Below, in pieces: positions 1 through 64,000 of a DNA stretch of 64,000 nucleotides. The position numbers and the translations under genes were made by a program. The stretch lies in the sequence record NC_061450.1; one strand, given 5' to 3'. Within the stretch, counting starts at the first letter, position 1, and every line of letters starts with the position of its first letter. The notes below the pieces were generated by a model. The model worked only from the letters and a program-made list of their open reading frames with translations, did not search any database and was not told the DNA's origin.

Positions 1-2
1 TG

Positions 3-152
3 GACGACGCCGTGCGCTTCCGTGCTGCCGTCAAAAAGATTGCCGATGTTGAAATTCAATTAGGCACAACGCTGCGCCTCACTCCCAAGAAGTATCTTGG
101 CTTTTGCGCGGCGCTGAAAAAACTTAAACAGTCTGGAGATAAAAATGTCTGA
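3..152 (+). CDS. 3' end of hypothetical protein (partial, runs off window start)
   Basis: Open frame from position 3 to TGA at 150-152, overlapping the ATG at 145. Confidence 0.6.
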   Translation, partial: DDAVRFRAAVKKIADVEIQLGTTLRLTPKKYLGFCAALKKLKQSGDKNV

Positions 153-1884
153 GATTACGCTGGAGCAGTATAAGGAGTTGCGTGCGCGTAACATTCTTGC
201 AGAGCCACCTTTTCTCGTTATCAACAAAACAAGTCCGCAGGGTTCAATCAGTTTTGAAGTTGTAGGCGATAACCTCAAATCGAAAACTGTTACCCTGCCA
301 GCATCGTATGCCTCTGTTGACCTGACGCACGTTGCCAGCGTTGATGCCCTGTTGTCCAGCTCAAGCCTCAAAGCATTGCTGGATAAAAACATGGTAGCAA
401 TCGTTAACGCTGACCAGATCGTTCCGCCTGTAAAAGCAATTGACCAGCCTACAGTTGATGCTGTGAATGCTGGTGGAACTGTTATCAGCGGTACCACTGT
501 TCCCAACGCAACAGTAATCGTGATGCAGGGTACCAACACGTGGCGCGGTGCATCTGACCCAAGTGGTCGCTTCTCAATTCCAATCTCGGGCCTGGTCGAA
601 GGTGATTACACCATCATGATCAGTGCGGAAGGCTATCAGACTCAGGGCTTCACGTTTACCGCTGGTCCAGTGGTTGAACAAGCATACCCTGCTGTCACTG
701 ACATTCAAGGTGAATATCGTGGAACGCATGTTACGGGCACCACAGTTCCTGACGCTGATGTATCTGCTACTTTTGGGGGCAAATCCTACGACGCTACTGC
801 CAACAGCAACGGCGCGTTTGATATTACCACCGACCCGCTGCCATTCGAGCCTGTCACTCTGACGTTTGCCGCCGAGGGCTACACAACTCATGAGCAGACC
901 TTCACACCAGCCGCAATCGAAATGACTGGTCTGTCTGTCAGCAAGCCTGAGTTCTTTGACACAGAGATCACTGGCTCAAGCGTTGCAGGCGAAGAAGATC
1001 TGGTAGTCATGGTTGCTCCTGATGGTCAGCAAGAAGTGCAGGCCGAAGTTGCAACTGACGGCACGTACAAGGCAACCATTCAGCCTCTGAAAGGCAGTGT
1101 GAAAGTCTATGCCAATGCTCCTGGCTATCGTCAGTCCGAAGTTACTGCACAGCCTGATCGCGGTACTCTGGGTAATGTGACTGTTGAAAGTGTTAGCGAG
1201 ACTTCTACTGAACTGCGTGGTAGTGTGGCTGGTATCAACAGCGCTGCCGGTGCAACGGTTGAAGTTGTGACTGAGGCGGGACAGACTAACGGCGTGGTAA
1301 ATGCTGACGGTTCATTTGTTGTGCCTAACGTGAACTTCTCCAAAGGCACAACAGGTACTGTTACAGTCAAGTCTGATTTCTATCAGGACAAGACAACCAA
1401 GTTTGATATCCTGAAGGACTTCTCAACGTTCACTATCGACCGTGCCGTTGAAGGCAATCCTGTTACTGGTACCACTGAGCCCAGCGCTAACATCGTCCTG
1501 ACTCAGAGCAACAACACCGCATCTGGTACATCAAACACTGATGGCCAGTACGCTATCGACTTCCCAGAAGTTGTTTCTGGTGAGTTGCAGGTAGACCTCA
1601 GCAAGCCGGGCTTTGCGCCTGAGCAGATTGAAGTACGCGTTGAAGTTGAAACGCGTCTGGTACTCAACCCTGTTGCGGTTGATGCTGCGTCTATCACAGG
1701 TCAAGGCACGCCTAACGCAGACGTTACCTTTACACAGGGTGCAAACACTGCAACTGGTAAAGTCGGCACCGACGGTCAACTTGACCTGCCTCTGACTTCT
1801 AACGTAGTTGCTGGTGAGTATACCGTAACTGCAAGTTTGTCTGGTTATGAAACCAAGACTTTGACTGAAACTGTTTCTGCTTAA
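145..1884 (+). CDS. Putative virion protein with six tandem Ig-like (bacterial Ig/carboxypeptidase-regulatory-like) domains
   Basis: 579 aa; GGAG RBS; six ~80-aa beta-rich repeats of pattern (I/V)TGTT.P.A.V...G...DG.(F/Y).I...GY; N-terminal ~90-aa domain shared with next ORF. Confidence 0.75.
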   Translation: MSEITLEQYKELRARNILAEPPFLVINKTSPQGSISFEVVGDNLKSKTVTLPASYASVDLTHVASVDALLSSSSLKALLDKNMVAIVNADQIVPPVKAIDQPTVDAVNAGGTVISGTTVPNATVIVMQGTNTWRGASDPSGRFSIPISGLVEGDYTIMISAEGYQTQGFTFTAGPVVEQAYPAVTDIQGEYRGTHVTGTTVPDADVSATFGGKSYDATANSNGAFDITTDPLPFEPVTLTFAAEGYTTHEQTFTPAAIEMTGLSVSKPEFFDTEITGSSVAGEEDLVVMVAPDGQQEVQAEVATDGTYKATIQPLKGSVKVYANAPGYRQSEVTAQPDRGTLGNVTVESVSETSTELRGSVAGINSAAGATVEVVTEAGQTNGVVNADGSFVVPNVNFSKGTTGTVTVKSDFYQDKTTKFDILKDFSTFTIDRAVEGNPVTGTTEPSANIVLTQSNNTASGTSNTDGQYAIDFPEVVSGELQVDLSKPGFAPEQIEVRVEVETRLVLNPVAVDAASITGQGTPNADVTFTQGANTATGKVGTDGQLDLPLTSNVVAGEYTVTASLSGYETKTLTETVSA

Positions 1885-1952
1885 CCGCAGACTGTCTTTA
1901 AAACTAATGGGAGTCCCTGTGGCTCCCCAAAACAATTTATCGGAGAGTACCC

Positions 1953-2627
1953 ATGGCTAAAGTAAAACCCATTACCCTGCGTCAGTATATGGATGACACT
2001 GACCTCAGCAAGGCACCAAGCCTGTTTGTTATCAACCGTACTTCTACGGTCGAAGAATCGCTGGGTAATATCAGCTTCTCCTGTCTGAACGACATGGGAC
2101 AGCAGTCAAGCGTTACCATTCATGCTACCGGCATTCCTCTGGACCTGACTTCACAGGTACCTGCTGAGAACCTGGTGCGTAGCTCGCACTTCCGCCGCAT
2201 CCTTGAAAAAGGTCAGGCCAGAATCGTTACCACTGAAAGCGCACTGACTTACATCAAAGAAAGTCCTGTGTATCAGGAAGAGTATGATCGCGTTTACAAC
2301 ATTCAGCGTGCCGAAGATGCAGACTTCAACGGTCGTGGCAGTCGCAGCGAAAGCGATGAAGAGATTGATCTGGACGGCGGTCTGGGTTCACGTCGCAAAA
2401 AACCAATCATGGAAGGCGAAGACTATTCGTCCAACATGTTTGTCAATGCGTTCATCCATCACTGCAACGACGACAGCTACACCGACAAGATGCTGAGCTC
2501 CGAGTTCCTGTCTAAGGGCATGGCTCTGCCGCGTCGTGAGCTGGAAATTCTGATGAAGAACGTCAACCGCCAAGAGATTCGTGATCTGGTTGTTCAGGTC
2601 ATTGAAGATCTGCCGGAAGGCGAATAA
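1953..2627 (+). CDS. Hypothetical protein, N-terminal domain paralogous to 145..1884
   Basis: 224 aa; GGAG RBS; ITLRQY/VINRTS/GNISF/LDLT align with ITLEQY/VINKTS/GSISF/VDLT. Confidence 0.8.
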   Translation: MAKVKPITLRQYMDDTDLSKAPSLFVINRTSTVEESLGNISFSCLNDMGQQSSVTIHATGIPLDLTSQVPAENLVRSSHFRRILEKGQARIVTTESALTYIKESPVYQEEYDRVYNIQRAEDADFNGRGSRSESDEEIDLDGGLGSRRKKPIMEGEDYSSNMFVNAFIHHCNDDSYTDKMLSSEFLSKGMALPRRELEILMKNVNRQEIRDLVVQVIEDLPEGE

Positions 2628-2631
2628 AGAT

Positions 2632-2670
2632 AAAAAAAAAGGGAGGCCCCGTAAGGAGTCTCCCTTTTCT
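2632..2670. terminator. Bidirectional intrinsic terminator
   Basis: A9-GGGAGGC...GTCTCCC-TTTT between convergent genes. Confidence 0.8.
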
Positions 2671-2682
2671 ATTACTACAGAC

Positions 2683-3774
2683 TCATTCGCGTTTCTCTTT
2701 TACTTTCTTTACCGTTTTCTTTTTGCTGACTACTTTCTCTGCGGGCTTTCTGTTCCAACCCAACTTCTTTGCAGGAATCAAACATGCCTTGCCATGCTTT
2801 TCTTTGAGTGCTGCTTTTACTTCACGAATGATTTCAATCGGACAGTTGTCGGGGTCCAGCTTAATCAATTCACCTTTCGCATTGAACTCACGAGGTAGTT
2901 TGAAGTGGCGCACCTTAACTCCACTTGCCTTGAATGCCTCCTGAATCTTGTTACGCAACAGCTTGCCGCCACCATCATTGTCCGTCATTGTATAGCAGGT
3001 ACTCGCTCCCAACATTTCAATGCTGCGCACCTTTGTCACGCCAAACTGCTCAGCACCCAACACTGCCAACGCCGGTATGCCGTATGACAACAATGCGAGA
3101 GCATCGCGTGGACCTTCTACCATCACAACATAGGTCAAGTTGAACTTCTTCATCATCTTGCGCGTCAGTTCAATCGGGAACAAGCCTTTCTCTTTTGCCC
3201 AATCGCCATTTGAGTTTACATAGCTGGTGCCGTTCATCTGCTTCCTGAGATATGCAGCAACACCACCTATGTATTTCGAACCATGCTTACACGGAAAGAA
3301 ACAAACGTTGCTGCCTGTGCGCTGTGCGTTCAACAATCCACCAGCAGCATTCACCAAAGCTCCTGGATAACCACGCCACTCAACATCTTCCGGCCATTCC
3401 ATGTAGCTGTTTCTGCCCAGTGCTTTCATCAACAGCGCAACTGATGCATACGTGCCGACACGATTCTCAATCCTGTCATACGTCTTGACCAAAGCACTCA
3501 GGGAGTTCTCACTGGCGTCTTTGAACTTCCACTCTTTGATCACATGCAGATTGCAGTGCTCTGCTATCTTGTTCCACTGGCCTTTCTCACCGCAACCAAA
3601 GCAGTGGAAAAAGCCCAGAGGTATCTCCATGCCGACAGAAGTATAAATGCCGCAGCTTGGAGTTTTATCATTGTGAAAAGGACAGCACACCATCACTGTG
3701 TCGCCGTTGTATTTCTTGTCACCAGGAATCTTGCCAATCTCTTCCATGATTGTTTGGTGTATATCTTGTGACAT
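2683..3774 (-). CDS. DNA primase (DnaG-type, Zn finger + TOPRIM)
   Basis: CCPFHNDKTPSC...FHCFGCG zinc-binding domain; TOPRIM motifs VMVEGPRDAL and TDNDGGG. Confidence 0.9.
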   Translation of the reverse strand: MSQDIHQTIMEEIGKIPGDKKYNGDTVMVCCPFHNDKTPSCGIYTSVGMEIPLGFFHCFGCGEKGQWNKIAEHCNLHVIKEWKFKDASENSLSALVKTYDRIENRVGTYASVALLMKALGRNSYMEWPEDVEWRGYPGALVNAAGGLLNAQRTGSNVCFFPCKHGSKYIGGVAAYLRKQMNGTSYVNSNGDWAKEKGLFPIELTRKMMKKFNLTYVVMVEGPRDALALLSYGIPALAVLGAEQFGVTKVRSIEMLGASTCYTMTDNDGGGKLLRNKIQEAFKASGVKVRHFKLPREFNAKGELIKLDPDNCPIEIIREVKAALKEKHGKACLIPAKKLGWNRKPAEKVVSKKKTVKKVKEKRE

Positions 3775-3817
3775 AATCACACCTGTTTGCTTAATTTAAA
3801 CGAACGATAATAAACAC

Positions 3818-3826
3818 TATTTACAG
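3818..3826 (-). promoter_or_regulatory. CTGTAAATA motif upstream of primase (candidate phage-sigma promoter)
   Basis: Reverse complement of TATTTACAG in the divergent intergenic gap. Confidence 0.45.
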
Positions 3827-3843
3827 TATCTAGGAGCGTGATT

Positions 3844-4152
3844 ATGCAGCAAGTATTCGCCACCAACCTGTCACGCCGCTACTATGACGCTCACTGGCTC
3901 AAGCTGTGTCGTCAGTTGGGGCTGGATGCTCAGCGTGATGGAGCATTCAACGGTGACACAATGATAGGCTTGAAAATCGATCTGCCTACCTTTGAATCTA
4001 TCTTGCCCAAGCTGGCCCACCTGAATCGAGTACAGGACAAAGTTGAAAACGAGGTACCTTACAGCGTATACCTGTTTGGCACGCGTCGTTATCGTTTTGT
4101 AAAGTTCAAGCAATACTGCGCTATAACCGAGGTATCAAATGAGGACGTTTGA
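3844..4152 (+). CDS. Hypothetical protein
   Basis: ORF with AGGAG RBS 7 nt before ATG 3844. Confidence 0.7.
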   Translation: MQQVFATNLSRRYYDAHWLKLCRQLGLDAQRDGAFNGDTMIGLKIDLPTFESILPKLAHLNRVQDKVENEVPYSVYLFGTRRYRFVKFKQYCAITEVSNEDV

Positions 4153-5221
4153 TAAAGTACCCAAGTATATGGACAACAGGCAGTTAAGTCGTATTGGCAG
4201 AATGATCGACGCAGCCCTTGATCACACGGTCAAGGAACGTCGTGAGTACATCAAAAAGCGTGTCAGTCCCTCAATGTTTCCTGTGTGCAGCGTGCTGGAG
4301 TATGCCAAGCTGCTTTACTCGAAACACAACAAGGCAATGACAGGCGAATCTGGTACCATGCTCAACATCTTTGCCAAAGCTGGTACAGGCATGCATGAAT
4401 CTGTGCAGAATGCTTTGGGTGCCAGCGGGCAGATGGTCGGGCATTGGAAGTGTCAGAACAGAAAGTGCGAAGAACACCACAAGACAAAAGATGTGTGGCG
4501 TGACGGCAAACGAGTCAAGAAGGGCAAGTTCACCCGTACCCGCTCCACGAATCACCTTTGTCCAAAGTGCAAACAGCCTATGGCTTACGTTGAACTCAAG
4601 GTACTCTATAAGTCCCTCAAAGGATATGTTGATGGTCTTATTGATAACCTCGATGGCACGTACAGCATCATTGACCTCAAGTCCACTACGGTCACCAAGG
4701 CTAGTGATGGCACGTTCTTTGTTAAGTACCACAGATATCAGATTGCAACCTACGCATACATCTTGAGTGCCCGTTACGGCTACAACATCCGTGACTACAC
4801 TCTGGTTTATGTGCCTCGTGACAATCCTAAAAAGTTTGTAGAAAAGAGTTTTGTGTATGACGAAGCCGAGGCCAAGACGGCGCGTGACTTTATGATGCGT
4901 CAGATCAATGCTTGGGATTCCTCAGTACGCAGCATCCAGCGTGGTGACCCTCGCGAAGCAATCAAACTCAAGCCATGCAAATCTGAAAAGCAATACTTTG
5001 AAGAAATGCACAGCGACTACAACCCATGTCCGTTGGTCAATCACTGCTTTATCACCTCGCACCTGACAAAGTTCCTTGAAGACCTTGAGCAGACAATCCT
5101 GGCCAATCCTGATTTGACCTACACAGAGATTGTTAGCCCACGCAAAGCTCAGGAGCAGGGACTGGTCAAGAAAAAGAACTTCCGCGAGAAGACTAAGGTA
5201 GTAAAACAATTTGAGCTTTGA
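4139..5221 (+). CDS. PD-(D/E)XK nuclease, Cas4/RecB-like exonuclease
   Basis: GYVDGL...IIDLKST catalytic motif, YQIATYAY (QxxxY) motif, Cys clusters (CSVLE, WKCQNRKC, CPKC, CPLVNHC). Confidence 0.75.
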   Translation: MRTFDKVPKYMDNRQLSRIGRMIDAALDHTVKERREYIKKRVSPSMFPVCSVLEYAKLLYSKHNKAMTGESGTMLNIFAKAGTGMHESVQNALGASGQMVGHWKCQNRKCEEHHKTKDVWRDGKRVKKGKFTRTRSTNHLCPKCKQPMAYVELKVLYKSLKGYVDGLIDNLDGTYSIIDLKSTTVTKASDGTFFVKYHRYQIATYAYILSARYGYNIRDYTLVYVPRDNPKKFVEKSFVYDEAEAKTARDFMMRQINAWDSSVRSIQRGDPREAIKLKPCKSEKQYFEEMHSDYNPCPLVNHCFITSHLTKFLEDLEQTILANPDLTYTEIVSPRKAQEQGLVKKKNFREKTKVVKQFEL

Positions 5222-5223
5222 CT

Positions 5224-5628
5224 ATGCGTAAAGAATTTGACAAGTCGATTTCCCGCATACGCGAGGCGATCAACACAATGGAGTTTGTGGGCAAAGACTG
5301 TGAGGACATGAGGCAATTGCTGTCATGCCTCAAGCACCCACGCTCCATCAGTGACCGCAGCTATTGTACCGTTGTGATGTTGGCCAGCCACGTTTGTGTG
5401 ACCGTGAGTCGTTACTACGAAGACATAAACCAGATGGACGTCAAACGTAACATGCTGCAAAACAAACTCTATACACCTGAGATCGGTAACAAGCTAGGCA
5501 GATTGCAACACGCCAGAGAAATCGTGGAGCGCAATGTTGATTGCTACAGGCAGTTGTTGACGTACCGCTGCCTTGCTGTCAAAAACATCTGCGACAACGT
5601 GCCGTTCAAAAACCGATACTACAGATAG
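5224..5628 (+). CDS. Hypothetical protein
   Basis: ORF tiling between neighbours. Confidence 0.7.
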   Translation: MRKEFDKSISRIREAINTMEFVGKDCEDMRQLLSCLKHPRSISDRSYCTVVMLASHVCVTVSRYYEDINQMDVKRNMLQNKLYTPEIGNKLGRLQHAREIVERNVDCYRQLLTYRCLAVKNICDNVPFKNRYYR

Positions 5629-5638
5629 GAGAACTCCC

Positions 5639-6181
5639 TTGGAAATTTTCGTAAGCATGAGCGCCCCTGCAACGGATAAAGACCGTTACAAGATGGGCAG
5701 CAGTGACGGCCAAACAGGTCGTGCAGATCTCAGTGAATACACCAATCTGGAGAAGAAACTTCGCATCAACGATGAAGCCGCAGAAAAGCAAAAGATGGCT
5801 AAACAGGCTAGTGGCGACAATTCTGTAAATAAGAAGAAAGCAGCCACTAAACCTAACAGCGATTCAGACAAGTCTGGAGGCGACGATGCAGAAGAAGACG
5901 AAGGATTCGGCGAGGACGATGACGACGGATTCGGCGACGACGACACAGATGGATTTGAATCTGATGATGGAGACGACTCCGATGCAGGAGACGATAGCTC
6001 AGACGATTCTGCCGATGATTCAGCAGATAGCAAGCCCAAGAAGGGTGCAGGAAAGAAATCAAAATCCGATGATGAAGATGGATCTGACGAATCCTCAGGT
6101 GATGAGGGGTCTGACGATGATGCGGATGATTCAGGAGAAGATGATGACGAGGAGCTTGACGAAAGCGACTTGGAAGAGTGA
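5639..6181 (+). CDS. Highly acidic low-complexity protein with MEIFVSMS leader
   Basis: TTG start 5639 after TAGGAG RBS; Asp/Glu/Ser/Gly-rich C-terminal two thirds. Confidence 0.7.
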   Translation: MEIFVSMSAPATDKDRYKMGSSDGQTGRADLSEYTNLEKKLRINDEAAEKQKMAKQASGDNSVNKKKAATKPNSDSDKSGGDDAEEDEGFGEDDDDGFGDDDTDGFESDDGDDSDAGDDSSDDSADDSADSKPKKGAGKKSKSDDEDGSDESSGDEGSDDDADDSGEDDDEELDESDLEE

Positions 6182-6644
6182 CGTTGAACAGTACGAGGCC
6201 CTGCGCGATTGCTTGATTGCCTTGACGTACAGCCTCAAGATCATGACATACCCTGGTATCAGCGCAGCCATCCGTCAGCACAACGACTTGCTGGTCATGA
6301 GCAACATCTGGTTCACAGGTAAGCCCGCTGACCAGTGGCGCTTTTACTCCATGAATCAAGATGGCGTTCGTAATCTGACTTGGCTTGTAAATCAGTTCAC
6401 AGGCATTGCTGCTTACTTTGGTCTGACAGGCGTTATCCACAGCTATCACGCATGTAACGCCGAACCTCGTATGTCGTCTATACTTGCTCGATACAATCAT
6501 GCTATTCGTGATCGTGCTCAGTGGCAGCGTAGCCGACAACTCGAATCTCGTCACCAAGAATTTAATCTCCCTAGAACAGCCTTTTATGTATTGAGGGAAA
6601 AATCTACAAATGGCCAAGTACAAATCACTGGCGAAGGCTCCTAA
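6144..6644 (+). CDS. Hypothetical protein (start uncertain)
   Basis: Normal-complexity 3' part of ORF 5886..6644; ATG 6144 has CAGGAG upstream. Confidence 0.5.
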   Translation: MTRSLTKATWKSDVEQYEALRDCLIALTYSLKIMTYPGISAAIRQHNDLLVMSNIWFTGKPADQWRFYSMNQDGVRNLTWLVNQFTGIAAYFGLTGVIHSYHACNAEPRMSSILARYNHAIRDRAQWQRSRQLESRHQEFNLPRTAFYVLREKSTNGQVQITGEGS

Positions 6645-7266
6645 AAAGAGCGCAGCCGCAAAGGCCGCTGAGGAACGTGCAAAAGGAATGCGACAAGTCA
6701 AGCGCGGTAACTATGAACAGGGTGTCAAAACTGTTTCAGCCGCAGGCAAGACTCGTCGCATGACGCAGGGTGAGAAGCGTGCAATTGCTATCACCCCGTT
6801 TACTCCCAAGCAGGTGCCTCAGCCTCCACAAACTGCAAAGACGTTGAAAGGCCTGAGCCTCAACGGTCTGATCAAAGCAAGTCCTCGCCTCATGAAAGAG
6901 AACGCGATGGAGTGCTATGTAACTTCTGTGAAACGTGGCAAGACAGCAAAAGCCCTGCCGTTTATCACAGCCAAAGTCCGACACAAAGATCCCCTGCGTC
7001 CTAACAAGACTGTGCGTTTGCATGAGACGATGATCATTGGTCTGGATGACCCGTTCAAACCCATCACCAAGCAAAAGCGTGTGATGTGTAGCTGTACCTG
7101 CGAGAACTGGGTGTTCATGTGGGAATACGCCAACGCAGAGCACGGCGCAGCGCGTATCATCTACGGCAACGGTGAGCCGCCAGGCTTTACCAACCCAGGT
7201 CATGCACCAGGTCTTTGCAAGCATCTTCTTGCGCTTGCAGACAAAATGAAAATTAACGGGGACTAA
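6610..7266 (+). CDS. SWIM-type zinc-finger protein
   Basis: CSCTC...(long insert)...LCKHLLAL = CxC...CxH pattern; basic N-terminus. Confidence 0.7.
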   Translation: MAKYKSLAKAPKKSAAAKAAEERAKGMRQVKRGNYEQGVKTVSAAGKTRRMTQGEKRAIAITPFTPKQVPQPPQTAKTLKGLSLNGLIKASPRLMKENAMECYVTSVKRGKTAKALPFITAKVRHKDPLRPNKTVRLHETMIIGLDDPFKPITKQKRVMCSCTCENWVFMWEYANAEHGAARIIYGNGEPPGFTNPGHAPGLCKHLLALADKMKINGD

Positions 7267-7271
7267 CTATT

Positions 7272-7454
7272 ATGACCACACAGCAATCCAAAACAAAAGC
7301 CCAGCCTGTTCAAAATCAGTGCATCCAATGTGCTGCCTCAGAAATGATGCAGATGTTGCATCGTGACCTGATGCGTGACGGCTATACCATCAACCGCGAT
7401 CAGCACGGTACTGCCGTTTCAATCTCTAAGAACGGACGTACCATCGAAATCTGA
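7272..7454 (+). CDS. Small hypothetical protein
   Basis: 60-aa ORF tiling between neighbours. Confidence 0.55.
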   Translation: MTTQQSKTKAQPVQNQCIQCAASEMMQMLHRDLMRDGYTINRDQHGTAVSISKNGRTIEI

Positions 7455-7465
7455 TAGGGACAGCA

Positions 7466-8005
7466 ATGCCAGAAGACTTTTATAGCTCAGACACTCACTA
7501 TACGCATGAGCGAACACTGAAACTCAGCCGACGCCCATTCGCCAATGTTACCGACATGGATGAGACCATGATACTGCGTACCAATGCGGCTTGTCGCCAT
7601 GTTGACACGTTGTATCATCTTGGTGATTTTGGTGACTACCGTATAGTGAGTCGTCTTGTTCCTCGTGTCATCCTCATCTGTGGCAACTACGAACACGACG
7701 ATATTAATAAATTTTATGGTGGTGACTTTCAGGAATTCCGTAAACGCCTTATGCAGCTTGGATTTAAAGACGTTATCCTAAACAGCATGGGCCATCGCGG
7801 TATGTGGCTGAATCACTTTCCTAACGGACGTGTTGAAGATCGTTTCAACCTGTTCGGTCACATTCATCGTTTGCAGATGGTCAAGCACAACGGTCTGAAT
7901 GTGGGTGTTGATTGCCATGACTACGCTCCAGTGAGCATGGAAACGGTTGAGTTTTACCGTGACGCCATTCAGAATCACTACGACGACGAGGTGTTTAATC
8001 CATGA
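7466..8005 (+). CDS. Calcineurin-like metallophosphoesterase
   Basis: Motifs SDTHY, HLGDF, CGNYEH, LNHFP, FGHIH, NVGVD. Confidence 0.85.
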   Translation: MPEDFYSSDTHYTHERTLKLSRRPFANVTDMDETMILRTNAACRHVDTLYHLGDFGDYRIVSRLVPRVILICGNYEHDDINKFYGGDFQEFRKRLMQLGFKDVILNSMGHRGMWLNHFPNGRVEDRFNLFGHIHRLQMVKHNGLNVGVDCHDYAPVSMETVEFYRDAIQNHYDDEVFNP

Positions 8006-8256
8006 GAGACTTCTATCCTGTGATCTGTAATCGCTATCGTCTTATTCTGGATGCCGAACCCGTGTGCAATCCTGAGCAGCCCACCAGCTTGGGACACCTT
8101 GTGTGGATGCTTGACCAGATTCAGACAAACACGGAACAAAGCCTGACCAAGAAACATCGCTGGTTGGGATGTGTGCAAGGCATCATGATTGCTCAGGGAA
8201 TGATCACTGTAAATGATGAGCGTGACGCAACACGCAACATCTTTAACGGGAGTTAG
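8002..8256 (+). CDS. Hypothetical phage protein (RWLGxVQG motif)
   Basis: 84 aa, ATGA overlap; KHRWLGCVQG. Confidence 0.7.
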   Translation: MRDFYPVICNRYRLILDAEPVCNPEQPTSLGHLVWMLDQIQTNTEQSLTKKHRWLGCVQGIMIAQGMITVNDERDATRNIFNGS

Positions 8257-8258
8257 CA

Positions 8259-8789
8259 ATGAACAAAAAGCCAGTAGCACGATTTATTCGCGGCATGACT
8301 GCGCCTGTCTCTTCCGAGCTTTTGCCGAATCCTTACCACATCGGTCCTGTTTTTGTTGACGAACTGATTCAGCCTACAGAACTTGGTATTTATCCAGGAC
8401 GTCAGACACCATACGACAAAGACACATCGGTGCTTGCTGCACTTAGTGCTCAGGTCATGGCTCGCATGTTAAGCCAGCAGGTAGCACAGGCTGTTGATAA
8501 AGCATTGCAGCCCAACGTTCCTATTCAGGCCGAAGTCAAGTTTGATCACAGCACAAACGGAATGGATATCGCAATGCATATCCAACACTGGGCGGAAGTT
8601 GTTCGTCAGACTCAGGTCGAAGAAACTGCGGTGCGTGTTCCACCTGAGCTGCGTGATCGCTTCAAAGCTGAGGGCTTTACTGATGACGAACTTGATCGCA
8701 TGGTCGTCTATCCAGAACGCTGCAACCTCACGCCTCCTAATTTAGAAATCGTCTACAAGCTGGACCCTAAAACTGATGGGGTGTCCTAG
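8259..8789 (+). CDS. Hypothetical protein
   Basis: 176-aa ORF in operon. Confidence 0.7.
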   Translation: MNKKPVARFIRGMTAPVSSELLPNPYHIGPVFVDELIQPTELGIYPGRQTPYDKDTSVLAALSAQVMARMLSQQVAQAVDKALQPNVPIQAEVKFDHSTNGMDIAMHIQHWAEVVRQTQVEETAVRVPPELRDRFKAEGFTDDELDRMVVYPERCNLTPPNLEIVYKLDPKTDGVS

Positions 8790-8988
8790 CTGTAGACGTG
8801 TTAGACGAATCTCTTACGGTGGACGTTCAGAAACGTTGGCAGCTCCAGCGCCTGAACCCGAAACCCTGAGTGCAGCACGTCTAACACCTCACGGGTGGGT
8901 AAAGACTTGTACCAAGTGTGGGCAAGTCTCCGACCCTTCACCTTTCGCTGATTCAATCACACAAACGTGTGGTTGCCAACGAGAGTGA
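8776..8988 (+). CDS. Small Cys-rich (zinc ribbon-like) protein
   Basis: CPSC, CTKC, CGC motifs in 70 aa. Confidence 0.5.
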   Translation: MGCPSCRRVRRISYGGRSETLAAPAPEPETLSAARLTPHGWVKTCTKCGQVSDPSPFADSITQTCGCQRE

Positions 8989-9006
8989 TAACGTAAAGGA
9001 AATATA

Positions 9007-9750
9007 ATGAGCAACGCGAAATTCCTCATTTCCGATCTACCTCGTACTGCTGACGTTTTATTCAGTCTTGAATTTTTCGTTCGCAATATAAATCAGATCC
9101 AAGATGACAAAATGCTTTTCCACAAGCAGCCTGGTCGTTGGGATAGCCTGAACGAAGCCACGACAACAAGTGACTGGCACTACTTGATTCAAACCCGCCT
9201 CGCCACGTTGAAGCATTTAGTCACACTGCCTCAGCCTACTGCCTTCCGTGACAGCTTTCGACAGTGTGATATTCGTTGGCGTGAAATTCATGAGGCCTAC
9301 TGTGATGAATATCCAGACCGAGTAGATACATTGCTTGCGATGGCGCCCACACCAGCCACAGCTCCTGCGTTCCAGAACGTCGAGTATACGCCTGAGAACT
9401 ACCGAGAGGTATACTGTGCTCAGTTTATGGAAGTTCAAAAGCAGATTGATGCTTACTGGCAGATGTGTGAATTTGAATATTTCCTGATTGGGTATACAGA
9501 AGGGTTTCTTCCAACACCTCGTGCTGATAGTGACTATCCCTATGAGCGTCTATGGTCTAGTGTTCAGAAACTCAGTTATAGACTGATGGACATTATGGTT
9601 GATAGCCGCATTAGTGGTGGCGTTAACGATGTATTACAGCGCTACGGCCGTGACGTTTCCATGCAGCATATCGTCGGTATGTGGAAGCACCTCAACCGCT
9701 GGACTGCTTACTCGGTAGTCCCCCATCAGGAGAAACGCAATGAGCAATGA
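9007..9750 (+). CDS. Hypothetical protein
   Basis: 247 aa; AAGGA RBS. Confidence 0.8.
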   Translation: MSNAKFLISDLPRTADVLFSLEFFVRNINQIQDDKMLFHKQPGRWDSLNEATTTSDWHYLIQTRLATLKHLVTLPQPTAFRDSFRQCDIRWREIHEAYCDEYPDRVDTLLAMAPTPATAPAFQNVEYTPENYREVYCAQFMEVQKQIDAYWQMCEFEYFLIGYTEGFLPTPRADSDYPYERLWSSVQKLSYRLMDIMVDSRISGGVNDVLQRYGRDVSMQHIVGMWKHLNRWTAYSVVPHQEKRNEQ

Positions 9751-10297
9751 AATGGTACCAGGTCTGGCAACACTTATTCAGGCAGTGGCAAGCGCTGTTA
9801 GCTTTGAATGCGACATTACTGATCAACAGTCAGGCAACGTGCCGATGTTCTCTCAGACTGTGGCGTTTGAAAACTTCAAACCTGTGATTGACTACAACGG
9901 CAGCAATACAGAAACCGCACAAGGCAAGCACCGTGTTATGGACATTGTGCTTTATCCTCGTCGCAACTTTGATTATGTTGCAGAGCACAGCCGCACTGTA
10001 TCCGAGCTTGAACTCGAAGCCCTTAAGAAGATCGGCGGTGAGATCTTAGTACCTCTGATTAGTGCAAATCAGATTCATGCAACGTCCCGTAGTTTTGTTC
10101 TGCCTGATGAACGTCCTGCAACTTTCATTCGCGTATTCAGCGCCAAAGACTATCCATGCGATGAGCACCCTGAAATGCTGTTGGGTCAGCCTCTGGGCAT
10201 GTATCATTGTCCTGCCTGCGGTGAAATGCAGATGGCAGGTTGTTTCCACCTTGACCGAGAGTTTGATGATGAAGGTAACCCTACCGATCAGCAATAG
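9740..10297 (+). CDS. Hypothetical protein with C-terminal zinc-ribbon-like motif
   Basis: 185 aa; CDEH...HCPACG...GCFH; AGGAG RBS. Confidence 0.75.
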   Translation: MSNEMVPGLATLIQAVASAVSFECDITDQQSGNVPMFSQTVAFENFKPVIDYNGSNTETAQGKHRVMDIVLYPRRNFDYVAEHSRTVSELELEALKKIGGEILVPLISANQIHATSRSFVLPDERPATFIRVFSAKDYPCDEHPEMLLGQPLGMYHCPACGEMQMAGCFHLDREFDDEGNPTDQQ

Positions 10298-10763
10298 TTC
10301 CGCACAAGATAGTGCTGGTGGCTATTGGGAAGTAAGACCTGATGGTCCATCTGAGCAAGTCATTCGTCAGATCGCAAGTTCTATTATGGACCTTGACGAT
10401 CTCGCCGATGACCTGCACGTCACACTGGCTTATGACAATACCAATCCGCAAGTTGCTGCCGAACTTATGCCTGACGCAGAGTTCCACGCAACAATTAGTG
10501 GCGTTGCTTTGTTTGGTGCTGGTGACAATTCAATTCTGGTACTGTTGTTGGACAGTCCTGAACTCCAGGCTGAGCATCAGCGTATTCATGCGTGCGGTTG
10601 TGCCAAGTTCGATCACAGCCCATACAACCCCCATGTAAGTATCAAGAAAGACGCTCAACAGCGTGACTTGGACTTTCTGCAGGATTGGTTGCTTAAGCCA
10701 GGCACTCCTCCGATTGACTTGCTGTTCACTGGTCAGCGCCGTGAACACTTGGATGCGGAATAG
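10266..10763 (+). CDS. 2H-phosphoesterase (T4 gp57B/Acb1-like or 2'-5' RNA ligase-like)
   Basis: Two HxT/S motifs: LHVTLAY and PHVSI; N-terminal GGYWEVRP resembles GLYVAAK of T4 57B; start uncertain (ATG 10266/10269). Confidence 0.75.
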   Translation: MMKVTLPISNSSAQDSAGGYWEVRPDGPSEQVIRQIASSIMDLDDLADDLHVTLAYDNTNPQVAAELMPDAEFHATISGVALFGAGDNSILVLLLDSPELQAEHQRIHACGCAKFDHSPYNPHVSIKKDAQQRDLDFLQDWLLKPGTPPIDLLFTGQRREHLDAE

Positions 10764-10771
10764 TAATATAT

Positions 10772-10797
10772 AACGGTGGCCCTGTGCCGCCGTTTTC
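10772..10797 (+). terminator. Intrinsic terminator
   Basis: AACGGTGGC-CCTGT-GCCGCCGTT followed by TT. Confidence 0.6.
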
Positions 10798-10816
10798 ACA
10801 TTCTAGGAGAAATTCT

Positions 10817-11131
10817 ATGGAAATCATTATCAGCCTCAGCAACACAGAACTGAATGCAGCTCCTGACCTGACTCCGCAAGCCCGTGCAGCCAACGACCGC
10901 GCTGAGCGTGAACGCCTTGAACTGGAGTACGCTGGTCAAGATCTCACAGACAAAGAGATCAAGAAACGGGAAGAAGAACAGAAAGAACTGGAAGAACAGC
11001 GCAAGAAAGATGACCCCGCTGCCCTGCCTAGTGAAATGCCCCAAGACATTGGACTGCCTAAATTCAAAGAAACAGACACCGCCACCAGCATCACAAACAG
11101 GCACGACAATTTGCCAGACGCCAAGATCTAA
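10817..11131 (+). CDS. Small charged protein with MEIIISLS leader
   Basis: TAGGAG RBS, ATG 10817; coiled-coil-like E/K-rich centre. Confidence 0.75.
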   Translation: MEIIISLSNTELNAAPDLTPQARAANDRAERERLELEYAGQDLTDKEIKKREEEQKELEEQRKKDDPAALPSEMPQDIGLPKFKETDTATSITNRHDNLPDAKI

Positions 11132-11133
11132 AA

Positions 11134-11142
11134 CTGTAAATA
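11134..11142 (+). promoter_or_regulatory. CTGTAAATA motif upstream of sigma-like gene
   Basis: Recurrent gene-junction motif. Confidence 0.45.
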
Positions 11143-11181
11143 TGCTACAACGAAAAGCACATTGCAAAAGGCATCTGTCGT

Positions 11182-12225
11182 ATGAAGAATAAGTCCAATC
11201 TCACAGGTGGCCAGATAGAAAACGTTATGGACACGCTGCTCCACGATTGTCTTCGCGAGATTGTTGAGAACACCGGCGTGTTCGACGTACAACTGACCTA
11301 CCTGCTGAGCTTGATTACATCAAACAAGAAGCGCAAGCCGCACAACGCTGCTAACCGTGACCGAGCAATCAGCCTTTTGATTCGTGCATTGAGTGTGCCT
11401 CGTGATCAAAAGATGCAGTACATTATGGAAGTGAAGATGGAAAGAAATTTCATCTACATGTTCCTGCAAAATGTAATTAACCGTTACTACCACCCATACG
11501 TAGACTTGTACCGCAAATATCTTGTTGTGCAAGACCCTGACCAACGTCGTCGCTATCAGGCACAGCTTGATGCCTATGTGCGTACTGTGGGTGCTGAGTC
11601 ACGTTCAAAGTTGTTTGTGGCACTCAACAACCTAAACGATCTCCTGCCTGTGTTCATGAGTTATTTCCACACTGTGGTAGATGACTTTTATCGCCTTTGC
11701 ACACAGCACGCAAAATTCTATGTTGATACCAATAGAGGCAAGCAGTATGACTCTAAGGACGTGCGCCAGAACTTCCTGCGCAACGTTATCATTGCTATCA
11801 ACAAGTATGACTCCAGTCGCGGTGCGATTGTGAGTTACGTCAAGTGGTGGATTCTGAATGCTCAAACGTGTAGCAGTTCAGAGCATGAGTATGGCATTGC
11901 CTATACCATACCTCAGACCCAGCGCAAGAAACTTGCGTCAGGGCAGGACACCACGTCAGTGAATTTCTCGGTTAGTCTTGACGCTCCCGCATCTGAGTCC
12001 GATGAAGGGATGGACGCATCGCTGCATCACAAGGTAAGTGATAGTCACCACCTTGAAGACACAGTGGACAGCGGACGACGTGCTGAGAAAATTGGGCTGT
12101 TGATCAAACGCATCGATCCCATGGGCATCGCCCGCCTCACAATGGATATACCTGAGGTGTTCGAGCCAGAAGAACGACAACACATGCGAAATCACATGCT
12201 CAAACAGGGCCTGTTAAACAAATAG
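11182..12225 (+). CDS. Phage RNA polymerase sigma factor, sigma70-family region 2/3-like
   Basis: AINKYDSSRGAIVSYVKWWILNA resembles sigma70 region 2.3-2.4 (AVDKF..RRGYKFSTYATWWIRQA); VSLDAP resembles region 3.2; no clear region 4 HTH. Confidence 0.7.
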   Translation: MKNKSNLTGGQIENVMDTLLHDCLREIVENTGVFDVQLTYLLSLITSNKKRKPHNAANRDRAISLLIRALSVPRDQKMQYIMEVKMERNFIYMFLQNVINRYYHPYVDLYRKYLVVQDPDQRRRYQAQLDAYVRTVGAESRSKLFVALNNLNDLLPVFMSYFHTVVDDFYRLCTQHAKFYVDTNRGKQYDSKDVRQNFLRNVIIAINKYDSSRGAIVSYVKWWILNAQTCSSSEHEYGIAYTIPQTQRKKLASGQDTTSVNFSVSLDAPASESDEGMDASLHHKVSDSHHLEDTVDSGRRAEKIGLLIKRIDPMGIARLTMDIPEVFEPEERQHMRNHMLKQGLLNK

Positions 12226-12229
12226 GAAT

Positions 12230-12238
12230 CTGTAAACA
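12230..12238 (+). promoter_or_regulatory. CTGTAAACA motif upstream of SSB gene
   Basis: Recurrent gene-junction motif. Confidence 0.45.
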
Positions 12239-12277
12239 GTAGCACAAGCAGATTCTACTCAATATTGAGGATTTAAG

Positions 12278-13561
12278 ATGGGACGCGGATTTGATTCCAT
12301 TCCAGACAAGAGCAGCCGTGACAATGTACGCGAAACTGACTTGTTCGAGGTTTATCAGTTAAACAAGAAAGCGAAAGACACGTGGGTAACTCTGCGTTTC
12401 CTGCCCGGTGATCTGTTGCCTATCAAAAAGCACTGGATCAAAATCATGGGCGGCAAAGACAAAGACAAGGAACTCAAGATTCCTCGTATGTGCGTCTCAT
12501 TCGACCCAGACAGTGCCAACAGTAAAGAACCTCTGCGTGGTATGAAGTGTCCGTACTGCGCTCTTGAACACGGAAACGATGAGTCAGGAGCACCAGCACA
12601 GTACGACTTCAAATGGTGGACTCAGGCGATTGTACGTGACGAGCAGGCCAGCGCTCCACGCAAGCAGCCGAAGCGTACCAAGACTGAACAGAAGACAGGC
12701 AAGAAAGAAAAGACCAGTGATAGCTGGACGCCTGTGTACTGCATCCCACTGACCAACAGTCAGGCTGGCATGATTCGAACCATGGGCGAACGTAACTTCG
12801 CTATGGTCAAAGACAAGAAGTCTGGTCAGAAAATCAAAACTCAGTTCCCGATCACTGACGCTAAGTACGGCCTGGATATTGATATCAAATATGTTCCAAG
12901 CAACCCGCCGACCAACCGTTATGTGATGGAGAAAGGCGAACGTACCCCACTGACCGAAGAAGAACGTGATTACCTCACGTGGAACTTTGATGATTGGGAA
13001 GGCATCTATGATGCGCTGGGTCGTCTGAACGAAGCTGACGCCATGACCGACTTCAAAAAGATGGACGTGATCGGCACCAACTCTGATTCAGACGATGATG
13101 ACGATGACGATGATGACAGCATGAGCCTCGGCAAGAAAAAGAAAGGCAAAGGCAAAGACTCATCGGCCAAGTCTGGTAAAAAGCGTCGCGCCCTCGATGA
13201 TGACGAGGACGATGATGACGACGACGAAGACGAAGATGATCGTCCGTCGAAAAAGAAAAAGGCCACCAAGTCTAAGCGCCTGCTGGACGATGATGAAGAT
13301 GACGATGATGACGATGATGAGGACGAAGATGATCGTCCTAAGAAGAAGAAAAAGTCTTCTGGTAAATCATCCAAGTCTTCCAAGTCCGTCAAAAAGAAAA
13401 GCAAGCGTGACGACGACGATGAAGACGACGAAGATGATGAAGACGAAAAGCCGAAGAAGAAAAAGAAATCTTCGGACAAGTCGTCTAAGTCTTCGGTGAA
13501 GAAAAAGAAAAAATCTTCTGATGACGACGAGCCTGTCAAAAAGAAGAAAAAGAAAAAGTAA
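12278..13561 (+). CDS. Putative single-stranded DNA-binding protein (gp32-like) with long acidic/basic disordered tail
   Basis: VTLRFLPG and CPYC motifs; directly upstream of RecA/UvsX; C-terminal ~160 aa of alternating D/E and K blocks. Confidence 0.6.
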   Translation: MGRGFDSIPDKSSRDNVRETDLFEVYQLNKKAKDTWVTLRFLPGDLLPIKKHWIKIMGGKDKDKELKIPRMCVSFDPDSANSKEPLRGMKCPYCALEHGNDESGAPAQYDFKWWTQAIVRDEQASAPRKQPKRTKTEQKTGKKEKTSDSWTPVYCIPLTNSQAGMIRTMGERNFAMVKDKKSGQKIKTQFPITDAKYGLDIDIKYVPSNPPTNRYVMEKGERTPLTEEERDYLTWNFDDWEGIYDALGRLNEADAMTDFKKMDVIGTNSDSDDDDDDDDDSMSLGKKKKGKGKDSSAKSGKKRRALDDDEDDDDDDEDEDDRPSKKKKATKSKRLLDDDEDDDDDDDEDEDDRPKKKKKSSGKSSKSSKSVKKKSKRDDDDEDDEDDEDEKPKKKKKSSDKSSKSSVKKKKKSSDDDEPVKKKKKKK

Positions 13562-13571
13562 TGTGACCAAC

Positions 13572-13602
13572 AGGGGTGGCTTATCGCCGCCCCTTTGTTT
13601 TT
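13572..13602 (+). terminator. Intrinsic terminator
   Basis: AGGGGTGGC-TTATC-GCCGCCCCT then TTGTTTTT. Confidence 0.75.
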
Positions 13603-13623
13603 CTCAACAGAGTAATCTACGAC

Positions 13624-16185
13624 ATGGCTAAAGCTAAAGCGAAAGCAGAAAAAGAACCGAAAGACAAAAAGACTAAAAAGCCCAAAAAGACGGCTGTGGC
13701 AAAAGCAATCGAACAAGATCAGATTGAATCGGTGAGCCGTGTTGTTGGCTTTGATATCGGCAGTCTGATGGACGATGAGCTGGACTTCATCGAGAAGAAA
13801 GTAAAAATCAGTTCGCAGGACGCAGCACGCTTTGCATTGCGTGTATCAACAGGTCAGCTTGCACTTGATATGTTCCTCAGTGGCGGCATTGTGCCTGGTG
13901 GCTGGTACACGTTCAGTGGTGGTGAGCAGTCCTGTAAATCAACGTTGACCATGAGCATCATGGCAAGTCTGATCAAGTTGTCCTACACTGGTATCAGTGC
14001 CGTGTTCGACTACGAAGGTTCAACTGATGCAGAGTATGTTGCTGGTCAGCTCAAAACGTTTGGCGTTAGTGTTGATGCCAAAACAATCTTTGGTGTGCGT
14101 GATCCAGACGATGAAAAACGCTGGCTGATCAAACCAAAAATCCGTTACTATGCGCCTGAGAACGGTACGCGCTTCTTTGACTTTATGTCCATGTTGCGTC
14201 GTCGTCTTCCCAAGAAGATTGTGGAGAAAGACGGCAGTGCCTGGCTGTACTTTGAGAACACCAAAGAGAACGCCAAGAAAGTTGCTGGCCATTACGACAA
14301 GAAGTGGTTCAGTGCGCACAACGAATTTAAAGTCCCTGCGTCTGACGGTCACATGCAGGCAATTGCGATTGTTGACTCCTATCCTGCAATGCTGCCTGAT
14401 CAGCTTGACGATGATGAAGGTTCAAACGCGATGGCTATTCAGGCGCGTATGTTCAGTGACGGCATCAAGCGTTTCCGTGGCGGTATGCGTAGCAAGATGA
14501 TCACCGTTGTTGGCGTTAACCAGTTGCGTCAAAAGCCTGCGACAATGTTCGGTAGCCCTGAGTATGAGCCTTGCGGCGATGCGTTGAAGTTCTATTGCTT
14601 TGATGAAGCAACTCAGATTCGTACCAACTATGGCACGCTGACTGCGCCTCAGATTCAAGATATCCTCGATAACCCAGACAAGCAGCATGGCTGTCCACTG
14701 CTGGTGGAAACACAGCACGGCTTTGAACCTATCATGAAAGCGTGGCAGGTAGAAGAAGACCGTCTTGTCATGAGCCTTGAGACTGCCAGCCGCAGCTACG
14801 TGGGCAGCGATCAGCATCGCCAGTTGGTGTTTATTCACGATATCACTGAGGCTGATGAGCCTGCATTACGCACAGAGTTCCGTACTCTGGCACAGATTGC
14901 AGCACAGCAGGCTTATCGTGAAATCTATGCGGTCATGCGTATCCCAAGTCCTGGTGAGATTCGTCTGCATGGCGCTAAAGAAGCTGACGCATCAAGCCGC
15001 TATGTTCTCCAGTTCCTGCGTGATGCCGCGCGTAGCAATATGATCAACGTTGCAGAGGGCTATCAGGTTGTTTGCACTGATATCGTGACCAACGAAGGTC
15101 ACCAGCAAGCTGTTATCAATAGCTTGGCTGACGTTGGTGTTATTGCACAGGCAAGCGGCAGTGATTCTGTTGTCGTGCCTGGCCTTAGCTTTGCAACACT
15201 GCGTAATATTCTCAATGACCGTTGCGCTACAGAGAAGTCACAGCTGGTACAACGCAGCGTGATGTTCCACTTGGCAATCAATGATGTGTTCCCAGATCTC
15301 AGCCGCTTTGTTGCCGAATATAACAAAGAAGTTAACGCTGATGAGGCGTCTTACTTCGGCGCTGATGGTGTTGAAGATCAATTCCTGTATCTGGCCGATG
15401 ACACAACTGTGGAATTGGCTCTGCATGGCCTGCTGCAACGCAGTATTGTTCCTCAGCATTACGACAACTACGAAGAAATCAGTCGTCAGGCTGCATACAT
15501 TGAAGACTTGATTACCTTCGAAGGTCAGAGTTTCCCTATCTCCTGCCGTGTGCGCACTGTGGAGAAAGAGATTGCTGAGCAGACTCGTCTGTGGGATGTT
15601 ACTGTTCCGGCCACCAGCATCATTGTCACCAACGGTTTTGTCAGCCACAACAGTGATGTGCGTATTCGTTTGGCATCGCGTGCTGTGCCTGCTGGCTGGC
15701 CTACGCTGAAAGATGAGCGTGGTATTGTCGGTGAGAAGTCTGTAACAGTTGAAGGCGGTGTTGACCGCTATCGCTTCATCGCAGCCAAGACCATCAAGAA
15801 CAAGATGGGTGGTATCCCTAACCAGCAGACGTGGATGCGACTGTGGGAAGCTGATGGTAATGGTGAAGCGCGTGGCTTTGACCCTGTGTTTGACACATGG
15901 CACTACCTGAAAACTCTGGGCCTGATCAGTGGTGTGCGTAAGCGCTTCAAAATCAAAGCGCCATGCCCACTTGCCTCAGACAAGCCTATGGATTGGGATC
16001 AGTTCCGTACGCTGATCAACGGCAGCAAGAAACAGATCGCAGAAGTGTGTGGCCAGCTTGGTGTTAAACCTGCGGGGCTGCGTGCGTGGTGCTTCAAATT
16101 CATTGTCAGTGACAAAGGCAGTGCTATGCTGAAAGACAGTATCAGCCATAGTGCCAAAGCTGGTGACGACGAAGGCGAAGACTAA
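13624..16185 (+). CDS. recA: RecA/UvsX-family recombinase, intein-containing
   Basis: Walker A variant SGGEQSCKST, Walker B IVDSY, QARMFS, VNQLR, MFGSPE, ALKFY, IKNK; start ATG 13624 (MAKAK). Confidence 0.9.
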   Translation: MAKAKAKAEKEPKDKKTKKPKKTAVAKAIEQDQIESVSRVVGFDIGSLMDDELDFIEKKVKISSQDAARFALRVSTGQLALDMFLSGGIVPGGWYTFSGGEQSCKSTLTMSIMASLIKLSYTGISAVFDYEGSTDAEYVAGQLKTFGVSVDAKTIFGVRDPDDEKRWLIKPKIRYYAPENGTRFFDFMSMLRRRLPKKIVEKDGSAWLYFENTKENAKKVAGHYDKKWFSAHNEFKVPASDGHMQAIAIVDSYPAMLPDQLDDDEGSNAMAIQARMFSDGIKRFRGGMRSKMITVVGVNQLRQKPATMFGSPEYEPCGDALKFYCFDEATQIRTNYGTLTAPQIQDILDNPDKQHGCPLLVETQHGFEPIMKAWQVEEDRLVMSLETASRSYVGSDQHRQLVFIHDITEADEPALRTEFRTLAQIAAQQAYREIYAVMRIPSPGEIRLHGAKEADASSRYVLQFLRDAARSNMINVAEGYQVVCTDIVTNEGHQQAVINSLADVGVIAQASGSDSVVVPGLSFATLRNILNDRCATEKSQLVQRSVMFHLAINDVFPDLSRFVAEYNKEVNADEASYFGADGVEDQFLYLADDTTVELALHGLLQRSIVPQHYDNYEEISRQAAYIEDLITFEGQSFPISCRVRTVEKEIAEQTRLWDVTVPATSIIVTNGFVSHNSDVRIRLASRAVPAGWPTLKDERGIVGEKSVTVEGGVDRYRFIAAKTIKNKMGGIPNQQTWMRLWEADGNGEARGFDPVFDTWHYLKTLGLISGVRKRFKIKAPCPLASDKPMDWDQFRTLINGSKKQIAEVCGQLGVKPAGLRAWCFKFIVSDKGSAMLKDSISHSAKAGDDEGED
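14596..15651 (+). mobile_element. Intein in RecA (352 aa) with apparently degenerate endonuclease region
   Basis: Starts at Cys (KFY|CFDEATQI), ends VTNGFVSHN|S; removal restores ALKFY-SDVRIRL, collinear with RecA ALKFYASVRLDI. Confidence 0.9.
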
Positions 16186-16225
16186 TCGTGTGGGCATGGA
16201 TGCCCCAACAACTAAGGAGTAACTT

Positions 16226-16606
16226 GTGGGAAATATCTATCCTGACCAGATTGGCTATATCGGCACCATCAAGCAAAGCCTTGACCAAGGTGCTGTGCGG
16301 CGTGACCTGACGATTCGCACGATGCTTGACGCTGAGCAGGCGATTGACCTTGGTCCTGATTACAAAGGTAGCAAAGTGTTCATCATCGGTATGAACGTTA
16401 TGCCTAAAGTGTATGACTCATTGGTCAATCACTTTGACCCGTGTGAAGTAGTAGCAGATGTTGAGCGTGGTTATCTCGGCAAAGTGCTGGGTCTGCCTGT
16501 GCTGGCTTCTGGCAATGTACCGCCTGACAGTGTGAGTTGTGCTCTGTTACTGCCTGACGACGATGATGTTTATATCATCGGTGCCGTGTTGTCCGTAGTA
16601 GTCTAA
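16226..16606 (+). CDS. Hypothetical protein resembling a capsid-protein P-domain segment
   Basis: AAGGAG RBS, GTG start; FDP...RGYLGKVLGLPVLASGNVP. Confidence 0.6.
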   Translation: MGNIYPDQIGYIGTIKQSLDQGAVRRDLTIRTMLDAEQAIDLGPDYKGSKVFIIGMNVMPKVYDSLVNHFDPCEVVADVERGYLGKVLGLPVLASGNVPPDSVSCALLLPDDDDVYIIGAVLSVVV

Positions 16607-16652
16607 ATCCAAATCAATCTATCTCGATAGCCCAAAGTGGCAGGAGAATTTT

Positions 16653-17393
16653 ATGAACGTAATCCAAGTCAAATCAAATGAAGTCCTTGAAGGCATGTTG
16701 CACGGCTTTATGCACAAGGGTGTCGCCGACGAAGCCCACACGCATTCTCCTCCTGATGTGGTTTATATCAGCACAAGTGACCGTGCCGCTGAGTTTGAAG
16801 TTCGCGGCATTCTGCGCAAGAACAACGTGCCCAACAACTTTTTAGTATCTGGCTACGGTAATCTGTTGTACAAGATCAGAGGCAGAACGTTGGGCAGCGT
16901 TGTTGTATTTGTGTCTCCCGAGTGTTTGCACGTTGACCGTGATTTGATGACAGGATGTCTGGCTCAACTTATTGAGCACAACACATCGGTAGGCTCTCAG
17001 TGGGTTCGAGAATCTTCTATGGTGATTCATGGTCCAAGCAGTGCCGTTATGGTTGAAGGGCTGCAGGCTCGTTTGTATCGGAACTATCTCGAACGCAACC
17101 CAATGTTCTATGCAGGCAGCACGGACCTTGAAAGCAATATCACCATGCAAGAATTCCATGACTTGATGGAAGAAACAAGTCTGTTGAAGTCACCTATGGA
17201 GAAGCAGATTCTGGCTTCGTATTATTTTGGTGATGAGTTTATGCAGCTAAACACCAAGCAGTTCTATAATGACCTATGCACTCTCCATCAGCGTATGCCT
17301 TCTCCTAATAGTTTGGTACTTAGTCCTAAGTTGATGTATCATGTGTACTGTCAGCGTATTTCATATCTGCGTCCTATGATTGCAACACTGTAA
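16653..17393 (+). CDS. Hypothetical protein
   Basis: 246 aa; CAGGAG RBS. Confidence 0.8.
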   Translation: MNVIQVKSNEVLEGMLHGFMHKGVADEAHTHSPPDVVYISTSDRAAEFEVRGILRKNNVPNNFLVSGYGNLLYKIRGRTLGSVVVFVSPECLHVDRDLMTGCLAQLIEHNTSVGSQWVRESSMVIHGPSSAVMVEGLQARLYRNYLERNPMFYAGSTDLESNITMQEFHDLMEETSLLKSPMEKQILASYYFGDEFMQLNTKQFYNDLCTLHQRMPSPNSLVLSPKLMYHVYCQRISYLRPMIATL

Positions 17394-17399
17394 ACAATG

Positions 17400-17428
17400 A
17401 GAGCGGCTTCGGTCGCTCTTTTACTTTT
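17400..17428 (+). terminator. Intrinsic terminator (UUCG hairpin)
   Basis: AGAGCGGC-TTCG-GTCGCTCT-TTT; preceded by CTGTAAACA (17388-17396). Confidence 0.75.
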
Positions 17429-17439
17429 AAGGACTAAAC

Positions 17440-18492
17440 ATGGCTGAAACCAAGTTCTACCAAGAAATCCATCAAGCTACGATAGAGACCAATTTCTCCA
17501 TCGGCGTCACTCGCAAGCATCTTACGTCTCAGCTTGAAAAACTGATTGAGACTAAGAACGGTAAGCTGCCTCATTATGGTTTTTCTTTTGAGGAATTCGG
17601 CAGCTTTGTAGGAGACAAGTATACACCTAATCCTGATATGGACTTACGCCAACAGGCAATGGCAGGCTGCACTCAAGTCATGTGTCACTTCATGTGGTCT
17701 TTCTCCAAGGGATCGTTTGAGCCAGAGCAGGAACTCAAAGAACACATCATCAAAAGCGATCCACCAAAAGTTCTGCCTTGTGCCATGTTGCGACAATTGC
17801 CTAGCTGGTCTCAATGGATTGACTGCGACGTTGCTGTTGATATAACTGAAAACGGCGTAATAGAACAGACGCTTAGCCTTACTGGCTTTTGGGCAACTTA
17901 CTGCAATGTAGGTGGCCGACTAAACTTATGCCTGACTGCTTTAGGTCTGTACTATCCGAAAGGTGATCACAACAGCGAAGATGATGACGCCCATTCTCAG
18001 GTTGCTCGTGTTTCCTGCATGTTTGAAATAGAAGAAGACAGACCTCTGGAAGATACGTGCTTGGTTGATGCATTCTTCATGAGCGCCAAAGGTAATCATG
18101 GCCTTTATGACGATCATCCAGAGTTCGAACCCATCAGCAACATGATCAAGCGCTGGGCCAAGCAGTCCGTAAACATACTTGTGTTTGTGGCTTCTGAGAT
18201 TGATAGCTTGCCTGCCGAAAATCGTACAGGCATTGTTCCACGACGTAAGGGCAAACACTATCGTCTTGCCACTGTTACCAAAGAGCGACGCTGGACAGTT
18301 GGACAAGAGTTCCTTACACCTATTCGGGAATACGAAGAAGCCTTGCGCACAATGACTGTAGCACAAAAGCGTGCTGCCCACATTCGTCGCGGTCACTATC
18401 ACAGCTTCTGGCGCGGCCCTCGTGATGGACAGCGTGAATTGTTTAGCAAATGGTTGCCTCCGTGTGTTGTCAGAGGAACTTTGGCAGACTAA
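17440..18492 (+). CDS. Hypothetical phage protein with C-terminal HxRRGH...W motif
   Basis: 350 aa; AAHIRRGHYHSFWRGP...KWLPPCVV. Confidence 0.8.
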   Translation: MAETKFYQEIHQATIETNFSIGVTRKHLTSQLEKLIETKNGKLPHYGFSFEEFGSFVGDKYTPNPDMDLRQQAMAGCTQVMCHFMWSFSKGSFEPEQELKEHIIKSDPPKVLPCAMLRQLPSWSQWIDCDVAVDITENGVIEQTLSLTGFWATYCNVGGRLNLCLTALGLYYPKGDHNSEDDDAHSQVARVSCMFEIEEDRPLEDTCLVDAFFMSAKGNHGLYDDHPEFEPISNMIKRWAKQSVNILVFVASEIDSLPAENRTGIVPRRKGKHYRLATVTKERRWTVGQEFLTPIREYEEALRTMTVAQKRAAHIRRGHYHSFWRGPRDGQRELFSKWLPPCVVRGTLAD

Positions 18493-18514
18493 GAATATTC
18501 TTAGACCTTTTCTC

Positions 18515-18550
18515 TAATTTGTAGTGCAGGCAAGAAGTGCCGCATACTAT
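18515..18550 (+). promoter_or_regulatory. TAATWTGTAGTGCRGGCAAG box, copy 1
   Basis: 18/20 identity to 20672-20691; followed by TACTAT. Confidence 0.5.
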
Positions 18551-18568
18551 CAATTGGGGATCACCTTT

Positions 18569-18838
18569 ATGTGTCAAAGAACTCTGGTACGTCTGCGTTA
18601 CCATTCGCGTAACGCAAGTTGGATAAACCGAACGGCCGAACCGCTGTCACTCAAACGAACAGCGGCTCAGGTAGACTGTGGTGTGTTTACTACAGCAGTC
18701 AAAGGATGTCGAACGGTTCAACTCTCACCGAATTTAGTCAACTTTTATCAGGGCCAAGATCTTGTCGGACAGAGTGTCTGGCATCAAAGCCCTGAGGGCG
18801 ATACTGAACTCCAGTTCCGTCTTCTCGCACCACACTAA
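18569..18838 (+). CDS. Possible small protein (or non-coding structured region)
   Basis: ATG 18569 after GGGGA; region also contains several hairpins. Confidence 0.3.
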   Translation: MCQRTLVRLRYHSRNASWINRTAEPLSLKRTAAQVDCGVFTTAVKGCRTVQLSPNLVNFYQGQDLVGQSVWHQSPEGDTELQFRLLAPH

Positions 18839-18955
18839 TAAAAACAATCACACAGCAACCTCCTAAGGGCTGCCAGAGACTTTGTGCTTTGGTAGCCTTT
18901 TCTCGTTTTGACGATAATTTTTGCCTACGATAAGACACGATTGTATGGAGCCCCG

Positions 18956-19612
18956 ATGGAAATCATGATTTCGCTGTCGTTCAAACAAATAGAGCCGCCC
19001 ATCGTATCATACGATCCGCAAAAGGCGCCACACGTTAACGACAACAGCAAGCCCGGCCAAGTATTTGACCTGCACACTTTGCAGCAAATGAGTTACCTGG
19101 ACATGAAGAAAGTCAAAGGTGATGCAGGCGCAAAGTATGCCAAGGTCATCGCACAGTGGCTCAACGGACAACGTAATATCGAGGTCAAGTTTCGCGTGTC
19201 CAAGCGCAGCAAGATCTCGATCGAGGTTAAGAACACCAAGCAGCTTGCAGCACGTTACACTGAAATCTATCTCCTGAGTCCTGAGAAGACTAAATCAAAG
19301 GATTGGGAACTGATTGGCACAGGCCCTCACGGCAATGAGAACGTTGTGCAGCTTGGTGGACGTATGCAACCTGATGTGTTGTATGCAACCGCTCGCAGCA
19401 TGTTGGGCGCTCACCTGCCTACAGACGAATGGCCTGGTGACAGCACCCGCGAGCAGGTAATCTTCAAATTTGATAAGATGCGCAGTGAGCACCGCAAGGT
19501 ACCTGACCGTGCATACAAATATGTAAACAACAACGAAACCCAATTGATCACCATGATGCAAGATGGCATGAGCATCGATGAGATTGTGGCTTGGGTACTA
19601 AACCAATACTGA
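18956..19612 (+). CDS. Hypothetical protein with MEIMISLS leader
   Basis: ATG 18956 after GGAG. Confidence 0.75.
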   Translation: MEIMISLSFKQIEPPIVSYDPQKAPHVNDNSKPGQVFDLHTLQQMSYLDMKKVKGDAGAKYAKVIAQWLNGQRNIEVKFRVSKRSKISIEVKNTKQLAARYTEIYLLSPEKTKSKDWELIGTGPHGNENVVQLGGRMQPDVLYATARSMLGAHLPTDEWPGDSTREQVIFKFDKMRSEHRKVPDRAYKYVNNNETQLITMMQDGMSIDEIVAWVLNQY

Positions 19613-19620
19613 GGAATCCT

Positions 19621-20454
19621 ATGAGTATCATTTCTATCTCGGCCACAAAAGCCCAAAAAGACGGTGCCAAGTATTTGTTCGGCACCAAAGGTGAAAGCAT
19701 TCTGTCCGTGCTTGAGTCTCTGTCGAAAGCCAAAGAACTGCGTAGCTCGCACCTCAACGGTCTGATCCTTATGCTGAAAGATGCAGAAGACGACGAGTTG
19801 ATCAAGTTCAAAAACAGTGCTGGTGGCAAGCGTACCGTTGAAGCAGCCAAGCTGTTAGCGACTGCCAAGACTCTGGGCACCAGCCTGAAAGGTCTGCGTG
19901 GCATTAAAGTGCCTAGCAAATGGATTCAAGATCACGATGACGCTAAAGCTGCTGGTGCTGTCGAAACTAAAACACATCGCGCTACAGGCAAAGGCACCAA
20001 GCCTCAGAAAGCCGAGAAGGTTGCTAACCCTCAGGCTCCTGAATCTGAGACCGTTGGTGCTGTAGTTGATCGTCGCTCGAAAAAAGCAAAAGTCGGGCCA
20101 GGCAAGACCAACGGTAAGTCTCAAGCCACGCTGGTGGACGAGCTTTCTGAAATGCAGCCTCGCAAGTTCTCTAAGCTGGGGATTGAGCGAGCTTCCAATT
20201 ACCTACATGCGGCACAAAGAGTTTTGCTTGACGCTTTACCGTGGAATGCGATCGGCACTTCCCAGGGAGGCAATGCCGAAGAGCTGAATGTCCTAGGAAA
20301 TAAAGGGAAACAGTTGCTTAATTTCTATGTTGAAGATGATGCGTGGTACGTTCGTGACCGCATCAAGAAAACAACGACCAAGTTAGGTGCTTTCGATATT
20401 TCCCAAGTTATAGATCTTGCCAAAGCTGCTGCAAAAATCAAAGGACCTGCGTAA
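19621..20454 (+). CDS. Basic (Lys/Ala-rich) hypothetical protein with MSIISIS leader
   Basis: ATG 19621 after GAGGA. Confidence 0.75.
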   Translation: MSIISISATKAQKDGAKYLFGTKGESILSVLESLSKAKELRSSHLNGLILMLKDAEDDELIKFKNSAGGKRTVEAAKLLATAKTLGTSLKGLRGIKVPSKWIQDHDDAKAAGAVETKTHRATGKGTKPQKAEKVANPQAPESETVGAVVDRRSKKAKVGPGKTNGKSQATLVDELSEMQPRKFSKLGIERASNYLHAAQRVLLDALPWNAIGTSQGGNAEELNVLGNKGKQLLNFYVEDDAWYVRDRIKKTTTKLGAFDISQVIDLAKAAAKIKGPA

Positions 20455-20469
20455 CCAAGTTACGTCAAG

Positions 20470-20496
20470 AAAGGGTGGCTTTGGCTGCCCTTTTCT
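20470..20496 (+). terminator. Intrinsic terminator
   Basis: AAAGGGTGGC-TTTG-GCTGCCCTTT-T. Confidence 0.75.
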
Positions 20497-20671
20497 CGTT
20501 CTGTCATAAAAATTTACACACCAATCATAAATAACCTCATCCTGCCTATCACTACATCCCATCGATTGATCACCTGCTGCATGCCTGCTGTTCCGGCCTG
20601 GACTAAGACCATTCTTATTAAGCTCTGGTACTGCCTACGATAATTGAATACACGTCTGTTTGATTTCTCGT

Positions 20672-20708
20672 TAATATGTAGTGCGGGCAAGCTACCCGCC
20701 TTGACTAT
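20672..20708 (+). promoter_or_regulatory. TAATWTGTAGTGCRGGCAAG box, copy 2
   Basis: 18/20 identity to 18515-18534; followed by GACTAT, then GAGGA RBS of next gene. Confidence 0.5.
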
Positions 20709-20724
20709 TAATGAGGAATATTCC

Positions 20725-22569
20725 ATGATCGAAGTAAATAGCTTTGCTGAACTACGCACCACTCCGCCTACCAAAGCGGGTGACACTGCGTATCTGAAAC
20801 GTTACTACGACAAGGACAGCAAGTTCCGTGGCGGTGGTTGGTTTGTTGGGTTCCCACAAAAGAACACACCAGCCGATGACGGCGGTATCAATGCTGTAGG
20901 TAAAGACGGTAAGGGCAATCCGTTCTTCTGGCAACGTGTTGTTGATGACCCTGCTGCAATCAACATCCTGCACTTCGGTGCGCGTCTGGACGGCAAGACC
21001 GATGACTCAGATGCCTATCGCCGTAACTTCATGTGGGTGTACAACATGAAAGACGGCAGCGACACTCTGGGCGTAAGCATTCCATCAGGTCCTATTCTGT
21101 TAAGCCCGATGGACTTCACCGACCTTGGTGAGATTCCGGTGTTCGCCATGTATGGTGATACGCGCTGTGAGAAAGGCTGGCGTCCACGCGTTCGCATCGT
21201 CAGTGACAAATCCAACAAGCAGGTGATCAAAGTCAATGCCCGCCGTGTTGTGATTCACGGCTTCAACTGGAACGGTCAGTGTACAGCACAGGTCAATGGC
21301 AAGAAGGTTGATCCAGAGACCATCAAAGGCGCTATCATGCCTGAGCAGCGTTCAAACAATCAGATCTTCTTTGAGAACGTCTGTCCTGCTGGTCAGTTTG
21401 TTGGCATTCGCTGCTTCCGTGGTGAGAACGTTGGTGGTTCAGCGTTGAAGTTCCAGGATACCTTGGACACCTCAATCACTGAAATCTACGGCAGCAAGAT
21501 CTTTGGTGCTATGATTGAAGCCAAGTGGTCAAACACCGTTGCTGGTGGCTGGAACCATTCTACGGCTGTACGTCTCGAAGACGGTAACTTCCAGTTCGGT
21601 TACGGCCCTGCTGTGTTGGACATGCCTCGTATGACTCAGGCTATCATGAAGAACATCTGGATTGAGCACACACGCTTCCCGGGTAACCTGAATGATGGTC
21701 AGTGGGTGTTTGAAGCTAACTCAATCGAAAGCTCTGACAACCCTCTGAACCTCGCCAACACTCGCTGCGTGGTCAATGGCTTCTACTTCCAGGGCCAGGG
21801 CACCATGAGCCTTGAACGTAAAGCAAGCACGGACAACTGGCTGAGTGGCTATGAGCGCGGCAACATCCGCATCGAGACCTACGGTATCTTGATGACTGAC
21901 GCCTGCTTCCGTCCTGGCTACTACACTGGTTACAAGATCACGAACAATACCGATCAGGACAAGTGGTTCTACATCGGTAGCTACTCGTTCCCTAAAGTCA
22001 ACCAGACGTGGCAGATTGAACTGCTGGGCACTGCACCAGGTGTTGTTCCTAACACCAAGCTGCAACAGCCTACGCAGATGGATGGCATGGGTCGTCGTGT
22101 GATCACCATGACACGCTGCATCAAACCGCAGAAGAAAGTATATGCGGACATGCACATGGAAGGTACCGACGCCATTGCGGATGTTGTGTATCAGCGTCTG
22201 TGGGAAGACTACGGCAAAGTGTGGGTCAAGCTGAAAGCCAACAGTGGTGACACTATCTTCAACATCACCACAACTGGTCCAACTCGCTTCGAAGCAGGTC
22301 AGTGTACCCTCTTCTCTGATGGTCCGTGTGAATGTACTGATCCAACTCTGGCTGAAATGACTGTCAGCGTTGAGAAGAATCAGAAAGACTATGCCCGTCC
22401 TCAGCAACGTTTCAGCCTGCACAACGGTCTGGCTGGCATCGGTGCAAACGAGCAGGGTATGGTTACCATGCAAACGGCAGAAGGAAAGGCGCCTAAAGAT
22501 CTTTCCAAACCGGCGGGCTTCACCTCGATTAATATCAACGGTGTTGACCGAGTTGTTCCCTACTACTAA
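20725..22569 (+). CDS. AmsF-like / tailspike-like beta-helix protein (putative polysaccharide-binding or depolymerising)
   Basis: N-terminus MIEVNSFAELRTT...LKRYYDKDSKFRGGG recalls Erwinia/Pantoea proteins annotated AmsF; ILHFGARLDGKTDDSDA is a pectate-lyase-fold N-terminal motif; tail-fibre-like end ININGVDRVVPYY. Confidence 0.65.
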   Translation: MIEVNSFAELRTTPPTKAGDTAYLKRYYDKDSKFRGGGWFVGFPQKNTPADDGGINAVGKDGKGNPFFWQRVVDDPAAINILHFGARLDGKTDDSDAYRRNFMWVYNMKDGSDTLGVSIPSGPILLSPMDFTDLGEIPVFAMYGDTRCEKGWRPRVRIVSDKSNKQVIKVNARRVVIHGFNWNGQCTAQVNGKKVDPETIKGAIMPEQRSNNQIFFENVCPAGQFVGIRCFRGENVGGSALKFQDTLDTSITEIYGSKIFGAMIEAKWSNTVAGGWNHSTAVRLEDGNFQFGYGPAVLDMPRMTQAIMKNIWIEHTRFPGNLNDGQWVFEANSIESSDNPLNLANTRCVVNGFYFQGQGTMSLERKASTDNWLSGYERGNIRIETYGILMTDACFRPGYYTGYKITNNTDQDKWFYIGSYSFPKVNQTWQIELLGTAPGVVPNTKLQQPTQMDGMGRRVITMTRCIKPQKKVYADMHMEGTDAIADVVYQRLWEDYGKVWVKLKANSGDTIFNITTTGPTRFEAGQCTLFSDGPCECTDPTLAEMTVSVEKNQKDYARPQQRFSLHNGLAGIGANEQGMVTMQTAEGKAPKDLSKPAGFTSININGVDRVVPYY

Positions 22570-22583
22570 AAGTGAGATCAATC

Positions 22584-23030
22584 ATGTCTTATAAAGTAGA
22601 ACTCTCTGTTGTAACTTCTGGCGGTAATGAACTTCCTGCTGATCTGAAAGAGTTTGCTGATGCTCATGGCATCACCTACGAAGTCACTGATGCAGGTTCA
22701 GATCGCAGTGTTGTGACCTTTGAGTCACAGGGTCGCGATCAGCTGGAAGATATGATTCGTCAGTCGTATGCGCCTTCAAAAGAAACAGAATGGTCGCAGT
22801 TCATTTCTCAGATTCACGCAGAAGGCGTTGATGCAGGCCAAGAGTCTTTCCTGACTCAAGGCACTCGCGAAGTTCCTCCTCACGTCTACAACGAAGACGA
22901 AGCTGTTGAACCTGCGGCTGACTCGGATGATGAAGACGAAATCGCCGAGCACGACGGTGAAGAAGATGGCGAAGAACGTATTAGTTCCCAGACCATCGCT
23001 TCTGACGCCGAGAAAGACGATCACAAGTAA
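22584..23030 (+). CDS. Acidic hypothetical protein
   Basis: ATG 22584; E/D-rich. Confidence 0.75.
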   Translation: MSYKVELSVVTSGGNELPADLKEFADAHGITYEVTDAGSDRSVVTFESQGRDQLEDMIRQSYAPSKETEWSQFISQIHAEGVDAGQESFLTQGTREVPPHVYNEDEAVEPAADSDDEDEIAEHDGEEDGEERISSQTIASDAEKDDHK

Positions 23031-23031
23031 T

Positions 23032-23040
23032 CTGTAAATA
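23032..23040 (+). promoter_or_regulatory. CTGTAAATA motif (TAATCTGTAAATA, identical to 41083-41095)
   Basis: Recurrent gene-junction motif. Confidence 0.5.
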
Positions 23041-23085
23041 AAATTCGAGGTACAATGACGTGCCTTGTTTAACATGGAGATTAGT

Positions 23086-23352
23086 ATGTCTGTTCAGCTT
23101 GAACTATCGAAACAGAATTTGGCGGATATCGAACTGCACACCTATAGTCGCATGACTATGACCGAGCTGGTAGATAAACTCCGCGCTGATGGTATCGTGG
23201 TTCGTTCCATTACTCCGTTCCGCCCTACTGGCACACCGATTCGCATCGATGTTGTCCGCAGTGATTTCGAGCGGTACATGGAACTCTATCGTGCGCCTGA
23301 GCCTATCAATGGTGAGTGGCAACCGTTAGAAGATGCATACGTGCAATACTAA
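23086..23352 (+). CDS. Hypothetical protein
   Basis: ATG 23086 after GGAG (alternative ATG 23074). Confidence 0.7.
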   Translation: MSVQLELSKQNLADIELHTYSRMTMTELVDKLRADGIVVRSITPFRPTGTPIRIDVVRSDFERYMELYRAPEPINGEWQPLEDAYVQY

Positions 23353-23359
23353 GAAGTTT

Positions 23360-23387
23360 AAAGGGCTGCCTTCGGGTGGCCCTTTTT
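23360..23387 (+). terminator. Intrinsic terminator (UUCG hairpin)
   Basis: AAAGGGCTGCC-TTCG-GGTGGCCCTTTTT. Confidence 0.85.
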
Positions 23388-23415
23388 CGTTTCATAATCA
23401 GAATAAGCTCAGACC

Positions 23416-23456
23416 AGACTTATCTCAAATCGCTGTAAATAGACTTATCTCAAATC
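23416..23456 (+). repeat. 16-bp direct repeat AGACTTATCTCAAATC x2 (25-bp period)
   Basis: Exact copies at 23416-23431 and 23441-23456 flanking a CTGTAAATA motif. Confidence 0.85.
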
Positions 23457-23457
23457 A

Positions 23458-23510
23458 GCAAAAAGCTGGTCAAAATACACGTTGAAAATGTGGCGAAAGT
23501 TAAGCACTAT
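23458..23510 (+). promoter_or_regulatory. Sigma70-type promoter with conserved upstream box, copy 1
   Basis: GCAAAAAGCTGGTCAAAA-6nt-TTGAAA-17nt-CACTAT. Confidence 0.7.
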
Positions 23511-23571
23511 ATAGACTCACGACGCAGCTTGTGGGCTGTGTCACTAATCAACATACACGAGGCAGCACACA

Positions 23572-23904
23572 ATGACAGAAGAACGCTATGCAGGTCAGAT
23601 CGACGCAGAACAGGTTGAATCAGTAACCGCCCTGATTGAGCGCATTAACCCCCAACTGCCGAAAGGCGTTCAGCTTGTTTTGTTCAGCGCCGACGAAACT
23701 GGCTTAGGCTTCGGCATGTTGATGGTTGTAAAGTTTGACGACAATGGCGAAGAGACTGGCGACTGGGGCTGGCACATCGATCTGCCCACCGAGTCTGGAC
23801 AGTACGCATTCACCTACGCAGGCAACTTCTGCCACGAGAATGAAGGCAAGGTCCCAGCGACCGACGAGGCCCTTGTTCAGAAAATCCGTTCACTTGAATT
23901 TTAA
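23572..23904 (+). CDS. Hypothetical protein
   Basis: GAGG RBS; first gene after promoter. Confidence 0.8.
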   Translation: MTEERYAGQIDAEQVESVTALIERINPQLPKGVQLVLFSADETGLGFGMLMVVKFDDNGEETGDWGWHIDLPTESGQYAFTYAGNFCHENEGKVPATDEALVQKIRSLEF

Positions 23905-23951
23905 TACGTGTGGCCTTGCGGGGCCACATCATCAACTATCGGAGTTTGACC

Positions 23952-24179
23952 ATGACAAAGAAACTGACCAAGCAGGACGTGCGTCCTATCATCGTTGCGT
24001 ATCTCGACAAGATCGAACAGGCGCCTGTGGAGATCAGCGACCGCCAACGTAAGAGCACGCTGTACCATCACGTTGTCGATCTGCGTAACAGTATGCTGGC
24101 TGATTGGTATTCGCCTGGCCAAGCACTTCGTTATCTCAAGCAAATGCAACGCAAGAATCAAGATCTGGTTAAAATCTGA
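23952..24179 (+). CDS. Hypothetical protein
   Basis: GGAG RBS, ATG 23952. Confidence 0.7.
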   Translation: MTKKLTKQDVRPIIVAYLDKIEQAPVEISDRQRKSTLYHHVVDLRNSMLADWYSPGQALRYLKQMQRKNQDLVKI

Positions 24180-24188
24180 GGAAACATC

Positions 24189-24908
24189 ATGCCATCTATC
24201 AATCAAAGTAAAGTCGCACGTCCCGCTGTCTCCGACGAGCGTGTGTTCGCCATAGAGAGTGTCAGTGACCTGTGTCGCGAACTCAAATCAAATCGTGCAC
24301 CTCGAGGCAAAGCGAAACTACGCAACGAACGCTGGGACGAGGCGAAACAGCTCCAGTCTGTTGTGAGTCACTTGATCATTTTGAGCCTCGGTAATCCTGA
24401 CTCGACATACAACGGTGATTACCCAGACACTGTAGGTAAAGCCCTGCAGGATGCTGAACGCAAGTCTTATGAACTGATCGACGACTGTATTGAGGAGGGC
24501 CTGTTGCCATTCCCGTACAAGAACGCGATGAAAGACCCGGACGCTGTTGTCGTCAAACCAAACACAGGCGGATATATAGCTCCACCTCGTAAGTCTTCTG
24601 TGGCTCCCATCACACACAAGAAGGGCGATCCCGTTCCTGAGAAGCTCAAGCTAAACAGTGAAACGCGTGCTGACCTGAAAGCATTCTGCGACGGCCAGAT
24701 ATCAATGCATGAACTCACAGAGAACCTGCAGGAAGAGCATGACTGTGATATTGTGCGTGTGCGCATTGCTACGCTGGAAGACAAGAAGACAGGCATCAAG
24801 ATCAAGCCTGACGGTGTTATCGCTTTTGATATTGAACGTACCGTGCGTCATCGCCGCGGTATCAACGGCAACATGATTGCCACTCACGCTGTTACCGTTA
24901 TCGTTTAA
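24189..24908 (+). CDS. Hypothetical protein
   Basis: 239 aa; GAGGA RBS. Confidence 0.8.
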   Translation: MPSINQSKVARPAVSDERVFAIESVSDLCRELKSNRAPRGKAKLRNERWDEAKQLQSVVSHLIILSLGNPDSTYNGDYPDTVGKALQDAERKSYELIDDCIEEGLLPFPYKNAMKDPDAVVVKPNTGGYIAPPRKSSVAPITHKKGDPVPEKLKLNSETRADLKAFCDGQISMHELTENLQEEHDCDIVRVRIATLEDKKTGIKIKPDGVIAFDIERTVRHRRGINGNMIATHAVTVIV

Positions 24909-24917
24909 GGAACTACT

Positions 24918-25520
24918 ATGAAAAAGTTCGGACTGTTTATCGCTGTTATGAATACCGACGTAGCCAACCCTGTTCGTTTGCGTTTGCATCAAATGGCCAT
25001 AGAAAGTGTCACCAAAGTGCATTTGCTTGTGGTCTCTGACAATCAGGAACCACGCCTGTGTTTCGTGGACCGCACCCATGTTTTGATTGAGTACCTGCCT
25101 GACGATATGGCTGATATCACTCTTTCAAACATCGTGTGCCGTGAAGTCGCTCAGCGTCCCAGCGATCATCTGATTCGTGAGACTATCGGCCATCGGGGCA
25201 ACACCTCGATCGAACCCGGCGCATGTTTCTTGCAAAAAGCCCCACCAGCACCACGTTCTATCGATCCTGATACGGACTACACCAAGTTCACTATGGAGTG
25301 CATTTCTTGGGAAGAGACAACCAACCCAGAAGTGTTGCGCTATATCTTCGGCAGTTTCCCTACCGCACTGATGGAAGCCGAGCTTGAGCGTCGCCGTGTT
25401 GAGAACGAACAGGAAGAGCAGCAGGACCAGCATGATGCAGACACTTGGACGCAAGAGCAGGATGAGTATGACGAGCACCAACGTCAGGAACTGGACCGTA
25501 TACGAGGACGTCATAAATGA
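24918..25520 (+). CDS. Hypothetical protein
   Basis: 200 aa; AAGGA RBS. Confidence 0.8.
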   Translation: MKKFGLFIAVMNTDVANPVRLRLHQMAIESVTKVHLLVVSDNQEPRLCFVDRTHVLIEYLPDDMADITLSNIVCREVAQRPSDHLIRETIGHRGNTSIEPGACFLQKAPPAPRSIDPDTDYTKFTMECISWEETTNPEVLRYIFGSFPTALMEAELERRRVENEQEEQQDQHDADTWTQEQDEYDEHQRQELDRIRGRHK

Positions 25521-26068
25521 AAGACAACCTCCTTACGGTGCTGGTACATCAAAGCGCGTGTGACAAGCCCATCACTATTCGTGCATTCTCGCGTGAAATG
25601 TTGAACATTCAATTCATGCGAGTGATCCTTGAATCTGATACCAGACCTCCGCGTGCATTCACTGTCAAAGAGTGCCGCGTAGTTGTTGAGAACTTGCACC
25701 CTATTCTTCCAGACACTGCGGAGTACACATTCCATATCACTAAGATGGAGCCCCGCAAGGAACCAGCCAAATCGACCTTGGCGTTTATGAAGAACAACGG
25801 GCGATACCACACAAGGCATATCGCCAACCCGATTATGATGCATGATAAAGTTGAGTTCACCTATGAGTATGTATCTGTGAAAGAGAATCCCAACAACTGG
25901 GTGCAGCATGAACGCTTTCGAGATTTCACCTGCAAGCAACTCTTGGATGAGATTGAACGCCGTCGATTGGAGTGTTTGTCGCATCGACCCCTGTACGATA
26001 GCAAGTCCACACCCATTACTGACTTGGAATGGGCAGAGTATGACAGGCGCCACACAGAAGAGGAATAA
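25517..26068 (+). CDS. Hypothetical protein
   Basis: 183 aa; GAGGA RBS; short ELERRR-like motif also in previous ORF. Confidence 0.75.
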   Translation: MKDNLLTVLVHQSACDKPITIRAFSREMLNIQFMRVILESDTRPPRAFTVKECRVVVENLHPILPDTAEYTFHITKMEPRKEPAKSTLAFMKNNGRYHTRHIANPIMMHDKVEFTYEYVSVKENPNNWVQHERFRDFTCKQLLDEIERRRLECLSHRPLYDSKSTPITDLEWAEYDRRHTEEE

Positions 26069-26071
26069 GCC

Positions 26072-26407
26072 ATGTCCATCTTATACATTCGCTGTACTGA
26101 GAATCAATTGCTCCGCCGCCGTGTTGAGCTAAGTTCCATGTACCACAAAAACATGCACCGTGTTTCCAACATTGTGCTGTTGGTAATCGACAACGCAGAC
26201 AGTGGCGAACTCAAATACGCGGCAGAGGTCAACGCGGCCTCCATCCATGTTGCAGTGCGCAGCAACTCAACCAGCCAGCTAACCATTGATGTTAAGCGCT
26301 ATACCAAGCGTCCGCTGACTGAACACCACAGAGCTTACGCCCGTTCGACGCATAAGCATATTCTTACTCAATCAGCCCATCGCGCAGAACTGAGCTGGTC
26401 AAAGTAG
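26072..26407 (+). CDS. Hypothetical protein
   Basis: 111 aa; GAGGA RBS. Confidence 0.7.
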   Translation: MSILYIRCTENQLLRRRVELSSMYHKNMHRVSNIVLLVIDNADSGELKYAAEVNAASIHVAVRSNSTSQLTIDVKRYTKRPLTEHHRAYARSTHKHILTQSAHRAELSWSK

Positions 26408-26410
26408 TCT

Positions 26411-26463
26411 GCAAATTGCTGGTCAAAATGTGAGTAGCATCGATCAGAACATTCTGATACACT
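26411..26463 (+). promoter_or_regulatory. Promoter with conserved upstream box, copy 2
   Basis: GCAAATTGCTGGTCAAAA-6nt-TAGCAT-17nt(TGA)-TACACT. Confidence 0.75.
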
Positions 26464-26522
26464 ATAGAGGCAGCACAATAACAACTACTCTCATTAACTT
26501 TTAAGCACCGGGGAAAATAATC

Positions 26523-26744
26523 ATGGCCGTCTTCGCAACAATCGTTATTGCGTTTGTCGTGTTGATTACGTTAATCACAGTTGTCATTTCCATAGGCAAC
26601 CGGACGATTGTAGCCGAGATGGAATATGATTTACAGGAAGCACTGGCAGCCATTGATGCGGCTCGCCGCTTTTACGCACGCCAATCTATGTACCACTTAT
26701 CAGGAAAGGACTATGCAAATCAAAAAATGGGTGTCACAAAATAA
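26523..26744 (+). CDS. Small membrane protein
   Basis: N-terminal hydrophobic helix VFATIVIAFVVLITLITVVISI. Confidence 0.7.
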   Translation: MAVFATIVIAFVVLITLITVVISIGNRTIVAEMEYDLQEALAAIDAARRFYARQSMYHLSGKDYANQKMGVTK

Positions 26745-27249
26745 TCGTATCTCTCAGGCAAGCCGCACACGTCTTGAGGAAACGGTCAACACTGAAATCC
26801 AACGCGTGATCGATCAGTGTTGTCTGCTGGTGGCCCGAGCTGAGACAGGCGGTGGCTTTGGACACGCTGCTGAGCACCTGACGCATCTGACCTGTATGCA
26901 CATCTATGCTCGTGGTCTGGGCGGCATTCAGCGTAACTGGCAAATGCCTACGTTAGTCATTTCATCGATTGACGTTATGCCCAGCTTCCAGCGCAAAGGC
27001 GTGTTCGCTGCTTTGTGTGATTCGTTAATCGATCACTGTATCCACAACAACTGGGTACTCAAAGTTGAAAACGTCTTGGTGCCGCATCTACGCAAGCATC
27101 TTGAACATCGTGGCTTCCTGCCATGTCCTAATGCTCATGGTACTGAGCTTGAGCACGGCAGTTTATACTGGCTGCCAAAACCCGAAGTGCGTGATCAACT
27201 GCCGCGCCTCGATATGTCGCGCATGAGTCAACTGAGGAATACAGCGTGA
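26713..27249 (+). CDS. GNAT-family acetyltransferase-like protein
   Basis: LVISSIDVMPSFQRKGVF (GNAT motif A); AAGGA RBS at ATG 26713. Confidence 0.65.
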   Translation: MQIKKWVSQNNRISQASRTRLEETVNTEIQRVIDQCCLLVARAETGGGFGHAAEHLTHLTCMHIYARGLGGIQRNWQMPTLVISSIDVMPSFQRKGVFAALCDSLIDHCIHNNWVLKVENVLVPHLRKHLEHRGFLPCPNAHGTELEHGSLYWLPKPEVRDQLPRLDMSRMSQLRNTA

Positions 27250-27461
27250 AGGCATTCTATCTCGCAATTCTCGCAGGCTGGACAAAGCTGCGGGGTTATG
27301 AACAGGTAGCAATCACCCTTGTGTTGGTGAACCTGTTAGGCGCCGTGTTAGTCAATATGATTAACCAAAACTTATCGCTGTTTCTACCCAGCGTGTTTCT
27401 GTTTGCTCTTAGCGGTATGGTCAGTGTTGGCCTCTGCATCAAAGAGCACAAGGTAGACTAA
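27246..27461 (+). CDS. Small membrane protein (2 TM)
   Basis: Two hydrophobic segments; GAGGA RBS, GTG start. Confidence 0.7.
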   Translation: MKAFYLAILAGWTKLRGYEQVAITLVLVNLLGAVLVNMINQNLSLFLPSVFLFALSGMVSVGLCIKEHKVD

Positions 27462-27497
27462 TCGCATTACCCATTTACTTTAGCTGAGGAGCTAACG

Positions 27498-27815
27498 ATG
27501 GCAACTTCATCAACTCAAATCACTTTCATCTTCCCTTTCCTGTCCACCTATGAAGTAACGCTGGGCAGCGGCAGTCTGGCTAACAAGCTGGGCTGCAATG
27601 AAATGCAGGAAAAGACCTACAATGGTCCTCAGGCACTCAACATCATGCTGGGCCTGCATGTGCAGGACGCGCTGCCTCTGTTTGATCGCAGCATTGTTAA
27701 CTTGATGGTCGATCATCAGGTGCGTTACGAAGAGGATATCGTCAGCGGCATGTATGATGCCTCAGGCCACGAGCCTCATGCTGGACTCATGGTTGTAGTC
27801 CACCACTTCCGTTAG
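27498..27815 (+). CDS. Hypothetical protein
   Basis: GAGGAG RBS. Confidence 0.75.
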   Translation: MATSSTQITFIFPFLSTYEVTLGSGSLANKLGCNEMQEKTYNGPQALNIMLGLHVQDALPLFDRSIVNLMVDHQVRYEEDIVSGMYDASGHEPHAGLMVVVHHFR

Positions 27816-27878
27816 TGGGATTGCTGGAACGTCTTTGCGAAGGCGTTCTGTCAATAATCACTGTGCTGAGGAGCATGT

Positions 27879-28289
27879 ATGAATCGCCCGCAACGCGGCA
27901 TCGTCTATAGTCTGTCAGAAATTCTGTGTGACCTTGAACTTCTGAAAAGCGCCGTTCTGTGTTTCTATGTGCAGGACGTGTGCTACCCAGACAACCGTAG
28001 CAGCACCGAGCAGATAGTCGATCACGAACACCTGACCGATGATAAATTTCTCAGCCTGCGGGGTTGGTCTGAGACTCAGTGGACGTTTGCTTACGAGACA
28101 AACGAATGGACTCCTGTGTTCCGCGCTGTTGATGATCGCAGTGTCGAGCAACTCTGTCACATTGAGCCGTATGTTGATCGTGATATGCAAGACATAAACC
28201 ACATGTGGGTAACACCTCGTGGTGGTGAACTTCCGCAACAGCCTGTTGCATACAATCCTGAAATCCATGGCACGTTGGAGGCACGATGA
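27879..28289 (+). CDS. Hypothetical protein
   Basis: GAGGAG RBS preceded by stable hairpin. Confidence 0.75.
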   Translation: MNRPQRGIVYSLSEILCDLELLKSAVLCFYVQDVCYPDNRSSTEQIVDHEHLTDDKFLSLRGWSETQWTFAYETNEWTPVFRAVDDRSVEQLCHIEPYVDRDMQDINHMWVTPRGGELPQQPVAYNPEIHGTLEAR

Positions 28290-28615
28290 ACAAAGAACAA
28301 CGCACTCGCATCATTACAGCAATGATGACCAATCTTATCGAGATTCGCAAAGTCACTGACATTGTGGTTCACGAACAAACCGTTGAGTTCAAGCTCAGGG
28401 GTAGTGCTTACATCGCGGAGATCTCTGAAAACCATCCCGATAAAATCAGTGTGCGCTTCCGCGACGACTATCAGTGGGCGCCCGACATTGAAAAGCAACT
28501 CAACCATCAGCCTCCAGTTAAGCATGTTGCCAATCGCGATCTGTTGCACCGTCCTCCGCAAAAGCCCAAGACGTTGCATGACGTGATTCAGTCCAAGTCT
28601 GTGCGTCGCAGTTAA
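28286..28615 (+). CDS. Hypothetical protein
   Basis: GGAGG RBS, ATGA overlap. Confidence 0.75.
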   Translation: MNKEQRTRIITAMMTNLIEIRKVTDIVVHEQTVEFKLRGSAYIAEISENHPDKISVRFRDDYQWAPDIEKQLNHQPPVKHVANRDLLHRPPQKPKTLHDVIQSKSVRRS

Positions 28616-28795
28616 TTGTTTGTAGAGGCTATTCCACCAGAGTGGCCTCGTTAAACAACAACCGCGGGGGATGGACTGTAAATGATAGATAGCACATAGC
28701 ACCAACACCAGAATTTGTAGTGGCAGTAAAGGCAATACAACAATCCACCGGCATAGACCGGTATACAGAAAATACCTAATCTCTAGGACATAAAA

Positions 28796-31303
28796 ATGAA
28801 AACTGCAATCAAAACTTCTATCGTAGCTTCTCTGGTAACTCTGGCTCTGGCACACGTATCAGCGGCCAATGCAACAACGCAGTATGACGGCGGCCTGATT
28901 AATGTGGGTGGCGGTGATGGTGGTCTGATTAACATCGGCGGTAACGGTGGCTTTATCAATATCGGAGGCAACACTGGAACTCAGACAGCCCTGAATGGTC
29001 TGAACACCAATCTGAATATTCTCGACGGCAAAGTAACCGTGATCGACGGTAAAGTTGTTGACCTGTCGAATAACGTTGCTGGTCTCAATACCACAGTATC
29101 TGGACTCAGCGGCACTGTGTCGCAGAACACCAAAGACATTGGTACGCTGACCAACAGCCTGAACTCGCAGAACACCAGCCTGACTAACGCTATCAATGCG
29201 GGCGACAAGCTGTTAAACGACAAACTGACCTCAGCTACTACCACGCTGGGCAGCCAGATCAAATCTACCAACGATCTCGCGGTGCAGGGTAACGCAACTG
29301 CAAACAACGCACTGACCACTGTGTACGGTCTGATCCCTCAGGTACTCAACAACGGCAAAGCAATCGCCGATGTGAAAACTGACCTGACCAAAGCTGTTGA
29401 TCAGGGCAAGCAAGTTGCAGGTCAACTCAATACCAAAATCGATGGTGTTGATTCAAAGGTTGATTCGCTGGCACAACAGGGGCAGGCTGCCTACACCGAA
29501 CTGAAAGGCGATGTGTCTCAGGTTGATGGACGTGTGACTGACCTCGCTAATCAGGGCAAGCAAGTTGCAGGCCAGCTCAACGATAAGATTGATGGCGTTT
29601 CAACTCAGACCAACGGCCGTATCGATGACCTGACTGCGAAAGCAAATCAGTTTGCATCCGATACAACTGCCGCTATCAGCAACGTTAACGATAAAGCCGA
29701 CGCAGGTATTGCGCTGGGTGCTGCCGCTAACGTAAAAGCTGATCTGGTTGGTGCTGGCCTCATCGCTAACTCTGTGTGGGATGCGCATCAGCAAAAAGAG
29801 ATTGATGCCAACACTAAAGGTCTGGCAGCAAACAACGCGCTGGATGCGAAACAGCAAACGCAGATTGACGCGAATACTAAGACGGGTACTCAGAACTCCA
29901 AAGACATTGGCGGTCTGCAATCCGGTCTCGCGGCAAACACAGCGGTTGATGCGAAACAACAGCATCAGATTGACTGGCTGAAAAGTGACTCGGCTGCCAA
30001 CAAAGCAACTGACGCTAAACAGCAAACGCAGATCGATGCCAATACCAAAACTGGCACGCAGAACGGTAAAGCAATCGGCGAACTGCAAACTGGTCTGGCT
30101 GTTACCGATGCACGTTCAATCGACAACAGCGGCCGCATCACTGATCTGGTTAACGTCACCGATAAAGATCGTACTGACATTAACACCCGTGTTGACGGTG
30201 TGTCCAATCAAGTCAACAAGAACGGTGAGCGCATTACCGACCTGGTCAATGTGACTGATAAAGACCGCACCGACATTAACGTGCGTGTTGATGGCGTGTC
30301 TAATCAAGTCAATCAAAACACCAACGACATTAAGAACGTGGGCAACGTTGCAAATGATGCGTACAACAACGCATACAACGCGCAGCAAACTGCCAACGCC
30401 GGTGTAGCAATCGGGCAGGACGCCAAGAACACTGCAATCAATGCGCAGAACACCGCGGACGTTGCAGTTGGTATCGGCCAGAAGAACAGCAACGATATCA
30501 TCAACACCAACAATGTTCTGAACCAGAACGTTAAGCAAACCCAGACCAACACCACCAACATTGTTAATCTGGATAATCGCACTACGCAGAACACCTCTGA
30601 TATTCAGACCACGCGCAACGATCTGACCAACACCAACAATGTGCTGACTCAGAACGTCAAGCAAACGCAGTCGAATACCAATCGTATCACGGTGAATGAA
30701 GGCAACATTGCCAACAACACCAAGCAGATCAATGTTAACACCACCAACATTGCTAACCACGAAACGCGCATCACCAACAGCGAAACCAACATTGCGAACA
30801 ACACCACTGAGATCAAAAAGACTCAGACTGTTGTCAACAACCAGGGTAAAGTGTTGCAGAACCATGAGACGCGTATCACCAACAACGAAACCAACATCAA
30901 CAACCTGGCTGGTGATTACTACCAGTTCCAAGATACCTACAACTACAACAATCAGGTCATCAATCAGAACATCCAGAGCTACTCTAATCAGGCTGTTCAG
31001 AAATCGAAAGCGTACACTGATCAGCAGGTCGGTAACCTGCGCAACGATTGGCAGCGTGGACGCAGCGAAGACCAGAGCGAATATCGTAGCGGTATCGCGG
31101 GTGTTGCTGCAATGTCTAACATCCCTAACGTTCCAGGCACCAAGTGGAACATGGGTGCAGGCGTGGGCCAGTTCCACGACAAGACAGCGCTGGCCGTTGG
31201 TGGTCACCTGAACATCAGCAACAACGTTTCTGTAAAAGCAAGTCTGGGCTTTGCTAATGACAGTGACGCCGTCGCTGGTATCGGTATGAGCATCGGTAAC
31301 TAA
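28796..31303 (+). CDS. Trimeric autotransporter adhesin (YadA-like)
   Basis: Signal peptide MKTAIK...AHVSAANA; Asn/Thr-rich heptad stalk; SKAYTDQQV neck; YadA-type anchor SGIAGVAAM...GAGVGQFHDKTALAVG...VKASLG...GIGMSIGN. Confidence 0.9.
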   Translation: MKTAIKTSIVASLVTLALAHVSAANATTQYDGGLINVGGGDGGLINIGGNGGFINIGGNTGTQTALNGLNTNLNILDGKVTVIDGKVVDLSNNVAGLNTTVSGLSGTVSQNTKDIGTLTNSLNSQNTSLTNAINAGDKLLNDKLTSATTTLGSQIKSTNDLAVQGNATANNALTTVYGLIPQVLNNGKAIADVKTDLTKAVDQGKQVAGQLNTKIDGVDSKVDSLAQQGQAAYTELKGDVSQVDGRVTDLANQGKQVAGQLNDKIDGVSTQTNGRIDDLTAKANQFASDTTAAISNVNDKADAGIALGAAANVKADLVGAGLIANSVWDAHQQKEIDANTKGLAANNALDAKQQTQIDANTKTGTQNSKDIGGLQSGLAANTAVDAKQQHQIDWLKSDSAANKATDAKQQTQIDANTKTGTQNGKAIGELQTGLAVTDARSIDNSGRITDLVNVTDKDRTDINTRVDGVSNQVNKNGERITDLVNVTDKDRTDINVRVDGVSNQVNQNTNDIKNVGNVANDAYNNAYNAQQTANAGVAIGQDAKNTAINAQNTADVAVGIGQKNSNDIINTNNVLNQNVKQTQTNTTNIVNLDNRTTQNTSDIQTTRNDLTNTNNVLTQNVKQTQSNTNRITVNEGNIANNTKQINVNTTNIANHETRITNSETNIANNTTEIKKTQTVVNNQGKVLQNHETRITNNETNINNLAGDYYQFQDTYNYNNQVINQNIQSYSNQAVQKSKAYTDQQVGNLRNDWQRGRSEDQSEYRSGIAGVAAMSNIPNVPGTKWNMGAGVGQFHDKTALAVGGHLNISNNVSVKASLGFANDSDAVAGIGMSIGN
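29402..30905 (+). repeat. Intragenic duplicated stalk modules in adhesin
   Basis: Pairs with periods 150 nt (QGKQVAGQLN), 168 nt (DAKQQTQIDANTKTGTQN), 96 nt (RITDLVNVTDKDRTDIN), 126 nt (NTNNVL.QNVKQTQ), 105 nt (NHETRITN). Confidence 0.85.
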
Positions 31304-31314
31304 GTAAAACCTCT

Positions 31315-31338
31315 GGGTGCCTTCGGGCACCCTTTGTT
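31315..31338 (+). terminator. Intrinsic terminator (UUCG hairpin)
   Basis: GGGTGCC-TTCG-GGCACCC-TTTGTT. Confidence 0.85.
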
Positions 31339-31358
31339 ACTTGTCAGGAGATTTCAAT

Positions 31359-31532
31359 ATGGGTTATCCAACTTGCGCTGATTGCGGTTGTCGAATCCGC
31401 AGCGGCTATTGCACCAACTGTCAGGAAGAAGCCTATATCATGGACGTTCAGGCGGCAGAAATGGATATAGAGTTCAGTCCTGAATTTTCAGAAGTAGCCG
31501 CAGAGCAACGTAGACCAATTAAAGGTGAGTAA
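31359..31532 (+). CDS. Small zinc-ribbon protein
   Basis: CADCG...YCTNC; CAGGAG RBS. Confidence 0.65.
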   Translation: MGYPTCADCGCRIRSGYCTNCQEEAYIMDVQAAEMDIEFSPEFSEVAAEQRRPIKGE

Positions 31533-32049
31533 AATGAATTTTGCTATCATCAAAGCACTCAAAGCAGTTGGCGAGGAGATTGATAGTCTGTTCAATGCCA
31601 GCCCATTCCATGAAACGTCTATTCGACTGACTTGGTCACAACAAGCAACAAACGACGATTTCCTCGATGAGTTTACTCGCATTGATTTCCGCGTGTTCAC
31701 CAAGCAAACTCATCCCAACGAACGTCAGCACAAGAAGATTGAAGACTACACGCTGGGCTTTGAGTTTCGTTGGGATGCCAGTGTCCCACAACCTGATGCC
31801 TATCTCCGTTTCGGATTGTACTCTGCTTCAGGCATGGAAGCAACTGTTCTACCATGGGTGCCTTATATGGACTTTATTGACCAGTCTGCTTTTGGGGTAT
31901 GCAACAGACTGCTGGGACAAGTTGCTCATGCGCCTGAGTTTCAGGCTCATTTAAAAACATATACCGATGCGGCCATTGATTCACGTTGGATTGCAGATGT
32001 TTTGAGTGCATTTGCAGATCAGCGCACCATGATCGAGTCATGCCTGTAG
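31525..32049 (+). CDS. Hypothetical protein
   Basis: 174-aa ORF in operon. Confidence 0.7.
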   Translation: MSKMNFAIIKALKAVGEEIDSLFNASPFHETSIRLTWSQQATNDDFLDEFTRIDFRVFTKQTHPNERQHKKIEDYTLGFEFRWDASVPQPDAYLRFGLYSASGMEATVLPWVPYMDFIDQSAFGVCNRLLGQVAHAPEFQAHLKTYTDAAIDSRWIADVLSAFADQRTMIESCL

Positions 32050-32333
32050 CCTATGAGGCTGTTGTCGAACTTGTGGAAGAAGACGGCAGCTACGATCTCC
32101 CCGAGCTTCCACACATCTACTCCGCGTATGTTCGTGACGTTTGGACCAACAAACGCATCGACGTAAAGACACGCGGTAAAACTAAATTGCCTGAGGGCAG
32201 AATACGTTGGTCAAAGTCCGAAGAACTCGTTGAGTGGTTTGACGTTGACCCTTCTCGCTATACACTTTTCATTGTCAGTCCGTGGTCAGAACCCCATGAC
32301 GACAAACAGGAACAAGGAACTCAAGATGAATAA
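32040..32333 (+). CDS. Hypothetical protein
   Basis: ATG 32040. Confidence 0.65.
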   Translation: MPVAYEAVVELVEEDGSYDLPELPHIYSAYVRDVWTNKRIDVKTRGKTKLPEGRIRWSKSEELVEWFDVDPSRYTLFIVSPWSEPHDDKQEQGTQDE

Positions 32334-33210
32334 CTACAGTGGCAACGTTGACGCAATCAAACCTACAGTAGGTACCCTTCCAGTTGTCTTAATTGATGGT
32401 CTGAGAAGTCCTTCTCTCGGCCGTGTTATGGAAAGTGTGTTGATGTGGCAGAACGGCGAGATTGAACTGCAACTCGTCTCAGGACAAGATGCACCCCATC
32501 GCACAGGTGTGTACCTGTGTACTGACAGTCGCGGTAATGTACGTTACGGTAGCTTAACTGCAACTGCCGCAGACTGTTTTCGATTCAAAGAAAGCTACGC
32601 TAATGGCGGCAGCACTATTTGGTACGACATGGACGCAATGCCGAGTGAGTTCGTTGAGCCAGACGATCTTGACTTGGCTGATCTCAGCAACTGGATGCTG
32701 ATCATGCCTCTGGTCAGTGGCAACTACAGCGACCACAGTATGTTCCCCGAAGGCTACAGTCCTCGCGTAGAAGAAGTTTCAAGTTCAATCTCTCCGACTC
32801 CTTGTGACAACCGCACGCCAGACCAGTTGAACTCCATCGAGAAGTCTGGCATGAATGACCCTGAGCACGTAGAGCATTCTGAGGGTTACTATCAGTTTTA
32901 TCGCTGGGCACAAAACTTGCGTGGTGAAAACTTGAGAGCATTTCTGCTTTCTCTGTCTGCGTTCTTCAAACGTGACGTAGGTACAACTGAGTTGTTGCAG
33001 ATGCCTTTGTCAGAGTGGCGTCAGTACGCAACTTATCTGGCCACCAGTAACGTTGGTCCTGAATTGCTGAGTCTCTTCACTATTTCTCACTGCCGAAACA
33101 TCTATGTGCTGGCACGTAGCAGCTACTATCGCAGAATGGATAAACAGCCTCTGCCTCAGCGTGATTACGATGCCATGCGTCTGGAGGTAACAAATGGTAG
33201 AACTTGCTAA
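32326..33210 (+). CDS. Hypothetical protein
   Basis: AAGGA RBS, ATG 32326. Confidence 0.75.
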   Translation: MNNYSGNVDAIKPTVGTLPVVLIDGLRSPSLGRVMESVLMWQNGEIELQLVSGQDAPHRTGVYLCTDSRGNVRYGSLTATAADCFRFKESYANGGSTIWYDMDAMPSEFVEPDDLDLADLSNWMLIMPLVSGNYSDHSMFPEGYSPRVEEVSSSISPTPCDNRTPDQLNSIEKSGMNDPEHVEHSEGYYQFYRWAQNLRGENLRAFLLSLSAFFKRDVGTTELLQMPLSEWRQYATYLATSNVGPELLSLFTISHCRNIYVLARSSYYRRMDKQPLPQRDYDAMRLEVTNGRTC

Positions 33211-33403
33211 GGGACCACTCGGACAGTTAGTTTTCGTCTGGCTCTCAGTAATGGGATACTTTGCAGCACGCATCTACGGTCTGATTCAGGATGAACCTCT
33301 TGGTCTGGCGTTCATGTTTGCTGCTGCTATTGTTATTATGCGCCTCACGCCAATGGCCTGTGAATCGTTTCGCACCTACTGGTATCAAAGAAGGAAGAAC
33401 TAA
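33194..33403 (+). CDS. Small membrane protein (2 TM)
   Basis: GGAGG RBS; two hydrophobic segments. Confidence 0.7.
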   Translation: MVELAKGPLGQLVFVWLSVMGYFAARIYGLIQDEPLGLAFMFAAAIVIMRLTPMACESFRTYWYQRRKN

Positions 33404-33732
33404 TGTTTACACGTCTCAAGGAATTTTTAGAGATCTGGCCAACAACGTCAGAGGCTCTGGAGAAGCGTGCTGCCTGTGTCAAGACCGGACACCACTGTTA
33501 CGTTGTGAAAAACAAAACAGGGCAGGCAGAAGCGCAGCAACGTGAAACCGCCGTGCTGTGTTCTCGCATCAACTCTGAACAACAGCGCGAAGACATTCGC
33601 CGTACAGTTGCCCGAGAGCTGGAGCGTGACACAACGCTGTACCCCAAGCTGTTGACCTTTGGCTCTACTGGTACTCTCATTGTGGCTCCATTGAGCTACG
33701 ACGTTAACATTGCAGACATGATGGACCTCTAA
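33403..33732 (+). CDS. Hypothetical protein
   Basis: TAATG coupling. Confidence 0.7.
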   Translation: MFTRLKEFLEIWPTTSEALEKRAACVKTGHHCYVVKNKTGQAEAQQRETAVLCSRINSEQQREDIRRTVARELERDTTLYPKLLTFGSTGTLIVAPLSYDVNIADMMDL

Positions 33733-33733
33733 C

Positions 33734-34576
33734 ATGCTAAACAAAATCTCATTCGGCGCGGCTCTTCCTTACATGGAAATACGCCACGACAAAAATCCCA
33801 AGCGCAGCCTCGTGCTTACCAACAAGTCGTTTGAGTTCGAGCCTGGTCTGAACATGCTGGTGGGCGCTAACGGCAGCGGTAAGTCAACTCTGCTTGAAGC
33901 CATCGCAAAGCGCTTCCTGTGCTTTAACTTCGGTACGCCAAACCTCGATAAAGAAACGTTTGGCTATATGTCTGAACTGTGGGAAAAAGATGAGGAGTGG
34001 TCGTGGCGGGATGAGAAGTTCCTGCCTTATGTCGATGTTGTGGCTGAACCTATCCCGTACACAATGTACGCCAGCCCTGAGTTCACCCCGATGGGGCAGC
34101 CCAATCGTGCCTATGCTATGTGCTATGGCTTGGGCAAGATCGCCACTGAATACTACGACAAGGTAGATAGCCATTCGAGCGGTCAGGGCATGAGCAACGT
34201 ACTTGCCTCCATGTTTGAAATTCTACGTGGTGCTGAACGTCCCATTGGCCGCAGACAGGTAGAAAAGCATGAATGGCGTGATGAACGTGACAGTGGTAAA
34301 AAGCAAGTCAACTGGCTGGACCAAAACATCTTACCCAAGTCTGATGCGCCAGTCACGTTGTTGCTGGACGAGCCTGAACGTGCTCTTGACCTGAATGCGC
34401 AACTCAAGTTCTGGGCAGACCTGACAGAGTTTAGCAAACAGCCCAACGTCCAGATCATTATCGCAACCCACAGCATCATTCCAATGTTTATGCCTGATAT
34501 CAAAGTCAACTATGTTGAAATGACCGATGGCTATGCAGACAGCTTGACACAAGGCGTCAGAAAACTCAGCAAATAG
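33734..34576 (+). CDS. Stand-alone ABC/SMC-type ATPase
   Basis: Walker A GANGSGKST, signature-like HSSGQ, Walker B LLLDEPE, H-loop IATH; no TM domain. Confidence 0.85.
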   Translation: MLNKISFGAALPYMEIRHDKNPKRSLVLTNKSFEFEPGLNMLVGANGSGKSTLLEAIAKRFLCFNFGTPNLDKETFGYMSELWEKDEEWSWRDEKFLPYVDVVAEPIPYTMYASPEFTPMGQPNRAYAMCYGLGKIATEYYDKVDSHSSGQGMSNVLASMFEILRGAERPIGRRQVEKHEWRDERDSGKKQVNWLDQNILPKSDAPVTLLLDEPERALDLNAQLKFWADLTEFSKQPNVQIIIATHSIIPMFMPDIKVNYVEMTDGYADSLTQGVRKLSK

Positions 34577-34621
34577 CTGGTCAAAACAACTGCTGCAAAA
34601 AGGAGTCTCGTGTGATATACT
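34569..34621 (+). promoter_or_regulatory. Promoter with conserved upstream box, copy 3
   Basis: GCAAATAGCTGGTCAAAA-6nt-CTGCAA-17nt(TGA)-TATACT. Confidence 0.75.
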
Positions 34622-34662
34622 TATTCAAGGGCAGTCAATCACAAATCTACAGGGACTTCACA

Positions 34663-34941
34663 ATGAACAAACATCAAAAGCGCTGCATCTTACGGGCGTT
34701 CTGCTTTGCACTAGGTCTATCGTTTTTATCGGGCCTGTGTGTAGGCTATTTCTTCTGGTTCGCCGAGCTTGATTTTACGATGGTTGCTATCGCCATCGGT
34801 TTTGGTGTTGTGGGTGTTGTTGGATTATTGGAGATAGGCACGTCCATCTCCAACTGCCTTGCACATGGACGTGTTAACGCTCGTCGGTATATCAACCGTA
34901 CTGTACGCAAAGCACGTTGTGATTTTGTAAACTATAGATAA
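34663..34941 (+). CDS. Small membrane protein (2 TM)
   Basis: AGGGA RBS; two hydrophobic segments. Confidence 0.7.
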   Translation: MNKHQKRCILRAFCFALGLSFLSGLCVGYFFWFAELDFTMVAIAIGFGVVGVVGLLEIGTSISNCLAHGRVNARRYINRTVRKARCDFVNYR

Positions 34942-34953
34942 TGCGAGGGCATT

Positions 34954-35307
34954 ATGATTCCTTATTACCACAGTCCGTTTTATTCGTCGTTGTTGATTTG
35001 GCGAAAACGTCTGCGTAACTGCGTTGCGTTGCTGATCGCCATCCTGTTGTTTCATGGGCGTGTGCCTCCTCCAGAATCTGTGCCAGACATGTGGTTCTGG
35101 ACAGGCTGTGTGTTTGGCGTGGTGTGCTTTGTTTGTTATTGCTACATGGCAATGTATGAGCGCTACATTCTTGAGGCATGTGACCACCTCAATAAAAACA
35201 CAATCATCGGCGTGCCTAACTTTGAAGCGTTAGAACATCGTCACGCAAAATGGTTCCGCCGTAAATTCAAATCGGAACCCCGTGAAACTAATACATGGAA
35301 AATTTAA
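34954..35307 (+). CDS. Small membrane protein (2 TM)
   Basis: GAGGG RBS; two hydrophobic segments. Confidence 0.65.
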   Translation: MIPYYHSPFYSSLLIWRKRLRNCVALLIAILLFHGRVPPPESVPDMWFWTGCVFGVVCFVCYCYMAMYERYILEACDHLNKNTIIGVPNFEALEHRHAKWFRRKFKSEPRETNTWKI

Positions 35308-35308
35308 C

Positions 35309-36469
35309 ATGACTATGCTACGCAACTTTACCGCTGTATTGCCTGTTACCTGCAACGCTGATTGTGGCTTTTGTCCTGAGAAAGAAATGGAAGAGAAAGC
35401 CAAGCCAAAAGAATGGCAGGCAGCTCTTATCGATGCAATCACTGACAACGAAGATCGTGTTGACCACGTATCAATCTCAGGCGGCGAGCCTACGCTGCGC
35501 ATGAACTTCCTGTTCGATACCATTGACGAGATCTTGTCGCGTACTGGCATCGGCAATGTCGGTCTGACAACAAATGGTCGCTTCCTTGAGTCTGCAAACA
35601 GCACGCTCAAATTTCTCGATCTGAATACAGACCGAATGCTCCGCAGCAAGCTGAGCCACCTTAATATCTCCATGCATTCGTTTGACCGTGCTATGGCAAA
35701 CAAGATTATGGGCGTTGAGTATTCGTGGACGCTGGACGATCTTGTACGCTTTCGCCGCCAGCTCGGCCGTGATGTTAGCTTTCACATTAACTTTGTTGTT
35801 AACCAGCACAACATTGGTAACATCGAACAGGAATTCATCCTGGCACAACGTTTCATGCACGCCAACCCTATGATAGACGTGGTGTTCCGTATTGACTACA
35901 ACAACGATAAACTCAATCGAGAACTGCGGACCTATGGTCAAAGTGTTGAAGCATGGCGCGAAGCAACTCGTGGTAGTATCAAGGAAGAGAAAGAGGCACG
36001 CAAGCGTATTCGCAAACAGCCAAAGCTGTTGCAAACGTTTGATGAGATCTTTAGCGGCAGTCTGACGGACATGCTAAATGACGACTGGCTGCCAAGTTCT
36101 GACCGTCCTAATACGTCAGCGTGCCCAAGCTGCTTCACGCATCAAAGTCCTGGGATCAATAACAGTTTCGCCTGGCTTAAGGCAAGCGCGTATGAACCCA
36201 ACGAAGATGAACCAGAGTTCACAGAGTTGGTATTCCACATGGACGGCAAGCTGTACTATGACTGGTCACGCAACACGCCTGTGCATAAAGACAAGCCACT
36301 TTCAGCTAAAGCGGTAAAACGTTATCGTGGCCGCCGTGAGTTTGATCTTGAACCGAAAGATGAGCAGCCCAAGAAGGCAGCTAAAAAGAAAAAGAAAGAC
36401 GTAGAAGTTAAAGGCGGGAGTTGTACCTTTCGCCAAACTTCTGGCTCATGTACTTTCCGCGGGAATTAA
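35309..36469 (+). CDS. Radical SAM superfamily enzyme
   Basis: CNADCGFC (CxxxCxxC), ISGGEP, LTTNG, LNISMH; C-terminal tandem GSCTFR repeat. Confidence 0.9.
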   Translation: MTMLRNFTAVLPVTCNADCGFCPEKEMEEKAKPKEWQAALIDAITDNEDRVDHVSISGGEPTLRMNFLFDTIDEILSRTGIGNVGLTTNGRFLESANSTLKFLDLNTDRMLRSKLSHLNISMHSFDRAMANKIMGVEYSWTLDDLVRFRRQLGRDVSFHINFVVNQHNIGNIEQEFILAQRFMHANPMIDVVFRIDYNNDKLNRELRTYGQSVEAWREATRGSIKEEKEARKRIRKQPKLLQTFDEIFSGSLTDMLNDDWLPSSDRPNTSACPSCFTHQSPGINNSFAWLKASAYEPNEDEPEFTELVFHMDGKLYYDWSRNTPVHKDKPLSAKAVKRYRGRREFDLEPKDEQPKKAAKKKKKDVEVKGGSCTFRQTSGSCTFRGN

Positions 36470-36471
36470 TC

Positions 36472-36729
36472 ATGGCAGTAGGCTTTGCAAAAGATGATGG
36501 CGTTAACGATACCATCGAAAGCAATATCAATAACGAGATTGATTTTGCTCGTGCCCAACTCATGGGCGTAGGCTCCGAGTATTGCTTGAATTGTGATTGT
36601 GAGATTCCTCTCCGCCGTCGTCAAGCAATGCCCAACGCCAAGTATTGTGTCGAGTGCCAGTCAGATCATGATGGCACAAGCCACAGTTATTATAACCGTC
36701 GTGGCTCCAAAGACAGCCAGCTGAGGTAA
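36472..36729 (+). CDS. TraR/DksA-family C4 zinc-finger protein (YbiI-like)
   Basis: CLNCDCEIPLRRRQAMPNAKYCVECQ; N-terminus MAVGFAKDD and C-terminus YNRRGSKDSQLR match my recollection of E. coli YbiI. Confidence 0.9.
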   Translation: MAVGFAKDDGVNDTIESNINNEIDFARAQLMGVGSEYCLNCDCEIPLRRRQAMPNAKYCVECQSDHDGTSHSYYNRRGSKDSQLR

Positions 36730-36731
36730 CA

Positions 36732-37052
36732 ATGAAACTACTTCATCGAATCAAGACACGCCTGCTAGGTCAGGCTCTTGATGCTAATCCTCACGCCAAG
36801 AAAGTTATGGCGTGTTTGATTAAGGTCGGCCCTGATGTTGAAGCAGCGGTGCAGCAACACTTGAACGTGAAGCGCCCTTTGTATTTAGTTAGTCGCAGTA
36901 AACTGCACCGCTTGATAGAATGTGCAGGCATCAAACTAAATGGCGGGGAACAGTACGCCATAGCTTTTCTTATGCTGGGTAAAAAGATTGGTGAACCAAG
37001 TTGCATCAATTTAACCACAGCCGATCTTTTTGCTCCTAAATGGCTTGTATGA
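36732..37052 (+). CDS. Hypothetical protein
   Basis: GAGGT RBS. Confidence 0.7.
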   Translation: MKLLHRIKTRLLGQALDANPHAKKVMACLIKVGPDVEAAVQQHLNVKRPLYLVSRSKLHRLIECAGIKLNGGEQYAIAFLMLGKKIGEPSCINLTTADLFAPKWLV

Positions 37053-37111
37053 GGGCCCTTACCGTGAATACCAAAACCCCAAAACGCAACAAAACAGTAT
37101 CGAGGTTTTTC

Positions 37112-37588
37112 ATGCCAGCTAAAACTCCATTCAGTCCTCAGCAATACGCTGATCATCAGGCGGAGCAACGAGAGTTACGTGAGGAATGGCTGGCTCGCAA
37201 GGTCCAAGACGTAAACGAAATCTTGTATAACATGGCAGGTGGTAAGTCTCAAAAAACCATGCTCAACCAGCGCAATGAAATGGACCCTGACTACATTGAC
37301 TATATTGTCAATCGCAGTGACGATCCAGACTATAAGCACATCAACAAAGATACCATTCTGATCTTTATCGATCTCGGTACGTCCTTGGTGTGTGACGATA
37401 ACCTGCTGACCGACTTTGCTCAGTTGTTTATCGATGTTGGCTGGGGCCCGAATACCTCAGCACATATCCGCGCTGGATACGAGTTCGATGTATGGCTGGC
37501 ATTGGAGCCTGTAGTCGAAGCCGATGACATGGATGATTTTCCTGACCCTGATAATCAGGAAGATGATGACGAGGAAGAGGACGAATGA
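37112..37588 (+). CDS. Hypothetical protein with acidic tail
   Basis: GAGG RBS before ATG 37112 (ORF open from 37040). Confidence 0.7.
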   Translation: MPAKTPFSPQQYADHQAEQRELREEWLARKVQDVNEILYNMAGGKSQKTMLNQRNEMDPDYIDYIVNRSDDPDYKHINKDTILIFIDLGTSLVCDDNLLTDFAQLFIDVGWGPNTSAHIRAGYEFDVWLALEPVVEADDMDDFPDPDNQEDDDEEEDE

Positions 37589-38193
37589 GAAATATCCCAC
37601 TTTCAGATTTAACTGTAGCCAAGTCCGGTGACCACACAGTTATTTCCATTGACGACAATTATCGTCACATCGGTCCTGAGGTCGGCATCTTCTACGAGAA
37701 GGCACTTGACCTCAGTGCTCAGGGTTTTAATCGCAATCAAGTGGCGTGCATCATGAATATTCCGCTTGAAGAAGTAGCACGTCTTGCCACAGGCAATCGT
37801 CCTTATCCTGAGATTCATGCGATGAACTCAACGGACGCTCAAGAACTCCCTGTCGTTGAGCAGAACGTTATGGAGTTTGAACGTGAGTTGCGTGAGGTTG
37901 ATCATCTGATTGGTATCGACACGCCTCGCCCTCGCCGTCGTATGGAAAGTCCAGCAATGCGTCAAGCCGCCCGAATGTCACAGATCAAACGTCGTGAAGC
38001 GGACTCGCCTCGCAACGTTGTATATCAGGCGCAAGATGACACTGCCCTGTTTGTTGCTACAGCCGCCACAGTGTACGCAGCATCATCCAGCAGTGACAGT
38101 GATACCTGTAGTCGTCCAAGCGACAGCTACTCCTCACCTTCGTATGATTCGCCGAGCAGTAGCGGCAGCGATAGCAGTAGTAGTTGCGACTAA
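37585..38193 (+). CDS. Hypothetical protein with HTH-like segment and Ser-rich tail
   Basis: GFNRNQVACIMNIPLEEVARL; ends SSSSDSDTCSRPSDSYSSPSYDSPSSSGSDSSSSCD. Confidence 0.75.
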   Translation: MRNIPLSDLTVAKSGDHTVISIDDNYRHIGPEVGIFYEKALDLSAQGFNRNQVACIMNIPLEEVARLATGNRPYPEIHAMNSTDAQELPVVEQNVMEFERELREVDHLIGIDTPRPRRRMESPAMRQAARMSQIKRREADSPRNVVYQAQDDTALFVATAATVYAASSSSDSDTCSRPSDSYSSPSYDSPSSSGSDSSSSCD

Positions 38194-38205
38194 GGAGGTC
38201 GTATA

Positions 38206-38352
38206 GTGAAACGCTTAATTGCCTTATTCCGTCGCTGGTGGTACAGCGATGAGATTGAACAACGTGAACGTCGTCTGCGCCGTATCGATGAGGAACTGAA
38301 ACTCAAGGCCGAGAACTTCAAGCAACAACCAGCAAAGCGCGTGAGTTGGTAA
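38206..38352 (+). CDS. Small 48-aa protein (below ORF-track cut-off)
   Basis: Strong TAAGGAGG RBS, GTG start: MKRLIALFRRWWYSDEIEQRERRLRRIDEELKLKAENFKQQPAKRVSW. Confidence 0.7.
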   Translation: MKRLIALFRRWWYSDEIEQRERRLRRIDEELKLKAENFKQQPAKRVSW

Positions 38353-38471
38353 CTAGCCTAGACCAACAATACAAACACGAGGCTACCAAAGACAAGCAGC
38401 GGTATGGCAGGATGGTGCGCACACAACCTGTCAGGCTTAATCTCATCCTTGCAAGAAGTGTCGAGGCTGCC

Positions 38472-38801
38472 ATGAGCATACCCGTAGAAATTGTAAAAGA
38501 CTTTGTATTCGTTAAACGCTTTTGCTACTGGTTAGCTGCGGAGTTGACTCAGGGCACAATGCTGTTAACGAACGAAGCAGATCGTGAAACAGTGATCAGC
38601 GCCTGTCGAAGTGTGCTGGAATCTTACAAGCCGCACTATGTGGCGTATGTTGTTAATGAAAAAATCTGGCCTGCTCTTAATGCGGCCATCGAACTTCGCG
38701 CTGTTGAAGTCGTTACCCGTGCGGCAAGCGCTGCCGATTGGTTTACTAACGAAAACGCCGAACTGTTCATTACTAGAGGACAATTAGATGCGCCCGAATG
38801 A
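38472..38801 (+). CDS. Hypothetical protein
   Basis: GAGG RBS before ATG 38472. Confidence 0.65.
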   Translation: MSIPVEIVKDFVFVKRFCYWLAAELTQGTMLLTNEADRETVISACRSVLESYKPHYVAYVVNEKIWPALNAAIELRAVEVVTRAASAADWFTNENAELFITRGQLDAPE

Positions 38802-39660
38802 TAAAGCCCAGTTTGATAATCACGAAGTAAATGCCGATGGCGTAATGTTAGAAATCTTGCGTGTCTTTGGCGATTGCGCTGAAATGCTGATCGTGTGTGA
38901 TGAAGAACAGCTCCGCGATCTTCTGGTTCAGTTCGGCACCTCCTACAACAACATCGAAGATTCTAATCGTCTGGAGCTGTTGTATCTGTTGAGCAAAAAA
39001 GTTAACGATCAAGACGATGCTCTGCGCGTTGGTGCCTTCTACACAAAAGAGTTTGGTGCTTGTGAGGACGATGAAGTCCTGCTTCACCTGTGTGAAGGCC
39101 TGATCGATTACGTCGCGCTCAATGACGACGAAGAGGAATCCGACGAGGAAGAAGATGACCTCGACGAAGACGAAGAAGATCAAACAACCTGCGATAGCTG
39201 CGGCAACGAGTTCGATTCTGTCGGACGTTGTAGTTGCGCCACCAGCTATGACTTTGAACAAGACCACGAAGAGGATAGTGCCATGATCAAGCCTAAAGAA
39301 ACAAGCGAAGTGCTGGCAGTTAATTATACCAACGCGGTAAACGCATTGCGTGATGATGTTGTGCTGCCTATGATTCCATACATCATTTCTACCGAAGGCG
39401 CTGACATTCACGTTCACACCGCCGAGCAGGTTCGTCTGTGGCTGCAACAGGCAACTCAGCGCGATCTGGAGCACATGCTGCATCATATTGTGGCGCCCGA
39501 TGAAGATCTGCGTGAACATGAGGTAATTCCTCAGAACCCAAATATGTTCAGCACCAAGCACATGGTACTGCTGGAAATTCTTAACGAACTCCATCCACAA
39601 GATCCACCAGAGCAACATGATGATGACGCAGACGACGAAGACTTCGCATTCAAGAACTAA
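38788..39660 (+). CDS. Acidic hypothetical protein with central CxxC..CxC motif
   Basis: GAGGA RBS; TCDSCG...GRCSC between acidic tracts. Confidence 0.8.
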   Translation: MRPNDKAQFDNHEVNADGVMLEILRVFGDCAEMLIVCDEEQLRDLLVQFGTSYNNIEDSNRLELLYLLSKKVNDQDDALRVGAFYTKEFGACEDDEVLLHLCEGLIDYVALNDDEEESDEEEDDLDEDEEDQTTCDSCGNEFDSVGRCSCATSYDFEQDHEEDSAMIKPKETSEVLAVNYTNAVNALRDDVVLPMIPYIISTEGADIHVHTAEQVRLWLQQATQRDLEHMLHHIVAPDEDLREHEVIPQNPNMFSTKHMVLLEILNELHPQDPPEQHDDDADDEDFAFKN

Positions 39661-39676
39661 CACTGAATTTCCAGGT

Positions 39677-40000
39677 ATGACCGACACGGAAGTCGAGTCT
39701 TTCTTACTTAGCCCAGCTTGTGGCTTTATCAAAGTACGCAAGCTGGAGGAAGGTGAGTGGATTGGACTCCTACGCCTTGCCTTCACTCTCAGTGTTTGTT
39801 GCGGCGTTGGGTCTATCACTTGCTTTAAGTATCGCTGGTGCTTTGAAGACCCAGCAGAAGCCGAGCACATGTTTGCAACGCTTGAATCCTACGACGATCC
39901 TCCGCAAGAAGATCACAGGCACAGTCTACGTGGTCATCGATATTGGGGACGTAAACCTCTTCTCAAAATGAAAGATGAAAACGGAATAGACAGATGGTAG
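39677..40000 (+). CDS. Hypothetical protein
   Basis: ATG 39677. Confidence 0.65.
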   Translation: MTDTEVESFLLSPACGFIKVRKLEEGEWIGLLRLAFTLSVCCGVGSITCFKYRWCFEDPAEAEHMFATLESYDDPPQEDHRHSLRGHRYWGRKPLLKMKDENGIDRW

Positions 40001-40353
40001 AACAGCATATTCTCGCTCGTATCTATGAGCACTGCGCCTCAGGCAAGTCTGATGAGGCTTTTCTTGTCGAGCTGGTAACTGAGTTTGACGGTGACGCGAA
40101 CAGCATTAACGAAAACCCTGAGCCGTTCCTCAAGTACCTGCACGCCAAGTGTGATTTTCTTGATTGGTTCAGCATCATGCTGGTAATTCAGGAACTATGT
40201 GGTCGTCAACTGCCTCGTGCATTTGATGAACGCCTTGAAGCCGCTACAACACTTGAAAAGTTTGACCAGGTGGTAGGTCCTTATTTGGAGCCGGAGCATG
40301 AATACCAAGAACGTGAAGATCACGAACACGGAGACACAGATGATTGTGCCTAA
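39994..40353 (+). CDS. Hypothetical protein
   Basis: 119-aa ORF in operon. Confidence 0.7.
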   Translation: MVEQHILARIYEHCASGKSDEAFLVELVTEFDGDANSINENPEPFLKYLHAKCDFLDWFSIMLVIQELCGRQLPRAFDERLEAATTLEKFDQVVGPYLEPEHEYQEREDHEHGDTDDCA

Positions 40354-40807
40354 TGCCCGAGAGCATACGGGTATGGAAAACGCTGTGATTCTGGTTCAGT
40401 CTGAAATCGATGCGGGCATTAAACGCATCGAACAAACTCTGTCAAACTTTGGCCTGTCCGCTAGTGATATCTTTTATGACCCTTGCTTCTTTGATGAACT
40501 TGAATCTCAAGGCGGCTGGGGCTGTACACTAAGTGAGGCGTCCAGAGAAAAGCTGCGGAATTGTGCTGCGGTTGAACTTCGAGCCATCGGTATGATGGGC
40601 GGCGATGATATCGAACAAATGCTGGATACCATTCGCGATACAGGTAACCAGATGCGTCGCCGTGCTGTGGCAGTAAGTGCCAGTCGTAGTGCTAAGCCTG
40701 ACAAGCGTACTGTCCGTCTGGAGCTTACGCTTGCAGAATATGACAGCTTGAAATCAAAAGCTGGTGGCCAGTCAATCCAAGATTACATCAAAAGGAAACT
40801 CTTGTGA
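40340..40807 (+). CDS. Protein with C-terminal ribbon-helix-helix-like DNA-binding segment
   Basis: GGAG RBS; RTVRLELTLAEYDSLKSKAGGQSIQDYIKRKL. Confidence 0.6.
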   Translation: MIVPNAREHTGMENAVILVQSEIDAGIKRIEQTLSNFGLSASDIFYDPCFFDELESQGGWGCTLSEASREKLRNCAAVELRAIGMMGGDDIEQMLDTIRDTGNQMRRRAVAVSASRSAKPDKRTVRLELTLAEYDSLKSKAGGQSIQDYIKRKLL

Positions 40808-41085
40808 AAGAACTAAATCCGATTGCCCTGCGTCCTTTGATTAAAAAGTTTCAGAAAGGCAGTGACCCACTGACCAACGACGAAGTTCGCAAGCTGCGTG
40901 AGTATTATCGTGTAGCCAGCGATGTGGCAAAAGCAGACCCTGCTTTGGAAGGCGTCAGCGCTTACGTCAACCTCAGCTATCAGCAACTGGACCGTTACTT
41001 TGAAGCGCGTAAGATGAGCGACGACGTTCCTGGTATTCACGGCGATGCTTGTGAAACAGTAAGTAGCCCACCACGCAAACCATAA
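40804..41085 (+). CDS. Hypothetical protein
   Basis: AAGGA RBS, GTG start. Confidence 0.7.
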   Translation: MKELNPIALRPLIKKFQKGSDPLTNDEVRKLREYYRVASDVAKADPALEGVSAYVNLSYQQLDRYFEARKMSDDVPGIHGDACETVSSPPRKP

Positions 41086-41086
41086 T

Positions 41087-41095
41087 CTGTAAATA
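41087..41095 (+). promoter_or_regulatory. CTGTAAATA motif followed by hairpin GGGAGATCT-GAAA-AGATTTCCC
   Basis: Recurrent gene-junction motif. Confidence 0.5.
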
Positions 41096-41150
41096 ACTCA
41101 TAGGGAGATCTGAAAAGATTTCCCATTGTGCATTCTGCTGGAGAAAAAGT

Positions 41151-41576
41151 ATGCCACGACCTATGTCTAGTCCCTACCGTTGTATGGAGATTACGCTGCA
41201 CAACATTCAGGCTTTCTTAGAAGACCTGCAACAGGACAGCGATGCAAAAGAATGTGTTGAACTCATGCAGCCTCATGTATGCAATCCTGAGATCACTATT
41301 CACGCTGCCTATTTTGAAAGCAGGCCAGTAGCTGTCATCGGTATTTATCGCGGTATGTATTTGGCTTTTGTAATTGTACGCCAGCCGCATCGTAGAAAAG
41401 GCGTTGGTCGTTGTTTGATGGACAAGTATGCAACTCAGGTTCAGTCTATCCTGATACCACATGCTGACCGTAGTGACAGCCTTGCTCACAAGTTTCTCCG
41501 CAACGTTGGATGGCGAGACTATAAGCAGATGGACCTTCAGACTGATTCTATGATACGTGAAGACTTTAAAGCATAG
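41151..41576 (+). CDS. GNAT-family acetyltransferase
   Basis: FVIVRQPHRRKGVGRCLM (motif A); FLRNVGW. Confidence 0.75.
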   Translation: MPRPMSSPYRCMEITLHNIQAFLEDLQQDSDAKECVELMQPHVCNPEITIHAAYFESRPVAVIGIYRGMYLAFVIVRQPHRRKGVGRCLMDKYATQVQSILIPHADRSDSLAHKFLRNVGWRDYKQMDLQTDSMIREDFKA

Positions 41577-41583
41577 GTAATTT

Positions 41584-42561
41584 ATGAAACTCGGTTTCGC
41601 CTGCAAGTATATCGACTACCGTGGCAAGCAGCCATTTGCAAGCCGCTCAGTTAATTTCAGCCAACTGTCAAAGCTCAGCCCTGAACAGCAAATCGACAAG
41701 CTGGTTGAGATTGCAGGCCATAATGTAGCTGCCTTGTTCAGCATGATTGAACACGTAGGCAAGCAGCGTCCTGACTTGCGCATGTTCCGTATCACAAGCG
41801 ATTTGTTTCCGTTGTTTACGCATCCCAAGGTGCATCACCTGTATGAGCGACACGTCAACCATCTAGTCAGCCTAGTACTGGCCATGTGTGGTAAAGTTGC
41901 TCGTCGGCATGGTGTGCGTCTTAGCTTTCATCCTGGTCAATTCACGGTGCTGGCCAGCGACAAGCCTCATGTTGTAGACAACGCAATCGAGGAGCTTGAG
42001 TACCACACATGGTGTGCCGTACAGATGGGTTATGGTCAGAAGTTCCAAGATTTCAAGATCAACATTCATCTGTCAGGTGCTGGTGGCGCAACTGAGTTTC
42101 GTCGTAATTTTAAACGTCTCAGCCCAGAGTGTCGTCGTATGCTCACGGTTGAGAATGATGAAGTCTCCTCCAGTGTTGAACAGTGTTTGACGCTGGCGGA
42201 TATCTGTCCTGTTGTTCTCGACATTCATCATCATTGGGTTATGACCAACGAATACATCATGCCCAGTGATGCCCGAGTTCAGCAGGTTATTGACTCATGG
42301 CGTGGCGTGCGTCCTACCATGCACTACTCTGTGTCGCGTCCTGAGTTCGTTCCTAGTGACCGTCTTCCTGATCAGAATAAGCTGTCCGTTGCCCGTGGTA
42401 AATTGCGTGCTCACTCTGACTACTATCACAACGATGCAGTCAACGAGTGGGCGTTAACGTTTGACCAGTTCGATATTATGTGTGAGTCAAAGGCAAAGAA
42501 TCTAGCCCGTACGCTGCTATTGCTAGACAAGCCTTATTCGACAAATCACTGGTCAAAATAG
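41584..42561 (+). CDS. uvsE: UV-damage endonuclease (UvsE/UVDE)
   Basis: MKLGFACK, FRITSDLFP, RLSFHPGQFTVLAS, LTVENDE, VLDIHHHW, AHSDY, DIMCESKAK. Confidence 0.93.
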   Translation: MKLGFACKYIDYRGKQPFASRSVNFSQLSKLSPEQQIDKLVEIAGHNVAALFSMIEHVGKQRPDLRMFRITSDLFPLFTHPKVHHLYERHVNHLVSLVLAMCGKVARRHGVRLSFHPGQFTVLASDKPHVVDNAIEELEYHTWCAVQMGYGQKFQDFKINIHLSGAGGATEFRRNFKRLSPECRRMLTVENDEVSSSVEQCLTLADICPVVLDIHHHWVMTNEYIMPSDARVQQVIDSWRGVRPTMHYSVSRPEFVPSDRLPDQNKLSVARGKLRAHSDYYHNDAVNEWALTFDQFDIMCESKAKNLARTLLLLDKPYSTNHWSK

Positions 42562-42593
42562 CGCTAGATGCTGTGGGCGGGACATGCTATAAT
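42541..42593 (+). promoter_or_regulatory. Promoter with conserved upstream box, copy 4 (overlaps uvsE 3' end)
   Basis: ACAAATCACTGGTCAAAA-6nt-TAGATG-17nt(TGC)-TATAAT. Confidence 0.75.
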
Positions 42594-42641
42594 CTGACTA
42601 GGCAGATAGTGTCACATTAAACGCTTTATGAGGTATGTTTA

Positions 42642-42941
42642 ATGTATACTGCACCGTCAGAAAAACCCAAGTCCCGCATCAACGAACTTGACCTGAGCCA
42701 GATTAGACTCAAGGTTGTTCCGCCGAGCCGCCGCATGTATCGTCTGGCACTTAACGTGCTGGAGATTGCACCTGAGATTAAGCGTGCTGCTCGTCGTGCT
42801 GGGATTGTTATGGGTATCGACAATTTCCGTGAAACGTTTACTGGTGAACGTAACGAGATTGTGAATCTTATTCAAAAACACCTAGCGCCCAACAACCCTG
42901 CCAAACAAAAGGAGTTGGTGCGCCAAATGACTGAGGCGTAA
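42642..42941 (+). CDS. Hypothetical protein
   Basis: GAGGT RBS. Confidence 0.75.
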   Translation: MYTAPSEKPKSRINELDLSQIRLKVVPPSRRMYRLALNVLEIAPEIKRAARRAGIVMGIDNFRETFTGERNEIVNLIQKHLAPNNPAKQKELVRQMTEA

Positions 42942-42942
42942 A

Positions 42943-43137
42943 ATGAAAGTAAGCCCTATACAGGCGCTGTTTCGATTTCTTGACCTCCCCAGGAAAACTG
43001 AGCAACGCCATAAACAACACCAGCAGCAGGGAAAGCCTGCACAAACTGAGTTTGAACAAAAACTATGTGCATCGATTGCTAGTCGCGAGGCATCCAATCA
43101 GGTGTACACTGCCGAAGGTAAGTTAAAGATTCTTTAA
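42943..43137 (+). CDS. Small hypothetical protein
   Basis: GAGG RBS, 64 aa. Confidence 0.55.
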   Translation: MKVSPIQALFRFLDLPRKTEQRHKQHQQQGKPAQTEFEQKLCASIASREASNQVYTAEGKLKIL

Positions 43138-43205
43138 CCTATGCCATCGAACAATGGAACTGTAGCACCACTTAACAAAAATAACACTGTGGTTTATCGG
43201 GAGAT

Positions 43206-43592
43206 ATGAAAATGATTGTTATCTGCAATAGCAGCATTGACTTTAGCCGTTCTCGTCTGCATCAAGGTGATGCGTTTGTGTTTGGCAAGAACAACATGCT
43301 AGTACGGGCAGATTTTATTATCCTGACCGACATGACAGGCATGTTCTATGTGATTAGACATTCTGACATTGTTTGGCCAGACCGGTTAGAGGGCGCAACT
43401 CATGTTGTCAAGATTCGAGCTTTTGCAACAATCCGAAAAATGGAAGTTGTTGCCGCTTGCCCTCGCTTTGAGCATCGACGCACTGGTACGCTGGCGTTTC
43501 GTAATCTTAGTTTTGAACTACGACTCCAGACGTTACCGTTTACTGTAACGGACTTCGGAGAATCTGAAAATGCCCCGCTACTTAGTGCATAA
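43206..43592 (+). CDS. Hypothetical protein
   Basis: GGGAG RBS. Confidence 0.65.
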   Translation: MKMIVICNSSIDFSRSRLHQGDAFVFGKNNMLVRADFIILTDMTGMFYVIRHSDIVWPDRLEGATHVVKIRAFATIRKMEVVAACPRFEHRRTGTLAFRNLSFELRLQTLPFTVTDFGESENAPLLSA

Positions 43593-43806
43593 CTGTTTAA
43601 CACCTTTTCAGGGCCTTGCGTATGCTGGGCCCGCCATGCAAGAGGCAGGCTATGAAGAAGATGCCGTTGCTGATTTTGAAAAGCTAGACCAAGCCATTGA
43701 ATGCGCGGACAAGTTACATGCCGTTGTTGATAGTGGCTGGTTAGTTGTCCATTCATTTAACGAACGGGTGCTGTATGATTCTCGCGCCGCCCAGCGCATA
43801 GGATAG
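43570..43806 (+). CDS. Hypothetical protein
   Basis: GGAG RBS. Confidence 0.65.
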   Translation: MPRYLVHNCLTPFQGLAYAGPAMQEAGYEEDAVADFEKLDQAIECADKLHAVVDSGWLVVHSFNERVLYDSRAAQRIG

Positions 43807-43814
43807 TGTAAATA
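43806..43814 (+). promoter_or_regulatory. GTGTAAATA motif followed by hairpin GCATGGC-TTGCGG-GCCATGC
   Basis: Recurrent gene-junction motif. Confidence 0.4.
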
Positions 43815-43866
43815 TCAATTACTGCATGGCTTGCGGGCCATGCTTCCCTCTTCTCAAGGACTAAAC

Positions 43867-44379
43867 ATGTTTTCTAAAATCGCTGTTGTATCTGCCTACC
43901 TCGCTATTGCTACCGCTGCCTCTCAAATGGCTCTCGCCACCGGCGTTTCAAATCTCACCGACCTTAGTCGCGAGATTGCGCTGTCTCAGCCCACGTACAC
44001 AATCACTTCCGAAATGGACAGTGACTGCAAGGCGCACTTCAAGGGCAATGAACAACTCCGTAAAGCTAATCTCGTTTTCGCCACCAGCAAGTCAACCATC
44101 GACAGTTATCCTGCATGGCCTCTGGTTTGCAGCTACGCAGTTATGTCCGACAAAGTCGCTGTAACTGATCTGGGCCGTGGTGATCGTCAAATTGATTTCC
44201 AGCGCGTCACAGACAGCAAGCCGTATCTGAGTATCATCCTCCAGCAAGTTACTGATGGTGAGGACGATACTGACTATCAAATGGTAATGATGAACAATCA
44301 GAGCCTGATGGAATACTCACGCCAGAAGCGTGTTATGACTCTGATGCTGGACCAGTACAAACACGTAGTTGGCGAATAA
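43867..44379 (+). CDS. Putative exported (signal-peptide) protein
   Basis: AAGGA RBS; MFSKIAVVSAYLAIATAASQMALA. Confidence 0.7.
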   Translation: MFSKIAVVSAYLAIATAASQMALATGVSNLTDLSREIALSQPTYTITSEMDSDCKAHFKGNEQLRKANLVFATSKSTIDSYPAWPLVCSYAVMSDKVAVTDLGRGDRQIDFQRVTDSKPYLSIILQQVTDGEDDTDYQMVMMNNQSLMEYSRQKRVMTLMLDQYKHVVGE

Positions 44380-44389
44380 GGAGAATATC

Positions 44390-45340
44390 ATGTTCCATAA
44401 CGTTAACACCAAAACCGTAACTGATTTCCCTGATCGCGTACTGCTTGAGCAACGCATTCGTCCTGTTGTTGAAGGACTGAATACCGGCCTTGACGTTCAC
44501 ATCAAGATATTCTCATGCGAGTGGCTGGTACCAGTCGATCACAATACAGGTGAGTTTCTTCGCGTAGAAGACGTGCTGCGTTTACTGCGCCGTAGCGTGG
44601 GCAACAAAGAACAAGGTGTTGGCACTGATCAGCACGCACGAAACTTCCTGCATCAGGTTAAAGATAGTCTCAGCATTGGACGCGCAACGCTGTATTCTCG
44701 TTATGCTCGCAGCCTGATGGCCAATTGCCTGCGTCGTCTGAACCCAAGCTATGACCATGTGTCACTGATTCAGATGGGTGACTACAACGTTCTGTACTTT
44801 GCCAACTCAGACAGTGAAGGCCGGCATGACGCCTCGTATAATGTGATTGGTTTGCTGTGTCCTCATGTAGAGCCTGACTGGCGTATGGATGACTTCTGCC
44901 GTCGCGAAGTTCAGCTTTATCAACATGACCTGTATGGGGATCGGGGTCGTCCTTCACAGGAAGAATATGTCCGAGAGAAAGGCTTTGATGAAATGTCGGA
45001 CAGTGAACTGCGTGAACATGCCTATCGTCTAAGCACGTTCGCCTGCCTCAACTCGTATCATCGTCTGACACGACAAGGCACGTATGCATTGCTGTATTCG
45101 TATGCGTTTGGTATACGCCCTCGACCAAACTTGTCGATTGAAGATCGCCTGACGATCTTGCCTCAGCGAATCCAAGATAAGAAAGTGACGGTTCAAGAGG
45201 CATTCTATTGGTTCCGCGTGCTGGGATGTAATCACGCGGTTGCATTACAGGATAGCTGGCGTGATGCCTATCGCAGCCTGTTGTTGACCCAAGTTCTTGA
45301 GTACGTGGAATATGCAGGCAAAGCTAAAACAACAGATTAA
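44390..45340 (+). CDS. Hypothetical protein
   Basis: TAAGGAG RBS, ATG 44390. Confidence 0.8.
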   Translation: MFHNVNTKTVTDFPDRVLLEQRIRPVVEGLNTGLDVHIKIFSCEWLVPVDHNTGEFLRVEDVLRLLRRSVGNKEQGVGTDQHARNFLHQVKDSLSIGRATLYSRYARSLMANCLRRLNPSYDHVSLIQMGDYNVLYFANSDSEGRHDASYNVIGLLCPHVEPDWRMDDFCRREVQLYQHDLYGDRGRPSQEEYVREKGFDEMSDSELREHAYRLSTFACLNSYHRLTRQGTYALLYSYAFGIRPRPNLSIEDRLTILPQRIQDKKVTVQEAFYWFRVLGCNHAVALQDSWRDAYRSLLLTQVLEYVEYAGKAKTTD

Positions 45341-45644
45341 GCACAAGGCTCACGCCGCGTCTGGAACGCATGTGGTGTATCAAGATGAGATACACCAGTT
45401 CGATAGCTTGATCACAACTCTGCGATTGGCTGTTGAGACCAATCCCAACATCAACAATAAAAAGTTTGCGCGTGTTGTGCGAGACCTTATTAACAACAAT
45501 CAGTATGGCACTTCGGAAGAGGTGCTTGCTGTGTTGGTAGTGCTGTATAAAAGCTCCAACCCCCTTCGAGACTTTGCAAAGCTCAGTGAAGATGCCTTGC
45601 TGTCTCGCGACGATGACAAACAGATAATGGTGGACATAGACTGA
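45312..45644 (+). CDS. Hypothetical protein
   Basis: ORF tiling between neighbours. Confidence 0.6.
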   Translation: MQAKLKQQIKHKAHAASGTHVVYQDEIHQFDSLITTLRLAVETNPNINNKKFARVVRDLINNNQYGTSEEVLAVLVVLYKSSNPLRDFAKLSEDALLSRDDDKQIMVDID

Positions 45645-46984
45645 TGGCTAAAAAACCGAATAACCTGAATGAAAAAACAATGCGCGAACGTGAGAATGCC
45701 GCGTACAAGACGCTGGTTGACCAAGCGGTTGATTGGGATACCTTGCGTGCCCGTGCTCGTAATCGTCTGAGTGGCCTGATGCTTAGCCGTGAGGATATCG
45801 GTCATGGTCGTGCTGACCACAGCCTGATGCTGCTGGCAGCTTTGTGGCATATCACTCCACGTTCAATGCGTACATCCAGTTTTCCTGAGACTCGCATTCG
45901 TCAGTTTGGCGGCGAAGTCAAAGAGACTGTACCTGTGCATCAACTGTTTCCACCGATTGCAGTGCGTCGTGCCTGTGTAGTTGCTGCGTCACTGGAGCAG
46001 AGCCTGCTGGTTATCAAAGACCACTTGGGAGAACTGCTGACTGGCAACTACTACGACAAAGCCGTGTGGCGCTACACCAGTCTGCCTATCAGCCAAGCAA
46101 TTCCCAACTTCTGGCCTCACATCTATGGCATCTTGGGTAACATTGCTATCACACGCCACGCAACACTCAACGGCCAGGAGCTGGACTTGAACTGCACTGT
46201 TGACCTGTTAGCCAATTCTGTACGTCACTATTTTGCTACACATGGTCTGGCCGACTCGCTCAAGATCGACGACATGAATGTTGTGGACGACGTAACTATC
46301 TCACTGTTCCTGACAGATGACCTTCGTGGTCTACGTGTTCGCAGCGTGCCTCTGTTCCGCAACATTTACGATACTGACAACGATAGCGGTTATGCATCTG
46401 CGGCGTTTGATGCGATTGAGTCTCCGTATCGCAATGTAACTCGTCCAGACCAAGTTGATCCAGATGTGGACGATGAAGAGGACGATTTTGACGACGTTAC
46501 CTTCCTCAGTGCTTACCTTACTTCCAAATCTGAAAACGCTCCAGATGTGAATGAGATTCGCGGTGTGTTTCTTCCACAAGTAGATGGTACACCTGTTGTG
46601 CAGACGATTCAGTTCCGTAACACCAGCAAGTCTTCCCTGTTTCAAGACGTTGAAGACTTGGCGAGTATTGGATTTAGTATTGTGTGGCGTACACAGGAAC
46701 ACTGTGTCCGTAACCTGCTGCCTCGCGAACTGCTGGAACTCAGTGCAGCCCTGTATGAAGTGGCGGAAATCGATATCCCATCTGATACGGGATCTATGGG
46801 ACCTCAGCCTGTTCGTGCTACGCGTGCTCGCAAGACTAAGGCCAGAAAATTGCTTAGCCGTACAGACATGGCAAACCAGCTCATTTACGCCGGTGTTAAA
46901 CATCGCTCAGCATTAAGTCACATGACTGACGATGAGGTGCGTGAACTCTACAATTCGTATAAGAGCCGCGACTCGGACATCTAA
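45644..46984 (+). CDS. Hypothetical protein with C-terminal helix-loop-helix module
   Basis: 446 aa; TGATG coupling; C-terminus resembles that of 59616..61124. Confidence 0.8.
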   Translation: MAKKPNNLNEKTMRERENAAYKTLVDQAVDWDTLRARARNRLSGLMLSREDIGHGRADHSLMLLAALWHITPRSMRTSSFPETRIRQFGGEVKETVPVHQLFPPIAVRRACVVAASLEQSLLVIKDHLGELLTGNYYDKAVWRYTSLPISQAIPNFWPHIYGILGNIAITRHATLNGQELDLNCTVDLLANSVRHYFATHGLADSLKIDDMNVVDDVTISLFLTDDLRGLRVRSVPLFRNIYDTDNDSGYASAAFDAIESPYRNVTRPDQVDPDVDDEEDDFDDVTFLSAYLTSKSENAPDVNEIRGVFLPQVDGTPVVQTIQFRNTSKSSLFQDVEDLASIGFSIVWRTQEHCVRNLLPRELLELSAALYEVAEIDIPSDTGSMGPQPVRATRARKTKARKLLSRTDMANQLIYAGVKHRSALSHMTDDEVRELYNSYKSRDSDI

Positions 46985-46987
46985 TCT

Positions 46988-47040
46988 GCAAATCTGTGGA
47001 CGAAACACAGCTAGTAGCAAACGCCAGTCTGTGATATACT
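46988..47040 (+). promoter_or_regulatory. Promoter with conserved upstream box, copy 5
   Basis: GCAAATCTGTGGACGAAA-6nt-TAGTAG-17nt(TGA)-TATACT. Confidence 0.7.
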
Positions 47041-47122
47041 AGCTGTGCAGCATCGTCGCTGCATACTACACTATAGCTCTCGAAGCTATCAACGCGAAAG
47101 CGTTTTATGAAGGACTATTCAG

Positions 47123-47419
47123 ATGGCAATTTCTCGCAAAAAAGCAGTTGATTCGATGACCAAGGTTTACAGCGCAAATCACGGCCGTTACCAAGTAATG
47201 TTGATGAAAGAAGACATGGGACCTGAGTCCTTGTTTCCTTTTCGTGAGCATGTAATTGCCGACATTCAGCGCGGACGTAATCCTCAGGATGTTGTAGACA
47301 ACATGGTTGAAGCGGCTATTCGTACAACACTGTTGGAACGACGCATGTCCAATGCGTACAACCCTCAGTTGCGTGACGTTATATCCGACGAAGTCCGTGA
47401 TCTGTTAAATCAACTGTAA
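47123..47419 (+). CDS. Hypothetical protein
   Basis: AAGGA RBS; leader with three hairpins. Confidence 0.75.
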   Translation: MAISRKKAVDSMTKVYSANHGRYQVMLMKEDMGPESLFPFREHVIADIQRGRNPQDVVDNMVEAAIRTTLLERRMSNAYNPQLRDVISDEVRDLLNQL

Positions 47420-47431
47420 GGAAATGCTGTA

Positions 47432-47995
47432 ATGAAAAAAGAAACAAAGAAGGCACTGTTAGCTGTGGGTGCAGGTGCTGCGACTGCCTGCGCTGTTGTG
47501 GGTGCAGTTGTGTTTTTAGGTCGCAGTGATTCAACGCATAATGCGTCTGTTATCACACACGGCTTGAAAGAGCTGGGCAAATTAGTTGGTGGTGATAGCA
47601 TGTTGGCAGGTGTTGGTGTTGTAGCAACCGTACCTGTCGTTGCTGCCACTGCTGGTTATGGTGCAGGTCACTTTGTATTTGATGAAGATACAATCAACAA
47701 AGCTGCCGGTACTCCTCCACCCGCTGCAACTAACCCTGATCCAGAACCACGTTTCTCTGAATACAACGACATGACAGCCTTTGTCGATGCATTGCGTAAG
47801 TGGGAAGCACGCCAGCCTGATGCTGAGGAAGATATTGTTGCTCAGTATGATCGCTGGGAAGAGGCGCAACGTGCGCGTCGTGCTTCACAGCCTGTGCATC
47901 CGATGTATAAAGGCAAGGTAGTTTCGCTGGACGAAGCCCGTCGCATAAATGTTCTCGATTTTATCGACGAAGATGATCTGGACGAAGCAATCTAA
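47432..47995 (+). CDS. Putative membrane-associated protein
   Basis: Two Gly/Ala/Val-rich hydrophobic segments; TAAGGA RBS. Confidence 0.75.
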   Translation: MKKETKKALLAVGAGAATACAVVGAVVFLGRSDSTHNASVITHGLKELGKLVGGDSMLAGVGVVATVPVVAATAGYGAGHFVFDEDTINKAAGTPPPAATNPDPEPRFSEYNDMTAFVDALRKWEARQPDAEEDIVAQYDRWEEAQRARRASQPVHPMYKGKVVSLDEARRINVLDFIDEDDLDEAI

Positions 47996-48003
47996 ACATT
48001 CTT

Positions 48004-48029
48004 GGGCAGCCTTGCGGGTCTGCCCTTTT
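48004..48029 (+). terminator. Intrinsic terminator
   Basis: GGGCAG...CTGCCC-TTTT. Confidence 0.7.
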
Positions 48030-48051
48030 CAACACTAGGGAAAAACAAACT

Positions 48052-48654
48052 GTGAACAATTCAAAGGAACTTGTTATGGACTGGATGGCGCTGTACTTAT
48101 TTACTAATGTGCGTGCGGCACTTAATGTAGGCAAAAAAGCCGGTGCACCGCCAGAAGAGATCTGGAAGGCTTGCTACTCCTCTCAGATGCGTGCGCGTGA
48201 TTCCATCGACAATCCAAACAACACGCAGCCTGTATCAGAAGGCACCCGTGCGCTTGTTAGCGGTCTGCATCAGGCACTGTTCCCAATGGGAGACTCAATG
48301 ACTTTCTCCCAGCGCCTGATGATGCTTGAATTGTTCATCGAAGAAGAGATCTCAAAGTGTCTCGGCGGTAAGTACCTGTGGCCTCACATGTACACGGCTG
48401 AACACTTGCAGGCTCTGGGATTTCAAGAAACGGAACTCCCAGGATTCTATCGGGTACCTTATTACTTGATCGATAACCTGTCGCGTAATGTTATGTTGTT
48501 TGATGCTGGTGGTCAGGTTACAACAACTATTGAAGCTGCTGAACCCAAGTCTGGTTATGTACCGGATGATAGCGGTATGCTGCCTTTCGGTATGTGGGCG
48601 CTTGGTCAGATGCCTGATCAGCATAAAGAAAATTTCTTTTTGGAGAATCTTTGA
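48052..48654 (+). CDS. Hypothetical protein
   Basis: 200 aa; start may be ATG 48077. Confidence 0.75.
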   Translation: MNNSKELVMDWMALYLFTNVRAALNVGKKAGAPPEEIWKACYSSQMRARDSIDNPNNTQPVSEGTRALVSGLHQALFPMGDSMTFSQRLMMLELFIEEEISKCLGGKYLWPHMYTAEHLQALGFQETELPGFYRVPYYLIDNLSRNVMLFDAGGQVTTTIEAAEPKSGYVPDDSGMLPFGMWALGQMPDQHKENFFLENL

Positions 48655-49088
48655 TGGGCGTAGTTAAAGGTATTGATGCAAACAGCTTTCCTGCTCAGTC
48701 GCGTGACGTTGGTGTTAAGTCACTGCTTGAGACGCGGCGTGGTAATTTTCCTGCTGTTGCTGTTCGTCGTGACCGTGATGACCCAAACGATGTTATCTGG
48801 CGTATTGACGGTGAGACTTTGCCTCTGAGTATGAACTTTGGCCCAGACCAGCACGCTTTCATTTCACAGCGTGTCATGGATGAATATCCAGATGAGCAGT
48901 TCATTCGTGAGCGCCCTGAATACTGCAGGGAAGGCAAAACAACTCAAATCGGATTTCACTACGGTGACTATGCCTGTGAAGGTGTTTTCGTTTATGATCG
49001 AGGTCCGTTCACTGTCTTCCGTATCACGTCGGGTGCGCATGAAGGTCGCTATATCGGCGCACACGAATGCCAGTATAAACACGTTTGA
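48654..49088 (+). CDS. Hypothetical protein
   Basis: GGAG RBS, TGATG coupling. Confidence 0.7.
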   Translation: MGVVKGIDANSFPAQSRDVGVKSLLETRRGNFPAVAVRRDRDDPNDVIWRIDGETLPLSMNFGPDQHAFISQRVMDEYPDEQFIRERPEYCREGKTTQIGFHYGDYACEGVFVYDRGPFTVFRITSGAHEGRYIGAHECQYKHV

Positions 49089-49098
49089 GGGCAGTCTA

Positions 49099-49359
49099 AT
49101 GGTTATAACCAACCGCGATAAATTCAGAAAGCTGTTTGCCGATGACAACACGCATTACGTTAGTCTTATGACAGCCGACGGTCAGGGCCAAGATGTTGGC
49201 TACATGAACTCACCACTCGAAGTACAGGCTGCCGTGCTTAACTTTGCCTACTCTCGTGGTGTGAATCGAGTCACAGCGACTTTTGGTCGCAACGTTATGG
49301 CGGACCCAGATGTGATCCTGGTGTTCCATGTTAGCTACGACGTTAAGATTGAGGATTGA
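49099..49359 (+). CDS. Hypothetical protein
   Basis: GAGGG RBS, ATG 49099. Confidence 0.65.
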   Translation: MVITNRDKFRKLFADDNTHYVSLMTADGQGQDVGYMNSPLEVQAAVLNFAYSRGVNRVTATFGRNVMADPDVILVFHVSYDVKIED

Positions 49360-49361
49360 TC

Positions 49362-49550
49362 ATGAGTATCTATAAAATCCTTATCATTACCAGCCGAGAG
49401 AACAACAACGTTGGTGGTGTTGGTGTTAGTCAAATTGTTGTTGACTACCCGAACAAGTCCGCTGCTGATGAAGCGGCACGAAACCTTAAATTCGCTCAGG
49501 ATGAAAACAAAACTGGGCCTCATACTGTCACAATGATCAAACTGTATTAA
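49362..49550 (+). CDS. Small hypothetical protein
   Basis: GAGGA RBS. Confidence 0.6.
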   Translation: MSIYKILIITSRENNNVGGVGVSQIVVDYPNKSAADEAARNLKFAQDENKTGPHTVTMIKLY

Positions 49551-49559
49551 GGAACAAAG

Positions 49560-50063
49560 ATGCAGATTCAAATCCAACCAACTGGCAACATCGAAAACTT
49601 CATCGCACCGAAGCGCGGCTCAGCCCATGCTGCTGGTCTGGATATCTTTGCTCAGGAAGATATGCTTATCAGCGAAGAGACCCATCTGTTTGACCTGGGT
49701 TTCAAAGCAGCACTGATCTGTCCTGAAGGTACCAACTATGTTGCTGTGCTGGTACCACGCTCAGGCTCAGGCGCCAAGTACAACGTGCAACTGTCTAACA
49801 CTCTGGGTGTTATCGACAGCGACTATCGCGGTGAGTGGAAAGCAGCTATCCACCTCGGTGGTAAAGGTACAGAGAAAAAATCTCTGGAGCACTGGAACGG
49901 CGAACGCTATGTCAACACTCTTGAGTTCAAACGTGGTGAAGCTATCTGCCAGATGATCTTTATCGAAGTACCTCTGGTCGATGTGCTGGTCAGCGCAGAC
50001 GAACTGCCTGAGACTGGCCGTGGTGATGGTGGCTTTGGTTCTACCGACAAGCCACGCGTTTAA
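49560..50063 (+). CDS. dut: dUTPase (trimeric)
   Basis: Motifs GSAHAAGLDI, VPRSG, GVIDSDYRGE, ICQM, RGDGGFGST. Confidence 0.95.
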   Translation: MQIQIQPTGNIENFIAPKRGSAHAAGLDIFAQEDMLISEETHLFDLGFKAALICPEGTNYVAVLVPRSGSGAKYNVQLSNTLGVIDSDYRGEWKAAIHLGGKGTEKKSLEHWNGERYVNTLEFKRGEAICQMIFIEVPLVDVLVSADELPETGRGDGGFGSTDKPRV

Positions 50064-50125
50064 GCATTATCTGATACCGTGCGTCTTGCGGGGCGCACGT
50101 ACTCCGTTACTAATTTCACCAATCG

Positions 50126-50134
50126 GTGTAAATA
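50126..50134 (+). promoter_or_regulatory. GTGTAAATA motif upstream of operon containing transglycosylase
   Basis: Recurrent gene-junction motif. Confidence 0.4.
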
Positions 50135-50153
50135 TGAGTATTGAGACGAGACT

Positions 50154-50465
50154 ATGCCAAAAAAGTATTTACTGCCGAGAGAACGTCCAAGCCCACTTGT
50201 GAATCTCAGGGCCTATTTGCTGCATTGTGCCAAGAAGCCCAATGACCACCGTGAGGTGTTTAAGCATTACTACCAAAAGAGTCAGCGCCTGCTACACAAA
50301 CAGCGCTTCTTCCTAGGTAACTTGTTTGGTCACAAGTTAAAGACCAAGAAAGGCGCAGTTCGTTATACAGTGATTTGGATTGATCCATATAACTTCGACT
50401 GCTTAGTATTAGACCACGTGGAGAAGCTGCCCAAATTCAAAAACCTTTACGGCCTGATTCTTTAG
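50154..50465 (+). CDS. Basic hypothetical protein
   Basis: 103-aa ORF. Confidence 0.65.
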   Translation: MPKKYLLPRERPSPLVNLRAYLLHCAKKPNDHREVFKHYYQKSQRLLHKQRFFLGNLFGHKLKTKKGAVRYTVIWIDPYNFDCLVLDHVEKLPKFKNLYGLIL

Positions 50466-50505
50466 ACAGGTCCTAGCGCCGATTTCACTAGGAGACACTT
50501 CTTCA

Positions 50506-51177
50506 ATGGTAACTATCATCAACAATCGCACCGACGAGGTAATAAGACGCCTGAACGTCACCATCTGGACACTAGCTGCTATGCTGTTCTGTTTCTACAG
50601 CGTTGTGGTCAGCTATCAGGCAAACGCAAGTCTTTCGACTGAACCCAACAACAATATCTCCCTACAAGACTCGGTATCATTGGACCCTGCCAACCGAGTT
50701 GCATTACAGGTGTTAGAAAGACAGGAGCGACAGCGAGAAGCTAAACGCGCCTTAGCCGCATCACCAAGTCACAAGCGGCTCAATGCTATTTATTCACATT
50801 TACCGCGGCCCAAAGACCTTGGCCTTGAATTTGATCGCGCTGCCAAGAAGTACAACGTAAGCGCAAGATTGCTGCTGTCAATGTGTGTCGCAGAGTCTCA
50901 TCTAGGCGTTAGGAAACGCAACAGTAGTGGGGCAACAGGCATTTGTCAGATCATTCCGTCTCAACACGGAACAACGGCCCGAGCCATGTACGATTATCGC
51001 AAGAACATCGACTTGGCAGCCAAAATACTCAGTGACTACTCAAAGCAGTGTGGGGGTCAGTGGTGTGCAGTGCAAGCCTACAATGTGGGAATCACAGCAT
51101 ACAAGAAAGGCGTAAGAGCAAGAGGCTACTTAGCTACGGTTAAGCAGGAATACAACAAACAAATCAGGTCCATCTGA
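50506..51177 (+). CDS. Lytic transglycosylase (SLT domain) with N-terminal membrane anchor
   Basis: VAES catalytic Glu, GATGICQI, AYNVG; hydrophobic helix aa ~17-36; TAGGAG RBS. Confidence 0.85.
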   Translation: MVTIINNRTDEVIRRLNVTIWTLAAMLFCFYSVVVSYQANASLSTEPNNNISLQDSVSLDPANRVALQVLERQERQREAKRALAASPSHKRLNAIYSHLPRPKDLGLEFDRAAKKYNVSARLLLSMCVAESHLGVRKRNSSGATGICQIIPSQHGTTARAMYDYRKNIDLAAKILSDYSKQCGGQWCAVQAYNVGITAYKKGVRARGYLATVKQEYNKQIRSI

Positions 51178-51187
51178 GGAGCAACGA

Positions 51188-51823
51188 ATGAAAATCAATT
51201 TAGAACAACTCTATTTGTTACAGTGTGAAGTCCTGCGTCCATTTTCACCAACTCAGGAATTTGCGTTACTCAATCTCGTGGTCGATAACGTTAGCGAAGC
51301 CGAGCTGGAAGAGTTTGGTGCTGATGTTGTTCAGGCTTTCCCGCACATGCAACGTCTGTACTCAGGCTTTATCAATGCCAGCCAGAACATCCCTAACATC
51401 ATGCCTTTCGCCGTGCCTGTCATGGACAGTGAAAGCGCATTGCAAGATGTTCTTGCCGACACCGAGACTGGACTTAACTTGAGTCCTGCATTGATTGGCA
51501 TTCTTACTCGGGCCTGTAGTCGTGTTCCTGTTGCCGAGCCTCACGTTGATGAACTCAACTTTCCTGTTGAGCACGCGCCTGCACTGACACCTGAGATCAT
51601 TGCTCAGTTGGCATTGTCTGCTATTCGTTATGGCTTGGCACCCATCGTTGTTCGTCCCACCAGAGAGCAACGCAACAACCGTGCTAACTGGTCGCTGAAT
51701 TGCTCTAAGCTGTTTGGCACAAAGTTCGTTGAAGAAAATCCACTATCGCCTACTCAGCGTCTTGAGTATCGCGTTTGTGGTCGCAGCACTCTTGAGATTG
51801 CGCGTCTGCAATCTGTAAACTAA
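51188..51823 (+). CDS. Hypothetical protein
   Basis: GAGGAG RBS. Confidence 0.8.
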   Translation: MKINLEQLYLLQCEVLRPFSPTQEFALLNLVVDNVSEAELEEFGADVVQAFPHMQRLYSGFINASQNIPNIMPFAVPVMDSESALQDVLADTETGLNLSPALIGILTRACSRVPVAEPHVDELNFPVEHAPALTPEIIAQLALSAIRYGLAPIVVRPTREQRNNRANWSLNCSKLFGTKFVEENPLSPTQRLEYRVCGRSTLEIARLQSVN

Positions 51824-51834
51824 GCATGTCCATT

Positions 51835-51861
51835 GGGAGACTCTTCGGGGTCTCCCTTTTT
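51835..51861 (+). terminator. Intrinsic terminator (UUCG hairpin)
   Basis: GGGAGACTC-TTCG-GGGTCTCCC-TTTTT. Confidence 0.85.
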
Positions 51862-51882
51862 ACTTTTCACAGGAAAAACGAT

Positions 51883-52650
51883 ATGAATATTCAAGGCATG
51901 AACTTCTTCCAGCTCCAGCAAAAGATCGATGAAGTATTCGACCACGCTATCATGCATCTTGGCTTGGAGGAGATGTGGGAGTACGTTGTCAAGAACAACA
52001 AAAGTGGTAGCCACTATAACTATCACTCAACTCGCCACATGAAAGAAATGGCAACCATCGCCTACTGGTTGTTAAATCGCAGCTACTATCAACAGGCATT
52101 CCAAAGTCCCGACGCTATCTGGGCTTACGATCAATGCAAGGCAATGATGGCTGCCTGTCTGATTCACGACATGAACCACAGTCTGGGCCGCAAAGACGAC
52201 GATTACAATATCACTCAGGCAATTGATGCACTGATCGCCATGATGCAACAGCACCCTTACGCCTTGACCTTCCTCAGCGTGGACAGTGTGCAGATTGCAG
52301 AAGTGGAACGCAACATCCGTATCACGCGCTTCCCGTACTCAGACGACATGCAACCAAACACTATCTACCAGAAGTGCATTCGTGATGCGGACATCCTGTA
52401 TTCAATGCAGGACTCTGCGGCTAAGGCTGTGGTAGATAACCTGCGCCTTGAAATGGGCATTCGCTTTGACAAGTATCGTACCTGCACTCGTCAGGAGTTT
52501 ATTGCAGACCGTATGCCGTTTATCAAGACCTGCAAGATGTTCACTCAAGCGGCGCAGGACGTTATGCGCCAGCAGCTTGAGTTCGGTGCGCATGAAGTTC
52601 ACTTACTCTCGTATGCGGCTGATGCCGACGCTACTGATAACAGCAAATAA
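51883..52650 (+). CDS. HD-domain metal-dependent phosphohydrolase
   Basis: YHSTRH, LIHDMNH, IRDAD motifs. Confidence 0.8.
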   Translation: MNIQGMNFFQLQQKIDEVFDHAIMHLGLEEMWEYVVKNNKSGSHYNYHSTRHMKEMATIAYWLLNRSYYQQAFQSPDAIWAYDQCKAMMAACLIHDMNHSLGRKDDDYNITQAIDALIAMMQQHPYALTFLSVDSVQIAEVERNIRITRFPYSDDMQPNTIYQKCIRDADILYSMQDSAAKAVVDNLRLEMGIRFDKYRTCTRQEFIADRMPFIKTCKMFTQAAQDVMRQQLEFGAHEVHLLSYAADADATDNSK

Positions 52651-52695
52651 CTGGCTATAATAGGCGTAGAATACGAGGTCTGCGCCTGATATAAT
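52643..52695 (+). promoter_or_regulatory. Promoter with conserved upstream box, copy 6 (degenerate box)
   Basis: GCAAATAACTGGCTATAA-6nt-TAGAAT-17nt(TGA)-TATAAT. Confidence 0.65.
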
Positions 52696-52724
52696 AAAAG
52701 CTCAACACAAAGAGGGCTTGCATA

Positions 52725-52925
52725 GTGGACATTCTTCTCACGTTGAGCAAGATGGGATTCTATGTGCTGGGCATGATAACGCTTGGTGCTCATCTTCTCA
52801 CAATCGTTTATCGCACGATCAAGATTCATGATTGGCGTGCTAAACGAAAGGCTAAAAAGCCAAAGTCACAACTTGATATTCTTCGCAAGCGTCTGGCTCG
52901 CCAGCGCAAATCAATTCTCCGTTAG
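52725..52925 (+). CDS. Small membrane protein with basic C-terminus
   Basis: One TM helix then K/R-rich tail. Confidence 0.65.
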   Translation: MDILLTLSKMGFYVLGMITLGAHLLTIVYRTIKIHDWRAKRKAKKPKSQLDILRKRLARQRKSILR

Positions 52926-52933
52926 AGGTAAGT

Positions 52934-53500
52934 ATGAAAAAAGAACTCCGTGAAAATATGCGTAACGTGGCAGCCAACTATGAAGGCCGTGAAGAAACGC
53001 GCCGTCAAACAACGCTGATCGCCGAGACTATGTTTGGTGCCAGCCTGTTTCATTCTGGTCCAACCAGCCCCTTGTCCATGCGCAAGGATATCGTTAGCGT
53101 CCACGAAATCATCTTGATTCGTACCGAGCCGACCTATGCACGCCTGAATAAAGAACTGAACAAGTTGGGCTTCCGTACTGATTACTTGTCCGCCGATGTT
53201 AAAGGCTATGCGCAGTATGCCACCATGTACCTTCAGGAGATGGAACGTCACGTTCAGTGGGCAGATACAATCTCAGCCCTGAACGAGGCAGATGTTCTCG
53301 AATGCGCATTCATTCCTGTGTATCTCGATCCACTCGGTGCGCGTGTGCTGGTATACACTCAAACCAGCTCCGTACACAATGCGGATGAAGTTGCGGAACT
53401 GCGTGACCTGTTCTTGGCAAAGAAAATGCCAGCGTATTTCAAATCCCACAATATGATCGTTGAAGCTGTTAACCCAATCTATGAGCGCAAGGAGAAGTAA
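52934..53500 (+). CDS. Hypothetical protein
   Basis: GAGGT RBS. Confidence 0.8.
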   Translation: MKKELRENMRNVAANYEGREETRRQTTLIAETMFGASLFHSGPTSPLSMRKDIVSVHEIILIRTEPTYARLNKELNKLGFRTDYLSADVKGYAQYATMYLQEMERHVQWADTISALNEADVLECAFIPVYLDPLGARVLVYTQTSSVHNADEVAELRDLFLAKKMPAYFKSHNMIVEAVNPIYERKEK

Positions 53501-53501
53501 C

Positions 53502-53945
53502 ATGAGCAAGCAATTAAAGTTTGATGAACGGCGTAAGGCAGTTGTTCAACTCAGTGCATGGTTCACGATGACTGAGGAAAATCTCAAGGCGTTTGGTGAT
53601 TGCGCTCACGAACACAGATACAGTAATGCCCGTGAGCATCAGGCACATCTGGGCATGTTGCAAATGAATGTCCACCGTACAATGCACAGTGAAGGCATGA
53701 CGGACGAAAGTGGCCTGTGCGCTTGTCTAACTTTTACCGAAATCACCAGCACAGGCACCCGTGCAGAAATCCTGCTGTTCTCTGATATGACGGATATGGG
53801 TGGCTTCCGCGCTGACTACTGCCACATGCAGGACTTGCTGCGCCGTGTTGCTGATGAGAACGGATTTAAATACTCCTCACTCTGGACATTCGTCGCTCCT
53901 GAGTACCGTAAAGACACAGAGTTCATGGAGTTGCTAGATGCCTAA
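53502..53945 (+). CDS. Hypothetical protein
   Basis: AAGGAG RBS, ATG 53502. Confidence 0.75.
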   Translation: MSKQLKFDERRKAVVQLSAWFTMTEENLKAFGDCAHEHRYSNAREHQAHLGMLQMNVHRTMHSEGMTDESGLCACLTFTEITSTGTRAEILLFSDMTDMGGFRADYCHMQDLLRRVADENGFKYSSLWTFVAPEYRKDTEFMELLDA

Positions 53946-54276
53946 AGTATTGCACATTGGTCAGTTCGGTATTCATCTAACGCAGCCTGAGCCAACCGCT
54001 GATCGCGTTAACGATATGCGCCTGAACAGCAAGCGTGTTGGTGAGCTGGTGGGATTTCTCAATGAGCGTATTGTGGAGAAGACGTTTGGAGGAACATCCT
54101 CTCCAACTGTCACATGGCGGGAAGTCATTGGCGTACAGAGTTTTATCTACGGTGAACTCTATGTTTACGCCGAAGGCTTGCCTGAAAATGCCTGTGCTGC
54201 TGCTATCTCCGCAGTCCAAAGCGTGTGCAATCAATTCCAGTGCACCATGAAGTTCGAGCAGTTACACAAGTTTTAA
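53938..54276 (+). CDS. Hypothetical protein
   Basis: GGAG RBS. Confidence 0.75.
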   Translation: MPKVLHIGQFGIHLTQPEPTADRVNDMRLNSKRVGELVGFLNERIVEKTFGGTSSPTVTWREVIGVQSFIYGELYVYAEGLPENACAAAISAVQSVCNQFQCTMKFEQLHKF

Positions 54277-54302
54277 TCTTTTCTTCTCAGACAGGAGGTT
54301 GT

Positions 54303-54746
54303 ATGAATGACCAGATGGCTAGTGCTGTTGTGGAGATACGTGCGGTTACCCGCGAACCGGAATCAATCGACAGTGTGACGGACATGCACCACGTTGTTAT
54401 CTCTATGCATGAACGCATCGTTGAAAGCTCTTACGTGGTTCGCTGTACTTTGTCTGGCGTGTCCAGCAAGGGTCACCAGATAGCTTGCATCGTTAACGTC
54501 CGACCAATCGGCATCAAGCCTGAGGCTGAATTGCAGTATATGTTGCGTCGTGTTTGTCGTCATTTGAAACGCATGGCCAATGAAAGAAATCTCGGCTTCA
54601 CCGTCAGTCATTCAACTTATGATCTCTTTGTCGCACAGGAACACAAAAATGTCAAAGAAAGAAAATCGCCAAAAGCTCCACGCGCTAATCGTCGCGAACA
54701 TTCCACTCACACAACATTTGCTGCGGGAGTCCTTGCAGGAATCTGA
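54303..54746 (+). CDS. Hypothetical protein
   Basis: AGGAGGT RBS; 3' end overlaps next gene by 98 nt. Confidence 0.65.
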   Translation: MNDQMASAVVEIRAVTREPESIDSVTDMHHVVISMHERIVESSYVVRCTLSGVSSKGHQIACIVNVRPIGIKPEAELQYMLRRVCRHLKRMANERNLGFTVSHSTYDLFVAQEHKNVKERKSPKAPRANRREHSTHTTFAAGVLAGI

Positions 54747-55098
54747 GCAGGATGATGTAGCCGACATTGCACTCACCTTAGATCAGGGCCGTGCAGTGTT
54801 TCGCTTGACTGGTGAGCCAGGCATGATCGCTAACTCGTTTGAAGTCAAACTCTCCTGGAGCGAGAAGCAGGCCTATCGAATGAAGGTCAAGCCTCACAAG
54901 TACCTGCGTGAGAAAGTCAAAGAGACCGTCAAGCTGGCCAGTGACCGCACGTGGGGTGAGCATGATGACTCGTATGGCTTTAAGCAGGACAAGAAGCTGT
55001 ATAGTCGCGTCAGGGAAGAGCTGGTGGACAGTATGCTGCGTGCTTTTGTTAGTGACCGTGTCCGTACATTGTTTAAGGAGTTTAATGATGGAATTTAA
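54649..55098 (+). CDS. Hypothetical protein
   Basis: CAGGA RBS, ATG 54649. Confidence 0.7.
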   Translation: MSKKENRQKLHALIVANIPLTQHLLRESLQESEQDDVADIALTLDQGRAVFRLTGEPGMIANSFEVKLSWSEKQAYRMKVKPHKYLREKVKETVKLASDRTWGEHDDSYGFKQDKKLYSRVREELVDSMLRAFVSDRVRTLFKEFNDGI

Positions 55099-55366
55099 AG
55101 ACCTGCCGTTGAAAGTTCAAGTCATTGTCATGATGATGCACAGCATCGGTGTTTTGGAATCACTGTGTGAGTCGCAGAATCTGACTCAAAAGGATTTTGA
55201 AAACGTGGTTGCCGAAACTTACGCCGCCATAGGTGTTGAGGCCGACTATATGAAGCAACTCATTGATGGCCTGACTGCGGAAGAAGAACGGCTGATGAAT
55301 GACTACCTCGATGATCACAACATGGAAGTTGAAGAAGACAACAGCAACGAACCAAAGGTACATTAA
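55088..55366 (+). CDS. Hypothetical protein
   Basis: TAAGGAG RBS. Confidence 0.7.
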   Translation: MEFKDLPLKVQVIVMMMHSIGVLESLCESQNLTQKDFENVVAETYAAIGVEADYMKQLIDGLTAEEERLMNDYLDDHNMEVEEDNSNEPKVH

Positions 55367-56349
55367 TGAAACATGTTTCTCTTCCCAAGCACGACGATAC
55401 CACACGCGCTCTGTTGATTGATGGCCCAGTTTACGAAGGCTGGCTGATCTACGTTCCTTGCCGTTTGTCCAATGACAGAGAGCTGCAAATTCCCGTTGCA
55501 TCCCGTGAGGGGTATGGTATTCACACTCGCAAGCAACCTATTCTCTTAATACCCGCACACGCCAAACCAGAACTAGCCATTGCTACTTTGCAGATACGTC
55601 GCATAGTGCATACCAAGAACTTGATGGAAGATACACCTCACTGCCATATCGATGATGCCGTTGCGATTGACCTGACAAGCTACCGCGCAGGCTTGGGAGA
55701 AGCAAGCACGCGCACAGGACGATTCGCATATGTCTGGCCTCATGGGCGTGAGAAAAGTTTAGCGACAGGACGCGCTATTCATGAACTGCGAATCGGAGCA
55801 GAATCCATTCACCATCCTGAGCTTGATGCAATTGAGCAGGCAGATATGGACGCTGCCCAGGCGGAACTTGATTTGCACAAGAGCTGGAAGAAGTTGTATT
55901 GTGACCACATCACAGGGCGCCTGACTATCGTGCTGCCTGGGATCGACACTGTTACAACCTATGCAGGCCAAGACTTGGATGAAATGCCCTTGGTATACTG
56001 CAAGTATATGCACACCGGTGCGGGTCGTGGACTAAACTCCGATGCCTTTAGTACCGACTATGCCGCCAAGCTGGCTCCAGTACGCCACGAGCTTATTCAG
56101 TTTATTGAAATGCTGAGTGGCATGTCCGCGATGGTAAGCAATGATATCGAGTTTACCTATGACGGCGCCACTCCTTCGATCACGTTCAAGCACAAGGACA
56201 AACGTCTTGACCTGCGCGTTAACGATCTGCCTATGATTGGCCGCTTCCTTGTAGTTGACCCAAGCAAGGAAGATTTCGATAGCATGTTGACGACGTATGA
56301 AACCCTGACTCTGGCTATTAACTCAATCACCACGAGGTTGACACAATGA
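55366..56349 (+). CDS. Hypothetical protein
   Basis: 327 aa; TAATG coupling. Confidence 0.75.
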   Translation: MKHVSLPKHDDTTRALLIDGPVYEGWLIYVPCRLSNDRELQIPVASREGYGIHTRKQPILLIPAHAKPELAIATLQIRRIVHTKNLMEDTPHCHIDDAVAIDLTSYRAGLGEASTRTGRFAYVWPHGREKSLATGRAIHELRIGAESIHHPELDAIEQADMDAAQAELDLHKSWKKLYCDHITGRLTIVLPGIDTVTTYAGQDLDEMPLVYCKYMHTGAGRGLNSDAFSTDYAAKLAPVRHELIQFIEMLSGMSAMVSNDIEFTYDGATPSITFKHKDKRLDLRVNDLPMIGRFLVVDPSKEDFDSMLTTYETLTLAINSITTRLTQ

Positions 56350-56732
56350 AAACTTATGACCCACGTTCAAAGCTGATTCGTACCAATAAGTCTGGACAAG
56401 CGCTGGTGGACGTTGCAGTGGGTGAAGACACCCAGACGGTTGCTTTTACCGTACCCAACGTTGTTATCGTTGCTGCTGTTGGTGAGTCGAGTAGTTGGTC
56501 CGGTCAGAAGTTCGATGGCTATGCTTACCTGCCAAATGCCGAAGCACTTAACGCATTTCGTGCGCATCTTGAAAAGACCAAGACGTATGAGGAGTATTCG
56601 TTTATCGTTGACGTAAGCCTCAAAGCTATCACGTCAGAGGGGATTGAGGTCATGCGTAGCAAGCTCACAGAATGCCCAGATCGTCCATGGCTGTGGGTAA
56701 ACACTGATTTCTCATGCAAGCTGTGGGACTAA
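56346..56732 (+). CDS. Hypothetical protein
   Basis: GAGGT RBS, ATGA overlap. Confidence 0.75.
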   Translation: MKTYDPRSKLIRTNKSGQALVDVAVGEDTQTVAFTVPNVVIVAAVGESSSWSGQKFDGYAYLPNAEALNAFRAHLEKTKTYEEYSFIVDVSLKAITSEGIEVMRSKLTECPDRPWLWVNTDFSCKLWD

Positions 56733-56737
56733 AAGCT

Positions 56738-56790
56738 GCAAATTGCTGGTCAAAATAGCTGTTGAACAAAAAGCTGTGTTTTGATAGAAT
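56738..56790 (+). promoter_or_regulatory. Promoter with conserved upstream box, copy 7
   Basis: GCAAATTGCTGGTCAAAA-6nt-TTGAAC-17nt(TGA)-TAGAAT. Confidence 0.8.
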
Positions 56791-56821
56791 AGTAGTGGGA
56801 GGGCATTCAGCCTTCTCACTA

Positions 56822-56844
56822 TACAACGTCTGAGGAGACGCACA
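56822..56844 (+). repeat. 23-bp RBS cassette, copy 1
   Basis: TACAACGTCTGAGGAGACGCACA, identical at 57308-57330. Confidence 0.9.
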
Positions 56845-57273
56845 GTGACTCGAATGAATGAACGCCAGAAACACGAAGCACGTAATTCAGACCCATACGA
56901 TTGGCACAACCTGGAAATTGATATCACCAAGCTGTTGTTGCTTGCCGAAGATAAAAGAAAGTCTGTGGTATTTGCACCGATGAACTTATTTCCCAAGTTC
57001 ACCGAGTACAACAATCTAGGCTACGTGTTGCACCAGCTCAATGATTTTCGTCTGAGTTCTTTAATGACTGAAAATGAGCGAATCAAAGGTCACTGGATTG
57101 CGACTGACGGTGATCATCTGGACTACGTTATTTTTCTGCGTCTGCCAGATGCAAACACCGAAGTAGATGTGTTTGACCCGCGTGACAGAGAGTTGGTCAA
57201 GGGGCGTATGCTTTCTCCTACCTTCCTGTGTATGCCTGAGAACTTCGATCTGTTTAAAACAGAAAGCCGCTAA
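56845..57273 (+). CDS. Hypothetical protein
   Basis: GAGGAG RBS, GTG start. Confidence 0.75.
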   Translation: MTRMNERQKHEARNSDPYDWHNLEIDITKLLLLAEDKRKSVVFAPMNLFPKFTEYNNLGYVLHQLNDFRLSSLMTENERIKGHWIATDGDHLDYVIFLRLPDANTEVDVFDPRDRELVKGRMLSPTFLCMPENFDLFKTESR

Positions 57274-57307
57274 ACATCCGATGCCTGCTTATGCGGGCAT
57301 TATCAAG

Positions 57308-57330
57308 TACAACGTCTGAGGAGACGCACA
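57308..57330 (+). repeat. 23-bp RBS cassette, copy 2
   Basis: Identical to 56822-56844. Confidence 0.9.
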
Positions 57331-57840
57331 ATGAGTGAGACTATGAACCACCAGTTTGATGACGAGTCGCAAGTTGCAATCAACACCGCTGTTCAGGAGG
57401 TGCGCAACATTCTTGCCGAGACACCTGTGGCTCCAATTGATATCGCAATTGCAGGTGCTCGTGTTTATCTGACAGTTGCCGAGCATCTTGGTGGTCACCC
57501 GCTTGATGTGCGTTTCGTACATGACAACAAAATTGTTAGCATGGCAATGCGTGTTACTACCGTGCCTAGTGACCAAGAGTTCGAAGCCAACGGCATTAAC
57601 ATCGAACATCAAAAGATGTTGACGATGGCTATCATGGATGGATTCGACAAGGCTGTTGAACTGGAAGTCATCAGCGGTTATGAGCAGGGCGCGATGTTTG
57701 TTGCTGCCTTGCGTGTGTTGTATATGGGATTGGTTGAAGACCCAAGTGTTAAGGAACTTAGATTCCGACACAGCCAGAAAAACAACGTGATCAACATTTT
57801 AAATCCTGCCAGAGGAAACTCCGAAAATGAGAACGGTTAA
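57331..57840 (+). CDS. Hypothetical protein
   Basis: GAGGAG RBS. Confidence 0.8.
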   Translation: MSETMNHQFDDESQVAINTAVQEVRNILAETPVAPIDIAIAGARVYLTVAEHLGGHPLDVRFVHDNKIVSMAMRVTTVPSDQEFEANGINIEHQKMLTMAIMDGFDKAVELEVISGYEQGAMFVAALRVLYMGLVEDPSVKELRFRHSQKNNVINILNPARGNSENENG

Positions 57841-58015
57841 CGATATTATCAAGGTGCTGAAAGAGCAGCGAGTAGTTACCATCCCACAGAGTCAGAGCAG
57901 CATTGTTCCTGACCTGTGCTTCACACTTGACGTGTGGTGCATTCCTCACCGTCGTCGTGATGTAGACAGCTTACAACATGGCCGTCAGGTGCGTATTGAA
58001 CTGCGGAATAGTTAA
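57827..58015 (+). CDS. Small hypothetical protein
   Basis: GAGGA RBS, 62 aa. Confidence 0.55.
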   Translation: MRTVNDIIKVLKEQRVVTIPQSQSSIVPDLCFTLDVWCIPHRRRDVDSLQHGRQVRIELRNS

Positions 58016-58102
58016 GCAGCGTTTGGCCCAGCAATTTGGGCCATTCTTTTAAGTGTTGTTCAAGACAGCATTTAGACGAATATTAACCTGCTATCAGAAT
58101 CT

Positions 58103-58155
58103 ACAAATACGTGGACAAAAGACGCGTTGTATCACGTTACTGATTGTGAGATAAT
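58103..58155 (+). promoter_or_regulatory. Promoter with conserved upstream box, copy 8
   Basis: ACAAATACGTGGACAAAA-6nt-TTGTAT-17nt(TGA)-GATAAT. Confidence 0.7.
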
Positions 58156-58161
58156 AGACGT

Positions 58162-58374
58162 GCAGTATGAGACGTGAGGAATCGTACTGTAATTGACTGA
58201 CAACTCTTTGGGCGTACAATCGGCCATCAACATTCCTGTGATTGTACGCTCCTTTTTCAAGTGGCTTTGAAGTTTAAGGCTACTTGCGAAAGGGTTCGAT
58301 ACCCTTTGAGCGCTGCCGGATTTACGCGGTTTTCACCGACAGTGCTCTCATGCTAAACCGCAAAGGAAATAACC
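58162..58374 (+). ncRNA. Candidate structured leader / ncRNA with T-loop hairpin and pseudoknot
   Basis: Five hairpins read by eye; TTCGATA loop on AAAGGG/CCCTTT stem; GCGGTTT loop complementary to AAACCGC next to RBS. Confidence 0.55.
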
Positions 58375-58947
58375 ATGCCAGAATTACGCAAGCCTCGTCC
58401 AGCAGATAAATTCTCTCAGGCACGCGCTGCAAAGAACTCTCCTGAAAGGCAAGAAGCCGCTGCGCAAAAGAAAATCTCACGCGGGCCTAAAGCATCTGGT
58501 CCTCGTCGCAATGCTATGCAGTTAGAATCGCCGACTAAGATTCGCGATGAAGAACGTGTGTTGAATCTTGTGCTGTTTATTCTACGCGGCTGGAAACAAG
58601 CAAAGGCTGATAGTGAAGCCAGCGCCTCACAGGGCATTATCAAAGTGAGTCGCAAGGAAATTGAAATCGCATTGCGTGATCTTAAAAACACGCGCTTCAC
58701 TAAAATCCCGACGTTGATTAATGACGTGCTGGTCTATAACGAAATCGTTGCCGAGTTCGGACAGTGGGTGTATGTCGAGCACGACCATCCAGACTGGATG
58801 TTCATCTTAACGCCTCCGAGTGAGACGTTGGTAACGCGCTGCCGCATTCGTCGCAACAAAGAGACAGGCGACCTGACGCAACTTATTGCAAGTGAAGCGT
58901 TGCTGCCTGTAGAGGACGAATATGAAGAAGACGAGGAGAAAGAATAA
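58375..58947 (+). CDS. Hypothetical protein (basic N-terminus, acidic C-terminus)
   Basis: AAGGA RBS. Confidence 0.8.
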   Translation: MPELRKPRPADKFSQARAAKNSPERQEAAAQKKISRGPKASGPRRNAMQLESPTKIRDEERVLNLVLFILRGWKQAKADSEASASQGIIKVSRKEIEIALRDLKNTRFTKIPTLINDVLVYNEIVAEFGQWVYVEHDHPDWMFILTPPSETLVTRCRIRRNKETGDLTQLIASEALLPVEDEYEEDEEKE

Positions 58948-59237
58948 TGACTATTCAAACTCCTGCTGTTGTTGCTGAGTCGCTGGTGCATAACGCCCAA
59001 AATTATTTTGGGATCAAAGGTAAGTCCTGTACGCGATTTTCAACGACAGAGAAAAACATTCTGTTGCTGAGTGGTCATAATCGCTATCTTCCTGACGACT
59101 ATGTTGACCAGCTCAAGCGTTCTTTTCACGATATTGATTGGCTGATGTTTAAAGTTGGCACTGACGACTATGCTTTTTTAAGTCTCAGTCAAACCAAAAA
59201 CTGGTCGCGTCTGTCAATGAAATATCTCGATAAATAA
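58947..59237 (+). CDS. Hypothetical protein
   Basis: TAATG coupling. Confidence 0.7.
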   Translation: MTIQTPAVVAESLVHNAQNYFGIKGKSCTRFSTTEKNILLLSGHNRYLPDDYVDQLKRSFHDIDWLMFKVGTDDYAFLSLSQTKNWSRLSMKYLDK

Positions 59238-59249
59238 TTCCTGACAAAT

Positions 59250-59474
59250 AAGAGGGCATCGCATCAGGTGCCACGATTATAAACTGCAAGCGATTTGCTG
59301 GCCCCTGTGCTTACCCACATCCCCCAAGATACAGAGTTGCATTGGGTGCCGGCTCTTTTTTGAAGTGTTCTGCGAGAGAGCGCTTCACAAAGGTATAGTC
59401 CATGATTGTTTCACTTAGACTGCTTATCGTCTCTATGTCCGATGATACGCGTGGCGATAAGCAGTCACTTTTTT
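59250..59474 (+). ncRNA. Candidate structured non-coding RNA block with two U-tract-terminated stems
   Basis: No ORF; stems 59250-60/59345-57 (+U6), 59362-71/59377-86, 59418-31/59453-66 (+U6). Confidence 0.45.
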
Positions 59475-59502
59475 ACAGAGCATCAACCAGTCTGTGTTCT
59501 GT

Positions 59503-59555
59503 GCAAAAGCGTGGTCAAAATAGCTGTTGTGTTTGACCAGTCTTTATCGTACCAT
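59503..59555 (+). promoter_or_regulatory. Promoter with conserved upstream box, copy 9
   Basis: GCAAAAGCGTGGTCAAAA-6nt-TTGTGT-17nt-TACCAT. Confidence 0.75.
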
Positions 59556-59615
59556 ATAAACAGTTGAGCAATAGTGCTCAACACATTGCATATACTAATA
59601 CTGAGGAGTATTAAC

Positions 59616-61124
59616 ATGGCTCGTATCGAAACTTCTACTAACCTGATTGGCAAAACTATCACTCTGCTGGACGGCACCAAAGCTAAAATCACTGGCGCCA
59701 TCGCTAGTGGTTATCAGCACGACAAAGGCACCAAGCGCATCCCAACCCGTTGCGTCGTTAAGAAAGGCAGTGGTTTTGCTGAAATCGAAAAGCTGCCTAT
59801 GTCGCAACTGACTGACACTGGCGAAGGTTATGTTGAGCGTAAAGCAACCGCTGCCAAGCCTGCTGCTAAAACTTCGAAAGCAGCCAAGACCACTAAGGTG
59901 GCCGCTAAAACTCCGCGTGCTGCTAAAACTGAAAAAGCCGTCAAGCCTTCTCGCAAGGCAAAAGCTGCCGAAGAGCCTGCCGAGCCACGCACTCGCGTTC
60001 GTCGTAAAAAATCAGCCGCTGCTGAGCCTGTAATGATTCAGGCAGTCGATGAAGATTTTGCTACCTCTCTGGCGCAGCGCCTGTTTGAGCACCTGAAAGA
60101 TAACGAACTGTTGCGCCTCAACACTGACAACGCAACGCCTGTAGCTAACGACTACGATCTGAAATACGGCGTAGAGTTCGCTGAGCCGAACATGATTCAC
60201 GTCACGCTGGGCATCGAATACGCCATGCCGCAGCCTGAGCCAGAAGCTGGCACTGACGTAGAGCTGGACGATGCAGTTGTTGCGCGTGCTGCTAAGAAAG
60301 TCGGCAAGACTGTTGGCAAGAAACTTGCCGCAGCGATCAAGAAAGCGTATGGCATCCCTGCTGCTGAGTTCCTGCCGGGCACCGTGCTGTCACTCAACGA
60401 AGCCCAGTTCATCTACTGCGGCCCGTCGAAAGATGATGCAGACACTGCGTATCTGTACAGCGCCGAAACTGATAAGTTCCGTCCTGTGACTTCTGTCAAT
60501 CTGTCCAAGTATGAGCTGGTCATGGACGATGAAGAGGCAGAAGAGGAAGAGGAAGAGGAAGAAGAGGACGAAGAAGAAGAGGACGTCGCTGATGATTCTT
60601 CCGATGAATATACCTACGTCTCTGTGACTAAGCAGCATCTGGCAGACGTTAGCAAAAGCGTGACCGCCAAGTATCACCAGAAGATGGCTGATATGTGGGG
60701 CATCGATGCAGACGTGCTGGTCCCTGGTCTGGTACTGTCAGATGGCGAAACAACATTCGCATACGTCGGCTTCAACAGCAAAGGCGCGTTAATCGTTATC
60801 GACCCAGAAGATGGCGAACTGATGATCTACAAGAAAGCCGACGTTGACACGCTGACCGACTTCGCTGCTGTTATCGGCGATGAGGGCGAAGAAGAAGCAG
60901 AAGACGACGCCGAAGAAGAAGAAGATGGCGACGACGAAGAAGAGGAAGAGGAAGAAGAGGAAGGCGAAGACGACGACTTTGATTTCTCTGATGACGACAA
61001 CGAAGACTTCTCTGACCTGAACCACGACGAGCTGGTGGACAAAGTGACTGAGCTGGGTCTGGCCAAGCCACGCGCTGCTGCTAAAATGTCAGAAGAAGAC
61101 CTGCGCGAACTTCTGTCTAACTAA
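59616..61124 (+). CDS. Modular protein with histone-H1-like K/A-rich linker, acidic tracts and duplicated domain
   Basis: GAGGAG RBS, ATG 59616; AAKPAAKTSKAAKTTK linker; two PG(T/L)VLS modules; poly-E tracts. Confidence 0.85.
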   Translation: MARIETSTNLIGKTITLLDGTKAKITGAIASGYQHDKGTKRIPTRCVVKKGSGFAEIEKLPMSQLTDTGEGYVERKATAAKPAAKTSKAAKTTKVAAKTPRAAKTEKAVKPSRKAKAAEEPAEPRTRVRRKKSAAAEPVMIQAVDEDFATSLAQRLFEHLKDNELLRLNTDNATPVANDYDLKYGVEFAEPNMIHVTLGIEYAMPQPEPEAGTDVELDDAVVARAAKKVGKTVGKKLAAAIKKAYGIPAAEFLPGTVLSLNEAQFIYCGPSKDDADTAYLYSAETDKFRPVTSVNLSKYELVMDDEEAEEEEEEEEEDEEEEDVADDSSDEYTYVSVTKQHLADVSKSVTAKYHQKMADMWGIDADVLVPGLVLSDGETTFAYVGFNSKGALIVIDPEDGELMIYKKADVDTLTDFAAVIGDEGEEEAEDDAEEEEDGDDEEEEEEEEEGEDDDFDFSDDDNEDFSDLNHDELVDKVTELGLAKPRAAAKMSEEDLRELLSN

Positions 61125-61186
61125 TCGAACAACCGGGCGCCCGCCGCAGGGCGCTTAACTCATTTCATATTCTGGAGACTTACGAT

Positions 61187-62320
61187 ATGGCGAAGGCTAA
61201 ATCAATCCAAACGACCAACACCAATCTGCTGTATGCTCGTGTTGTTCGTGCTGACGGTACTAAAACGTTCATCAACAAAATCAACGCCAACGGTTACGGC
61301 ACTGACGCGAAAGGTGGTCAGATTCACAAAACGCGTATCGTCCAGGCAGGCAAAACTTTGCGTGAACTGCCAGAAGCTATGGCGAAAGGTGAGTTTGTTC
61401 TTGTCGGTGGTATCGCGCACAAGCTCAACAAAAAACAACAGCGTGGCCTTGCGTCTGGTGACGATGCGTTTCTCGATGATATCAATGTTGACCTCGATCG
61501 TCTGCAATTCGTTGAGCCTGAGACTGCGACAACCGGCCGTCGTGCTACTCTGCATACGCCAGAGACTATCGCAAAGCGTGTGTCCAAGCGTGCTCTGAAA
61601 TCAGCAACAGAAAAAGCTGAGAAACAGCCCAGCGCCAAGCGTTCACGCAAAGCAGCAAAAGCTGAGGGCATTGAGGTTGATATGCTCGACAAGAAATCAC
61701 AGACAGCCACACGCAAGCGTGATCGTAAAGCCGCATCCGATACATCTGTGATTAAGCAGATGCCACGCGAGTTAAAGCGGCTTATCAGTGACGGCCAGAT
61801 CAAGCTCAACAGCAAGCAAGCTGAACAGGTGCTGACAAGTCTGGGGCTTGACGCTGAGTTTTACGCTATGTCCATTGAGAAACATTTCGGTGGTCTGAGT
61901 CTTGTACTGCCTCAACGTGAAGCGCCTGTAGAGAAGAAAGGCAAACGTGCTTCTACCAAAGAGCCGACGTATGTTGCTGCCAAGCAGGTCAAGCAGTTGG
62001 TCAAGAATCTCAAAACCCGTCTGGTACCGCCTACAGCAAAGTTCGCCGCTCAGCACAAAAAGAAACTTAAGGAAGTGCGTGAGTTCTGGAGCAAGGCTCT
62101 GGGCATGAGTTCTCACAAGGACGTCAAGCCCGGCCTGACAGTTATCGACGACTACGGTAACAAGTTAGTGCTGGTAGCGATTGACGCTGTATCAACAGTG
62201 TTCGCTCCAGCCAAGAAAGACGGCGATGAGCGTTTGTTTGCTCATGCCCTTCTCAATCAGAACGGCAGCCCACGTCACTTTAAGCTGGCACCTGCTGATG
62301 AACTGGATGCGTCCGTATGA
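61187..62320 (+). CDS. Basic paralog of 59616..61124
   Basis: GGAG RBS; shared DGTK...GY N-terminal module and PGLTV C-terminal module. Confidence 0.8.
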   Translation: MAKAKSIQTTNTNLLYARVVRADGTKTFINKINANGYGTDAKGGQIHKTRIVQAGKTLRELPEAMAKGEFVLVGGIAHKLNKKQQRGLASGDDAFLDDINVDLDRLQFVEPETATTGRRATLHTPETIAKRVSKRALKSATEKAEKQPSAKRSRKAAKAEGIEVDMLDKKSQTATRKRDRKAASDTSVIKQMPRELKRLISDGQIKLNSKQAEQVLTSLGLDAEFYAMSIEKHFGGLSLVLPQREAPVEKKGKRASTKEPTYVAAKQVKQLVKNLKTRLVPPTAKFAAQHKKKLKEVREFWSKALGMSSHKDVKPGLTVIDDYGNKLVLVAIDAVSTVFAPAKKDGDERLFAHALLNQNGSPRHFKLAPADELDASV

Positions 62321-62715
62321 AGATAAAACACAACGACGTTCTGGTAAATGGCATTTTTGCTCAACTGTATAGCCGCATGACACTCGCGGCTTGTCAGGGT
62401 CTGTATGTTTATTGGGGCGACCTTAGCCCAGTATTGTTTGGTATGCAGTTTGATAAAGTAGACGACGATCAAGCAGAAGCCCTGTGGGCCATTCTTGATG
62501 AGTCAATCAAGATGGACGCCAAAGCTGGACGTCTGCCACTTGCAGCATTGTTTGTATCTCGCAAAGGCGGAGCGCGTACACCACGCGACCAGTTCTATGT
62601 GTCCTATAAACACCACTACGGTAAAAGCATCACCGAGCAGGACTGGTCAGATATTGTAAAAAGTATCTGGCAGACCTACCAACTGCGCGGTAAATCGCTG
62701 GAGCATTCAAAATGA
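62317..62715 (+). CDS. Hypothetical protein
   Basis: ATGA overlap. Confidence 0.7.
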   Translation: MKIKHNDVLVNGIFAQLYSRMTLAACQGLYVYWGDLSPVLFGMQFDKVDDDQAEALWAILDESIKMDAKAGRLPLAALFVSRKGGARTPRDQFYVSYKHHYGKSITEQDWSDIVKSIWQTYQLRGKSLEHSK

Positions 62716-63182
62716 AGCCGAGCAAAGTTAAGATCAGCCGTAGCCCGATGCGTCCCGAAGAAGTCAACCACAAGCTGGCAAACATTGCCAACATGATTCT
62801 CGGCACCATCGGAACGCAAGTGACGTTGATGAGTCAGACCATGACTCTCAACATGGCAAACTATCACTGGCTTACCAACGTAACAGACACAGAGCAAGAT
62901 ACTCCTGCCAACAAGCAGCTCTTGCATAAAACTGTAAAAGACGTAAACGAGTATTGTAGAACCAACAAGATTCGTCTGGGATTACTAATTATCCCGCACA
63001 CGTCTGCTTCTGATTACGCCTCAGATGAAGTGTGTGCCATTCCGTGGGCGCATGTCTGTACGGACGCAAGACTACGCCAGACGGTTAAGAGCCTGTTTGA
63101 AAGGGTTGAAGCTGACAACGAAGACGGACACAAGTTTGTGCGTGACGCCAAAACCGATGCAGAGGGTGGCAATGTTTTATAA
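62712..63182 (+). CDS. Hypothetical protein
   Basis: GGAG RBS, ATGA overlap. Confidence 0.75.
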   Translation: MKPSKVKISRSPMRPEEVNHKLANIANMILGTIGTQVTLMSQTMTLNMANYHWLTNVTDTEQDTPANKQLLHKTVKDVNEYCRTNKIRLGLLIIPHTSASDYASDEVCAIPWAHVCTDARLRQTVKSLFERVEADNEDGHKFVRDAKTDAEGGNVL

Positions 63183-64000
63183 AGAACTGTTTTCGCCAGA
63201 GGAACATCAAACGTTTTTGAATTTGGTGGGCTGGCGATTAATTGATAGCGCGGTACCCAAGTATCTTGAAAGCTCCCAGCACGCGCTTAAGGTGCGACAC
63301 AGTGTGATCAAGTACAACCGCCCGTCACAGATTACTACGCCTATCTTGCCGCGTATTCGTACCACAACTGTTATGCGTTTGTTTCGTGCCATTCGTGATG
63401 GCAACTTGGGATTGCCTTGTGCGCAGCTTGCTGCATTGTTTGACCTGGGTATGGGCGTTCCCAAGCAACGTGACATTGCGCAGTACATCAGGGACTACAA
63501 TCCTGAACATGACCCAAACGGCGAAGCACTTAAAAGCATTCGCACTATGGTGGTACAGTATCAGCGCAAGGTTCGTCGCAGTCTGAACAACTGGCAGTAT
63601 CTGCCACCAGCAGAGTATGTGGCTCAGTTGTTGAAGATGCAGCGGTTCATCGGTCTCAAAGAAAACGGTTACAAAAAGCGTCTTGCAGTACCGGACGGGA
63701 TACCTGTTGTGTTGATCTACGCGAACAGCAACGTGGCTGAAAAAGAGTTCACGCTGGTAGATGCGTTTATGATCAGCGCTCTTGGGTATCCCGTTCCATT
63801 TGCTCAGACGGCATTGCGTAAAGAGTTCAAAGCGCCAAAGACATTCAAGTCTAAAGCGTTGGCAGGACGCAGTATGTACGCGATGGTTATGGGTATTGTC
63901 TACTGGCCTGGAGAAAAGGCTTTCAAGATGATGCGCATGTGCCGTAGTCTGGACATTGATGACTACACTGTGTTGCTTGACCAGTTCGAAGACCTGCAAA
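63172..64000 (+). CDS. Hypothetical protein (partial, runs off window end; absent from ORF track)
   Basis: GAGGG RBS, ATG 63172 (MFYKELFSPEEH...), read stop-free to 64000. Confidence 0.75.
   Translation, partial: MFYKELFSPEEHQTFLNLVGWRLIDSAVPKYLESSQHALKVRHSVIKYNRPSQITTPILPRIRTTTVMRLFRAIRDGNLGLPCAQLAALFDLGMGVPKQRDIAQYIRDYNPEHDPNGEALKSIRTMVVQYQRKVRRSLNNWQYLPPAEYVAQLLKMQRFIGLKENGYKKRLAVPDGIPVVLIYANSNVAEKEFTLVDAFMISALGYPVPFAQTALRKEFKAPKTFKSKALAGRSMYAMVMGIVYWPGEKAFKMMRMCRSLDIDDYTVLLDQFEDLQ

Follow-up and report, generated by a model that had tools for sequence, protein, structure and literature searches.

The window, i.e. the whole stretch of 64,000 nt that was analysed, stems from Erwinia phage pEa_SNUABM_5 (MW366843.1; Rivsvirus, 267 kb), a jumbo phage of the PaBG/Lu11 group, and window positions correspond to the positions of that record minus 186000. 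PaBG has been described as encoding its own sigma-70-like factor (PMC7412058). The locus of interest is a gap of 359 nt between a gene of 62 aa (57827-58015) and a gene of 190 aa, pEaSNUABM5_00328 (58375-58947), and all genes around it are annotated as hypothetical. The gap contains the terminator of the 62-aa gene (58024-43), a predicted promoter (58112-58155), and a region of 213 nt (58162-58374) that is the structured 5′ leader of the 190-aa gene, an orphan. The promoter, the leader elements and the gene downstream are all on the plus strand. The minimum free energy of the whole leader is −73.7 kcal/mol, compared with a mean of −55.6 kcal/mol for shuffled sequences (z = −3.99), and none of 200 shuffles was as good. 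The helices that a first-pass annotation had listed from the letters of this region were all found by direct reading of the sequence.

The predicted promoter is composed of an upstream element, TGGACAAAA (58112-20), a −35-like TTGTAT (58127-32), and, after a spacer of 17 nt, an extended −10 element TG-A-GATAAT (58147-55, with TG at 58147-48 and GATAAT at 58150-55), which would place the start site at about 58161-63. Its class of phage promoters is represented at least seven times in the window, often with a hairpin at the predicted start site; the layout TGCAAAT..CTGGTCAAAAT..TTG..N17..TAnAAT followed by a hairpin is found at six other sites. The promoter is retained upstream of the leader in the relatives, and transcription of the leader would start from it. 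The predicted transcript begins with the hairpin P0 (58162-70/58182-90; 9 bp, −10.7 kcal/mol). P0 occurs with differing sequence in every relative with a leader of the Alexandra/Rivs/Yoloswag type (15 sequences, “group A”), and similar hairpins follow several other promoters of the class. As judged from these patterns, P0 is a generic feature of the promoter class. The length of the leader, by comparison, is exceptional within the class, because the other leaders are short.

Homologous leaders were collected by several approaches. In Alexandravirus, Yoloswagvirus, and Dickeya phage AD1, BLAST searches revealed stronger conservation of the 3′ half of the leader than of the coding sequence, and a shorter piece matches in Salmondvirus (JA11/JA13). 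In most of the related genomes the DNA match spans the leader and little or nothing of the coding sequence, and the 3′ part of the leader is 85-90% identical. A pattern scan of IMG/VR added uncultured relatives, and a profile search of 1.84 billion representative proteins yielded 19 members of the family of the encoded protein; the contigs of eight more distant members were fetched. The resulting alignment, A6, has 25 leaders (24 distinct ones), which represent four phage genera as well as uncultured relatives. Beyond the loci already in the set, a second viral pattern scan retrieved chance matches only, mostly in apparent coding regions of unrelated phages. A metagenome pattern scan for loop and tail gave at least 120 matches, and none of those listed was real after filtering for P4 and the pseudoknot (see below). 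The scan of a genome collection found a single chance match in Chitinophaga, and a protein-based IMG/VR scan found no genomes beyond the set already in hand.

The core of the leader is an H-type pseudoknot adjacent to the ribosome-binding site. Its first stem (S1), P4, spans 12 positions with one C·A mismatch (58308-19/58336-47), of which the 8 bp of the first-pass annotation are the base, and it encloses a loop of 16 nt, AUUUAC-GCGGUUU-UCA. The central segment of this loop, GCGGUUU (58326-32), pairs with AAACCGC (58355-61) on the 3′ side, forming the second stem, S2, and the linker L3, UCAUGCU (58348-54), connects the two. In the window sequence taken by itself, the S2 duplex has an energy of −10.5 kcal/mol, and 56 of 2000 shuffled tails (2.8%) were as good, so that the pseudoknot is only moderately unusual on this measure; it is the comparative evidence that places it beyond chance. 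Each of the 25 leaders of A6 has P4 and the pseudoknot. Overall, 92.9% of the alignment cells are standard pairs, and 12 of the 19 pairs have changed on both sides. The respective values are 91% and 9 of 12 pairs for P4, and 95.8% and 3 of 7 pairs for S2, and thus both helices of the pseudoknot that had been proposed from the single sequence are supported by covariation. The covariation score is 0.375, while sliding the 3′ partner by one to three columns reduced pairing to 33-53% and the scores to 0.12 or less. For four of five measures, none of 500 shuffles reached the observed values. In addition, P4 is independently predicted by RNAalifold.

The changes in S2 can be followed in individual leaders, which have GGGGUUU/AAAUCCC (JA11), AGGGUUU/AAACCCU (L036), CGGGUUU/AAACCCG (L037), CUGGUUU/AAACCAG (L039), and GCGAGUU/AACUCGC (L040) at this place. 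Pair 1 varies between GC, AU, and CG, pair 2 between CG, GC, and UA, pair 3 between GC and AU, and pair 4 between GC and GU. The three junction-proximal U-A pairs are almost invariant, and a UUU in loop 1 (L1), which runs parallel to the A strand, is near-invariant. This combination suggests U·A-U major-groove triples. In P4, the basal AGCG/YGCU is invariant, the G·U at pair 5 is mostly conserved, and UUUA in the loop is near-invariant; the UCA at the start of loop 3 is conserved and unpaired. According to a geometric estimate, the 5-6 nt of L1 cross the 7 bp of S2 comfortably, while the 7 nt of L3 are sterically tight over the 12 bp of S1, a crossing that is possible only if they are extended.

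The ribosome-binding site, AAAGGAAAU (58362-58377), includes the SD core GGA (58365-67), a spacer of 7 nt, and the ATG at 58375, and it is nearly invariant across the 25 sequences. The 3′ end of the pseudoknot is 3 nt before the GGA and is separated from the AUG by 13 nt. Counted from the AUG, the 3′ strand of the pseudoknot thus occupies approximately positions −20 to −14, immediately upstream of the SD and within the usual footprint of the 30S subunit. The nested folds of 21 leaders contain no conserved hairpin that sequesters the SD, and therefore any control must come from the pseudoknot. Pairing of the P4 loop with the SD itself was considered and rejected, because its energy of −4.0 kcal/mol falls far short of that of the pseudoknot.

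Between P0 and the core, the leader contains three further hairpins. P1 (stem 58210-22/58239-51) has 13 bp including a terminal G·U, a loop of 16 nt, and an energy of −17.9 kcal/mol, and it is followed by a C and a run of five U (58253-57), so that the whole element spans 58210-58257. A terminator pattern scan did not call it because its loop exceeds the 8-nt maximum of the scan. The relatives have at least five unrelated stem sequences at this place, always followed by CC or CT and TTTT(T), which bears out the earlier description of P1 as a terminator-like hairpin with a U-run. The unusually large loop and the presence of only five U’s indicate that P1 may be a weak terminator. A conserved antiterminator alternative to P1 was not found. 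In group A, P1 probably attenuates transcripts that start at the gene’s own promoter. Two other roles were rejected for this stretch. A sigma-70-like promoter inside P1 (TTGACT-16-TACAAT, 58193-58220) is not conserved, and Alexandra-type leaders have no counterpart of its −10; an anti-SD function of the P1 loop (UUCCU in the window, UUUCC in Alexandra-type leaders) has no basis in pEa_SNUABM_13 and Yoloswag, in which the motif is absent.

P2 (58258-70/58274-86) has 13 bp, of which the 7 bp noted initially are the middle part, a loop of 3 nt, and an energy of −13.8 kcal/mol. Within group A, 91% of the cells are paired, and 4 of 10 tested pairs have changed on both sides. P3, AAAGGG-TTCGATA-CCCTTT (58289-58307), combines 6 bp with a T-loop-like loop of 7 nt, UUCGAUA, and abuts P4 with no spacer. 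All of its cells are paired in group A, and two pairs have changed on both sides, i.e. G-C to A-U in pEa_SNUABM_35 and G-C to U-A in pEa_SNUABM_7. For P2 and P3 together, pairing amounts to 94.6%, with changes on both sides in 6 of 16 pairs; hence, covariation within group A bears out both stems. The sequence of P3 is nearly invariant in group A, and its T-arm form (a stem of 5-6 bp and a 7-nt loop of the UUCRANY type) is kept in most of these sequences. In pEa_SNUABM_7, however, the loop is replaced by CAAAUGU, while the stem is retained via the compensatory change, and the Salmondvirus-type leaders (group B) have unrelated hairpins in place of P3. The T-loop sequence is therefore not a feature of the family. 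Leaders of group B and several uncultured relatives consist of the promoter, one hairpin of unrelated sequence, P4, and the pseudoknot, and lack P1 and P2. Across the aligned leaders, P1 with its U-run, P2, and P3 are thus a lineage-specific module of the Alexandra/Rivs/Yoloswag-type phages.

The protein encoded by pEaSNUABM5_00328 has a basic N-terminus predicted with low confidence, which is likely to be disordered, a conserved alpha/beta core of about 120 aa (pLDDT about 85-93 for residues 55-178), and an acidic tail. Searches of Pfam, PHROGs, and the PDB sequences, as well as a Foldseek search against the PDB, gave nothing significant; the fold matches in BFVD are solely uncharacterised proteins of the same phage group. 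Neither a recognisable RNA-binding domain nor a known fold was found in the protein. Some members of the family have a putative additional C-terminal motif resembling helix-extended-helix, indicated by a weak Ish1/HeH hint in one of them (E = 0.009). Across genera, the proteins are only 30-35% identical.

The linkage of the leader to this gene is strict. In all 25 instances the leader is located upstream of the same protein family, and BLAST always found one leader place per genome. A covariance model built from A6 had one match in 114 kb of the pEa_SNUABM_5 genome, with 97.4 bits, the next best scoring 14 bits; BLAST alone covered the other 150 kb or so. pEa_SNUABM_30 and phB78 have lost the gene by a deletion that also took the P4 loop and the pseudoknot; what is left of the leader hairpins are P1, P2, and a decaying P3. 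The most distant homologue, in OR620964.1, overlaps its upstream gene and has no leader. By these comparisons, the element is single-copy, strictly gene-linked, and lost together with its gene, as an autogenous operator would be.

A search of the whole window against Rfam gave no match at the gathering score, and with the threshold relaxed to E ≤ 10, the sole match of the leader was a chance snoRNA (E = 1.8). Searches of the literature, incomplete in their coverage, did not retrieve an earlier description. The initial proposal of an undescribed structured leader RNA therefore stands, and the element is a new RNA family of an already known kind. On comparative grounds, it is a real, previously undescribed RNA with a putative regulatory function, and it is not a tRNA mimic (see below).

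The function that we tentatively favour, with a probability close to but short of an even chance, is that of a gene-specific translational operator, possibly an autogenous one, which in one lineage is preceded by an attenuator-like terminator. A folded pseudoknot RNA would occupy the 30S footprint directly 5′ of the SD, and the U·A-U triples would give it a compact and specific tertiary fold. A regulatory protein would recognise this operator and hold or block the 30S subunit, and translation initiation of one gene would be controlled in this way. The simplest candidate for the regulator would be the gene’s own product, with its basic and acidic ends. In the Alexandra/Rivs/Yoloswag lineage, a module of P1 with its U-run, P2, and the T-loop hairpin P3 would have been added between the promoter-proximal hairpin and the core, and attenuation at P1 would yield a short RNA of about 95 nt unless the polymerase reads through. 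A protein-recognised translational operator would fit best because the gene linkage is strict, the element is co-lost with the gene and single-copy, and unpaired as well as basal nucleotides are conserved. As the product has no recognisable RNA-binding domain or known fold, the case for autoregulation is made entirely by analogy, by the linkage, and by the joint loss. The tight span of L3, the large loop and short U-run of P1, and the absence of a leader in OR620964.1 weigh against the favoured reading.

With the SD located beyond the pseudoknot, the fold could equally help translation or stabilise the mRNA. A constitutive leader that needs no regulator is accordingly the first alternative: the hairpins and the pseudoknot would protect the mRNA from 5′-end-dependent decay and might maintain the SD in a single-stranded state and help to place the 30S subunit, in the manner of a translational enhancer or a standby platform. 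We regard this as unlikely, yet as a serious contender. The SD and the AUG are unsequestered in the nested folds of the 21 leaders, the 5′ hairpins are generic to the promoter class, and the pseudoknot ends just 5′ of the SD without covering it, all of which is compatible with such a role. On the other hand, elements that merely stabilise an mRNA seldom have invariant unpaired nucleotides and invariant specific pairs across genera in which the proteins have diverged so far, and the other genes of the promoter class manage with short and simple leaders.

The group A leaders could also combine two units, an idea that we consider quite unlikely. The promoter, P0, and P1 with its U-run would then produce an RNA of about 95 nt that stands on its own, as a trans-acting sRNA or as a terminated leader of the lambda pR′-tR′ kind for which a phage antiterminator is required; the part from P2 to the pseudoknot would appear only on read-through transcripts, and P1 would be the main control of timing. 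The P1 hairpin with its U-run is stable and has been kept with at least five different stems, it is still there in pEa_SNUABM_30, which has lost the gene, and the upstream gene of L041 is directly followed by a terminator resembling P1. However, the Salmondvirus-type leaders have the pseudoknot core without P1, which rules out P1 as the core mechanism. Moreover, the loop of P1 is large and its U-run short, no conserved antiterminator alternative was found, and no conserved target in trans is known.

Two further readings make the pseudoknot itself a sensor. In the first, which is improbable, it would be a triplex-type aptamer for a small molecule or ion that is made or depleted during jumbo-phage infection, and the T-arm hairpin of group A might also recruit a host enzyme of the TruB/TrmA type as an RNA chaperone or modifier. 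If this were true, the leader would represent a phage-borne class of riboregulators without a described relative. In the second, which we rate as distinctly improbable, the leader would be a small-molecule riboswitch with a triplex-type H pseudoknot like those of SAM-II/SAM-V and preQ1-II, which is stabilised by its ligand and alters the access of the ribosome. The pseudoknot adjoins the SD, the near-invariant loop UUU and the U-A pairs fit U·A-U triples while other pairs of S2 covary, and conservation of a tertiary appearance extends to L1 and L3. The family has no match among the Rfam riboswitches even at E ≤ 10, however, and the SD lies outside the pseudoknot. Furthermore, the element is found in a single phage clade and solely in front of one family of orphan, non-metabolic genes, and S2 lacks U-A pairs in the most divergent member, L041.

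The first-pass annotation had also interpreted the leader as a possible tRNA mimic or processed tRNA decoy, in which P3 is stacked on an acceptor-like helix of CGCTC (58247-51) and GAGCG (58308-12); this reading, or that of a decayed tRNA gene, is now extremely improbable. P3 does match the T-arm consensus G-UUCGAUA-C, so the observation of a T-arm-like motif was correct, but that sequence is confined to one lineage and is replaced in pEa_SNUABM_7 and in the Salmondvirus-type leaders. The acceptor-like helix is present in the window, but it is perfect only there: across the 15 group A sequences 70.7% of the cells are paired, the central pair is broken in 13 of 15, and no pair has changed on both sides. 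In addition, it is in competition with two covarying helices, P1 and P4. A D arm is missing, and P2, with a loop of 3-5 nt, does not provide an anticodon arm. ARAGORN found no tRNA gene in the window or in four other relatives, and a tRNA match in Rfam is absent at E ≤ 10 for both the window and pEa_SNUABM_13. On the homologous stretch of pEa_SNUABM_13, ARAGORN does call a tRNA-Glu of 95 nt, reproducing the GenBank annotation tRNA-Glu(ttc) on that sequence only. The anticodon of this call is in the U-run after P1, and the annotation is probably a false call. That the conserved stretch encodes a small protein has a next to negligible probability: an ORF of 41 aa with a TTG start (58284-58409) overlaps the leader and Yoloswag is annotated with a CDS of 65 aa there (YOLOSWAG_310, probably a mis-annotation), but the conserved block contains indels of 1 and 2 nt among relatives, the substitutions are paired compensatory changes without a codon-position pattern, and group B leaders have not retained the ORF.

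How jumbo phages of the PaBG/Lu11 group control their genes, most of which are orphans, has hardly been explored. The leader is a rare case in which comparative data alone establish a specific tertiary fold of an RNA, a pseudoknot with probable base triples. The presence of this fold on one orphan gene across four genera implies that the dosage or the timing of the gene matters, and through the leader the gene becomes directly accessible to experiments. Two entries of public records that are probably mis-annotated, the tRNA-Glu of pEa_SNUABM_13 and the CDS of Yoloswag, are corrected, and A6 is ready to serve as the seed alignment of a new RNA family.

Among known systems, the gene 32 operator of T4/RB69, the rpsO pseudoknot operator, and the triplex pseudoknot riboswitches come closest to the leader. 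Like the lambda pR′-tR′ 6S leader and leader attenuators, it has a stable hairpin and a U-run within about 95 nt of a promoter, ahead of a gene; unlike in these, the loop has 16 nt, the U-run has a length of five, the module is missing in part of the family, and no antiterminator structure or factor was found. P3 resembles the tRNA T-arm in its closing G-C pair and in the loop UUCGAUA, which has the equivalents of U54-U55-C56-R57-A58, and it would be a plausible substrate-like hairpin for enzymes that recognise T-arms. In contrast to a T-arm, its context includes neither a cloverleaf nor a conserved acceptor pairing, and the loop is dispensable in pEa_SNUABM_7 and the Salmondvirus-type leaders. 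With SAM-II/SAM-V and preQ1-II, the leader shares an RBS-adjacent pseudoknot and a U-rich loop 1 parallel to the A-tract strand of S2, an arrangement that U·A-U major-groove triples require. It differs from them in that there is no covariance-model match, the SD is outside S2, and the downstream gene is a phage orphan and not a metabolic or transport gene.

The comparison with gene 32 of T4 and RB69, which had been suggested initially, is only a loose one. In both cases a pseudoknot in a phage mRNA leader is located 5′ of the RBS and tied to a single gene, and the protein encoded by pEaSNUABM5_00328 shares a basic N-terminal and an acidic C-terminal region with the gene 32 product. In T4, the pseudoknot has about 28 nt and is located at the 5′ end; downstream of it, gp32 cooperatively coats an unstructured stretch of more than 40 nt, which has UUAAA/UAAA repeats and contains the RBS (PMC535899). 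The layout at the phage locus differs, with 13 nt from the pseudoknot to the AUG, no UUAAA/UAAA repeats, and a stem 1 of 12 bp, and searches of Pfam, PHROG, and the PDB revealed no resemblance of the protein to gp32 or another SSB. The leader thus lacks the defining features of the gene 32-type operator as well as those of the known riboswitch classes. The operator of E. coli rpsO (S15) is similar in that an H-type pseudoknot lies in the 30S binding region and the SD is accessible. At rpsO, sequence from between the SD and the start codon is part of the pseudoknot, whereas the pseudoknot of the leader ends 5′ of the SD, and the leader has no sequence similarity to rpsO and no match in Rfam. 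By analogy to the entrapment at rpsO, a protein bound to the leader could act by trapping the 30S subunit instead of competing with it.

The 62-aa gene is followed immediately, on its 3′ side, by a canonical, short-loop intrinsic terminator on the plus strand of the window (58024-58043; an 8-bp stem, then TTCTTTT), so transcripts from upstream probably end before the leader's own promoter at 58112. This promoter belongs to a class with a shared sequence layout, TGCAAAT-N3-CTGGTCAAAAT, then TTG, ~17 nt and TAnAAT, found at seven plus-strand sites of the window (23467, 26420, 34578, 42550, 56747, 58112, and 59512). Hairpins at the predicted transcript start are frequent 3′ of these promoters. 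This layout may mark a single temporal class, or point to a phage sigma factor or activator. One promoter of the TGCAAAT class precedes a 142-aa ORF on the plus strand (56845-57273), two genes upstream of the 58375 gene. This ORF shows weak similarity to the 58375 protein family (tblastn, E = 0.004 with family member P0004) and may be a distant paralogue.

A further plus-strand promoter match, sigma-70-like (58193-58220; TTGACT-16-TACAAT, 10/12), lies inside the 5′ arm of the terminator-like hairpin P1, which could not form in transcripts begun there. pEa_SNUABM_13 has TTGACT-17-TACAGT at the equivalent position, and the match is not conserved in Alexandra-type leaders.

The 65-aa CDS YOLOSWAG_310 (L006:1428-1625, KY448244.1) overlies the structured leader of Yoloswag, where conservation consists of compensatory pairs and relatives have non-triplet indels, which argues against a genuine gene. 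The 95-nt "tRNA-Glu(ttc)" of pEa_SNUABM_13 (L004:1470-1564, MZ475891.1 241695-241789) is probably a mis-annotation rather than a true tRNA, because its anticodon is placed in the U-run 3′ of P1, Rfam gives no tRNA match for this stretch, and no other relative has a tRNA call on the homologous leader.

In pEa_SNUABM_30 (L007:1470-1600) and phB78 (L009), a deletion has taken out the entire gene together with the pseudoknot and the loop of P4, and what is left of the leader now adjoins the following promoter. These remnants retain intact P1 and P2 hairpins, whereas the T-loop-like hairpin P3 has gained a loop change and a stem mismatch.

The window's 58375 protein is without an extra C-terminal motif that extends some orthologues by ~40 aa beyond the acidic tract (e.g. 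L006:1591-2301, L008:1559-2299, and L002:1599-2324). This motif resembles helix-extended-helix/SAP-type modules, and one member gives a weak Pfam hint of Ish1 (E = 0.009).
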